Both the position numbers and the translations under genes were made by a program. A DNA stretch of 32,000 nt from Methylorubrum extorquens (GTDB taxonomy: Bacteria; Pseudomonadota; Alphaproteobacteria; Rhizobiales; Beijerinckiaceae): positions 1,260,001-1,292,000 of the forward strand of contig LT962688.1 in the NCBI GenBank assembly GCA_900234795.1. Reading direction: 5' to 3'. The notes beneath the pieces were generated by a model. It had not been told where the DNA came from and searched no databases. It saw only the letters and a program-made list of their open reading frames with translations. Positions 1 to 32,000 of this stretch are shown in pieces. Positions within the stretch are counted from its first letter, which is position 1. Every line of letters starts with the position of its first letter.

Positions 1-367
1 CGAGCAGGTCGCGGAATTTCACCGAGCGATTGCACTCGACGCAGGGGATCGGCGTCTCGCCCGAGAGGTAGCTGTCGGCGAAGCGGTCGATCACCGATTC
101 CCGGAAGCGGTCCTCGTAGTCGAGGACGTAGTGCGGAATACCGAGCGTCTCGGCCACCGCCCGCGCATCATGGATGTCGCGGCCGGCGCAGCAGGCGCCC
201 TTGCGATGGGTCGCCGCGCCGTGATCGTAGAGTTGGAGCGTGACGCCGACGACGTCGTAGCCCTCGCGCTTCAGCAGGCCGGCCACGACCGACGAATCGA
301 CGCCGCCCGACATGGCAACGACGACGCGCGTCTCGTGCGGGGGCTTCGGGAGATCCAGCGAGTTCAT
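1..367 (-). CDS. mnmA: tRNA 2-thiouridine(34) synthase MnmA, N-terminal ~122 codons (gene continues past the window start)
   Basis: Own translation of the minus strand from ATG at 367-365: [49 protein letters not shown]...[20 protein letters not shown]. It has the PP-loop SGGVDSS and the CxxC..KF motif typical of MnmA/TrmU. Absent from the ORF track because it runs off the window edge. Confidence 0.85.
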
Positions 368-529
368 GGCCGGTGATGGGGCCGGGTGCCGGCCGTTGGC
401 GGAGCCTTCGGGCGCGCGCCGGACCGTGGGGTCCGGGCGCATGTCCGGTGTCTATAGCGATCCCGGCCCCGACTTTCCAGGGATGGGGACGACGAGAGCC
501 GGTTCAAAGCCCGGATCGTGGTCTTGAGC

Positions 530-568
530 GGCCGGCAAATCCTGCCGAGAGGCCGGCAGATCCCGCCG
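530..568. promoter_or_regulatory. Two tandem ftr-like dyads, candidate FlbD enhancer sites upstream of fliK
   Basis: GGCCGGCAAATCCTGCCG (530-547) and GGCCGGCAGATCCCGCCG (551-568) are separated by AGA. The first contains CGGCA-N5-TGCCG. The same GGCAA-N4-TGCCG core recurs at 3385-3403 in front of fliF. The sites lie about 75-110 nt upstream of the sigma54-type element at 642-656. Confidence 0.4.
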
Positions 569-613
569 GGCCGGCGCGAGGCGGCCTTCACCGCCAAAAT
601 GTTTCTTGTTTTC

Positions 614-626
614 TATCAGCAATTTG
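614..626 (+). promoter_or_regulatory. IHF-like site between the ftr-like dyads and the sigma54 promoter
   Basis: TATCAGCAATTTG against the IHF consensus WATCAA-N4-TTR (one mismatch). It sits in the only AT-rich patch of this intergenic region. Confidence 0.3.
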
Positions 627-641
627 CCCGTCATCGGCAGA

Positions 642-656
642 TGGTGCGCGGTTTGC
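642..656 (+). promoter_or_regulatory. Sigma54 (RpoN) -24/-12 promoter for fliK-flgD
   Basis: TGGTGCGCGGTTTGC matches TGGCAC-N5-TTGC, with invariant GG (643-644) and GC (655-656) at exact GG-N10-GC spacing. A strong SD (GAAGGAGAGGGA, 682-693) and an in-frame GTG at 701 follow. Confidence 0.6.
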
Positions 657-700
657 TCTGGTCTCCTGCGGCTTCGGCGGCGAAGGAGAGGGACGGCATC

Positions 701-2086
701 GTGGTTTCGCGCGCAGATCTGGCGGAGGCGTTTTTCAGGCAGACCCTGCGGCCCGCCTCGTCCGCGGCGCGGGGGGCCGAGGGCACGGCGCGGTTCAGCC
801 TGGAAGCCGCGCAGCAGCGGCCGGCGGCACCGGCCCGGCCCGCATCCCGCCGCGACGACACCGCCTCCGCCCGCAGCGATGCCATCAGGGCGGATAGGAT
901 GGACGCGGCGAGAACAGAGAACGCCAAGATCGGGGCTGCCAGAACGGGGACGGCCAAAAGCGACAGGGCGAAAAGTGACAAGGCCGAGAGCGGGCCGTCC
1001 GGGGCTTTGCAGGAAAGCCGCGCCCAGGCTGCCTCGGCCCGCAGCAAGCCGCTCGCGGCAAGGACGGGACGCGACGGCGCGGAGGCCGCCTCCGCACGAG
1101 GTCCGGGCGCCGCCGCGAAGTCCGCCGCGCAGCGGCCGGAACGCCCGGCCGCCGACGGCGCGGAACCGGCGCAGGAAGCCGCTGCGGAAGAGGTCGCCGC
1201 CAAAGAAGCCGGTGCCGCGGTGGTATCCGAGGACGAGACAGGAGAGCGGGACGAGACCGATCCCGCATCGCCGGAGGCCGCCGCTCCCGCCGCCCTCTTC
1301 GCCCCGCCCCCCGCTCCGGCGCCAGCGCCGACGAATGCGGCGGGTGTGTCCGCGGGCGAGGGCGGGCTCGACGCGAATCAGTCCGTGACGGGCCTGCCCG
1401 GGGAGGCGACGGCAACCGGTCACGCCGCGAAGGCCGGCACGGGGGATGCCCCCGTCTCCGCCGCCGCGGGCACGGCCGGCTTCGAGGCGGCCCTCACCGA
1501 AGCAGGGGCGCCGACCGCCTCCCCCGTTCCGGCTCCCGCCGGTCCCGCAACCGCGCTCACCCCGCCCGGCGGCGTCGGCGCCGCGCAGGGCCCACAGGCA
1601 GCCCAGGCCGCGGACGCCGCGGCGGCGGCACCCCAGCCGGCGACGCCGCCGATCCCGCTGGGCGCCGTGCCGATGACGATCGGGCTGCGCTCGCTCTCAG
1701 GCATGAACCGCTTCGCGATCCGCCTCGACCCGGTCGAGCTCGGCCGCATCGACGTGTCGCTCGATCTCGACAAGGCGGGCGGCAAGGCGCGGGCGCATCT
1801 CGTGGTGGACCGTCCCGAGACCCTGGCCCTGCTCCAGCGCGATGCGGGCTCCCTGCAGCAGGCCCTGGCGCAGGCGGGCTTCGACGTCGGCGCCGAGGCC
1901 GGCGGGGGCGGGATCGATCTGTCCCTGCGCGGCGAGACCGGATCCCAGAGCGGCCGGGACGGCGAATCCGCGTCCCATGACCGCTCCGACGGCGGGCCGG
2001 GCGGACGGGACGCCCGCCCCTCCCCGCTCGACGCCATTCCCCTGCGGCAGCTCCGTGCCGTCGGCAATCTCGACATCCGGATTTAG
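701..2086 (+). CDS. fliK: Flagellar hook-length control protein FliK
   Basis: ORF 518-2086. The C-terminal part (IPLGAVPMTIGLRSLSGMNRFAIRLDPVELGRIDVSLDLDKAGGKARAHLVVDRPETLALLQRDAGSLQQALAQAGF) is a typical FliK C-terminal domain, and the N-terminal two thirds are Ala/Pro-rich low complexity. It lies directly upstream of flgD. Start placed at GTG 701 because the sigma54 promoter at 642-656 lies inside the longer ORF. The start is uncertain. Confidence 0.8.
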   Translation: MVSRADLAEAFFRQTLRPASSAARGAEGTARFSLEAAQQRPAAPARPASRRDDTASARSDAIRADRMDAARTENAKIGAARTGTAKSDRAKSDKAESGPSGALQESRAQAASARSKPLAARTGRDGAEAASARGPGAAAKSAAQRPERPAADGAEPAQEAAAEEVAAKEAGAAVVSEDETGERDETDPASPEAAAPAALFAPPPAPAPAPTNAAGVSAGEGGLDANQSVTGLPGEATATGHAAKAGTGDAPVSAAAGTAGFEAALTEAGAPTASPVPAPAGPATALTPPGGVGAAQGPQAAQAADAAAAAPQPATPPIPLGAVPMTIGLRSLSGMNRFAIRLDPVELGRIDVSLDLDKAGGKARAHLVVDRPETLALLQRDAGSLQQALAQAGFDVGAEAGGGGIDLSLRGETGSQSGRDGESASHDRSDGGPGGRDARPSPLDAIPLRQLRAVGNLDIRI

Positions 2087-2095
2087 GACGACGCC

Positions 2096-2776
2096 ATGGC
2101 CGCCGGCATCACGAGCAATACGAGCAGCACCAGCATCACCGGCGCGAGTGCCGCCTCGACCACCGACACGAAGTCGATCGCGGGCAACTTCACGCAGTTC
2201 CTGACGCTGCTCACCACGCAGCTCAAGAACCAGAATCCGCTCGATCCGCTCGACACCAACCAGTTCACCCAGCAGCTCGTGCAATTCGCGGGCGTCGAGC
2301 AGCAGCTCAAGACCAATTCCTCGCTCGACACGATCCTGACCAACTCCAAGGCGGCATCGGCCTCGTCCGCCTCCGGCCTGATCGGCCGGACGATCACCGC
2401 GGACGGCGCCACCACCGATCTGACGAACGGCAAGGCGACCTGGACGCTGACCCCGGACCGGGCCGCCGCCAGGGCCGTCATCACCCTCAAGGCCAGCGAC
2501 GGCACCGTGGTGGCCACCAAGACCACGACGCTCAAGGCCGGCGCGCAACCCTTCGAATGGGACGGCACCGGGACCTCGGGCCTCTCGGCCAAGGACGGGC
2601 GCTACACGATCACCGTGGATGCCCTCGACACGACGGGGACGAAGGTGGCCGTCGACACCAAGGTTTCGGGCGTCGTGGACGGCGTCGACCTCAGCGGCTC
2701 CGAACCCGTGCTGACGATCGGCACGGCCCGGGTGCCGGCCTCGAGCGTGAAAACCCTTTCTGCGCCAGCCTCTTGA
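2096..2776 (+). CDS. flgD: Flagellar hook assembly (capping) protein FlgD
   Basis: The N-terminal motif FTQFLTLLTTQLKNQNPLDPLDTNQFTQQLVQFAGVEQQL is the FlgD signature. The C-terminal beta-rich region contains GRYTITVDALD. AGGA lies 7 nt before the ATG, which is 9 nt after the fliK stop. Confidence 0.9.
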   Translation: MAAGITSNTSSTSITGASAASTTDTKSIAGNFTQFLTLLTTQLKNQNPLDPLDTNQFTQQLVQFAGVEQQLKTNSSLDTILTNSKAASASSASGLIGRTITADGATTDLTNGKATWTLTPDRAAARAVITLKASDGTVVATKTTTLKAGAQPFEWDGTGTSGLSAKDGRYTITVDALDTTGTKVAVDTKVSGVVDGVDLSGSEPVLTIGTARVPASSVKTLSAPAS

Positions 2777-2917
2777 TGCGCTGCAGCATCGATGGATCCG
2801 GAATTGTCCACATCTGCGCACAACAATCGAATCGCATTCGAGCGGCCGACTTCAAGAACTTTTAAGCGGGTGCAAGTAGCTTCTCTCTCGACAGGTCAGT
2901 CGAGTGTAGAGCGTATC

Positions 2918-3193
2918 ATGACCGAAACACCCCGGCCCCGCGTGAAGTATGTGATTGGGCCCGACGGCAGCCCCCTGACGATCGCCGATCTTCCCCCCAT
3001 CACCACCCGTCGCTGGGTCATCCGCCGAAAGGCCGAGGTCGTGGCCGCGGTGCGCGGCGGCCTGCTCAGCCTGGAGGAGGCCTGCCAACGCTACACCCTG
3101 ACCACGGAAGAATTTTTGAGCTGGCAGTACTCCATCGACCAGCACGGACTCGCCGGCCTGCGCACCACGCGCATCCAGCACTACCGTCACTGA
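2918..3193 (+). CDS. sciP: DUF1153 / SciP-like small transcriptional regulator
   Basis: The internal ATG at 2918 of ORF 2792-3193 gives 91 aa: MTETPRPRVKYVIGPDGSPLTIADLPPITTRRWVIRRKAEVVAAVRGGLLSLEEACQRYTLTTEEFLSWQYSIDQHGLAGLRTTRIQHYRH. This matches my recollection of the conserved DUF1153 family, of which Caulobacter SciP is a member. Its position between hook genes and the fliF operon resembles Caulobacter. Confidence 0.7.
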   Translation: MTETPRPRVKYVIGPDGSPLTIADLPPITTRRWVIRRKAEVVAAVRGGLLSLEEACQRYTLTTEEFLSWQYSIDQHGLAGLRTTRIQHYRH

Positions 3194-3215
3194 AATCAGC
3201 CAGTTCGACCCGTAC

Positions 3216-3240
3216 GTTGCGCATGACCTGTTCGCGCAAC
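3216..3240 (+). terminator. Possible stem-loop downstream of the sciP-like gene
   Basis: GTTGCGC (3216-3222) pairs with GCGCAAC (3234-3240), with an 11-nt loop, 23 nt after the stop. No U-tract. Confidence 0.25.
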
Positions 3241-3362
3241 GCATGAGGAGCCGCCTCCGGAGCACCGGGGCGGCTCTCGTCGTTTTCGGGCCCCGCGCAG
3301 CGTTCGCTCCCCTCGCCTCGGCGCCCTCCGCGGCGGCGTTGGTGAAGGACACTGCTCCGGCG

Positions 3363-3377
3363 TTAACGCCTCGCTAA
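3363..3377 (+). promoter_or_regulatory. CtrA-box-like element in the fliF promoter region
   Basis: TTAACGCCTCGCTAA is TTAA-N7-CTAA, one mismatch from the CtrA consensus TTAA-N7-TTAA. The second half reads CTAACC. It lies about 77-91 nt upstream of the fliF GTG. Confidence 0.4.
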
Positions 3378-3384
3378 CCACGCA

Positions 3385-3403
3385 CCGGGCAATTCTTGCC
3401 GGG
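3385..3403. promoter_or_regulatory. ftr-like dyad (candidate FlbD operator) overlapping the presumed fliF core promoter
   Basis: CCGGGCAATTCTTGCCGGG is a near-perfect 19-nt dyad (7 of 9 arm positions pair). It shares the GGCAA-N4-TGCCG core with site 530-547. It lies 8 nt after the CtrA-like box and 50 nt before the fliF start. Confidence 0.45.
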
Positions 3404-3453
3404 CGACCGCGCATCCCTCGCGGCCGCACCGCTGTGCGCAGGCGTGCCCGTCC

Positions 3454-5076
3454 GTGAAACCCATCCTCGATCTGGTGACGAAGCTCGGGCCCGCGCGCAT
3501 CGCCGCGATGGCGGCCGTGACGCTGACGCTGGTCGGCTTCTTCGCCTTCGTGATCCTGCGGGTCTCGCGGCCCGATATGGGCGTGCTGTTCTCCGACCTT
3601 TCGCTGCAGGATTCCTCGTCCGTGATCCGCGAACTCGACGCGCGCGGCATCACCTACGAGACCAAGGGTGAGATGGGCCAGACCGTGCTCGCTCCCCGCG
3701 CCGACCTCGCCAAGCTGCGCATGGACTTCGCCGGCAAGGGCCTGCCGTCCCAAGGCGGCATCGGCTACGAAATCTTCGACAAGGGCGACGCCTTCTCCTC
3801 CACGAGCTTCGTCCAGAACGTGAACCACCTGCGGGCGATGGAGGGCGAACTCGCCCGCTCGATTCGCGCCATCGGCCGGGTCCAGGCGGCGCGCGTCCAC
3901 CTCGTCATCCCCGAGCGCCGCCTGTTCGAGCGCGACCGCGAGGCGCCCTCGGCCGCCATCGTCGTCAAGCTGATGGGCGACCTCGATGCGAGCCAGGTGC
4001 GCGCGATCCGGCATCTCGCCGCCTCCGCGGTCGAGGGCCTGAAGCCGGAGCGGGTCTCGATCGTCGACGAGCGCGGCCGGCTGCTCGCCGACGGCGCCCG
4101 CGGCGCGGAAGCCGACGGGGCGGGCGCCCTGGAGGAGCGGCAGGCCGGTATCGAACGGCGGATGCGCTCGCAGATCGAGGAGATCGTGGCCGGCATCGTC
4201 GGCCAGGGCCGCGCGCGGGTGCAGGTCACCGCCGAACTCGACCTCAACCGGGTCGAGAGCCGCTCGGAGAGCTTCGACCCCGAGAGCCGCGTCGTCCGCT
4301 CGACCCAGACGCGCTCCGAGAACTCGCTCACCGGCGGGGCGGAGGGGCAGGTCACCGTCGGCAACGAATTGCCGGGCGCCAACCAGAACCAGCCCGCGCC
4401 GCAGCAGAAGGATTCCTCGCAGAAGAACGAGGAGACGACGAACTACGAGATCTCCCGCGTCACCAAGGTCGAGACCCTGGAGGGCGGCCGCCTCAAGCGG
4501 CTGTCGGTGGCGGTGCTGGTCGATGGCGTCTACGCCCCCGGCGCCGACGGCAAGCCCGCCTACCAGCCGCGCTCCGACGCCGAGATCGCGCGGATCACGG
4601 CGCTGGTGCGCACCGCGGTCGGCTACGACAAGGTGCGCGGCGATCAGGTCGAGGTGGTCAACCTGCGCTTTGCCGAGACCCCCACCACCGCGGAATTTTC
4701 CGAGCCCGGCCTGATCCAGTCCTTCCTGAGCCCGACCAAGGAGGAGGTGATGCGCCTCGTCGAGCTCACGGTGCTGAGCCTGCTCACCCTGGTCGTGCTG
4801 ATGGCGGTGGTGCGTCCGCTCCTGCGCCGCGTGCTCGAATCCGATGCGCCGATGGCGCTCGCCGGACCGGCCGGAGCGCTCGCGCTGGCCGGGGCGGGGG
4901 GCGGCGAGGCGCCGGTCGAGATCGCGGTGCGCGAGAACAGCACCAACAAGTTCCTCGAGTCGGCCAAGATCAACGGCCAGATCCAGGCCGAAACGGTCGA
5001 GCGCGTGGTCGACATGGTGCGGGCGAGCCCGACCGAGACGGTCGAGGTGCTGCGCAACTGGATCCACGATTCCTGA
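3454..5076 (+). CDS. fliF: Flagellar M-ring protein FliF
   Basis: 540 aa with a GTG start. The N-terminal TM segment is followed by MGVLFSDLSLQDSSSVIRELDARGITYETKGEMGQTVLAPRADLAKLRMDFAGKGLP and GYEIFDK, all FliF/YscJ hallmarks. A second TM lies near the C-terminus. Confidence 0.95.
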   Translation: MKPILDLVTKLGPARIAAMAAVTLTLVGFFAFVILRVSRPDMGVLFSDLSLQDSSSVIRELDARGITYETKGEMGQTVLAPRADLAKLRMDFAGKGLPSQGGIGYEIFDKGDAFSSTSFVQNVNHLRAMEGELARSIRAIGRVQAARVHLVIPERRLFERDREAPSAAIVVKLMGDLDASQVRAIRHLAASAVEGLKPERVSIVDERGRLLADGARGAEADGAGALEERQAGIERRMRSQIEEIVAGIVGQGRARVQVTAELDLNRVESRSESFDPESRVVRSTQTRSENSLTGGAEGQVTVGNELPGANQNQPAPQQKDSSQKNEETTNYEISRVTKVETLEGGRLKRLSVAVLVDGVYAPGADGKPAYQPRSDAEIARITALVRTAVGYDKVRGDQVEVVNLRFAETPTTAEFSEPGLIQSFLSPTKEEVMRLVELTVLSLLTLVVLMAVVRPLLRRVLESDAPMALAGPAGALALAGAGGGEAPVEIAVRENSTNKFLESAKINGQIQAETVERVVDMVRASPTETVEVLRNWIHDS

Positions 5077-5119
5077 TGGACGCTGACACCAGGCAGAACC
5101 GGAAGAGAGGAGGGAATTC

Positions 5120-6175
5120 GTGTCCGCGGGCGTAAACTTCAACGCTGCCATGGAGAGCCTCGATGCGTCGAAGGCGTTCGCCGAGATGCCGGGCCCGCAG
5201 CGCGCCGCCGCCCTCCTGCTGCTGCTCGGCGAGGAGGAGGGTGCGCCGATCTGGCAGCGCCTCGACGAGGACGAGATCAAGCTCGTCAGCCACGCCATGG
5301 TGCAGCTCGGCTCGCTGGAGGCCGCCACCGTCGAGCGGCTGATCGTCGATTTCGTCTCGCGGCTATCCTCGGGCGGCGGCATCACCTCGAACTTCGAGCG
5401 CACCGAGTCGCTGCTGCTCAAGATCTTCCCGCCCGAGCAGGTCTCGTCGATCATGGCGGAGATCAAGGGCGCCTCCGGAAAGCGCGTCTGGGCGAGCCTG
5501 ACCCAGATCGACCCCGAGATCCTCGCGAACTTCCTGCGCAACGAGTACCCGCAGACGGTCGCCGTCGTGCTGTCGAAGGTGCGGGCCGACTACGCCGCCA
5601 AGGTGCTCACCATCCTGCCGGAAGAGTTCGCCATCGACGTGCTCAACCGGATGCTGCGCATGGAGACCGTCCAGAAGGAGGCCCTGCGCCACATCGAGGA
5701 GACGCTGCGCACCGAGTTCGTCTCGACCATCGCCCAGACCACGCGGCGCGACGCGCACGAACTCATGGCCGAGGTCTTCAACGCCTTCGACCGGCAGACC
5801 GAGACCCGCTTCCTCGCGGCGATCGACCAGGCCAACCGCGGCTCGGCCAAGAAGATCCGCCAGCTCATGTTCACCTTCGAGGATCTCCTGAAGCTCGATC
5901 CGGGCTCGGTCCAGACCCTGATGCGCAAGGTCGACAACGACACCCTGTGCCGCGCGCTCAAGGGCGCCGACGAGCGGGTGCGCGCCTTCTTCATGCGCCA
6001 GATGTCGACCCGCGCGGCCAAGAACCTCACCGACGAGATGGGCTCGATGGGCCCGATCCGCCTCAAGGAGGTCGATGAGGCGCAGGCCAAGATGACGGAA
6101 CTGGCCAAGGAGCTGGCCGAGAAGGGCGAGATCATGATCGCCAAGAACGGCGGCGAGGAGGAGTTGGTCTATTGA
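5120..6175 (+). CDS. fliG: Flagellar motor switch protein FliG
   Basis: 351 aa with a GTG start preceded by GAGGAGGG. Contains QRAAALLLLLGEEEGAPIWQRLDEDEIKLVSHAM and the C-terminal MFTFEDLLKLD...RAAKNLTDEM region typical of FliG. Confidence 0.95.
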   Translation: MSAGVNFNAAMESLDASKAFAEMPGPQRAAALLLLLGEEEGAPIWQRLDEDEIKLVSHAMVQLGSLEAATVERLIVDFVSRLSSGGGITSNFERTESLLLKIFPPEQVSSIMAEIKGASGKRVWASLTQIDPEILANFLRNEYPQTVAVVLSKVRADYAAKVLTILPEEFAIDVLNRMLRMETVQKEALRHIEETLRTEFVSTIAQTTRRDAHELMAEVFNAFDRQTETRFLAAIDQANRGSAKKIRQLMFTFEDLLKLDPGSVQTLMRKVDNDTLCRALKGADERVRAFFMRQMSTRAAKNLTDEMGSMGPIRLKEVDEAQAKMTELAKELAEKGEIMIAKNGGEEELVY

Positions 6176-6798
6176 GCACGCGCGCCTCCCGCCCCTTCCT
6201 GTTCGACACCGATTTCGGCCGCCCGCGCGGGCCCTCCGCCGCCGACGCGGAGGCCTCGGCCCGCGCGGAGGCCGAACGGGCCGCCATCGAGGCGGCCGCC
6301 TATGCCCGCGGCCTGCAGGACGGCCGGGCCGAGGCCGCGCTCCAGGAACAGGCCCGGCTCGCCGACGCGCTGACCCGGGTCGGACTCGCCGCAGCCGGCC
6401 TCCTCAACCAGTCCGATGCCCGCGACGGCGAGCGCGAGGCGCAGGCGCTGGCCTTCGCGGCCGCACTCGCCCGCCGGATCGCGGGCGAGGCCCTCGATGC
6501 GCGGCCGCTGGCGACGGTGGAGGAGGCGGCCCGCTCGGCGCTGCGGCACCTGCGCGGCGTGCCCCACCTCGTGCTGCGGGTGAACGAAGGGCTCGTCGAT
6601 GACGCGGAGACGCTGATGCGGCGCCTGTCGCGCGAGAACGGCTTCGAGGGCCGCCTCGTGGTGCTGGGCGAACCCGACATGGCGCCGGGCGATGCCCGGC
6701 TCGAATGGGCCGACGGCGGCGTCGTGCGCGAGCGCGCCCGCATCGAGGCCGCGGTCGACGCCGCCCTTTCCCCCAATTTCGCCAGCGCAGAGGCCTGA
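6172..6798 (+). CDS. fliH: Flagellar assembly protein FliH (FlbE position of the Caulobacter fliF operon)
   Basis: 208 aa. The TTG start overlaps the fliG stop (ATTGA). It has an Ala/Glu-rich coiled N-terminal part and sits between fliG and fliN. Assignment rests mainly on context and composition, and sequence similarity is weak by eye. Confidence 0.65.
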   Translation: MSTRASRPFLFDTDFGRPRGPSAADAEASARAEAERAAIEAAAYARGLQDGRAEAALQEQARLADALTRVGLAAAGLLNQSDARDGEREAQALAFAAALARRIAGEALDARPLATVEEAARSALRHLRGVPHLVLRVNEGLVDDAETLMRRLSRENGFEGRLVVLGEPDMAPGDARLEWADGGVVRERARIEAAVDAALSPNFASAEA

Positions 6799-6803
6799 GC
6801 CCG

Positions 6804-7151
6804 ATGTCGAGCGACGATTTCAGCCTGCCCCAGCTCAACGAGGGCGACCTGCCCTACGACGAGGGCGGCCCCGGTTCCGTCCGCGACGCGCCGACGAGCC
6901 CGAAGAATGCGGCGGACCTCGAACAGGTCTTCGACGTGCCGGTGGTGGTCTCAGCGGTGCTGGGCTCCTCGCGCATGCCGATCGGCGACCTCCTGCGGCT
7001 GGGGCCCGGCGCCGTGCTCGAACTCGACCGCAAGGTCGGCGAGGCCATCGACATCTTCGTCAACAACCGCCTCGTCGCCCGCGGCGAGGTCGTGCTGGTC
7101 GAGGAGCGCCTCGGCGTCACCATGACCGAGATCATCAAGAACGATCACTGA
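6804..7151 (+). CDS. fliN: Flagellar motor switch protein FliN
   Basis: The internal ATG at 6804 of ORF 6705-7151 gives 115 aa. The C-terminal SpoA domain VPVVVSAVLGSSRMPIGDLLRLGPGAVLELDRKVGEAIDIFVNNRLVARGEVVLVEERLGVTMTEII is canonical FliN. Confidence 0.92.
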   Translation: MSSDDFSLPQLNEGDLPYDEGGPGSVRDAPTSPKNAADLEQVFDVPVVVSAVLGSSRMPIGDLLRLGPGAVLELDRKVGEAIDIFVNNRLVARGEVVLVEERLGVTMTEIIKNDH

Positions 7152-7160
7152 CCCTTTGGT

Positions 7161-7194
7161 GTGTCGATCCCGGCCTGCGGGCCGGGATCGACAC
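7161..7194. repeat. Perfect 15-bp inverted repeat (hairpin) between fliN and flbD
   Basis: GTGTCGATCCCGGCC (7161-7175), loop TGCG, GGCCGGGATCGACAC (7180-7194). It starts 10 nt after the fliN stop and has no U-tract. Confidence 0.7.
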
Positions 7195-7304
7195 GTCCGG
7201 CGGACGGCCGCCGCCCCGCCTTCGCGGGGGCCGGCCTGCGATGAGAGATCATCGCGGGCCGGGACGGCCATCCGAACCGGATGAATTTTCGGAGACACCA
7301 CGCC

Positions 7305-8678
<1,374 letters not shown>

Positions 8679-8710
8679 GCTCGGCGGCGTCGAGAGACGC
8701 CGAGCCGATT

Positions 8711-9691
8711 CTACGAAGTCAGCACGGTCGGAGCGGTGGCGGCAGGCAGCACCGCCACACCGCGCATCCGCGCGAACATTCTCTCGCTCCAAGGCCCCAG
8801 TTGCCCGGCGAGGTGGAAGGAAATCGCAGCGACGAGCAAGCCCGCGACGCAGTCGCAGGCGTAGTGAGCACCATGTGTCACGGCCGAAACCGTCATCACG
8901 GCGTTCAGGAGGAGCACGACCCAGCGCAAGCGCTGCAACGGCCAGATCGCAGCCGTCACAAGGTAGGCCACAGCGCAGTGAAGTGACGGAAAGGAGATCA
9001 GCGGCCCGACTTCGTTCAGTGGCAGGGCGCGCATCGTGCCGTCCCGCAACGCATGCAGATCCACGAGCGGCGTCGCGCCCTGGAAGAGCAGATGCGCCTC
9101 GTCCGGCCCGAGGAGGCCTGCCGCGCCCTCTGCCGGCAACACGGCGCTGATGATGGTCGTCATCGTCACGCAGAGGATGAAGGACGATACGAAACGATCG
9201 GAGCGACGCACTTCGCCGAGAGCCGCGAGAAGGACGGGCGTAAGGCCGAGTTGCAGGAAGAATGTCTCGTAGGCTCGACTCAGGATCTCCATCAAACCCC
9301 GTCGCTCGACCATGGAGGTCTGGAACGTCAGCCAATCGAAGCCGAAGGCGCGATCAATTCCGATGAACCAGTCGTCGCGCAGCGGCAGGCCGAAGGCTTG
9401 AACGCCGTAGGCGAGAGCGCTGGTCGTGGGCAGCTGTATGATCAAGACGGCCAGCAGAGCCAGTACCGCGCCGAAGCGACGGCGAGAGATCGGGCGGGTG
9501 TTGAAGTAGACAGCTCCAGCCAGCATCGAGAGCGGAGCAAGCCATTGCACAATGGAGGTGTGAAGCCAGACGTCCGTCAGACTCTGAACGCACATGGCAG
9601 CCGCGACCGACAGGAGCAGCAGGCCGTAGGTCGATGGTGACGGGCCGGCGGCATCCGCCGCCCTGGTCGGAAAGGTGCGCAGGAAAGGCAT
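8711..9691 (-). CDS. PAP2-superfamily (PAP2_3 / Aur1-IPC-synthase-like) polytopic membrane protein
   Basis: ORF 8711-9754, with the likely start at ATG 9691 (MPFLRTF). It has multiple hydrophobic segments and the PAP2 C2/C3-type motifs SFPSLH and HGAHYACDCVAG. There are noticeably more A/T-ending codons than in neighbouring genes. Confidence 0.7.
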   Translation of the reverse strand: MPFLRTFPTRAADAAGPSPSTYGLLLLSVAAAMCVQSLTDVWLHTSIVQWLAPLSMLAGAVYFNTRPISRRRFGAVLALLAVLIIQLPTTSALAYGVQAFGLPLRDDWFIGIDRAFGFDWLTFQTSMVERRGLMEILSRAYETFFLQLGLTPVLLAALGEVRRSDRFVSSFILCVTMTTIISAVLPAEGAAGLLGPDEAHLLFQGATPLVDLHALRDGTMRALPLNEVGPLISFPSLHCAVAYLVTAAIWPLQRLRWVVLLLNAVMTVSAVTHGAHYACDCVAGLLVAAISFHLAGQLGPWSERMFARMRGVAVLPAATAPTVLTS

Positions 9692-9884
9692 GGAACGCTC
9701 GCTCGCAGGAGGCCGAAGCTTCCCGCATGAGCTGTTTCCATCAAATGAAGACAACCTGTCCGTTTATGACGTTTCCGAAGCCCGCCCCTCATCCGGAGGG
9801 ACCGCCTCACCGTGTCCGTGTGCGACACGCGGGAGACGTGGCTTGCCGTCTTGCCCGCGACTGCCGGCGAGCAGCCCGCTCCCC

Positions 9885-10169
9885 TCACGGCTTCTCGGCG
9901 AACTGTGCCTCGTACTCGGCGTTCTGCGCCGCGCGCGCCTGCTCGATCTTGCGCAGGGTGAGGAAGCGGACGATGTCGAACTCGACGTCGCGGATCGTCT
10001 CCTCGATCAGGTGGCGCTGGAGCAGGATGCGGGGATCGTCACCGGCCAGGCCCTCGCGGTCCTGGAGCCGCTGCACCGCTTGGCGAACCACGGTGTAGAC
10101 CTGATCGCGCTCCTCCCGACTCATGGACGGACTGACGGCGCGCGCGATGAGATCGGTGAAATCCGCCAT
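9885..10169 (-). CDS. Hypothetical 94-aa protein
   Basis: The clean ORF has host-like GC3-rich codon usage: MADFTDLIARAVSPSMSREERDQVYTVVRQAVQRLQDREGL...AEYEAQFAEKP. I recognise no domain and see no clear SD. Confidence 0.5.
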   Translation of the reverse strand: MADFTDLIARAVSPSMSREERDQVYTVVRQAVQRLQDREGLAGDDPRILLQRHLIEETIRDVEFDIVRFLTLRKIEQARAAQNAEYEAQFAEKP

Positions 10170-10323
10170 GGAAACCGTTCGATGAAAGCCGTTCGCTGAA
10201 AGTCGTTTGTCTGGCGCCGCTTAGAGTGCATTCCGACGGAGGGGAAGCCGGTCCGTCGAAAGAATGCGGGTTCAATCAAAGGCCTGGAGACGCCGGCCTG
10301 ATGCAAGGGGGTCGGATACGGCT

Positions 10324-11670
10324 CTAGAGCCGGTTGTCGTTGACCGCTGCGGTCACGAGAGAGACCGAACTCCACAGTACGGTGAAGCAGAACAGGGCCG
10401 CGAACAGGGCGTAGAACGGGGCCGGGTATTCCGAATAGGTCGGCAGCAGGGGCGGCACGAAGGTGGCCAGATAGATCTGCTGCTTGGCCGCCGCGACCCG
10501 GGCGCGGTCGAGGATCATCTGCATCGAGGCGTTGAGCTTCTCCGCCACCGTCTGCTCGACCATCAGGCCCTCGTATTCGAGCAGGGCCTGGGTGAGGTTG
10601 TGCTCGGAATTCGAGACGATGCCGTCGGTGGTGAGGCGGCCCTGCAGATCCTTGATCTGCCCGTCCAGCGCGCCGAGGGTGGCCACGAGCACCTGGATGC
10701 CACGGCTCTTCTCGTCGAGCTTGGAGTCGCGCAGCACGCGCAGGTCGTTCTCCGCCTTGATCTTGTCCTTGCGCAGGAGCTCGATCGTGGTCACGGCCGC
10801 CTCGGCCGACTTCACCGGATCGATGATGCCCCAGCGGTTGCGGAACTCCTGCATCGCGACCCGCGCCTGCTTGAGCCGCTCGAACGACTGCTCGACCTCC
10901 TTCTTCGCATTGGCGATCATGTCGCTCTGGGCGCGGCGCGAGATGCTGTTGATCAAGGTCTCGGAGCGGGCGATCACCTCTTCCGAGATCGCGACCGCGT
11001 CTTCGGGCTTGAAGGCGCGCACCTTCAGGTGGATCACGCCGGAAATCGCATCGATGTGCGGGATCACCTGCCGGCGCCAGTAGCGCACCAGCTTCTCGAT
11101 CGGCTGACCCGCGCCGTAGCCGGCCCAGAAATCGATCCCGTCCTGCGAGAACATCCGTTCGAGGCCGAGCTTGGCATCGACGGCCTCCACCATCGGCCGG
11201 CTGCCGATGTAGTCGCGCAGGATGAAGCTGTCCTGGCTGTTGTGCTTCTGGATCAGGTCGCTGTGCAGGCCGAGTTCGGCGCTGGCCATCGGCTCGACGT
11301 TGCCGCGCACGGCGAACTGCGACACGACGATGTATTGCGGACTGGCGATCGCGAAGACGTAGAGGCCGACCACCGCGGTCGGCGCCAGCGCGAACAGGCA
11401 GTAGCTGCGGAACAGTCGCTTGGCCATCCGCTCGGGCGGACGCGCCTGCCGCGGCCGCAGACCGGGCAGCCGGGTCCATTCGAGGCCGCGTCGTGCCCGC
11501 TCGACCAGCGCCCGACCGGGGAAGCGGCCCTTGCCCGGGGAGACCGGCTCGATCGTCTCGGCGTTGCGCCGCAGATCCGGCACGGAGCGCCGGGCAAGAT
11601 CCATGAGCGATTGAACGCTCGGGCTCGGCCGGACCCGCGTCGCCTGCTTGACCTCGTCGTCGGAACTCAT
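10324..11670 (-). CDS. KpsE/CtrB-like capsule polysaccharide export inner-membrane protein (PCP-3 type)
   Basis: ORF 10324-11925. The preferred start is ATG 11670 (MSSDDEV), with GAGGA about 10 nt upstream. It has an N-terminal TM (LFALAPTAVVGLYVFAIA), SPQY..SQFAV, a long coiled-coil periplasmic region, and a C-terminal TM (FYALFAALFCFTVLWSSVSLV), as in KpsE/RkpR-type proteins. Confidence 0.7.
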   Translation of the reverse strand: MSSDDEVKQATRVRPSPSVQSLMDLARRSVPDLRRNAETIEPVSPGKGRFPGRALVERARRGLEWTRLPGLRPRQARPPERMAKRLFRSYCLFALAPTAVVGLYVFAIASPQYIVVSQFAVRGNVEPMASAELGLHSDLIQKHNSQDSFILRDYIGSRPMVEAVDAKLGLERMFSQDGIDFWAGYGAGQPIEKLVRYWRRQVIPHIDAISGVIHLKVRAFKPEDAVAISEEVIARSETLINSISRRAQSDMIANAKKEVEQSFERLKQARVAMQEFRNRWGIIDPVKSAEAAVTTIELLRKDKIKAENDLRVLRDSKLDEKSRGIQVLVATLGALDGQIKDLQGRLTTDGIVSNSEHNLTQALLEYEGLMVEQTVAEKLNASMQMILDRARVAAAKQQIYLATFVPPLLPTYSEYPAPFYALFAALFCFTVLWSSVSLVTAAVNDNRL

Positions 11671-11970
11671 CGAATGGGGGTCCTCACGGATCCGCGGCCG
11701 GAGCACGCCCGCACGAGGGGCCTTGCGCCTGGCCACGCGCGATACGCTCGGACCAGACGCTTCGGCAAGCTCGGGGCGGCATCCTGTCTGGTGGCTCAGG
11801 TCACGTTCTTTTCGGCCCTTTTTAAGGCGCGGCGATCCGCCGGGATTGCGCCCCGGGCAGGGGGACTGCGATACCGCCCCCGGAACGGAGTGCGGCCCGA
11901 ATCGAAGGGCCGGACGGGGGGACATGTGGGACGGCGGCAGGATCCGGGCGGGGCGGTCCGAGAGGATGAG

Positions 11971-12015
11971 GTCGAATCGGACCGGGTTGAATCGGCTCGG
12001 GTCGAGACGACCAAG
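11971..12015 (+). repeat. Three tandem 15-nt units in the divergent region between the kpsE-like and ferredoxin-like genes
   Basis: GTCGAATCGGACCGG (11971-11985), GTTGAATCGGCTCGG (11986-12000, 12/15 identical) and GTCGAGACGACCAAG (12001-12015, 9/15). They end exactly at the candidate GTG start at 12016. If translated they read VESDR-VESAR-VETTK. Confidence 0.6.
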
Positions 12016-12405
12016 GTGAGGACGGCCAAGGCGGGCTTCACGGACCTCGTGCTGGTCTGCCGCAAATGCGCCAAGCGCCAGGGCGTGGACCGCAAGCAGC
12101 TCGGCCGTGCCGTCAAGCGGGCGTTCCGGCAGGGCGCGCGCGAAGCCGCCGGCAAGGGCGCCGGCAAGGTCCGGGTGCTGGAGACGGGCTGTCTCGGGCC
12201 CTGCCCCAAGCGGATGCTGACGCTGGCCACACCGGACTCCCTGGCGCGCCGCCGCGTCATCCTCGTCGATCCGGCGCTCGATGCCATCGGCCCCGCGGCC
12301 CTCACCCTCGCCGCAGTGGTACCGCCCCCGGCCGCACCGGCCGTGGTGTTCACAGCGTCCAAGACGCGCCCGGCAGCCCCGGCCGATGGAGCCGGCAATG
12401 GTTGA
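12016..12405 (+). CDS. Putative thioredoxin-like [2Fe-2S] ferredoxin-domain protein
   Basis: Only the last ~130 codons of the 713-aa ORF 10264-12405 are kept, because the rest is antisense to the kpsE-like gene. The Cys pattern VCRKCAKRQG...ETGCLGPCPK resembles the CxxC...CLGxC motif of thioredoxin-like ferredoxins. GC3-rich codon usage. Start uncertain (GTG 12016 or GTG 11926). Confidence 0.45.
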   Translation: MRTAKAGFTDLVLVCRKCAKRQGVDRKQLGRAVKRAFRQGAREAAGKGAGKVRVLETGCLGPCPKRMLTLATPDSLARRRVILVDPALDAIGPAALTLAAVVPPPAAPAVVFTASKTRPAAPADGAGNG

Positions 12406-13558
12406 GGCACCCGCTCGCCGTGGGGATCAGCGCGAAAACCCCTCCGCGGACCTACCCGCCGAACAGCCGCGACCGGGGCGTCTCCTGCGCGGGCTGCTGC
12501 GCCGGTTGCCGCTCGTCGGCACCCTGGTCGGGCTGGGGCTGGGCGTCTGGCTCGTCGCCACCAACGACCTTGCGGCGATCGGTGCGGCCTTCGGGCGGAT
12601 CGGTCCGGCGGGGCTGGCCGCCATCGTCGGGGTGCGGGCCGTCATCGTGTTGCTGTGTGGGCTCGCCTGGGCGCGGGTGCTGCGCGGCATCCCGCCGTCG
12701 GGACGTCACGCCCATCCCGCGAAGGCCGCCGAGCCCCCTGTCGAGACCGGCGCCTTCGTGATCCTGCGCTTCGTGCGCGAGGGCGTGAACGTGCTCCTGC
12801 CGGTCGCCTCGGTGGGCGGCGAGGTGGTGGGCGGCCGCCTACTGACCTTCTGGGGCGTCGCGGGCAGCCTCGCGGCCGCCTCGCTGCTGGCCGACATGCT
12901 GATCCAGGTCGCGACGCAGGTGGCCTTCACCGGGCTCGGTGCCGGCCTGCTCTGGCGGCTGCCGGGGGAGGCCGCCGCCGTGCTCGCGTGGTGGACTACG
13001 CAGGCCGCCGTGGTGGCGGTGGCGGCGGTCGCCGCCTTCTTCGCCTTGCAGACGCTCGGCGCGGCGCGGGGGCTGGAGCGGCGCCTCGCCGCCCTCGGGC
13101 GCCGCTTCCTGCGCTCGGCGGCCCCGGAGGGGGCGAAACCGGAGGCAAGCGCGGCAGGCATCCTCTCCGTGCAGGAGGCCCTCGATGTGGTCTGGGCCCG
13201 CGAGCGCCGCGGGCCGATCGCTCAATCGGTCGCCCTGCACGCCGTGGCCTGGGGGCTCGGCGCGGCCGAGATCTGGATCGTGCTCGCCTGCATCGGAGTC
13301 GAGGTGAGCCTGACCGAGGTGTTGGTGCTGGAATCGCTCTCGCAGGCGATCAAGTCGGCGGCCTTCGCCGTCCCGAGCGGGCTCGGCGTGCAGGAGGGCG
13401 GCTTCGTCGTGGTGGGCGCCCTGTTCGGGCTCGATGCGGGCACCGCCATCGCCCTGTCGCTCGCCAAGCGCGTACCCGACGTGGCGCTGGGCCTGCCCTC
13501 GCTGATCGTCTGGCAGACCCTGGAAGCCAAGCGGGCGCAGGTGCTGCCGCCACGCTGA
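12398..13558 (+). CDS. Flippase-like / LPG-synthase-TM (UPF0104, HpnL-like) integral membrane protein
   Basis: ORF 12281-13558. ATG 12398 overlaps the upstream stop (ATGGTTGA). The protein has roughly eight hydrophobic segments. Motifs LRFVREGVNVLLPVASVGGEVVGGRLL and PSGLGVQEGGFVV resemble the PF03706-type family. Confidence 0.6.
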   Translation: MVEAPARRGDQRENPSADLPAEQPRPGRLLRGLLRRLPLVGTLVGLGLGVWLVATNDLAAIGAAFGRIGPAGLAAIVGVRAVIVLLCGLAWARVLRGIPPSGRHAHPAKAAEPPVETGAFVILRFVREGVNVLLPVASVGGEVVGGRLLTFWGVAGSLAAASLLADMLIQVATQVAFTGLGAGLLWRLPGEAAAVLAWWTTQAAVVAVAAVAAFFALQTLGAARGLERRLAALGRRFLRSAAPEGAKPEASAAGILSVQEALDVVWARERRGPIAQSVALHAVAWGLGAAEIWIVLACIGVEVSLTEVLVLESLSQAIKSAAFAVPSGLGVQEGGFVVVGALFGLDAGTAIALSLAKRVPDVALGLPSLIVWQTLEAKRAQVLPPR

Positions 13559-13592
13559 GTTTCGGGTTTCGAAAGGACGAGTCCTTGTCATA

Positions 13593-13619
13593 GGGTCCAG
13601 GGCAGAGCCCTGGAAGCGG
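13593..13619. repeat. REP-like palindromic element, copy 1 (likely bidirectional terminator)
   Basis: GGGTCCAGGGCAGAGCCCTGGAAGCGG contains an 8-bp stem TCCAGGGC/GCCCTGGA with loop AGA. The 22-nt stretch GGGTCCAGGGCAGAGCCCTGGA+A is identical to 30186-30207. It lies between the convergent stops at 13558 (+) and 13625 (-). Confidence 0.75.
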
Positions 13620-13624
13620 GCGAT

Positions 13625-14182
13625 TCAGCCCTCGCCCGAGACGAGCCACCCACGCATCGCCTCGAACGTCGCGACGCCGGCGGCGAAGGCGGCGGCGGCC
13701 TCCGCTTCCGGCAGCCCGTCCAGCCGCTCGCGGAATTCCCGCCAAAGCGGCCCGGTCGCGCGGCCGCGGCCGGCATAATAGGCCAGCGGCACGCCCTCCC
13801 CGTGCAGGCGGGCGACGTGACGGCCGATGACGGCCCCGCCCAGCGTCGAGCCCTCCAGCACGTAGAGCGCACCCAAAGCCGCGCCCGCCCCGTCGAGGCG
13901 GGGCACGGCAGGCGCCGGCACGGTGTCGGGTGCCGCGCGATCGAGGGCGTGCAGATCCGCATCGAGGGCCGGGAGCCGCCGGCGCGGATCGAAGAAGGCT
14001 GCGTCCGCGAGCGCGGCCGCGATCGCCGGCTCGTAGACGGCGTGGAAGCCGCGCAGGCGGACCAGCAGAGCCCGATAGCCGGGCAGCGTCGCCACGCGCG
14101 CCTCCCAATCGAGGTCGCGCTCCAGCGCCTCATGCGCCGCTTGCGTGGCGTCCCGCAGGCGGGCGTGCAGGCTGTCGATCAA
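13625..14182 (-). CDS. bphO: Biliverdin-producing heme oxygenase (BphO type)
   Basis: ORF 13625-14266. It has the heme oxygenase signature ALYVLEGSTLGG and the N-terminal helix LHARLRDATQAAHEALE. It lies immediately downstream of bphP. Start uncertain: TTG 14182 (7 nt after the bphP stop) or GTG 14215 (overlapping bphP). Confidence 0.8.
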   Translation of the reverse strand: MIDSLHARLRDATQAAHEALERDLDWEARVATLPGYRALLVRLRGFHAVYEPAIAAALADAAFFDPRRRLPALDADLHALDRAAPDTVPAPAVPRLDGAGAALGALYVLEGSTLGGAVIGRHVARLHGEGVPLAYYAGRGRATGPLWREFRERLDGLPEAEAAAAFAAGVATFEAMRGWLVSGEG

Positions 14183-14189
14183 GTGGGGC

Positions 14190-16871
14190 TCAGGCGTGAA
14201 CGGTGAAGCAGGCACCGTCGGCGTTCTCGACGTCGAGGCGGGCGCCGATCTGGTCGAGCATGGCACGGATCAGCTTCATGCCGAGCCCGGTGCCCCGCGC
14301 CTTGGCGTTCTCCCAGCCCGTCGGCATGCCCTCGCCGTCATCGCAGATCCTGAGGCGGACGGCCGCCCCTTCGCCGCCGGCCACGGAGACGCTGATCCGC
14401 GCGCCCTTCTCGGGCTTGCCGGCATATTTGAATGCGTTGGTGACGAGTTCGGTGGTGATCAGCGAGAGCGCCACCGCGTGCCGATAGGGCACCATCAGGC
14501 CGGGCTCGGCGGTCAGCTCGACGCTGTGCTCATCGCCGGCCATACCGGCGAGGTCGCTGCACAGGGTCTGGATGGTCTGGCCGAGATCGACCTGCTCCAT
14601 GCTCTCGCCCTGGTACAGGCTGTCATGCACCCGCGCGACGCTCATGACGCGGGCCGAGGTCTCGGAGAAGGCTTGGCGCGCCTCCGGGTCGGCGATCTGC
14701 CGGCGCTGCATGTGCAGGAAGGCCGTCACGATCTGCAGCGAGTTCTTCACCCGGTGGTCGATCTCGCGGGTGAGCAGATCCTTCTGCTCCAGCAGGCGCT
14801 CCTTGTCGGCCAGCAGCCCCGTCAGCTCGTCGATCTTGCGGCGCTGGCGCAGCACCACGCCGTCCACGGCGTCGGCGAGCTGCGCGGCGAGCGCCACCTT
14901 CCACGTCGCCCAGGGGGTGGAATGGCCACGGCGCTCCTCGATCCAGCGCTCGAACGAGCGCCGCGGCAGCACCGCCACCGGGCCGCTGCCGGGCAGGACG
15001 GGTTTGCGCGGATCGCCGCCCCAGGTCACCGTGCTCGGCACCTCCGGCTTGACCCAGAACAGCAGATGCTGGCGCGAGGTGCCGACGAAGGCCGCCAGCA
15101 GCCCGCTGGCGATCTCCGTGAAGTCCGCGGCCGGCGCGTGATGCAGCACCAGCGTGTCGGTGACGAAGGTGGTCTCGTCGGGCGGCAGGCTCTCCCGCAG
15201 CCAGTCGGCGAGCGCCCGCACCTTGGCCGCCTCCGGCGTGACGCCGACGAGGCAGACGGCCTCGTCCGAGACGATGCCCGCACCTGTGGCGCCGAACAGG
15301 TCGAGCAGGGTCGGATCGCCCTGGGTCAGGGAGGTGACGAAGTCGTCGGAACGGGTGAGCCCGCGCACCAGCCGGCCCTGCACGTCGAGATGGCGCTGCC
15401 GCTCGCCCCAGAGCGCCTTGCCCTCGATCTCCTGCACCCGCATGGCGAAGGCGTCGGTGAGCACGGTCGCCGCGGCGCGGGTCTCCGGCGCGACGTAGTG
15501 CGGCCGGCGGTGATGGCCGATCATCAGGCCCCAGAGCCGGTTCTCGACCATGATCGAGATCGACATCGAGCCGTCGACGCCGAGATTGCGCTGGTATTCG
15601 AGGTGGATCGGCGAGAGCGTGCGGTTCTGCGCGAAGGTGAGGTCGATCGGCGCGTTGCCCGCGGCGCGGTCGGCCACCAGCGGCACGGGTACGCAGTCGC
15701 GGTCGATCACGAAGCGGCTCTTGGCCTTGGTGTAGAGGGCGCGGGCCTGGGCCGGGATGTCGGAGGCGGGAAAGCGCAGGCCGATCAGCGGGCGCTGCCA
15801 GTCCGGCACCATGTCCTCGGCGATGGCCTCGCCGTTCCAATCCGTGTCGAACCGGTAGACCAGCACCGATTCGAAACCGGTCATGGCGCGGATTTCGAGG
15901 GCGGCGATCTGTGCCGCCTCGGTCAGGGACTCGGCGGCGCGCAGCCGCATCATGGCGAGTTCGGCGTCGAGCGGGCTCGCGGCGAGGAAGTCCTCGGGGC
16001 GCTCCGGCGCCAGTTCCAGCTCGACGATCACCCGGCCGAGATGGGCATGGGCCACGAGGTGGAAGCGCTCCCCCCGCGGCGGAAGCGTGAGCGAGCGGCG
16101 CAGGAGCCGACCGTCGGTCAGGGTGTGGGCGGCGAGCCCGTCGCGAATCGCGGAGACGATCGCGCCCGGCAGCACCGCCTCCAGGTTGAGGCCGTTGGGC
16201 GGGAAGAGATCGGGCGCCAGCACGTCGGCGGCGTTGGCGCTGAAGGCCAGGATCTCGAGGCTCGCGGCGTCGGCGGCGAGCATCACCGCGTTCGGCTGGA
16301 TCGAGCCGGGAATGTGGATCGGCTCACGCTCGCACAGGCTCGGATCGACTGGCTCGGCCCGGCTGCGCTGAGCGATCGCCGCGAGGACGGCCTCGCGCGA
16401 GGGGCCAGCGGCGATCTGCTCCAGGGGGGTGATCGTCAGCCAGATGTGCCCGTTCGCCCCGGACCGCAGGCCGATTCGTGCCCGCAGGGGGGCCGGGATG
16501 CGGCCGAACACGAACTCGAAGGCCTGATCGGCCACGCTCCGGCGCTGGCCGCTGAGAAAGCGGCCGTAGAAGCTCGGCACGTTGGCACTCGGCACGAGTT
16601 CGCGAAAGAAACTCCGCCCGATCATCGTATTGGGCGGCAGGCCGCACAGCGCGCCCGCGGCCCGATTGCAGGCGAGCACGATTCCGGCGGCGTCGAGGGC
16701 AAGAATGCCCACGCCGAATTCATCCCGCTGCTCGGCGGTCAAGGCATCGAGATCGACCGGAAGGTCGACCGGACCACCGTTCGGCCCCACGGCATGCATC
16801 TGCGACGGATCGACCATTACGGCAGCCGGTATGCCTGCCACGCCCCGGTTAAGCAATGCCGGGTCTGCCAT
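14190..16871 (-). CDS. bphP: Bacteriophytochrome histidine kinase with an N-terminal PYP-like PAS domain (Ppr-like architecture) and HWE/HisKA_2 output
   Basis: ORF 14190-16958. The N-terminal ~125 aa align to photoactive yellow protein (FG..LD..G.VL..N.AAG...G..P...IGRSFF..VP....P.FYGRF). Next comes the biliverdin-Cys motif SLCEREPIHIPGSIQPN, then GAF/PHY regions, then the kinase IDHRVKNSLQIV...GWE...GTGLGMKLI. Start uncertain (ATG 16871, 16817 or 16799). The first 29 codons of the long ORF are AT3-rich and probably not coding. Confidence 0.9.
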   Translation of the reverse strand: MADPALLNRGVAGIPAAVMVDPSQMHAVGPNGGPVDLPVDLDALTAEQRDEFGVGILALDAAGIVLACNRAAGALCGLPPNTMIGRSFFRELVPSANVPSFYGRFLSGQRRSVADQAFEFVFGRIPAPLRARIGLRSGANGHIWLTITPLEQIAAGPSREAVLAAIAQRSRAEPVDPSLCEREPIHIPGSIQPNAVMLAADAASLEILAFSANAADVLAPDLFPPNGLNLEAVLPGAIVSAIRDGLAAHTLTDGRLLRRSLTLPPRGERFHLVAHAHLGRVIVELELAPERPEDFLAASPLDAELAMMRLRAAESLTEAAQIAALEIRAMTGFESVLVYRFDTDWNGEAIAEDMVPDWQRPLIGLRFPASDIPAQARALYTKAKSRFVIDRDCVPVPLVADRAAGNAPIDLTFAQNRTLSPIHLEYQRNLGVDGSMSISIMVENRLWGLMIGHHRRPHYVAPETRAAATVLTDAFAMRVQEIEGKALWGERQRHLDVQGRLVRGLTRSDDFVTSLTQGDPTLLDLFGATGAGIVSDEAVCLVGVTPEAAKVRALADWLRESLPPDETTFVTDTLVLHHAPAADFTEIASGLLAAFVGTSRQHLLFWVKPEVPSTVTWGGDPRKPVLPGSGPVAVLPRRSFERWIEERRGHSTPWATWKVALAAQLADAVDGVVLRQRRKIDELTGLLADKERLLEQKDLLTREIDHRVKNSLQIVTAFLHMQRRQIADPEARQAFSETSARVMSVARVHDSLYQGESMEQVDLGQTIQTLCSDLAGMAGDEHSVELTAEPGLMVPYRHAVALSLITTELVTNAFKYAGKPEKGARISVSVAGGEGAAVRLRICDDGEGMPTGWENAKARGTGLGMKLIRAMLDQIGARLDVENADGACFTVHA

Positions 16872-17040
16872 CGGCACGCATTTCGGTCCCCCCGAAAGTC
16901 GGACCAAGTGCCTGAGAAGACCGAGCTTTGTCTGATAACATACAGTCCTCCGCGACACAGTGGGTAGCCGGACGTCGCGGCGGCAAAGCGACGACCTCGC
17001 GTCTCGACGAAGGCAAGATGGCAGCCCCGGCGCGGGATAG

Positions 17041-18425
17041 TTACTTCAGGTAATCGCCGAGATCCGAGAGCGCCGTGTCGAGGCCCTCTTCCAGAGTCGG
17101 ATGGTAGAACGGCCGGTCGCGCAAGCGCCGCACGTCCAGCCCGTCCTGCACCGCATAGGCCAGGAGATGACCGAGATGCTCCGCCTCCGGGCCGATCAGC
17201 TCGGCGGCGGCAAGGCGCCCGTCGGCCTCCGCATAGAGGCGGATGCCGCCCTGCGCCCGGTCCATCACCCGAGCCCGGCCCTGGTCGCAGAAATCGGCGC
17301 GGCCGACGCGGTGATCCGCTTGCGGGTCGAAGCCGCCGCCGATCACGGCGATTTGCGGATCGCTGAACACCATGGTGAGCGCGACCCAGTGCTCCGGCCG
17401 CTCGGCCCCCTCGCCGCGGGCGAGCCGCGCGGCGTTGCGCCCGGCGATGCGGCCCTGACGGCTTGCCTCGTGCAGCACCGGGCGGTCGGCATTGGCGTCG
17501 CCCGCGATCAGGATCGGCGCGCCCTCGCAGAGCAGCGAGCGGGGATCGTGGACCGGGCCGCCCTTGTCGTTGAGGGTCGCACCGGTGTGCTCTAGGCCGA
17601 TTCCCGAAACGTTCGGCGGACGGCCCGCCGCGGCGAGCACCCGATCGAACGTCTTGTCTCCCTTGCCCCCCGGCTCCGTCCCAGCCGAGTCGCGCGCCCT
17701 CGCCCGCGATCTCACCGCTCTCGACCTTCGCGCCGAGATGCAGATCGAAGGCCTCCGAAAAGATCTCGCGGGCGGCCCGCTTCAGATCGGGATCGCGCAA
17801 GCCGCCGAGACTGTCGCCGGGATCGAACACGCTGGTCGCCACACCGAGCCGGGCCATGGCCTGGGCGAGTTCCAGCCCGACCGGGCCGGCGCCGAGCACG
17901 GCGAGCGAGGCTGGCAGATCCTCGATCTCGAACACAGTGTCGGTGGTGAGAACCCGGTCGCCCAGCCCCTTCAACGGCTCGGGCACGCTCGGGCTGGAGC
18001 CGGTCGCCAGCACCGCCGCCTTGAAACGCAGGCGGGTGTGGTCGTCGATGCGCAAGGCATCCGGCCCCTCGAACACGGCCCGCCCTGTGAGGCGCGTCTC
18101 GTCGGGGAAGGTGTCGACCCCCCTCGAAGACGGATCCCACGAAGCGGTCGCGCAGGCGCCGCATCCGGGCCAGCACCGCCGGGCCATCGACCCGCACCTC
18201 GCCGACGCGGATGCCGAGCCGGTGCGCCGCGCGGGCCTCCTGCGCCGCCTCGGCCGCGGTGATCAGCAGCTTCGAGGGCATGCAGCCGACGCGGGCGCAG
18301 GTGGTGCCGCCGGGGCCCTGCTCGATCAGCACGGAGCGGACGCCCGCATCAAGGGCGGCGCGGTGGGCGGCGATGCCGGCGGTGCCGGCCCCGATCACCG
18401 CGACGTCGCAGGAGAGGTCCCGCAT
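17041..18425 (-). pseudogene. Dihydrolipoyl dehydrogenase-family FAD-dependent disulfide oxidoreductase, frame broken twice
   Basis: Three minus-strand ORFs in different frames tile one protein. Frame A, 17712-18425: MRDLSCDVAVIGAGTAGI...GGTTCARVGCMPSK...RDRFVGSVFEG. Frame B, within 16817-18187: VDTFPDETRLTGRAVFEGP...AVLATGSSP...LAVLGAGPVGLELA. Frame C, 17041-17715: GDKTFDRVLAAAGRPPNV...PILIAGDAN...HPTLEE. The breaks are at the C6 runs 18118-18123 and 17666-17671. Deleting one base at each restores a ~460-aa frame. Confidence 0.8.
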
Positions 18426-18428
18426 CGC

Positions 18429-19235
18429 TCAGGACGCCATGGTGAGGACGGCACCGCCATCGACGCGCAGGTTCTCGCCGGTGATGAAGCTCGCCTGCTC
18501 CGAGCACAGGAAGGCCACCGCCGACGCGACCTCCTCGACCCGGCCGCGGCGCTTGACGACGATGCCGGGGCGCTTCTCTTCGAGGAAGCTCTCGATCGCC
18601 TCGTCGAAGGAGACGCCGAGTTCCCCGGCGCGCTTCTCCATCATCGCGTCGGTCATGGGAGAGGCGACGAAGGCGGGCGCCACCGAGTTCACCAGCACCC
18701 CATCCGGCCCGTAGGCCTTGGAGAGGCCCTTGGTCAGGTTCATCAGGCCGGCCTTGGCGGCGCAGTAGGGCAGCTCCTCGACATAGGGCTGCACCGCGTC
18801 CTCGGAGGTGAAGAACACGATCCGCCCCCATTTCTGGGTCCGCATCCCGGGGATGAAGGCGCGCGCCATCCGCACCGCCGCCATTAGGTCGGCCTGGATC
18901 GTCGACATCCAGCCCTCGTCGTCGATCTCCAGGAAGTCGCCGGTGGCGCCGGTAACGCCGGCGGCGTTGACGAGGATGGTGGGTGTCTCGCCGAAGGCTT
19001 GGTCGGCGAAGTCGCGCAGCTTGCGGGCCCCCGCATCCGACGAGAGGTCGGCCTGGCAGAACTTGACCGGGCCGAGCGCCGCGAGCCGCGCGGCCGCCTC
19101 CTCCAGTTCCTTCTCCTTCAGGTCGGAGAGGACGACTTTGACGCCTTCGCGCAGCAGATATTCCGCGCTCGCGTAGCCCATACCGGAATCGCCACCGGTG
19201 ATGACCGCGACGCGACCGCTGATGCCGAGATCCAT
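18429..19235 (-). CDS. SDR-family short-chain dehydrogenase/reductase
   Basis: ATG 19235 (MDLGISGRVAVITGGDSGMGYA) with GGAAGAGGA upstream. It has the TGxxxGxG cofactor motif, the catalytic YCAAK and NAAG. Its stop lies 3 nt before the start of the lpd-like gene (TGAGCGATG), suggesting an operon. Confidence 0.9.
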   Translation of the reverse strand: MDLGISGRVAVITGGDSGMGYASAEYLLREGVKVVLSDLKEKELEEAAARLAALGPVKFCQADLSSDAGARKLRDFADQAFGETPTILVNAAGVTGATGDFLEIDDEGWMSTIQADLMAAVRMARAFIPGMRTQKWGRIVFFTSEDAVQPYVEELPYCAAKAGLMNLTKGLSKAYGPDGVLVNSVAPAFVASPMTDAMMEKRAGELGVSFDEAIESFLEEKRPGIVVKRRGRVEEVASAVAFLCSEQASFITGENLRVDGGAVLTMAS

Positions 19236-19520
19236 GAATCGATCCTCTTCCTTGGCGGCGTCCGGTTCGACCGTGCGACCTCGGCGCGGTGACCATTTGC
19301 TAAAACCGCGGGCCAACGGAGGGCGTCGGGGATCGTTCCAGCCGGCCCCCGGACTGCGGCGATCCGACCGCTCGCGCGGAGGGGACGACAACGCGGCTGG
19401 GGCCGCACCCGACGACGCGGCGGCCCTGGAAAGCGGCTCTTCAAAAAGTCTTTGCGCGACTCGGCGACGCACGGCACCCTCCGCACTCCGACATCCGAGA
19501 CGCGCATAGGGAGAGCGGCG

Positions 19521-19943
19521 ATGAGCGAGACCGAGGCGACGTCACCGGCCGTGCCCCCGAAGGGCGGCGTGGTCGCCTATCTCACCCTCGACGGTGCTCT
19601 GCGGGCGGCCGAATTCTACCGGAACGCCTTCGGCGCCGAGATCGTCGCCTCCGTGCCCGCGGACGAGAAGGGGCGGACCATGCACGTCCACCTCGTCGTC
19701 AACGGGGCTTCGGTGATGCTGTCCGATGCCTTTCCCGAATACGGCCACCCGCTCCAGGCGCCGCAATCCTTCAGCCTGCTCCTGCCGGTCGAGGACATCG
19801 CCGCGTGGTGGAACCGGGCGGTCGCGGCCGGTGCCGAGGTGGTGACGCCCTACCAGGAGATGTTCTGGGGCGACGTCTACGGGCAGCTCCGCGACCCGTT
19901 CGGCGTGATCTGGGCGATGAACCAAGCCAAGCGCCTGGCCTGA
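19521..19943 (+). CDS. VOC-family (glyoxalase/bleomycin-resistance, PhnB-like) protein
   Basis: ATG 19521 with AGGGAGAG upstream, 140 aa. Contains AEFYRNAFGAEI...MHVHLVVNGASVMLSD...MFWGDVYGQLRDPFGVIWAM, typical of the PhnB-like VOC fold. Confidence 0.8.
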   Translation: MSETEATSPAVPPKGGVVAYLTLDGALRAAEFYRNAFGAEIVASVPADEKGRTMHVHLVVNGASVMLSDAFPEYGHPLQAPQSFSLLLPVEDIAAWWNRAVAAGAEVVTPYQEMFWGDVYGQLRDPFGVIWAMNQAKRLA

Positions 19944-19962
19944 GCGATCGGAGAGACACAGC

Positions 19963-20429
19963 ATGAGCGACGCCGACGATCCCCGCGACCTCGTCCTCAC
20001 CCGCCTGATCCCGGCGCACCGCCGGGCGCTGTGGCGCGCCTGGACCGAGCCGGAGTTGGTGAAGCGCTGGTTCGCCCCGAAACCCTATACGACGCCGGTC
20101 GTCGAACTCGACCTGCGGCCGGGCGGGTCGAATCTCATCGTGATGCGCAGTCCCGACGGGCAGGATCTGCCCAACCGGGGCGTCTATCTGGAGGTTGTGC
20201 CGGATACCCGCCTCGTCGTCACCGACGCCTACCGCTCGGCCTGGGTGCCGTCCGAAAACCGTTCCTGACGGTGATCCTCACCTTCGCCGACGAGGCCGGC
20301 GGCACCCGCTACACGGCGCGCGCCCGCCACTGGACGCTGGAGGACCGCCAAGCGCACGAGGCGATGGGGTTCGAACAGGGCTGGGGCATCTGCGCCGACC
20401 AGTTGACCGAGCTGGTCCGCGACCTCTGA
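19963..20429 (+). pseudogene. SRPBCC / AHSA1-family protein, single frameshift
   Basis: ORF 19963-20268 (MSDADDPRDLVLTRLIPAHRRALWRAWTEPELVKRWFAPKPY...VVTDAYRSAWVPSE) continues in the frame of ORF 20031-20429 (PFLTVILTFADEAGGTRYTARARHWTLEDRQAHEAMGFEQGWGICADQLTELVRDL). Adding one A to the A4 run 20255-20258 restores SEKPFLTV. Confidence 0.8.
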
Positions 20430-20573
20430 GGACGCAGGGGCGGCGATCTCCAGTTTTCCCGAACCCAGGGTTGAAGGGGGCACGCGCCGCAAACCGAAAT
20501 CGGCGCGGAATATGACATCCGGGCGCGCGTTTGAGCCTGTGCACGACCTCCGTGCGACAGCGGGAAGCGACCG

Positions 20574-20813
20574 ATGCGTTTTGTCCTCATGCTAGCAGCC
20601 GGCGTGGTGTTCGGCGGTGTCCTGGCCGGCAGTCCGGTCGGAGCCGTGGATTGGCATCCGAACACCCGCCACCACGATCATCATTTCCACGCACATCACC
20701 CGGAGCGTCACCGCCACTACCGCGGGCACGGACACTCGCAACTGCATGACCATGGGCATGTGCGGGGCGAGCACAAGAAGCGCAGCCGCGCGCGGCGGGC
20801 CCATCAGCGTTGA
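20574..20813 (+). CDS. Small secreted histidine-rich protein (hypothetical)
   Basis: 79 aa. A signal-peptide-like N-terminus MRFVLMLAAGVVFGGVLAGSPVGA is followed by 55 residues containing 17 His (HHDHHFHAHHPERHRHYRGHGHSQLHDHGH). GGGAAG lies 6 nt upstream of the ATG. No homolog is known to me. Confidence 0.45.
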   Translation: MRFVLMLAAGVVFGGVLAGSPVGAVDWHPNTRHHDHHFHAHHPERHRHYRGHGHSQLHDHGHVRGEHKKRSRARRAHQR

Positions 20814-20871
20814 CGCAGCGCCGCCGCCCGGCACGGCCGGGCGGCGGCTTAGGATCGATCGATGGCTCGCC

Positions 20872-21823
20872 TCAGGCCGCTTCGCCCAGGCACCACGCCA
20901 GGATGCCTTTCTGCGCGTGCAGGCGGTTCTCGGCCTCGTCGAACACCACCGATTGCGGACCGTCGATCACCTCGGCGGTGACCTCCTCGCCGCGATGCGC
21001 GGGCAGGCAGTGCATGAACAGCGCGTCCTTGGAGGCGGACTTCATCAGCGCCGCATCCACCCGGTAGGGCGAGAGCAGGTTGTGGCGGAAATGCTCGTCG
21101 TCGTCGCCCATGGAGACCCAGCAATCGGTGACCACGAGATCGGCCCCCTCGACCGCCGCGTGGGCGTCGGTGGTGGCGTTGACCCGCGCGCCCTCGCGCT
21201 TAGCCCAATCGACGAGGGCCGGCGGCATCGCCAGTTCCCCGCGGCGCGGCAACGTTGAGGGTGAAGTCGAAGCGGGCGGCGGCGTGGACCCAGCTCGCCA
21301 GCACGTTGTTGGCGTCGCCCGACCACGCGACCGTGCGACCCCGGATCGGCCCGCGATGCTCCTCGAAGGTCAGCAGGTCGGCCATGATCTGACAGGGATG
21401 CGAGGCCTTGGTCAGCGCGTTGATGACCGGCACCTCGGCATGCTCGGCCAGCTCCATCACCAGGCCGTGGTCGAGGGTCCGGATCACGATCGCATCGACG
21501 AAGCGCGACAGCACGCGGGCGGTGTCGGACACCGTCTCGCCACGGCCGAGCTGCATCTCCTTGCCGGTCAGCATCAGGGTGTCGCCGCCGAGTTCGCGCA
21601 TCGCCACGTCGAAGGAGACGCGGGTGCGGGTCGATGGCCGGTCGAACACCATCGCCAGCATCTTGCCGGTGAGCGGTCGCTCCGCCGCGCGCTGGCCCTT
21701 TACCCGCACGCGCTTCATCGCGGCGGAGGTGTCGAGGACACCGCGCAGGGTCTCGGCGGAGAGATCCTTCAGGTCGAGGAAGTGGCGGACATGCGGGCCG
21801 CTGCCGTTCAGGGTCGTGGTCAT
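20872..21823 (-). pseudogene. argF: Ornithine carbamoyltransferase, single frameshift
   Basis: ORF 21200-21865 from ATG 21823 ([22 protein letters not shown]...[16 protein letters not shown]...[11 protein letters not shown]...[11 protein letters not shown]) continues in ORF 20872-21252 ([17 protein letters not shown]...[11 protein letters not shown]...[13 protein letters not shown]). It has the STRTR and HCLP motifs. Its length of 952 nt is 3n+1. Deleting one base of the C4 run 21237-21240 restores ...AAPRELAMPP... Confidence 0.85.
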
Positions 21824-21851
21824 CTCAAGATCTACGCTCGCGGTGCCGCCC

Positions 21852-23042
21852 TCAGGCGGCCCCACGCATCTGCGCCTCCAAATCGGTCGCCGCGGCCTCC
21901 AGACGGGCCACGGCCTCGCCCACCTCCGTCTCGCCGACGATCAGCGGCGGCAGGAGGCGGACCACGTTGTCGCCGGCCGGGATCACCAGCAGGTGCCGCG
22001 CGCGGGCGGCCGCCGTGAACGTGGTGTTCGGCAGGTTGAGCTTCAGGCCCCGCATCAGCCCCTGCCCGCGCAACTCGGCGAAGACGTGGGGGTGCCGGTC
22101 GATCAGGCCCGCGAGCTTCTGCGTCAGCAGCAGGTCCATGCGCTCGACATGGGCCAGGAAGCCGTCACCCAGCACCACGTCGAGCACGGCGTTGCCGACC
22201 GCCATGGCGAGCGGGTTGCCGCCGAAGGTGGTGCCGTGGGTGCCGGCCGTCATGCCGCGGGCGGCCTCGGCCGTGGCGAGGCAGACGCCGAGCGGGAAGC
22301 CGCCGCCGATACCCTTGGCCGCGCTCATGATGTCCGGCGTGACGCCCGACCACTCATGCGCGAAGAACTTGCCGGTGCGGCCGACGCCGGTCTGCACCTC
22401 GTCCATGATGAGGAGCAGGCCGTGCGCCTCGCAGAGCGCGCGCAGGCGCCGCAGGGTCTCGCCGGGGATCACCCGCAGGCCGCCCTCGCCCTGGATCGGC
22501 TCGATCATCAGGGCGGCGGTCTCCGGGCCGATAACGGCCTCCAGCGCGGCGAAATCGCCGACCGGCACCTGATCGAAGCCCTCGACCTTCGGACCGAAGC
22601 CCTCGATGTACTTCTGCTGGCCGCCCGCCGCGATGGTCGCGAGCGTGCGGCCGTGGAAGGCGCCCTCGAAGGTGATGATGCGGTAGCGCTCGGGGTGGCC
22701 GCCCGCCGCATGATACTTGCGCGCCATCTTGATGGCGGCCTCGTTGGCCTCGGCGCCGGAATTGGCGAAGAAGGCCACGTCGGCGAAGGTCGCGTCCACG
22801 AGCCGTTGGCCCAGCCGCTCCCCTTCCGGGATCTGGAACAGATTCGAGGTGTGCCAGAGCTTTTGCGCCTGGGTGGTCAGCGCCTCGACCAGGTGCGGAT
22901 GGGCGTGGCCGAGCGCGTTGACGGCAATGCCGGCACCGAAATCGAGGTAGCGGTCGCCGTCCTCGGCGACCAGCCATGCGCCCTCGCCTCGCTCGAAAGC
23001 GATCGGGGCGCGGGCATAGGTCGGCAGCAGGGCGGAGGTCAC
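21852..23042 (-). CDS. argD: Acetylornithine aminotransferase
   Basis: ORF 21852-23099. The preferred start is GTG 23042 ([21 protein letters not shown]), with GAGGAGA 7 nt upstream. It has class-III aminotransferase motifs [29 protein letters not shown] and the PLP lysine in [11 protein letters not shown]. It lies upstream of argF. Confidence 0.9.
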
Positions 23043-23255
23043 GCGGGTCCGTCTCCTCGGGCTCGATCCAGGGAACGCAATGGCTCCCGAAGTCGCCAAA
23101 AGAAAGTGCCGCCTCGGGGGACGGGCGGCACGGGCGCGATTACTAAGAAACGAGGCGCTTCTGTCAATCGCAGGACGGCGCCGGGGCGGCCCGCGCCGCC
23201 GCGATCCGCCCGAAATCGACGCGCCGCGGTGCCGTCCGGCACCCGCTTTTGAGGC

Positions 23256-24158
23256 TCAGGCCCGCTGCAGCCGGGTCGCTTCCGTCGGCGAGCGCCCGAT
23301 CATCTTGCGGAAGGTCCGCCCCATCCGCCGCGCATCGGGAAAGCCCGCGCGCAGGGCCGCCTCGCTCAAGGAGACCGTGCCGGAGCGGATCAGCGACTGC
23401 GCCAGCGTCACGCGTTCGCGCAACACATATTGATAGGGCGTCACGCCGAAGGTGCCCTTGAAGGCACGTACGAAATAGCCCTCGCTGAGGCCCGCCACCG
23501 CCGCCATCTCCCCGAGCGACAGGGGCGCATCGATCCGCTCGGCGACGAGGTCGCGCACCCGCCGCGCCTGCCGGGCGGTGAGCGCCGCGCTCTTGCGGGA
23601 GGGCGGGCTCGACAGGGCGCCGGAGGCGCGCAGCACCGCGAGCGCCACGCTGTCGACCAGAAGCGCGTCCGCGGCGCTGTCGTGGCCGCTGGCCGCCTGC
23701 CCCAGGGCGGCCAGGAGGTGGGAGACGGTCATCCGCTCGGTGAGATCGCAGGTGATCGAATCGATCCGGAGATGCGAGAGCGGCGCCTCGATCATCCGCT
23801 CCACCGCGGCGGGCATGAAGGCGAGATAGCGCCCGCGGCATGGCCCGCTCCAGAGCGTGCGGCCGGCATAGCCGGGCCCGCGCAGGACGAAGGCCTCCCC
23901 GGTGCGCTCGTCGCAGGGCTCATTGCCGGTCGGGCCGTCGCTGAAGGTGAGCGTGGTCCGGCTCAGGCCGTACCAGCCGCCGTGCCACGTGCCGACGAGA
24001 AGGCCACCGACCCGGTGCGTGCTGAAACCCGCCGTCTCGTAGGCGAAATCGAGGAAGGCGATGCCGTCGAGGCCGCTGGCGGGGATCTGGCCGAAAATTC
24101 GGTCCGGCGGGGCGCTGAGATCGCCCTGCACCGAGGCGTTGACGAACGGAACGCTCAT
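23256..24158 (-). CDS. AraC-family transcriptional regulator
   Basis: 300 aa. The C-terminal double HTH reads LSLGEMAAVAGLSEGYFVRAFKGTFGVTPYQYVLRERVTLAQSLI...SLSEAALRAGFPDARRMGRTFRKMIGRSP. I do not recognise the N-terminal ligand/dimerisation domain. Confidence 0.85.
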   Translation of the reverse strand: MSVPFVNASVQGDLSAPPDRIFGQIPASGLDGIAFLDFAYETAGFSTHRVGGLLVGTWHGGWYGLSRTTLTFSDGPTGNEPCDERTGEAFVLRGPGYAGRTLWSGPCRGRYLAFMPAAVERMIEAPLSHLRIDSITCDLTERMTVSHLLAALGQAASGHDSAADALLVDSVALAVLRASGALSSPPSRKSAALTARQARRVRDLVAERIDAPLSLGEMAAVAGLSEGYFVRAFKGTFGVTPYQYVLRERVTLAQSLIRSGTVSLSEAALRAGFPDARRMGRTFRKMIGRSPTEATRLQRA

Positions 24159-24209
24159 CGGCCGCGTCGTTCTCCCTCTCGCTGACGCGCCTCCGGGGCG
24201 CGCTTCGAA

Positions 24210-24234
24210 TTCTTGTTGCCGTGTTCTTGTTGCC
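24210..24234. promoter_or_regulatory. Exact 11-nt direct repeat upstream of the AraC-family gene (candidate operator)
   Basis: TTCTTGTTGCC (24210-24220), GTG, TTCTTGTTGCC (24224-24234). It lies 52-76 nt upstream of the araC-family ATG (24158) and downstream of the peptide-gene terminator. Confidence 0.4.
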
Positions 24235-24448
24235 TGGGCGGTCTTCGCCGCCCTTTGGCCGCCAATTGACGGCCTTGCGCCGGAGCCGAGGCGACGGCGC
24301 CGTCACGGCGACGCTTCGATCCGAACGGATGAGAACGACCCGCCTACGCGGTCGTTCCCTCTGCTGTTCCCTCGGCCCGCGGGGTCGATCGTGCCGGCGG
24401 CGGAGGCGCCCGTCGAGGGCGCCCCCGGCCGTCGCGTCCCGCACGAGG

Positions 24449-24483
24449 CCCACGGAAGCGGTGGGGGCGGCCGCTTCCGTGGG
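24449..24483 (-). terminator. GC-rich hairpin downstream of the peptide gene
   Basis: CCCACGGAAGCGG (24449-24461) pairs perfectly with CCGCTTCCGTGGG (24471-24483), loop 9 nt. It lies 22 nt past the TAA stop (24505-24507, minus strand). No U-tract. Confidence 0.5.
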
Positions 24484-24504
24484 AGGACGTGTCAGGAAAT
24501 CGGA

Positions 24505-24717
24505 TTACTTCCCGAGCAGGCCGCCGAGCAGGCCGCCCACCGCGCCGAGCACGGTGTCGAGCGTGCCGCCGACGAGGCCGCCGACTTGATCGACGACACC
24601 GGACACGGCCCCGAGTTCGCTGCTGAGATCGAGATCGAGGCCGAGAGACAGACCGCCGCCGACCTGATCCAGCTCCGCAGCGTTCAGCTCGCGGACCGTA
24701 TCAATGTTCTGCTGCAT
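24505..24717 (-). CDS. Double-glycine-leader secreted peptide precursor (bacteriocin/microcin-like), 70 aa
   Basis: MQQNIDTVRELNAAELDQVGGG|LSLGLDLDLSSELGAVSGVVDQVGGLVGGTLDTVLGAVGGLLGGLLGK. The leader fits the consensus L(-12)xxxE(-8)L(-7)xxV(-4)xGG, with V at -15. AAGGAG lies 6 nt before the ATG. It has its own terminator hairpin and is divergent from a C39-ABC exporter operon 476 nt away. Confidence 0.75.
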   Translation of the reverse strand: MQQNIDTVRELNAAELDQVGGGLSLGLDLDLSSELGAVSGVVDQVGGLVGGTLDTVLGAVGGLLGGLLGK

Positions 24718-25193
24718 GGTTTTCTCCTTTGTCCGAATGGTACTGGAAGAACGTTCTGTATTTCTGTCTTCCTGTGGAATAAGAGCGCCGGTGTGCGTCG
24801 CTCTGCTGGATAAGGTACGGATATTATTCCGGCAGGCAACCCGGGCTGCGTTATACGGTCCGGGGTGATCGGCTCAGGACCTCTCGGATGGACAGATCTT
24901 GCTCTCTCACAGCACGACCAACGGTCGTATCCGGACTCCGCGCGCCGCCCCCGGCCCTACGCGTGCGCCGCTCCCCTTCCCTTCGGCCGACCCGCGCGAT
25001 CGACCCTCGCGGGACGGCTGTGGCGGGACGGGCCGCCGCCCGCGCGGGGGACAAAAATTGACGTGCCGGCCGGGGAGCGGGCCGCTCGGGCCGCCATCAC
25101 CGCTAAGAAACTGAAGCTGTTGCGGATTACGGCCTGCATGCGTCAGAACAACGCACCTGATCGTTCGGTCCCTACCCCGGAGGAGGCTTCCCG

Positions 25194-26483
25194 GTGAACG
25201 CGCCCCTGTTCCGTCGCGAGGTCGTGGAGGCACGGCGAAGCGCCTGGCTCGGCGAGGCCCAGGTGATCCAGCCCCTGGCGATCCGCGTCGTGGTCGGCCT
25301 GTGCCTCGCCTTCGCCGTCCTCGTTGGCGTCTACGCCTGGCTCGGCAGCTACACCCGCCGGGTCCATGCCGACGGCCTGCTCGCGCCCGATATCGGCCTC
25401 ATCACCGTGGCGAGCCCGCTGGCGGGGCGGGTCAGCGCGTCGGGCGCCAAGGAGGGGGACCGGGTCGAGCGCGGCCAGCTCCTCTTCACCATCGACCTCG
25501 ACGCGGTCTCGGCGAGCGGCCCGACCCAGGAGCGGGTGATCGCCCAGCTCGGCCGTCAGCGCGAGAGCGTGGAGCGCCAGCGCGCCGCCCGCGCGGCCAT
25601 GGCCACCGCCGAGAAAGAGGGCTTGAGGGAGCAGGTCGCCAACCTGGAGGCGCAGCGCGCCAGGATCGAGGAGCAGCTCGCACTCCAGGAAAAGCTGGTG
25701 CCGCCGCTCAAATCCCGCGCCGACGAACTCGCCGACCTCGTGACGCGGGGTTTTGCCCGCGCGGCCGACTTCCAGAGCCAGAACTACCTCTATCTCCAGG
25801 CCAGCTCGCAACTCGCGCAGTTCCGCCAGGGCGGGCTTCAAGTCGAGGGCAAGCTCGGCGATCTGCGCGCCAAACTCGCCACCTTCGATGAGACCCTGGC
25901 GCGGGATCTCGCCGAACTCGACCGCACCGCCGCGCAGCTCGAACAGCAGCGGGCCGAGAGCGAGGCGCGCCGCGCCATCGAGGTGCGCGCGCCGGAGCGC
26001 GGCATCCTCACCTCGATCCGGGCGCAGGCCGGGCAGACCGTGGCGGCGGGGGCAAACCTGCTCACCCTGCTGCCGAGCGAGGGCCGGCTGCAGGCCAACC
26101 TGTTCGTCGATTCCTCGGCGATCGGCTTCATCGAGCCCGGCGCCAGCGTGATGCTGCGCTACGCCGCCTTCCCGTTCCAGCGCTTCGGCCTGCACCGGGG
26201 CACGGTGACGGAGGTGACCCGCGCGCCGCTCGAAGGCGACGCCCGGCCCGAGGCGGCGCGGGACACGGCCAAAAATGCGGGGAACGGGGGCGTCTACCGC
26301 ATCATCGTGCGGCCGGATGCCGACAGCGTGACGGCCTATGGCGAGCAACGCCGGCTGGAGGCCGGAATGCGGGTCGAGGCCGACATCGCGCTCGAGAAGC
26401 GCCCGCTCTACCGCTGGCTCCTCGACCCCCTCTACCACGTCAAGCGCAGCGTCGATCTCGTCACCGAAGGAGGGACACGTTGA
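25194..26483 (+). CDS. HlyD-family membrane fusion protein (CvaA-like bacteriocin secretion adaptor)
   Basis: 429 aa. The GTG start is preceded by GGAGGAGG (7 nt). The N-terminus MNAPLFRREVVEARRSAWLGEAQVIQP is followed by one TM, a long coiled-coil region, and a C-terminal beta domain (YRIIVRPD...AGMRVEADIALEKRPLYRWLLDPL), as in CvaA/HlyD proteins. Confidence 0.85.
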   Translation: MNAPLFRREVVEARRSAWLGEAQVIQPLAIRVVVGLCLAFAVLVGVYAWLGSYTRRVHADGLLAPDIGLITVASPLAGRVSASGAKEGDRVERGQLLFTIDLDAVSASGPTQERVIAQLGRQRESVERQRAARAAMATAEKEGLREQVANLEAQRARIEEQLALQEKLVPPLKSRADELADLVTRGFARAADFQSQNYLYLQASSQLAQFRQGGLQVEGKLGDLRAKLATFDETLARDLAELDRTAAQLEQQRAESEARRAIEVRAPERGILTSIRAQAGQTVAAGANLLTLLPSEGRLQANLFVDSSAIGFIEPGASVMLRYAAFPFQRFGLHRGTVTEVTRAPLEGDARPEAARDTAKNAGNGGVYRIIVRPDADSVTAYGEQRRLEAGMRVEADIALEKRPLYRWLLDPLYHVKRSVDLVTEGGTR

Positions 26484-28651
26484 GCCTGCTGTCGGATCTT
26501 CAGTTCGGTTTCCGGCGGCGCCTGCCGGTCGTGCTCCAGGCGGAGGCCGCCGAGTGCGGCATGGCCTGCCTCGCCATGGTGCTGGGCTACCATGGCCGCC
26601 GGGTCGATCTCGGAAGCTTGCGCGCGCGCCACGCCCTCTCGCTGAAGGGCATGACGCTGCGAAACCTCATGGACCTCTCCGGCACCCTGGGGCTCTCGAC
26701 GCGGGCGCTGCGGGTGGAACTGCCCGATCTCGGCCGCCTGCGCCTGCCCTGCATCCTGCATTGGGGGCTCAACCACTTCGTCGTGCTGGCGCGGGTCGGA
26801 CGCCGGGAGATCGTGATCCACGATCCCGCCCGCGGGCGCCGCACCTTGAGCCTCGCGGAAGCCTCGCGCGAATTCACCGGCGTCGCCCTGGAGGTGGCGC
26901 CGAACCAGAGCTTCGTGCGCGAGCGGGCGGCGCGCGGCCTCGCACTCTCCGACCTGTTCCGGGGCATGGCCGGCATCCGCGCGGCGATGATGCAGATCCT
27001 GGCCCTGTCACTCGGAATCGAACTCGTCGCGATCCTGATGCCGATCGCCTCGCAGATCGTCATCGACGAGGTCATCGTGAACGGCGATCTCGACCTGCTG
27101 CTCGTCGTGGCGCTCGGCCTCGCCCTTCTGCTGGTGCTGCAACTCGGCCTCGGCGTCGCCCGGAGTTGGGCGATCATGCTCACGGGCACGAAGCTGAACT
27201 ACCAGTGGTCCGGCTCGCTGTTCGACCACCTCTCCCGGCTGCCGCTCGACTATTTCCAGAAGCGGCATGTGGGCGACGTGATCTCGCGCTTCGGCACCCT
27301 CGCGACGATCCAGAAGGGCATCACCACCGACCTCGTCCAGGCCCTGCTCGACGGGCTGATGTCGGTCGGCATGCTGATCATGCTGTTCCTCTACGGCGGC
27401 TGGCTCGCCCTGGTGGCCATCGCCGCCACCGCGCTCAACGCCGGCTTACGGATCGCCGCCTACAAGGCCTATCGCGAGGGCACCGAGGAGGCGATCGTCG
27501 CGGAGGCGCGCCAGCAGAGCCACTTCATCGAGACCGTGCGCGGCATGGCGAGCGTCAAGCTCCTGAACCTGCGCGAGCGCCGCCGCGGCACCTGGATGAA
27601 CCAGTTCGTCCAGGCGCTGAACGCCCGGCTGCGGCTGCAGCGGCTCGACCTCGTGTTCGGGCGCGGCAACGAGTTCCTGTTCGGCGCCGACCGGCTGATC
27701 CTGCTGGTGCTCGGTGCCCGCGCCGTGATCGACCAGTCGATGACGCTCGGCATGCTGGTCGCCTTCCTCGCCTATCGCGACCAGTTCTCGACCCGCATCG
27801 GCAACCTGATCCAGTCGGGCTTCCAGCTGCGGATGCTCAACGTGCAGACCGACCGCCTCTCGGACATCGTCATGACCGAGCCGGAGGAGGCCGCAGCCCC
27901 CATGCCCGCCGCGGCGGCGCCGATCGCGGCCCCCGCCCTCCTTCCCTCCGGCGAGCGTCCGCCGGTGCGTGGCGCGGGCTTGCGCGCCGTCGGCCTGTCC
28001 CTGCGCTACGGCGACGACGAGCCCTGGGTGTTCCGCAATCTCGGCCTGGCGGTGCCGCCGGGCGAAAGCCTCGCCATCGCCGGCCCCTCGGGCTGCGGCA
28101 AGAGTTCGGTGATGAAGATCCTGATGGGTCTGCTGCCGCCCTCCGAAGGCGCGGTGCTGGTCGATGGCCGCGACATCCGCTCCGGAGGGTTGGCGGCCTA
28201 CCGCGCCCGCATCGCCGGGGTGATGCAGGATGACGGGTTGTTCGCCGGCTCGATCGCCGAGAACATCGCCTGTTTCGACGAGCGGCCCGATCCCGGCTGG
28301 ATCCGCGAATGCGCCGCCCGCGCGGCGATCCTCGACGACATCACCCGCACGCCGATGGGCTTCGAGACCCTGGTCGGCGACATGGGTTCGACCCTCTCGG
28401 GCGGCCAGCGCCAGCGGGTGATCCTCGCCCGCGCCCTCTACCGGCGACCGGAGATTCTGTTTCTAGATGAGGCGACGAGCGCGCTGGACGAGCCGACCGA
28501 GGCGGTCATCGCCGCCGCGCTGCGCGACCTGAAGATGACGCGGGTCATCGTCGCCCACCGTCCGGCGACCGTGGCCCATGCCGACCTGCGCTACGATTTT
28601 TCCGCGGAGGCACCGCGGGTCGAGCCTCAGGCGACGGAGACCGCCGGTTGA
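26480..28651 (+). CDS. Peptidase-C39-containing ABC transporter (PCAT; CvaB/LagD/ComA-like)
   Basis: 723 aa. The TTG start overlaps the hlyD-like stop (TTGA). The C39 domain has Gln/Cys (LQAEAAECGMACLAMVLGYHG), His (GLNHFVVL) and Asp (VIHDPARG). It is followed by a 6-TM domain and an NBD with Walker A GPSGCGKSS, signature LSGGQRQRV and Walker B ILFLDEATSALD. The catalytic Cys precedes the first ATG, so a non-ATG start is required. Confidence 0.9.
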   Translation: MSLLSDLQFGFRRRLPVVLQAEAAECGMACLAMVLGYHGRRVDLGSLRARHALSLKGMTLRNLMDLSGTLGLSTRALRVELPDLGRLRLPCILHWGLNHFVVLARVGRREIVIHDPARGRRTLSLAEASREFTGVALEVAPNQSFVRERAARGLALSDLFRGMAGIRAAMMQILALSLGIELVAILMPIASQIVIDEVIVNGDLDLLLVVALGLALLLVLQLGLGVARSWAIMLTGTKLNYQWSGSLFDHLSRLPLDYFQKRHVGDVISRFGTLATIQKGITTDLVQALLDGLMSVGMLIMLFLYGGWLALVAIAATALNAGLRIAAYKAYREGTEEAIVAEARQQSHFIETVRGMASVKLLNLRERRRGTWMNQFVQALNARLRLQRLDLVFGRGNEFLFGADRLILLVLGARAVIDQSMTLGMLVAFLAYRDQFSTRIGNLIQSGFQLRMLNVQTDRLSDIVMTEPEEAAAPMPAAAAPIAAPALLPSGERPPVRGAGLRAVGLSLRYGDDEPWVFRNLGLAVPPGESLAIAGPSGCGKSSVMKILMGLLPPSEGAVLVDGRDIRSGGLAAYRARIAGVMQDDGLFAGSIAENIACFDERPDPGWIRECAARAAILDDITRTPMGFETLVGDMGSTLSGGQRQRVILARALYRRPEILFLDEATSALDEPTEAVIAAALRDLKMTRVIVAHRPATVAHADLRYDFSAEAPRVEPQATETAG

Positions 28652-28661
28652 GAGGGCTTTG

Positions 28662-28699
28662 CCAGGGTGATCGCTTAAAAGCGATCGCCCTGGTTTTTT
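28662..28699 (+). terminator. Rho-independent terminator of the exporter operon
   Basis: CCAGGGTGATCGCTT (28662-28676) pairs with AAGCGATCGCCCTGG (28679-28693) with one G-U pair and is followed by TTTTTT (28694-28699). It starts 11 nt after the stop. Confidence 0.8.
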
Positions 28700-28757
28700 G
28701 CTTGCCTCAGTCACCGGCGCCCGCCTCCGCGGGCTCAGGCTTTCGCTCCGCTCGACG

Positions 28758-28832
28758 CCTTTCAGGACTGAGGTCCTGAAAGGCCCGCTGCGCGCGGCGC
28801 TCTTCGCGCCGCGAAGCCGCTCAGGCGGCTTC
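28758..28832. repeat. Three consecutive GC-rich hairpins (REP-like cluster or small RNA)
   Basis: First: CCTTTCAGGAC-TGAG-GTCCTGAAAGG (28758-28783, 11 bp perfect). Second: GCGGCGC-TCTTC-GCGCCGC (28794-28812). Third: GAAGCCGC-TCAG-GCGGCTTC (28813-28832). The region is intergenic, between the exporter terminator and ridA. Confidence 0.6.
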
Positions 28833-28923
28833 GACCGATTGCGCTGATGGCTTCCGCCCTTCCCCCTTGCGAGTCGCCCCTTCCCCATGCTCAGACCCCC
28901 GCAGCATCATGCGGGAGACGGCG

Positions 28924-29397
28924 ATGAACTCGGTCAAGGAACGTCTGGAAGCGCTCGGCCTGAAGCTGCCGAAGGCGGCGGCCCCGGTCGCGAACTACGT
29001 GCCCTATATCCGCACCGGCAACCTCGTCGTCATCTCCGGCCAAATCTGCTTCGGGCCGGACGGCACCCTCGACCCGGCGCATAAGGGCAAGCTCGGCGCC
29101 GAGGTCTCGGCCGAACAGGGCATCGCGGCGGCCCGGCTCTGCGCGCTCAACGTGCTGGCCCAGGTCCAGGCGGCGGTGGGCGACCTCGACCACGGCGTCG
29201 TGCAATGCGTGCGGCTCGGCGGCTTCATCAACGCGGTGCCGAGCTTTGCCGGTCTCGCCCCGATCATGAACGGCGCCTCCGACCTGATGGTCGCGATCCT
29301 CGGCGATCGTGGTCGCCATGCCCGCTCGACCGTGGGTGTCGCCGAACTGCCCCTCGACGCGGCGGTCGAGGTCGAGGCGATGTTCGAGGTCGCGTGA
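28924..29397 (+). CDS. RidA/YjgF-family protein
   Basis: The internal ATG 28924 of ORF 28867-29397 has GGGAGA upstream and gives 157 aa: MNSVKERLEALGLKLPKAAAPVANYVPYIRTGNLVVISGQ...RHARSTVGVAELPLDAAVEVEAMFEV, typical of the YjgF/RidA fold family. Confidence 0.85.
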   Translation: MNSVKERLEALGLKLPKAAAPVANYVPYIRTGNLVVISGQICFGPDGTLDPAHKGKLGAEVSAEQGIAAARLCALNVLAQVQAAVGDLDHGVVQCVRLGGFINAVPSFAGLAPIMNGASDLMVAILGDRGRHARSTVGVAELPLDAAVEVEAMFEVA

Positions 29398-30157
29398 GCG
29401 CGACCCTGGACCGGGCGCCGGACTGGCTCATTGCCCGTCCGATCGCCCATCGCGGCCTGCACGACCGCGCCGCCGGCATCCCGGAGAACACCCTGGCCGC
29501 AGCCGAGGCGGCGGTGGCGGGCGGCTACGCCATCGAGTGCGACGTGCAGCTCAGCGCCGACGGCGAGGCGATGGTGTTCCACGACGAGGCGCTCGGGCGT
29601 CTCACCGAGGCATCCGAGCCGGTGGAATCGCGAACGGCGGCCGAACTCGGCACGCTGACCGTGGCCGGCACGGGGGAGCGCATCCCGACGCTGCCGGACT
29701 TCCTGACGCGGGTCGCGGGCCGCGTCCCCGTCATCGTCGAGATCAAGTCGCGCTTCGACGGCGACCGGCGGCTCACCCGCCGCGCCGCCGAGATCGTCGC
29801 CGGGCTCGACGCCCCGGTGGCGCTGAAGTCGTTCGATCCGGGCATCGTCGCGACGCTGGCCGAAATCGTACCGGGCCTGCCCCCGCGGCATCGTCGCCGA
29901 GGCGAGCCAGGACGATCCGCATTACGCCCTGCTGGCACCCTCGGCGCGGGCCGAATTGTCGGGCCTGCTCCACCTCCATGTGAGCCGGCCGCATTTCCTG
30001 TCCTGGCGCGTCGGCGACCTGCCGGGCCCGGTGCCCTATCTCTTGCCGCCGGCTCGGGAACATGCCGGTGATGACCTGGACCGTGCGCACCGAGGCGCAG
30101 CGGGCGCTGGCCCGCGAGCACGCGGACCAGATGATCTTCGAGGGTTTTCGCCCGTAA
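29394..30157 (+). pseudogene. Glycerophosphodiester phosphodiesterase (GDPD/UgpQ-like), two frameshifts
   Basis: GTG 29394 overlaps the ridA stop (GTGA). Frame 1: PIAHRGLHDRAAGIPENTLAAAEAAV..AIECDVQLSADGEAMVFHDEALGRLT...VALKSFDPGIVATLAEIVPGLP. Frame 2: RGIVAEASQDDPHYALL...HFLSWRVGDLPGPVPYL. Frame 3: RRLGNMPVMTWTVRTEAQRALAREHADQMIFEGFRP*, with the stop at 30155-30157. The breaks are at the C5 run 29880-29884 and within 30041-30052. Its length of 764 nt is 3n+2. Confidence 0.8.
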
Positions 30158-30185
30158 CGGGTTCCCGAAGGCCAAGCCCATCGGC

Positions 30186-30214
30186 GGGTCCAGGGCAGAG
30201 CCCTGGAAAAGCGG
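30186..30214. repeat. REP-like palindromic element, copy 2
   Basis: GGGTCCAGGGCAGAGCCCTGGAAAAGCGG. The first 22 nt are identical to 13593-13614. It again lies between convergent stops (GDPD 30157 on +, MCP 30223 on -). Confidence 0.75.
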
Positions 30215-30222
30215 TTCCCGCC

Positions 30223-31908
30223 TCAGGCCGCGCGAACCGTATCGAGGAACCGGGACACCTCCGCACCGAGATGCTCGGACTGGCGCGACAGCTCGGTCGC
30301 GGAGGCCAGCACCTGGGCGGCGGCCGCCCCGGTCTCCTCGGCCGCACCCGCCACGCTCGCGATGGTGCGGGTGACGGATTCCGTGCCGCCCGCGGCCTGG
30401 GCGACGTTGCGCACGATCTCCTGGGTCGCCGCGCCCTGCTCCTCGACCGCGGCGGCGATGCCGGTGGCGACGCCGCTGATCTCGCGGATGCGCCCGCTGA
30501 TGCTGTCGATGGCCGCGACCGCCTGACCCGTCGCGCCCTGGATGCGCCCGATCTGGCCGGTGATCTCGTCCGTGGCCCGCGCCGTCTGGTTGGCGAGTTC
30601 CTTGACCTCCGCGGCGACCACGGCAAAGCCGCGGCCGGCCTCGCCGGCCCGCGCCGCCTCGATCGTGGCGTTGAGCGCGAGCAGGTTGGTCTGGCCGGCG
30701 ATGGTCGAGATCATCGCCACCACGTCGCCGATCCGCGCGGCGGCCTCGGAGAGGTCGCGCACGAGGATCGCCGTCTGCCCGGCCTCGGCCACCGCGGCCT
30801 GCGCCAGGGAGGCCGAGCCATCGACCTGCCGGCCGATCTCCTGCACCGAGGCGCCGAGCTCCTCGGCCGCGGCGGCGACGGTGCCGACATTGGAGGCGGC
30901 CTCCTCGGCGGAGGCGGCCACCGTGCCGGATTGCCCGGCGGTCTGGCTGGCATTGGCGGTCAATTGCTGGGCGGTGGCCTGAAGCTCGGTCGCGGCGGCG
31001 GTCACGCCCGCAATGATGCCGCCCACAGCGCGCTGGAAGTCGTCGGCCAGGGCGCGCGCGGCGGCCCGCCGCTGCGCCTCGGCACCGGCGCGGGCGGCCT
31101 GCGTCTCCTCTTCCAGGGCGCGGGTGCGGAGCAGGTTGTCCTTGAACACCTGCACCGCCGCGGCCATGGCGCCGATCTCGTCGCCGCGTCCCCGCCCCGG
31201 TACGGCAATCGCCGCGTCGCCCGCCGCGAGCGCGCCCATCGCCCCGGTCATCCGCGTGATCGGCCGCGAGATCCCGAACCAGCCGAACAGGGCGGCGGCG
31301 AGCGCCGAGAGCAGGGTCACGGCCATGGCGATCCAGGCGGAGGCGGTGGCGGAGGCCGCGCTGCCGACGGCCCCCTCGGCGCTCTGCTTGGCACCCCGCT
31401 TGTTGAGGACGAGATTTTCCTGAAGCGCCTTGGTCGCGGATTGCGCGAGGCCCAGAGCCTCGGGCCCGGTGAGCAGGGCCAGCGCCTCGGCCCGCCGCCC
31501 CTCCCGCATCAGGGCGACGATCGCCTCGACCCGACCCGTATAGGTCGTCCAGGTCGAGGCGAAGCGCTCGTACAGGGCCCGCTCCTCGGGCGAGGCGATC
31601 AGCGGCTCGTAGGCGCGCCGCAGGGCTTCGAGGGCCGCCTGACTCGCCCGCACGCTCTTCTCGTTCTCGGCGAGCAGCTGGTCCGTCGGCGAGGCGGCGA
31701 CGTAACGGTAGGTCTTCACCCGCTCGTCCCGCGTCGCGGTGCTAATGTCGCCGAGCAATCCCACCGAGGGCAGCCAATTGTCGGCGATGTCGCGGACTTC
31801 GTGATCGATGTTCGAGAGCTTGATGACGCTCATCCCGCCTTGGGCCGCAGCAACCACGGCCAGAAGGCTGAACGAGCCCGCCAGGGCAGCCTTGAGGGAA
31901 ACGCGCAT
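30223..31908 (-). CDS. Methyl-accepting chemotaxis protein
   Basis: ORF 30223-31998, with the likely start at ATG 31908 ([24 protein letters not shown]). It has a 4HB-type periplasmic sensor, a second TM, a HAMP domain, and the conserved signalling hairpin [38 protein letters not shown]. Confidence 0.9.
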
Positions 31909-32000
31909 TATGGATCCGGGGGTGTGGTTGGCCTCTTGAGATGCCCCACCCTGCAACGCAATACTTAAGGTTCTCTCGATTTCTGCAAGAAAGTGCATGC

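What the first reader, a model, noticed from the sequence alone, without database searches (positions are those of the whole stretch)
24505..28651. Double-glycine-leader peptide divergently paired with an HlyD/C39-ABC (PCAT) exporter: candidate microcin-like secreted-peptide system in a high-GC alphaproteobacterium
Seen in sequence: a 70-aa ORF with a strong SD has a 22-aa leader, MQQNIDTVRELNAAELDQVGGG. With cleavage after the last GG, this places V, L, L, V at -4, -7, -12, -15 and E at -8, which is the classic double-glycine leader pattern. 476 nt away and divergent lie a CvaA-like HlyD protein and a 723-aa ABC transporter, translationally coupled (TTGA). The transporter's N-terminal C39 domain keeps the catalytic Gln/Cys (QAEAAECG), His (NHFVVL) and Asp (IHDP), so it looks like an active peptidase rather than a degenerate C39-like domain. 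Established knowledge: PCATs such as CvaB, LagD and ComA cleave GG leaders during export. Inference: the peptide is the cargo. The class II microcins I know as characterised are enterobacterial, and I do not recognise this core peptide as any described family. This is the most likely undescribed system in the window.
Basis: partly seen in the sequence, partly recalled or inferred. Interest (0 to 1): 0.85.

Follow-up and report, generated by a model that had tools for sequence, protein, structure and literature searches.

The report
Microcin-like secreted peptide with exporter
A small, conserved, stress-induced gene in the methanol-using bacterium Methylorubrum extorquens encodes a glycine-rich peptide with a classic export tag, next to the two-protein pump that should cut off the tag and secrete it; this is a new family of a well-known kind of system, and whether the peptide is a weapon or a building material is untested.

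Summary
Window 24505-24717(-) encodes a 70-aa peptide with a textbook double-glycine leader. It lies 476 nt from, and divergent to, a CvaA-like HlyD gene and a PCAT whose C39 catalytic residues (Gln20, Cys26, His99, Asp115) are all intact.

The gene is real. It is under purifying selection, has a mapped primary TSS in strain DM4 (gene METDI5067), and is induced about 8-fold on dichloromethane together with the adjacent AraC regulator.

Peptide homologs occur in 38 Hyphomicrobiales species. HlyD and PCAT are adjacent in 37 of the 37 assessable loci, despite different surrounding genes. In six species the peptide gene(s) lie directly upstream of the exporter genes on the same strand. The cargo-exporter inference is therefore strongly supported.

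The "microcin" (antibacterial) label is untested. No immunity gene is found in cis, the gene belongs to the M. extorquens core genome, and the peptide is better conserved than its exporter.

The kind is already known, including in Alphaproteobacteria: the Caulobacter CdzAB/CdzCD glycine-zipper system. This peptide shares only the leader with CdzC/D.

Verdict: an undescribed family and a new member of a known kind. Interest is moderate (0.4), not 0.85.

The parts
24834..24839 (-). -35 box (TTGCCT) of the peptide gene's own promoter
   Evidence: Reported for METDI5067 in the DM4 TSS study (PMC9320726 Table S2). The box is conserved as (C/G)TTGA(A/T)G or TTGCCT in 27 lineages. DM4 and the window differ at only 2 of 130 upstream bases.
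24812..24817 (-). -10 box (TACCTT)
   Evidence: PMC9320726 Table S2. Its position was read from the sequence.
24782..24804 (-). Mapped transcription start (A at 24804; alternative call at 24798) and a 5'-terminal mRNA stem-loop, AGAGCG(24804-24799)...CGCTCT(24787-24782)
   Evidence: A primary TSS lies 87 nt (Table S2) or 81 nt (Table S1) upstream of METDI5067 in dRNA-seq, and was mapped onto the window. A hairpin sits at the same place in 19/19 lineages, using at least 6 different complementary arm sequences. There is no Rfam match.
24724..24728 (-). Shine-Dalgarno sequence AGGAG, 6 nt before the ATG
   Evidence: Read from the sequence. GGAGAA is invariant in the 6-genus alignment.
24652..24717 (-). 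Double-glycine leader, residues 1-22 (MQQNIDTVRELNAAELDQVGGG); predicted cleavage is after G22
   Evidence: Eight leader positions are invariant, including G21 and G22. Thirteen of 28 family members weakly hit Pfam Bacteriocin_IIc, best E=4.6e-6. hhalign aligns the leader to the CdzC leader at E=5.5e-4. AF2 predicts a helix at residues 13-21.
24505..24651 (-). Core peptide, residues 23-70 (48 aa, LSLGLDLDLSSELGAVSGVVDQVGGLVGGTLDTVLGAVGGLLGGLLGK), plus the stop codon. It is anionic and Gly/Leu/Val-rich, with glycine-zipper (GxxxGxxxG) and two GAV motifs
   Evidence: D30, E34, L35, A37, S39 and G40 are invariant. Synonymous:nonsynonymous codon differences are 3984:3456 in frame, against 760:6506 and 423:6743 in the shifted frames. 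AF2 predicts one long helix at residues 32-69 with pLDDT about 70-77.
24449..24483 (-). Terminator-like stem-loop with a 13-bp perfect stem (CCCACGGAAGCGG...CCGCTTCCGTGGG), 21 nt after the stop codon and without a U-tract
   Evidence: Read from the sequence and folded. Comparable strong hairpins follow the peptide gene in nearly all of the other lineages folded, some with U-tracts; the one without (L049) is followed directly by a second peptide gene.
25194..26483 (+). CvaA-like HlyD-family membrane-fusion (periplasmic adaptor) protein, 429 aa, GTG start preceded by GGAGGAGG
   Evidence: Pfam HlyD_3 at 4e-15 and HlyD_D23 at 7.5e-12. NCBIfam type_I_hlyD at 1.2e-39, below its cut-off. One homolog is named 'Colicin V secretion protein CvaA' in M. 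bullatum. The SD was checked.
26480..28651 (+). PCAT, 723 aa: C39 peptidase (residues 15-143, nt 26522-26908), ABC transmembrane domain (residues 173-438) and ATPase domain (residues 519-705). Its start overlaps the hlyD stop (TTGA)
   Evidence: Full-length matches to PCAT1 4RY2 (1e-75) and ComA 8HF4 (3e-62) are.
23256..24158 (-). AraC-family regulator (METDI5068 in DM4), downstream of the peptide gene on the same strand with its own promoter; likely regulator of the module
   Evidence: Pfam HTH_18 and HTH_AraC. It is adjacent in 22 of 38 species loci. It has its own TSSs 148-154 nt upstream, detected only on dichloromethane. Its log2fc of +3.2 on DCM parallels the peptide's +3.0.

Best explanation
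This is a three-gene type I secretion module with a frequently associated AraC regulator.

The 70-aa pre-peptide is made from its own promoter as a short mRNA of about 350 nt. The mRNA starts with a stabilising stem-loop and ends at a terminator hairpin.

The amphipathic leader helix (RELNAAELDQV-GGG) docks on the C39 domain of the PCAT dimer. Cys26, His99 and Asp115 cleave after Gly22. The 48-aa core is then pumped out through PCAT, the CvaA-like adaptor and a TolC-type outer-membrane channel encoded elsewhere.

The released peptide is unmodified, anionic, very hydrophobic and rich in glycine zippers. The most likely action is that it inserts into, or aggregates on, membranes and cell surfaces, as an unmodified bacteriocin of the class II microcin / Caulobacter Cdz type. 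Production rises under solvent or acid stress through the neighbouring AraC regulator.

Shown here: gene reality, transcription and induction, leader and catalytic motifs, and obligate gene linkage.
Inferred: the cleavage site, export, the TolC partner, membrane action, antibacterial activity and AraC control.

My confidence in the export mechanism is about 0.9. My confidence in the antibacterial role is about 0.45-0.5.
For: Linkage: HlyD and PCAT are adjacent in 37/37 assessable species loci, and in 5/5 distant loci whose other neighbours differ. In six species the peptide gene(s) lie directly upstream of hlyD-pcat on the same strand. Three of four more distant exporter homologs also have GG-leader peptides next to them.

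Leader: the consensus residues are invariant. There is a weak Pfam Bacteriocin_IIc signal. The leader is similar to the CdzC leader.

Active exporter: the catalytic residues Gln20, Cys26, His99 and Asp115 and all ATPase motifs are present, with full-length similarity to PCAT1 and ComA.

Real gene: codon-level purifying selection; a mapped primary TSS with -35 and -10 boxes; log2fc +3.0 on dichloromethane, alongside AraC at +3.2.

Membrane-active character: GRAVY 0.99, glycine zippers and GAV motifs, and a long predicted helix. Precedents are CdzC/D (PMC5380434) and MccAB1 (PMC13188072). Nine of 38 loci carry two peptides, as two-peptide bacteriocin systems do.
Against: No immunity-like gene (small and hydrophobic) is conserved next to the peptide in any lineage. 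The rest of both intergenic regions is not conserved even within Methylorubrum.

[quoted passage not shown] It sits in conserved synteny beside argD/argF across Methylorubrum. It is not strain-variable or flanked by mobile elements as most bacteriocins are.

The peptide is 65-70% identical between Methylorubrum and Methylopila henanensis or Chelatococcus, while the PCAT is 53% and HlyD 38-39% identical. Bacteriocins usually evolve faster than their exporters.

No TolC homolog is in the window. The core shows no homology to any characterised bacteriocin. No activity, cleavage or export data exist. The AF2 model has low confidence (pLDDT 62.9).
Confidence: 0.55

Rival explanations
1. The export mechanism is the same, but the peptide is not a weapon. 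It would be a conserved, self-directed extracellular or envelope peptide. One option is a self-assembling (amyloid or glycine-zipper) matrix or surface component, like cyanobacterial EbfG or the biofilm role of A. baumannii MccAB1. Another is a stress-protective, membrane-associated peptide made when the envelope is challenged by dichloromethane, acid or chloride.
For: No immunity gene is found in cis. The gene is core-genome and vertically inherited in conserved synteny. The peptide is more conserved than its exporter. It is induced 8-fold by dichloromethane growth and is also transcribed on methanol. It has two GAV motifs and glycine zippers like those tied to amyloid formation in MccAB1 and CdzC. 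The alternating LSLGLDLDLS segment fits an amphipathic beta-strand (read from the sequence).
Against: No biofilm or aggregation data exist for this peptide. MccAB1 and CdzC are both also toxic, so aggregation does not exclude killing. An immunity gene can be small, unannotated or located elsewhere, as the 'hidden' McaI was. The two-peptide loci in relatives resemble bacteriocin systems.
Confidence: 0.3
2. The exported peptide is a cell-cell signal (pheromone) sensed by the population, analogous to the Gram-positive ComC and BlpC peptides that PCATs export.
For: PCATs export pheromones in streptococci; ComA is among the structural matches. The peptide sequence is strongly conserved. A regulator gene is adjacent and co-induced.
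Against: At 48 residues, extremely hydrophobic and Gly-rich, the product is unlike known pheromones. No histidine kinase or response regulator is conserved in the neighbourhood. AraC-type regulators are cytoplasmic and bind small ligands (established knowledge), and no import system is linked. The AraC gene is absent from 16 of 38 loci.
Confidence: 0.08
3. The ORF is the precursor of a modified RiPP, for example a lanthipeptide as one UniRef auto-name suggests. The modification enzymes would be encoded elsewhere, and the PCAT would act only as the final protease and exporter.
For: UniRef names the Chelatococcus homolog 'Type A2 lantipeptide'. Fifteen of 28 members give very weak hits to Pfam L_biotic_typeA, best E=0.024. 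The C39 domain is closest to LahT, a lanthipeptide-associated protease. The core contains Ser and Thr.
Against: The core has no Cys, so no lanthionine ring is possible. No LanM, LanB, LanC, YcaO or other modification gene is conserved in any of the sampled neighbourhoods; one locus, L056, has a radical-SAM gene beside the PCAT. The Pfam hits are driven by the shared leader type.
Confidence: 0.04
4. The pairing is incidental: the exporter's real substrate is something else and the small ORF is an unrelated or non-functional gene.
For: The leader regex alone is expected about 0.3 times per shuffled window. The exporter genes were not reported as co-induced with the peptide on dichloromethane.
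Against: Co-occurrence is 37/37 across genera, and the reverse test is positive. Six species place the peptide gene(s) directly upstream of the exporter on the same strand. There is strong coding selection. No other GG-leader ORF is in the window.
Confidence: 0.02

Closest known systems
Caulobacter crescentus Cdz system (CdzA/CdzB type I secretion, CdzC/CdzD glycine-zipper two-peptide bacteriocin, CdzI immunity; Garcia-Bayona et al. 2017, PMC5380434)
   Same: It is also alphaproteobacterial and chromosomal. Small unmodified peptides (84 and 86 aa) carry a leader ending in G[G/A/S]; the CdzC leader NVRELSFEEVDEVAGA compares with TVRELNAAELDQVGGG here. The cores are dominated by Gly and small hydrophobic residues with GxxxGxxxG zippers. 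An ABC transporter plus HlyD adaptor is adjacent, and TolC is encoded elsewhere. Expression is condition-induced: stationary phase for Cdz, dichloromethane here. This peptide meets the four descriptive 'Cdz-like' criteria, the last of them only weakly.
   Different: The cores are not detectably homologous; hhalign aligns only 16-18 leader columns. Methylobacterium is absent from their 239-protein list. There is no CdzI-like three-TM immunity gene. M. extorquens has one peptide, not two. The core here is Leu/Val/Asp-rich and anionic rather than Ala/Gly/Val-rich. Most Cdz-like loci were strain-variable and flanked by transposases, whereas this one is core-genome.
Enterobacterial class II microcins, e.g. 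microcin V (CvaC with CvaA, CvaB, TolC and Cvi)
   Same: The peptide is under 10 kDa with a double-glycine leader (the MccV leader, recalled from memory, is LTLNELDSVSGG). The exporter is a C39-ABC protein plus a CvaA-like adaptor. The HlyD C-terminus resembles CvaA (from memory), and a homolog is auto-named CvaA. The core is Gly-rich and anionic.
   Different: There is no adjacent immunity gene. It has neither the Cys/disulfide of class IIa nor the Ser-rich siderophore-attachment tail of class IIb. Only one of 28 members gives an insignificant Pfam MccV hit, E=0.24. It is chromosomal and core-genome, not on a plasmid or island. The published large surveys I checked covered Enterobacteriaceae or Enterobacterales and Pantoea, Erwinia and Xanthomonas, not Alphaproteobacteria.
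Acinetobacter baumannii MccAB1 (Telford et al. 2026, PMC13188072)
   Same: It is a PCAT-exported class II microcin whose GAV motifs drive amyloid self-assembly and biofilm formation as well as killing. The peptide here has two GAV motifs (ELGAVSG and LGAVGG) plus true glycine zippers.
   Different: MccAB1 has a (hidden) immunity protein and defined receptors. Sequence relatedness was not tested. No assembly or biofilm data exist here.
Synechococcus elongatus EbfG1-4 with the PteB PCAT (Parnasa et al. 2016, cited in PMC13188072)
   Same: These are small GG-leader proteins in a Gram-negative bacterium, exported by a PCAT for a non-antibiotic, biofilm-enabling role. They are a precedent for the rival explanation.
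   Different: Different phylum. Sequences were not compared here. I know this system only through the citing paper and from memory.
Solved PCATs and C39 domains: LahT (6MPZ), PCAT1 (4RY2), ComA (8HF4, 3K8U)
   Same: The domain order is C39, TMD, NBD. The Gln/Cys/His/Asp residues align. The C39 domain matches LahT at E=1.8e-23, and the full-length protein matches PCAT1 at 1e-75.
   Different: Those are from Gram-positive bacteria, with no HlyD or TolC partners. This PCAT scores below the NCBIfam cut-offs for every equivalog; the best is NHLM_micro_ABC1 at 472 bits against a cut-off of 853.

Membership tests
PCAT (peptidase-containing ABC transporter, C39 type) with an MFP partner | N-terminal Peptidase_C39 domain fused to an ABC transmembrane domain and an ATPase domain | tested here: met
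   Pfam PF03412 at 2e-34, PF00664 at 5e-34 and PF00005 at 4e-30, in that order. Full-length alignment to PCAT1 and ComA.
PCAT (peptidase-containing ABC transporter, C39 type) with an MFP partner | Catalytic Cys/His/Asp plus the oxyanion Gln are retained, making it an active protease rather than a C39-like domain as in HlyB | tested here: met
   Gln20, Cys26, His99 and Asp115 align with LahT, ComA and PCAT1. Enzymatic activity itself was not tested.
PCAT (peptidase-containing ABC transporter, C39 type) with an MFP partner | Adjacent HlyD-family adaptor (Gram-negative type I secretion) | tested here: met
   The HlyD gene overlaps the PCAT start by 4 nt. The pair is conserved in 37/37 loci.
PCAT (peptidase-containing ABC transporter, C39 type) with an MFP partner | TolC-type outer-membrane partner | not testable with these tools
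   None is present in the 32-kb window or within 10 kb either side in the sister genomes. The whole genome was not available. Cdz and MccV also use an unlinked TolC.
Class II microcin | Gene-encoded peptide under 10 kDa from a Gram-negative bacterium with an N-terminal double-glycine leader | tested here: met
   70-aa precursor and 4.46-kDa core. The leader consensus is invariant.
Class II microcin | Dedicated PCAT plus MFP export genes in the cluster | tested here: met
Class II microcin | Cognate immunity protein encoded next to the microcin (small, inner-membrane) | tested here: not met
   No conserved hydrophobic small ORF was found in any lineage. The flanking intergenic DNA is not conserved within Methylorubrum. 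An immunity gene located elsewhere cannot be excluded.
Class II microcin | Antibacterial activity against related bacteria | not testable with these tools
   No experimental data were found.
Class II microcin | Subclass hallmarks: IIa has disulfide Cys; IIb has a C-terminal Ser-rich tail plus siderophore-modification genes | tested here: not met
   The core has no Cys, ends in ...GGLLGK and is not Ser-rich. No modification genes are nearby.
Cdz-like glycine-zipper bacteriocins (criteria of Garcia-Bayona et al. 2017) | Length 60-151 residues, with a leader ending in G[G/A/S] | tested here: met
   70 aa, with the leader ending ...VGGG. The criteria were read.
Cdz-like glycine-zipper bacteriocins (criteria of Garcia-Bayona et al. 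2017) | [quoted passage not shown] | tested here: met
   In core numbering, G36-G40-G44 and G39-G43-G47 lie between D32 and K48, and G25-G29-T33 lies between D21 and D32 (sequence). The C-terminal tail is only one Lys, so that part is met weakly.
Cdz-like glycine-zipper bacteriocins (criteria of Garcia-Bayona et al. 2017) | Sequence homology of the mature region to CdzC or CdzD | tested here: not met
   hhalign aligns only the leader: 18 columns at E=5.5e-4 for CdzC and 16 columns at E=0.011 for CdzD. The family is absent from their 239-protein list.
Cdz-like glycine-zipper bacteriocins (criteria of Garcia-Bayona et al. 2017) | Contact-dependent killing, surface aggregates, and CdzI-type immunity | not testable with these tools
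   This needs experiments. No CdzI-like multi-TM gene was seen nearby.
Lanthipeptide or other modified RiPP precursor | Cys plus Ser/Thr in the core, and linked modification enzymes | tested here: not met
   The core has no Cys. No modification enzyme is conserved in any sampled neighbourhood. The UniRef 'Type A2 lantipeptide' name reflects leader similarity.

The most novel reading that the evidence does not exclude
This is not a bacteriocin. It would be a vertically inherited, immunity-free, housekeeping-type secreted glycine-zipper peptide of Methylobacteriaceae and related methylotrophic Hyphomicrobiales. The cell would export it through a dedicated PCAT system to build or protect its own envelope or matrix, as a functional amyloid or surface layer, under solvent, acid or chloride stress, controlled by the adjacent AraC regulator. 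That would make the microcin export machinery a general route for structural or protective peptides in Alphaproteobacteria.
Probability: 0.3. Interest if true: 0.6.

Novelty: new member of a known kind. Interest (0 to 1): 0.4.

Why it matters
M. extorquens is the model methylotroph and a common leaf coloniser, yet this gene has stayed a "conserved protein of unknown function" (METDI5067) even though RNA-seq flagged it as one of the few core genes induced by dichloromethane.

Recognising it as the cargo of a dedicated peptidase-exporter turns an anonymous stress-induced gene into something testable by mass spectrometry, competition assays and biofilm assays.

It also extends GG-leader/PCAT peptide systems to a second, well-defined alphaproteobacterial family. 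The combination of no immunity gene, core-genome status and a slowly evolving cargo bears on a current question: do microcin-type peptides have roles beyond killing?

It does not reveal a new kind of mechanism.

Tried and rejected
1. Met2624, a roughly 300-nt "sRNA specific to Methylobacteriaceae" (bioRxiv 2022.01.24.477521), looked as if it might be this peptide's mRNA. Its probe has no match in the window and its AM1 coordinates differ. Rejected.

2. Immunity-gene search. I checked small ORFs around the peptide in five distant loci, DNA conservation of both intergenic regions, and the window's own small ORFs, including a 54-aa antisense ORF at 24704-24868(+) and a 60-aa ORF at 24957-25139(-). 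None is conserved or TM-like.

3. The conserved upstream block is not an upstream ORF: indels between Methylopila and Chelatococcus break the frame.

4. Promoter ideas. An EcfG-type GGAAC-N16-17-CGTT has the wrong spacing (14 nt), and a sigma-54 site lacks the -12 element (both read by eye). The simple sigma-70 scan found nothing. The published TSS and boxes settled the question.

5. Rfam on 24000-25400 gave no hit.

6. Pfam and NCBIfam on the peptide gave no hit at normal thresholds.

7. The exact-sequence cluster look-up said the peptide is "not in the collection", although the contig index finds it in 277 blocks. This yielded no names.

8. The MAFFT alignment of the hairpin (A3) was not in structural register, so I counted stems by folding each sequence instead of using count of structure pairs.

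9. The AF2 model has pLDDT 62.9. I did not run fold search because low-confidence models give meaningless matches.

10. A 2026 preprint mentions an antiSMASH "bacteriocin (RiPPs)" region in AM1 without giving a location. It cannot be tied to this locus.

11. One badly built literature query returned only noise.

Full report
**What is there**

The window is Methylorubrum (Methylobacterium) extorquens chromosome. The exact 70-aa peptide is encoded in at least 277 indexed blocks, including strains DM4 (FP103042) and CM4 (CP001298). The window is 99.98% identical to CP021054.1 over 5.5 kb.

All three ORFs sit at the stated coordinates:
- the peptide at 24505-24717(-)
- a 429-aa HlyD-family protein at 25194-26483(+)
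- a 723-aa ABC protein at 26480-28651(+), whose TTG start overlaps the hlyD stop as TTGA

The two starts are 476 nt apart and divergent. Pfam confirms HlyD_3/HlyD_D23 for the adaptor, and Peptidase_C39 + ABC_membrane + ABC_tran for the transporter.

The C39 domain keeps Gln20, Cys26, His99 and Asp115. These align residue for residue with LahT (6MPZ, E=1.8e-23), ComA and PCAT1. The ATPase motifs are intact.

The factual observation is therefore confirmed in every detail.

The leader pattern by itself is not statistically rare. One ORF in the window matches a leader regex, against a mean of 0.3 in shuffled windows. The weight has to come from other evidence.

**Is the small ORF a real gene?**

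Yes, on three independent lines.

(i) Coding selection. Across 20 orthologs, synonymous:nonsynonymous codon differences are 3984:3456 in the annotated frame, but 760:6506 and 423:6743 in the two shifted frames. Third-position changes dominate.

(ii) Transcription. [quoted passage not shown] Differential RNA-seq mapped a primary TSS 81-87 nt upstream, with -35 TTGCCT and -10 TACCTT, seen on both dichloromethane and methanol (PMC9320726). DM4 and the window differ at only 2 of the 130 upstream bases, so the TSS maps to window 24804, with an alternative call at 24798.

(iii) Regulation. RNA-seq gives log2fc +3.0 (p=0.002) on dichloromethane versus methanol and classes the gene as M. extorquens core genome. 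The adjacent AraC gene METDI5068 is at +3.2 (PMC5585157). The CM4 ortholog Mchl_4440 does not respond to chloromethane (-0.7, not significant). The exporter genes are not in those lists.

**Anatomy of the transcription unit**

Within Methylorubrum, only window 24505-24846 is conserved between hlyD and AraC. That block runs from the -35 box to the stop codon.

Immediately at the TSS there is a stem-loop, AGAGCG...CGCTCT. It recurs at the same position in 19 of 19 lineages with at least six different but complementary arm sequences. I read it as a 5'-terminal mRNA hairpin. Such hairpins stabilise mRNAs (established knowledge for ompA-type leaders). It has no Rfam match.

A strong SD follows (AGGAG, 6 nt from the ATG). 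A 13-bp perfect stem-loop lies 21 nt after the stop (24449-24483). Comparable hairpins follow the gene in nearly all of the other lineages folded. The predicted monocistronic mRNA is about 350 nt.

**Is the peptide the exporter's cargo?**

A word-indexed search found 48 homologs. An exhaustive profile search of 1.84 billion representatives found only 23 at E<=1e-3. This is a small, sharply defined family.

Scanning one genome per species found it in 38 species, all Hyphomicrobiales:
- about nine Methylorubrum species
- about twenty Methylobacterium species
- Methylopila, Chenggangzhangella, Hansschlegelia and Chelatococcus
- Hyphomicrobium and Beijerinckiaceae MAGs

HlyD and PCAT are adjacent in 37 of these loci. 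The one exception sits 622 nt from a contig end.

In five distant loci the remaining neighbours are entirely different, so the conserved unit is exactly these three genes.

In six Methylobacterium-group species the order is peptide(s), then hlyD, then pcat, all on one strand. Nine loci carry two GG-leader peptides. Some pairs are paralogs. Others include a second core type, QSELSVSIGGLNELIDTVHSIP....

The reverse test also holds. All named HlyD homologs at 62% identity or more come from the same taxa. Of four more distant homologs (50-62%), three have GG-leader peptides with the same leader type next to them, and two of those have recognisably related cores.

The cargo inference is about as strong as comparative genomics can make it.

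**What kind of peptide is it?**

The predicted mature product has these properties:
- 48 aa, 4463 Da, pI about 4, GRAVY about 1.0
- 27% Gly, 27% Leu, 15% Val
- no Cys, Pro, aromatic or basic residues apart from the C-terminal Lys

It has three recognisable segments:
- an alternating LSLGLDLDLS segment
- a nearly invariant D-x-S-x-EL-x-AVSG-xx-DQVGGLVGG block
- a C-terminal run of GxxxG and glycine-zipper motifs, with two GAV motifs

AlphaFold, at low confidence (pLDDT 62.9), predicts a short leader helix at residues 13-21 and one long helix at 32-69.

There are no significant matches to any bacteriocin core. The weak Pfam Bacteriocin_IIc and L_biotic_typeA hits come from the leader.

**Comparison with known systems**

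The kind is well known: an unmodified GG-leader peptide exported by a PCAT/MFP/TolC type I system.

The class II microcin surveys I could read are enterobacterial or gammaproteobacterial. There, CdzA/B export the glycine-zipper proteins CdzC/D, which aggregate on the cell surface and kill on contact, and CdzI provides immunity (PMC5380434).

The peptide here satisfies that paper's descriptive "Cdz-like" criteria, the C-terminal one only weakly, and its leader is strikingly like CdzC's. But profile comparison aligns only the leader. Methylobacterium is also not among their 239 hits. So it works like Cdz or a class II microcin, but it is not a sequence-family member of either.

Two further precedents show that PCAT cargos of this composition can have structural roles. 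They are A. baumannii MccAB1, where GAV motifs give amyloid and biofilm formation as well as killing, and Synechococcus EbfG (PMC13188072).

**What argues against a simple "microcin"**

(a) No immunity-like gene is conserved in cis in any lineage, and the flanking DNA is not conserved.

(b) The gene is core-genome and syntenic beside argD/argF throughout Methylorubrum. Most Cdz-like loci, by contrast, are strain-variable and flanked by transposases.

(c) Between Methylorubrum and Methylopila henanensis or Chelatococcus the peptide is 65-70% identical, while the PCAT is 53% and HlyD 38-39% identical. The cargo evolves more slowly than its pump, which suggests a conserved interaction partner or a conserved assembly. 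Low sequence complexity may inflate the peptide figure.

These points keep a non-antibiotic role at roughly 0.3 probability.

**Mechanism I commit to**

The pre-peptide is transcribed from its own AraC-associated, stress-responsive promoter. Its leader helix is bound by the C39 domain and cut after Gly22. The core is exported through PCAT, HlyD and an unlinked TolC. Outside the cell, the glycine-zipper peptide acts on membranes or surfaces, most likely as a Cdz/microcin-type toxin. The alternative is a self-assembling envelope or matrix component.

Export is inferred with high confidence, about 0.9. The biological role is inferred with modest confidence.

**Novelty and score**

The family is undescribed in the literature available to me. 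It is annotated only as hypothetical, with occasional automatic "Bacteriocin" labels.

It is a new member of a known kind, not a new kind. It has some atypical traits that make it a reasonable experimental target in a model organism. Interest is 0.4.

Noticed in passing
window 24782-24804 (-); same position in L011-L053: A stem-loop begins exactly at the experimentally mapped TSS of the peptide mRNA. It is present in 19/19 lineages with at least six different complementary arm pairs (AGAGCG/CGCTCT, GAAGCGC/GCGCTTC, CTGAGGCGA/TCGCCTCAG, GAAAGCA/TGCTTTC and others). It has no Rfam family. It is probably a stabilising 5' hairpin, but an operator palindrome is not excluded.
   Followed up: partly
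L035 5143-5361, L036 5143-5361, L040 5130-5360, L042 5390-5620: Some Methylobacterium species (brachythecii, sp. C25, thuringiense, jeotgali) carry a second GG-leader peptide between the exporter and the family peptide. It has the same leader but an unrelated core (QSELSVSIGGLNELIDTVHSIPAGAV...GGLLGS...). This may be a two-peptide system. M. extorquens lacks it.
   Followed up: no
P0056 (1059 aa) and P0065 (555 aa), versus peptide residues 26-41: The conserved N-terminal core motif (GLGLN[LV]D[LA]SxEL.AV) resembles the repeat unit GxGL[NS][LV]D[GA]S[NG]xL of large repeat proteins. One of them matches 15 times, with E=6e-12 overall. From memory, that unit looks like a tail-fibre or beta-helix type repeat. 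This might hint at a beta-structured, self-associating segment, or it may be only a chance short-motif resemblance.
   Followed up: no
L033, L034, L037, L039, L044 versus L016-L032: The peptide family is served by two quite divergent exporter clades. In Methylorubrum, Methylobacterium, Methylopila capsulata and Hyphomicrobium, HlyD is 62% identical or more. In Methylopila henanensis, Chelatococcus, Chenggangzhangella and Hansschlegelia, HlyD is only 36-39% and PCAT 52-53% identical. Peptides of the second clade use A-G-G at the cleavage site and end in ...GALPxVS(GGVS).
   Followed up: partly
window 23256-24158 (-), with its own promoter roughly 148-154 nt upstream (about 24306-24312): The AraC-family gene has its own TSSs, detected only on dichloromethane, and is co-induced (log2fc 3.2) with the peptide gene (3.0). 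It is adjacent in 22 of 38 species loci, in three different arrangements. Its ligand-binding domain gives only a faint DUF7317 hit.
   Followed up: partly
loci L016-L053 (taxonomy): Nearly all genera carrying the family are methylotrophs: Methylorubrum, Methylobacterium, Methylopila, Hansschlegelia, Chenggangzhangella methanolivorans and Hyphomicrobium. Chelatococcus is the exception. This could simply reflect phylogeny within Hyphomicrobiales.
   Followed up: no
L055 3050-3253 and 3738-3983; L056 7421-9040: In one metagenomic relative, two GG-leader peptides with Pro/Ala/Thr-rich cores sit beside a two-component system and a PCAT that is split into two genes. In another, a B12-binding radical-SAM gene (DUF4070) lies beside the PCAT. 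Both are single-locus observations.
   Followed up: no
window 518-2086, 5120-6175, 8711-9754, 12281-13558: The rest of the window holds flagellar genes (a FliK-like hook-length protein and FliG), a PAP2-family phosphatase and a lysyl-phosphatidylglycerol-synthase-like membrane protein. Several long ORFs have no Pfam hit and are probably high-GC artefacts. None is obviously related to the module, and there is no TolC.
   Followed up: partly
tool behaviour: The exact-sequence cluster look-up reported that the 70-aa peptide is not in the collection, while the contig index lists it in 277 blocks. Names and accessions for the exact protein could therefore not be retrieved.
   Followed up: no
bioRxiv 10.64898/2026.05.05.723055: [quoted passage not shown] It may or may not be this locus.
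   Followed up: no
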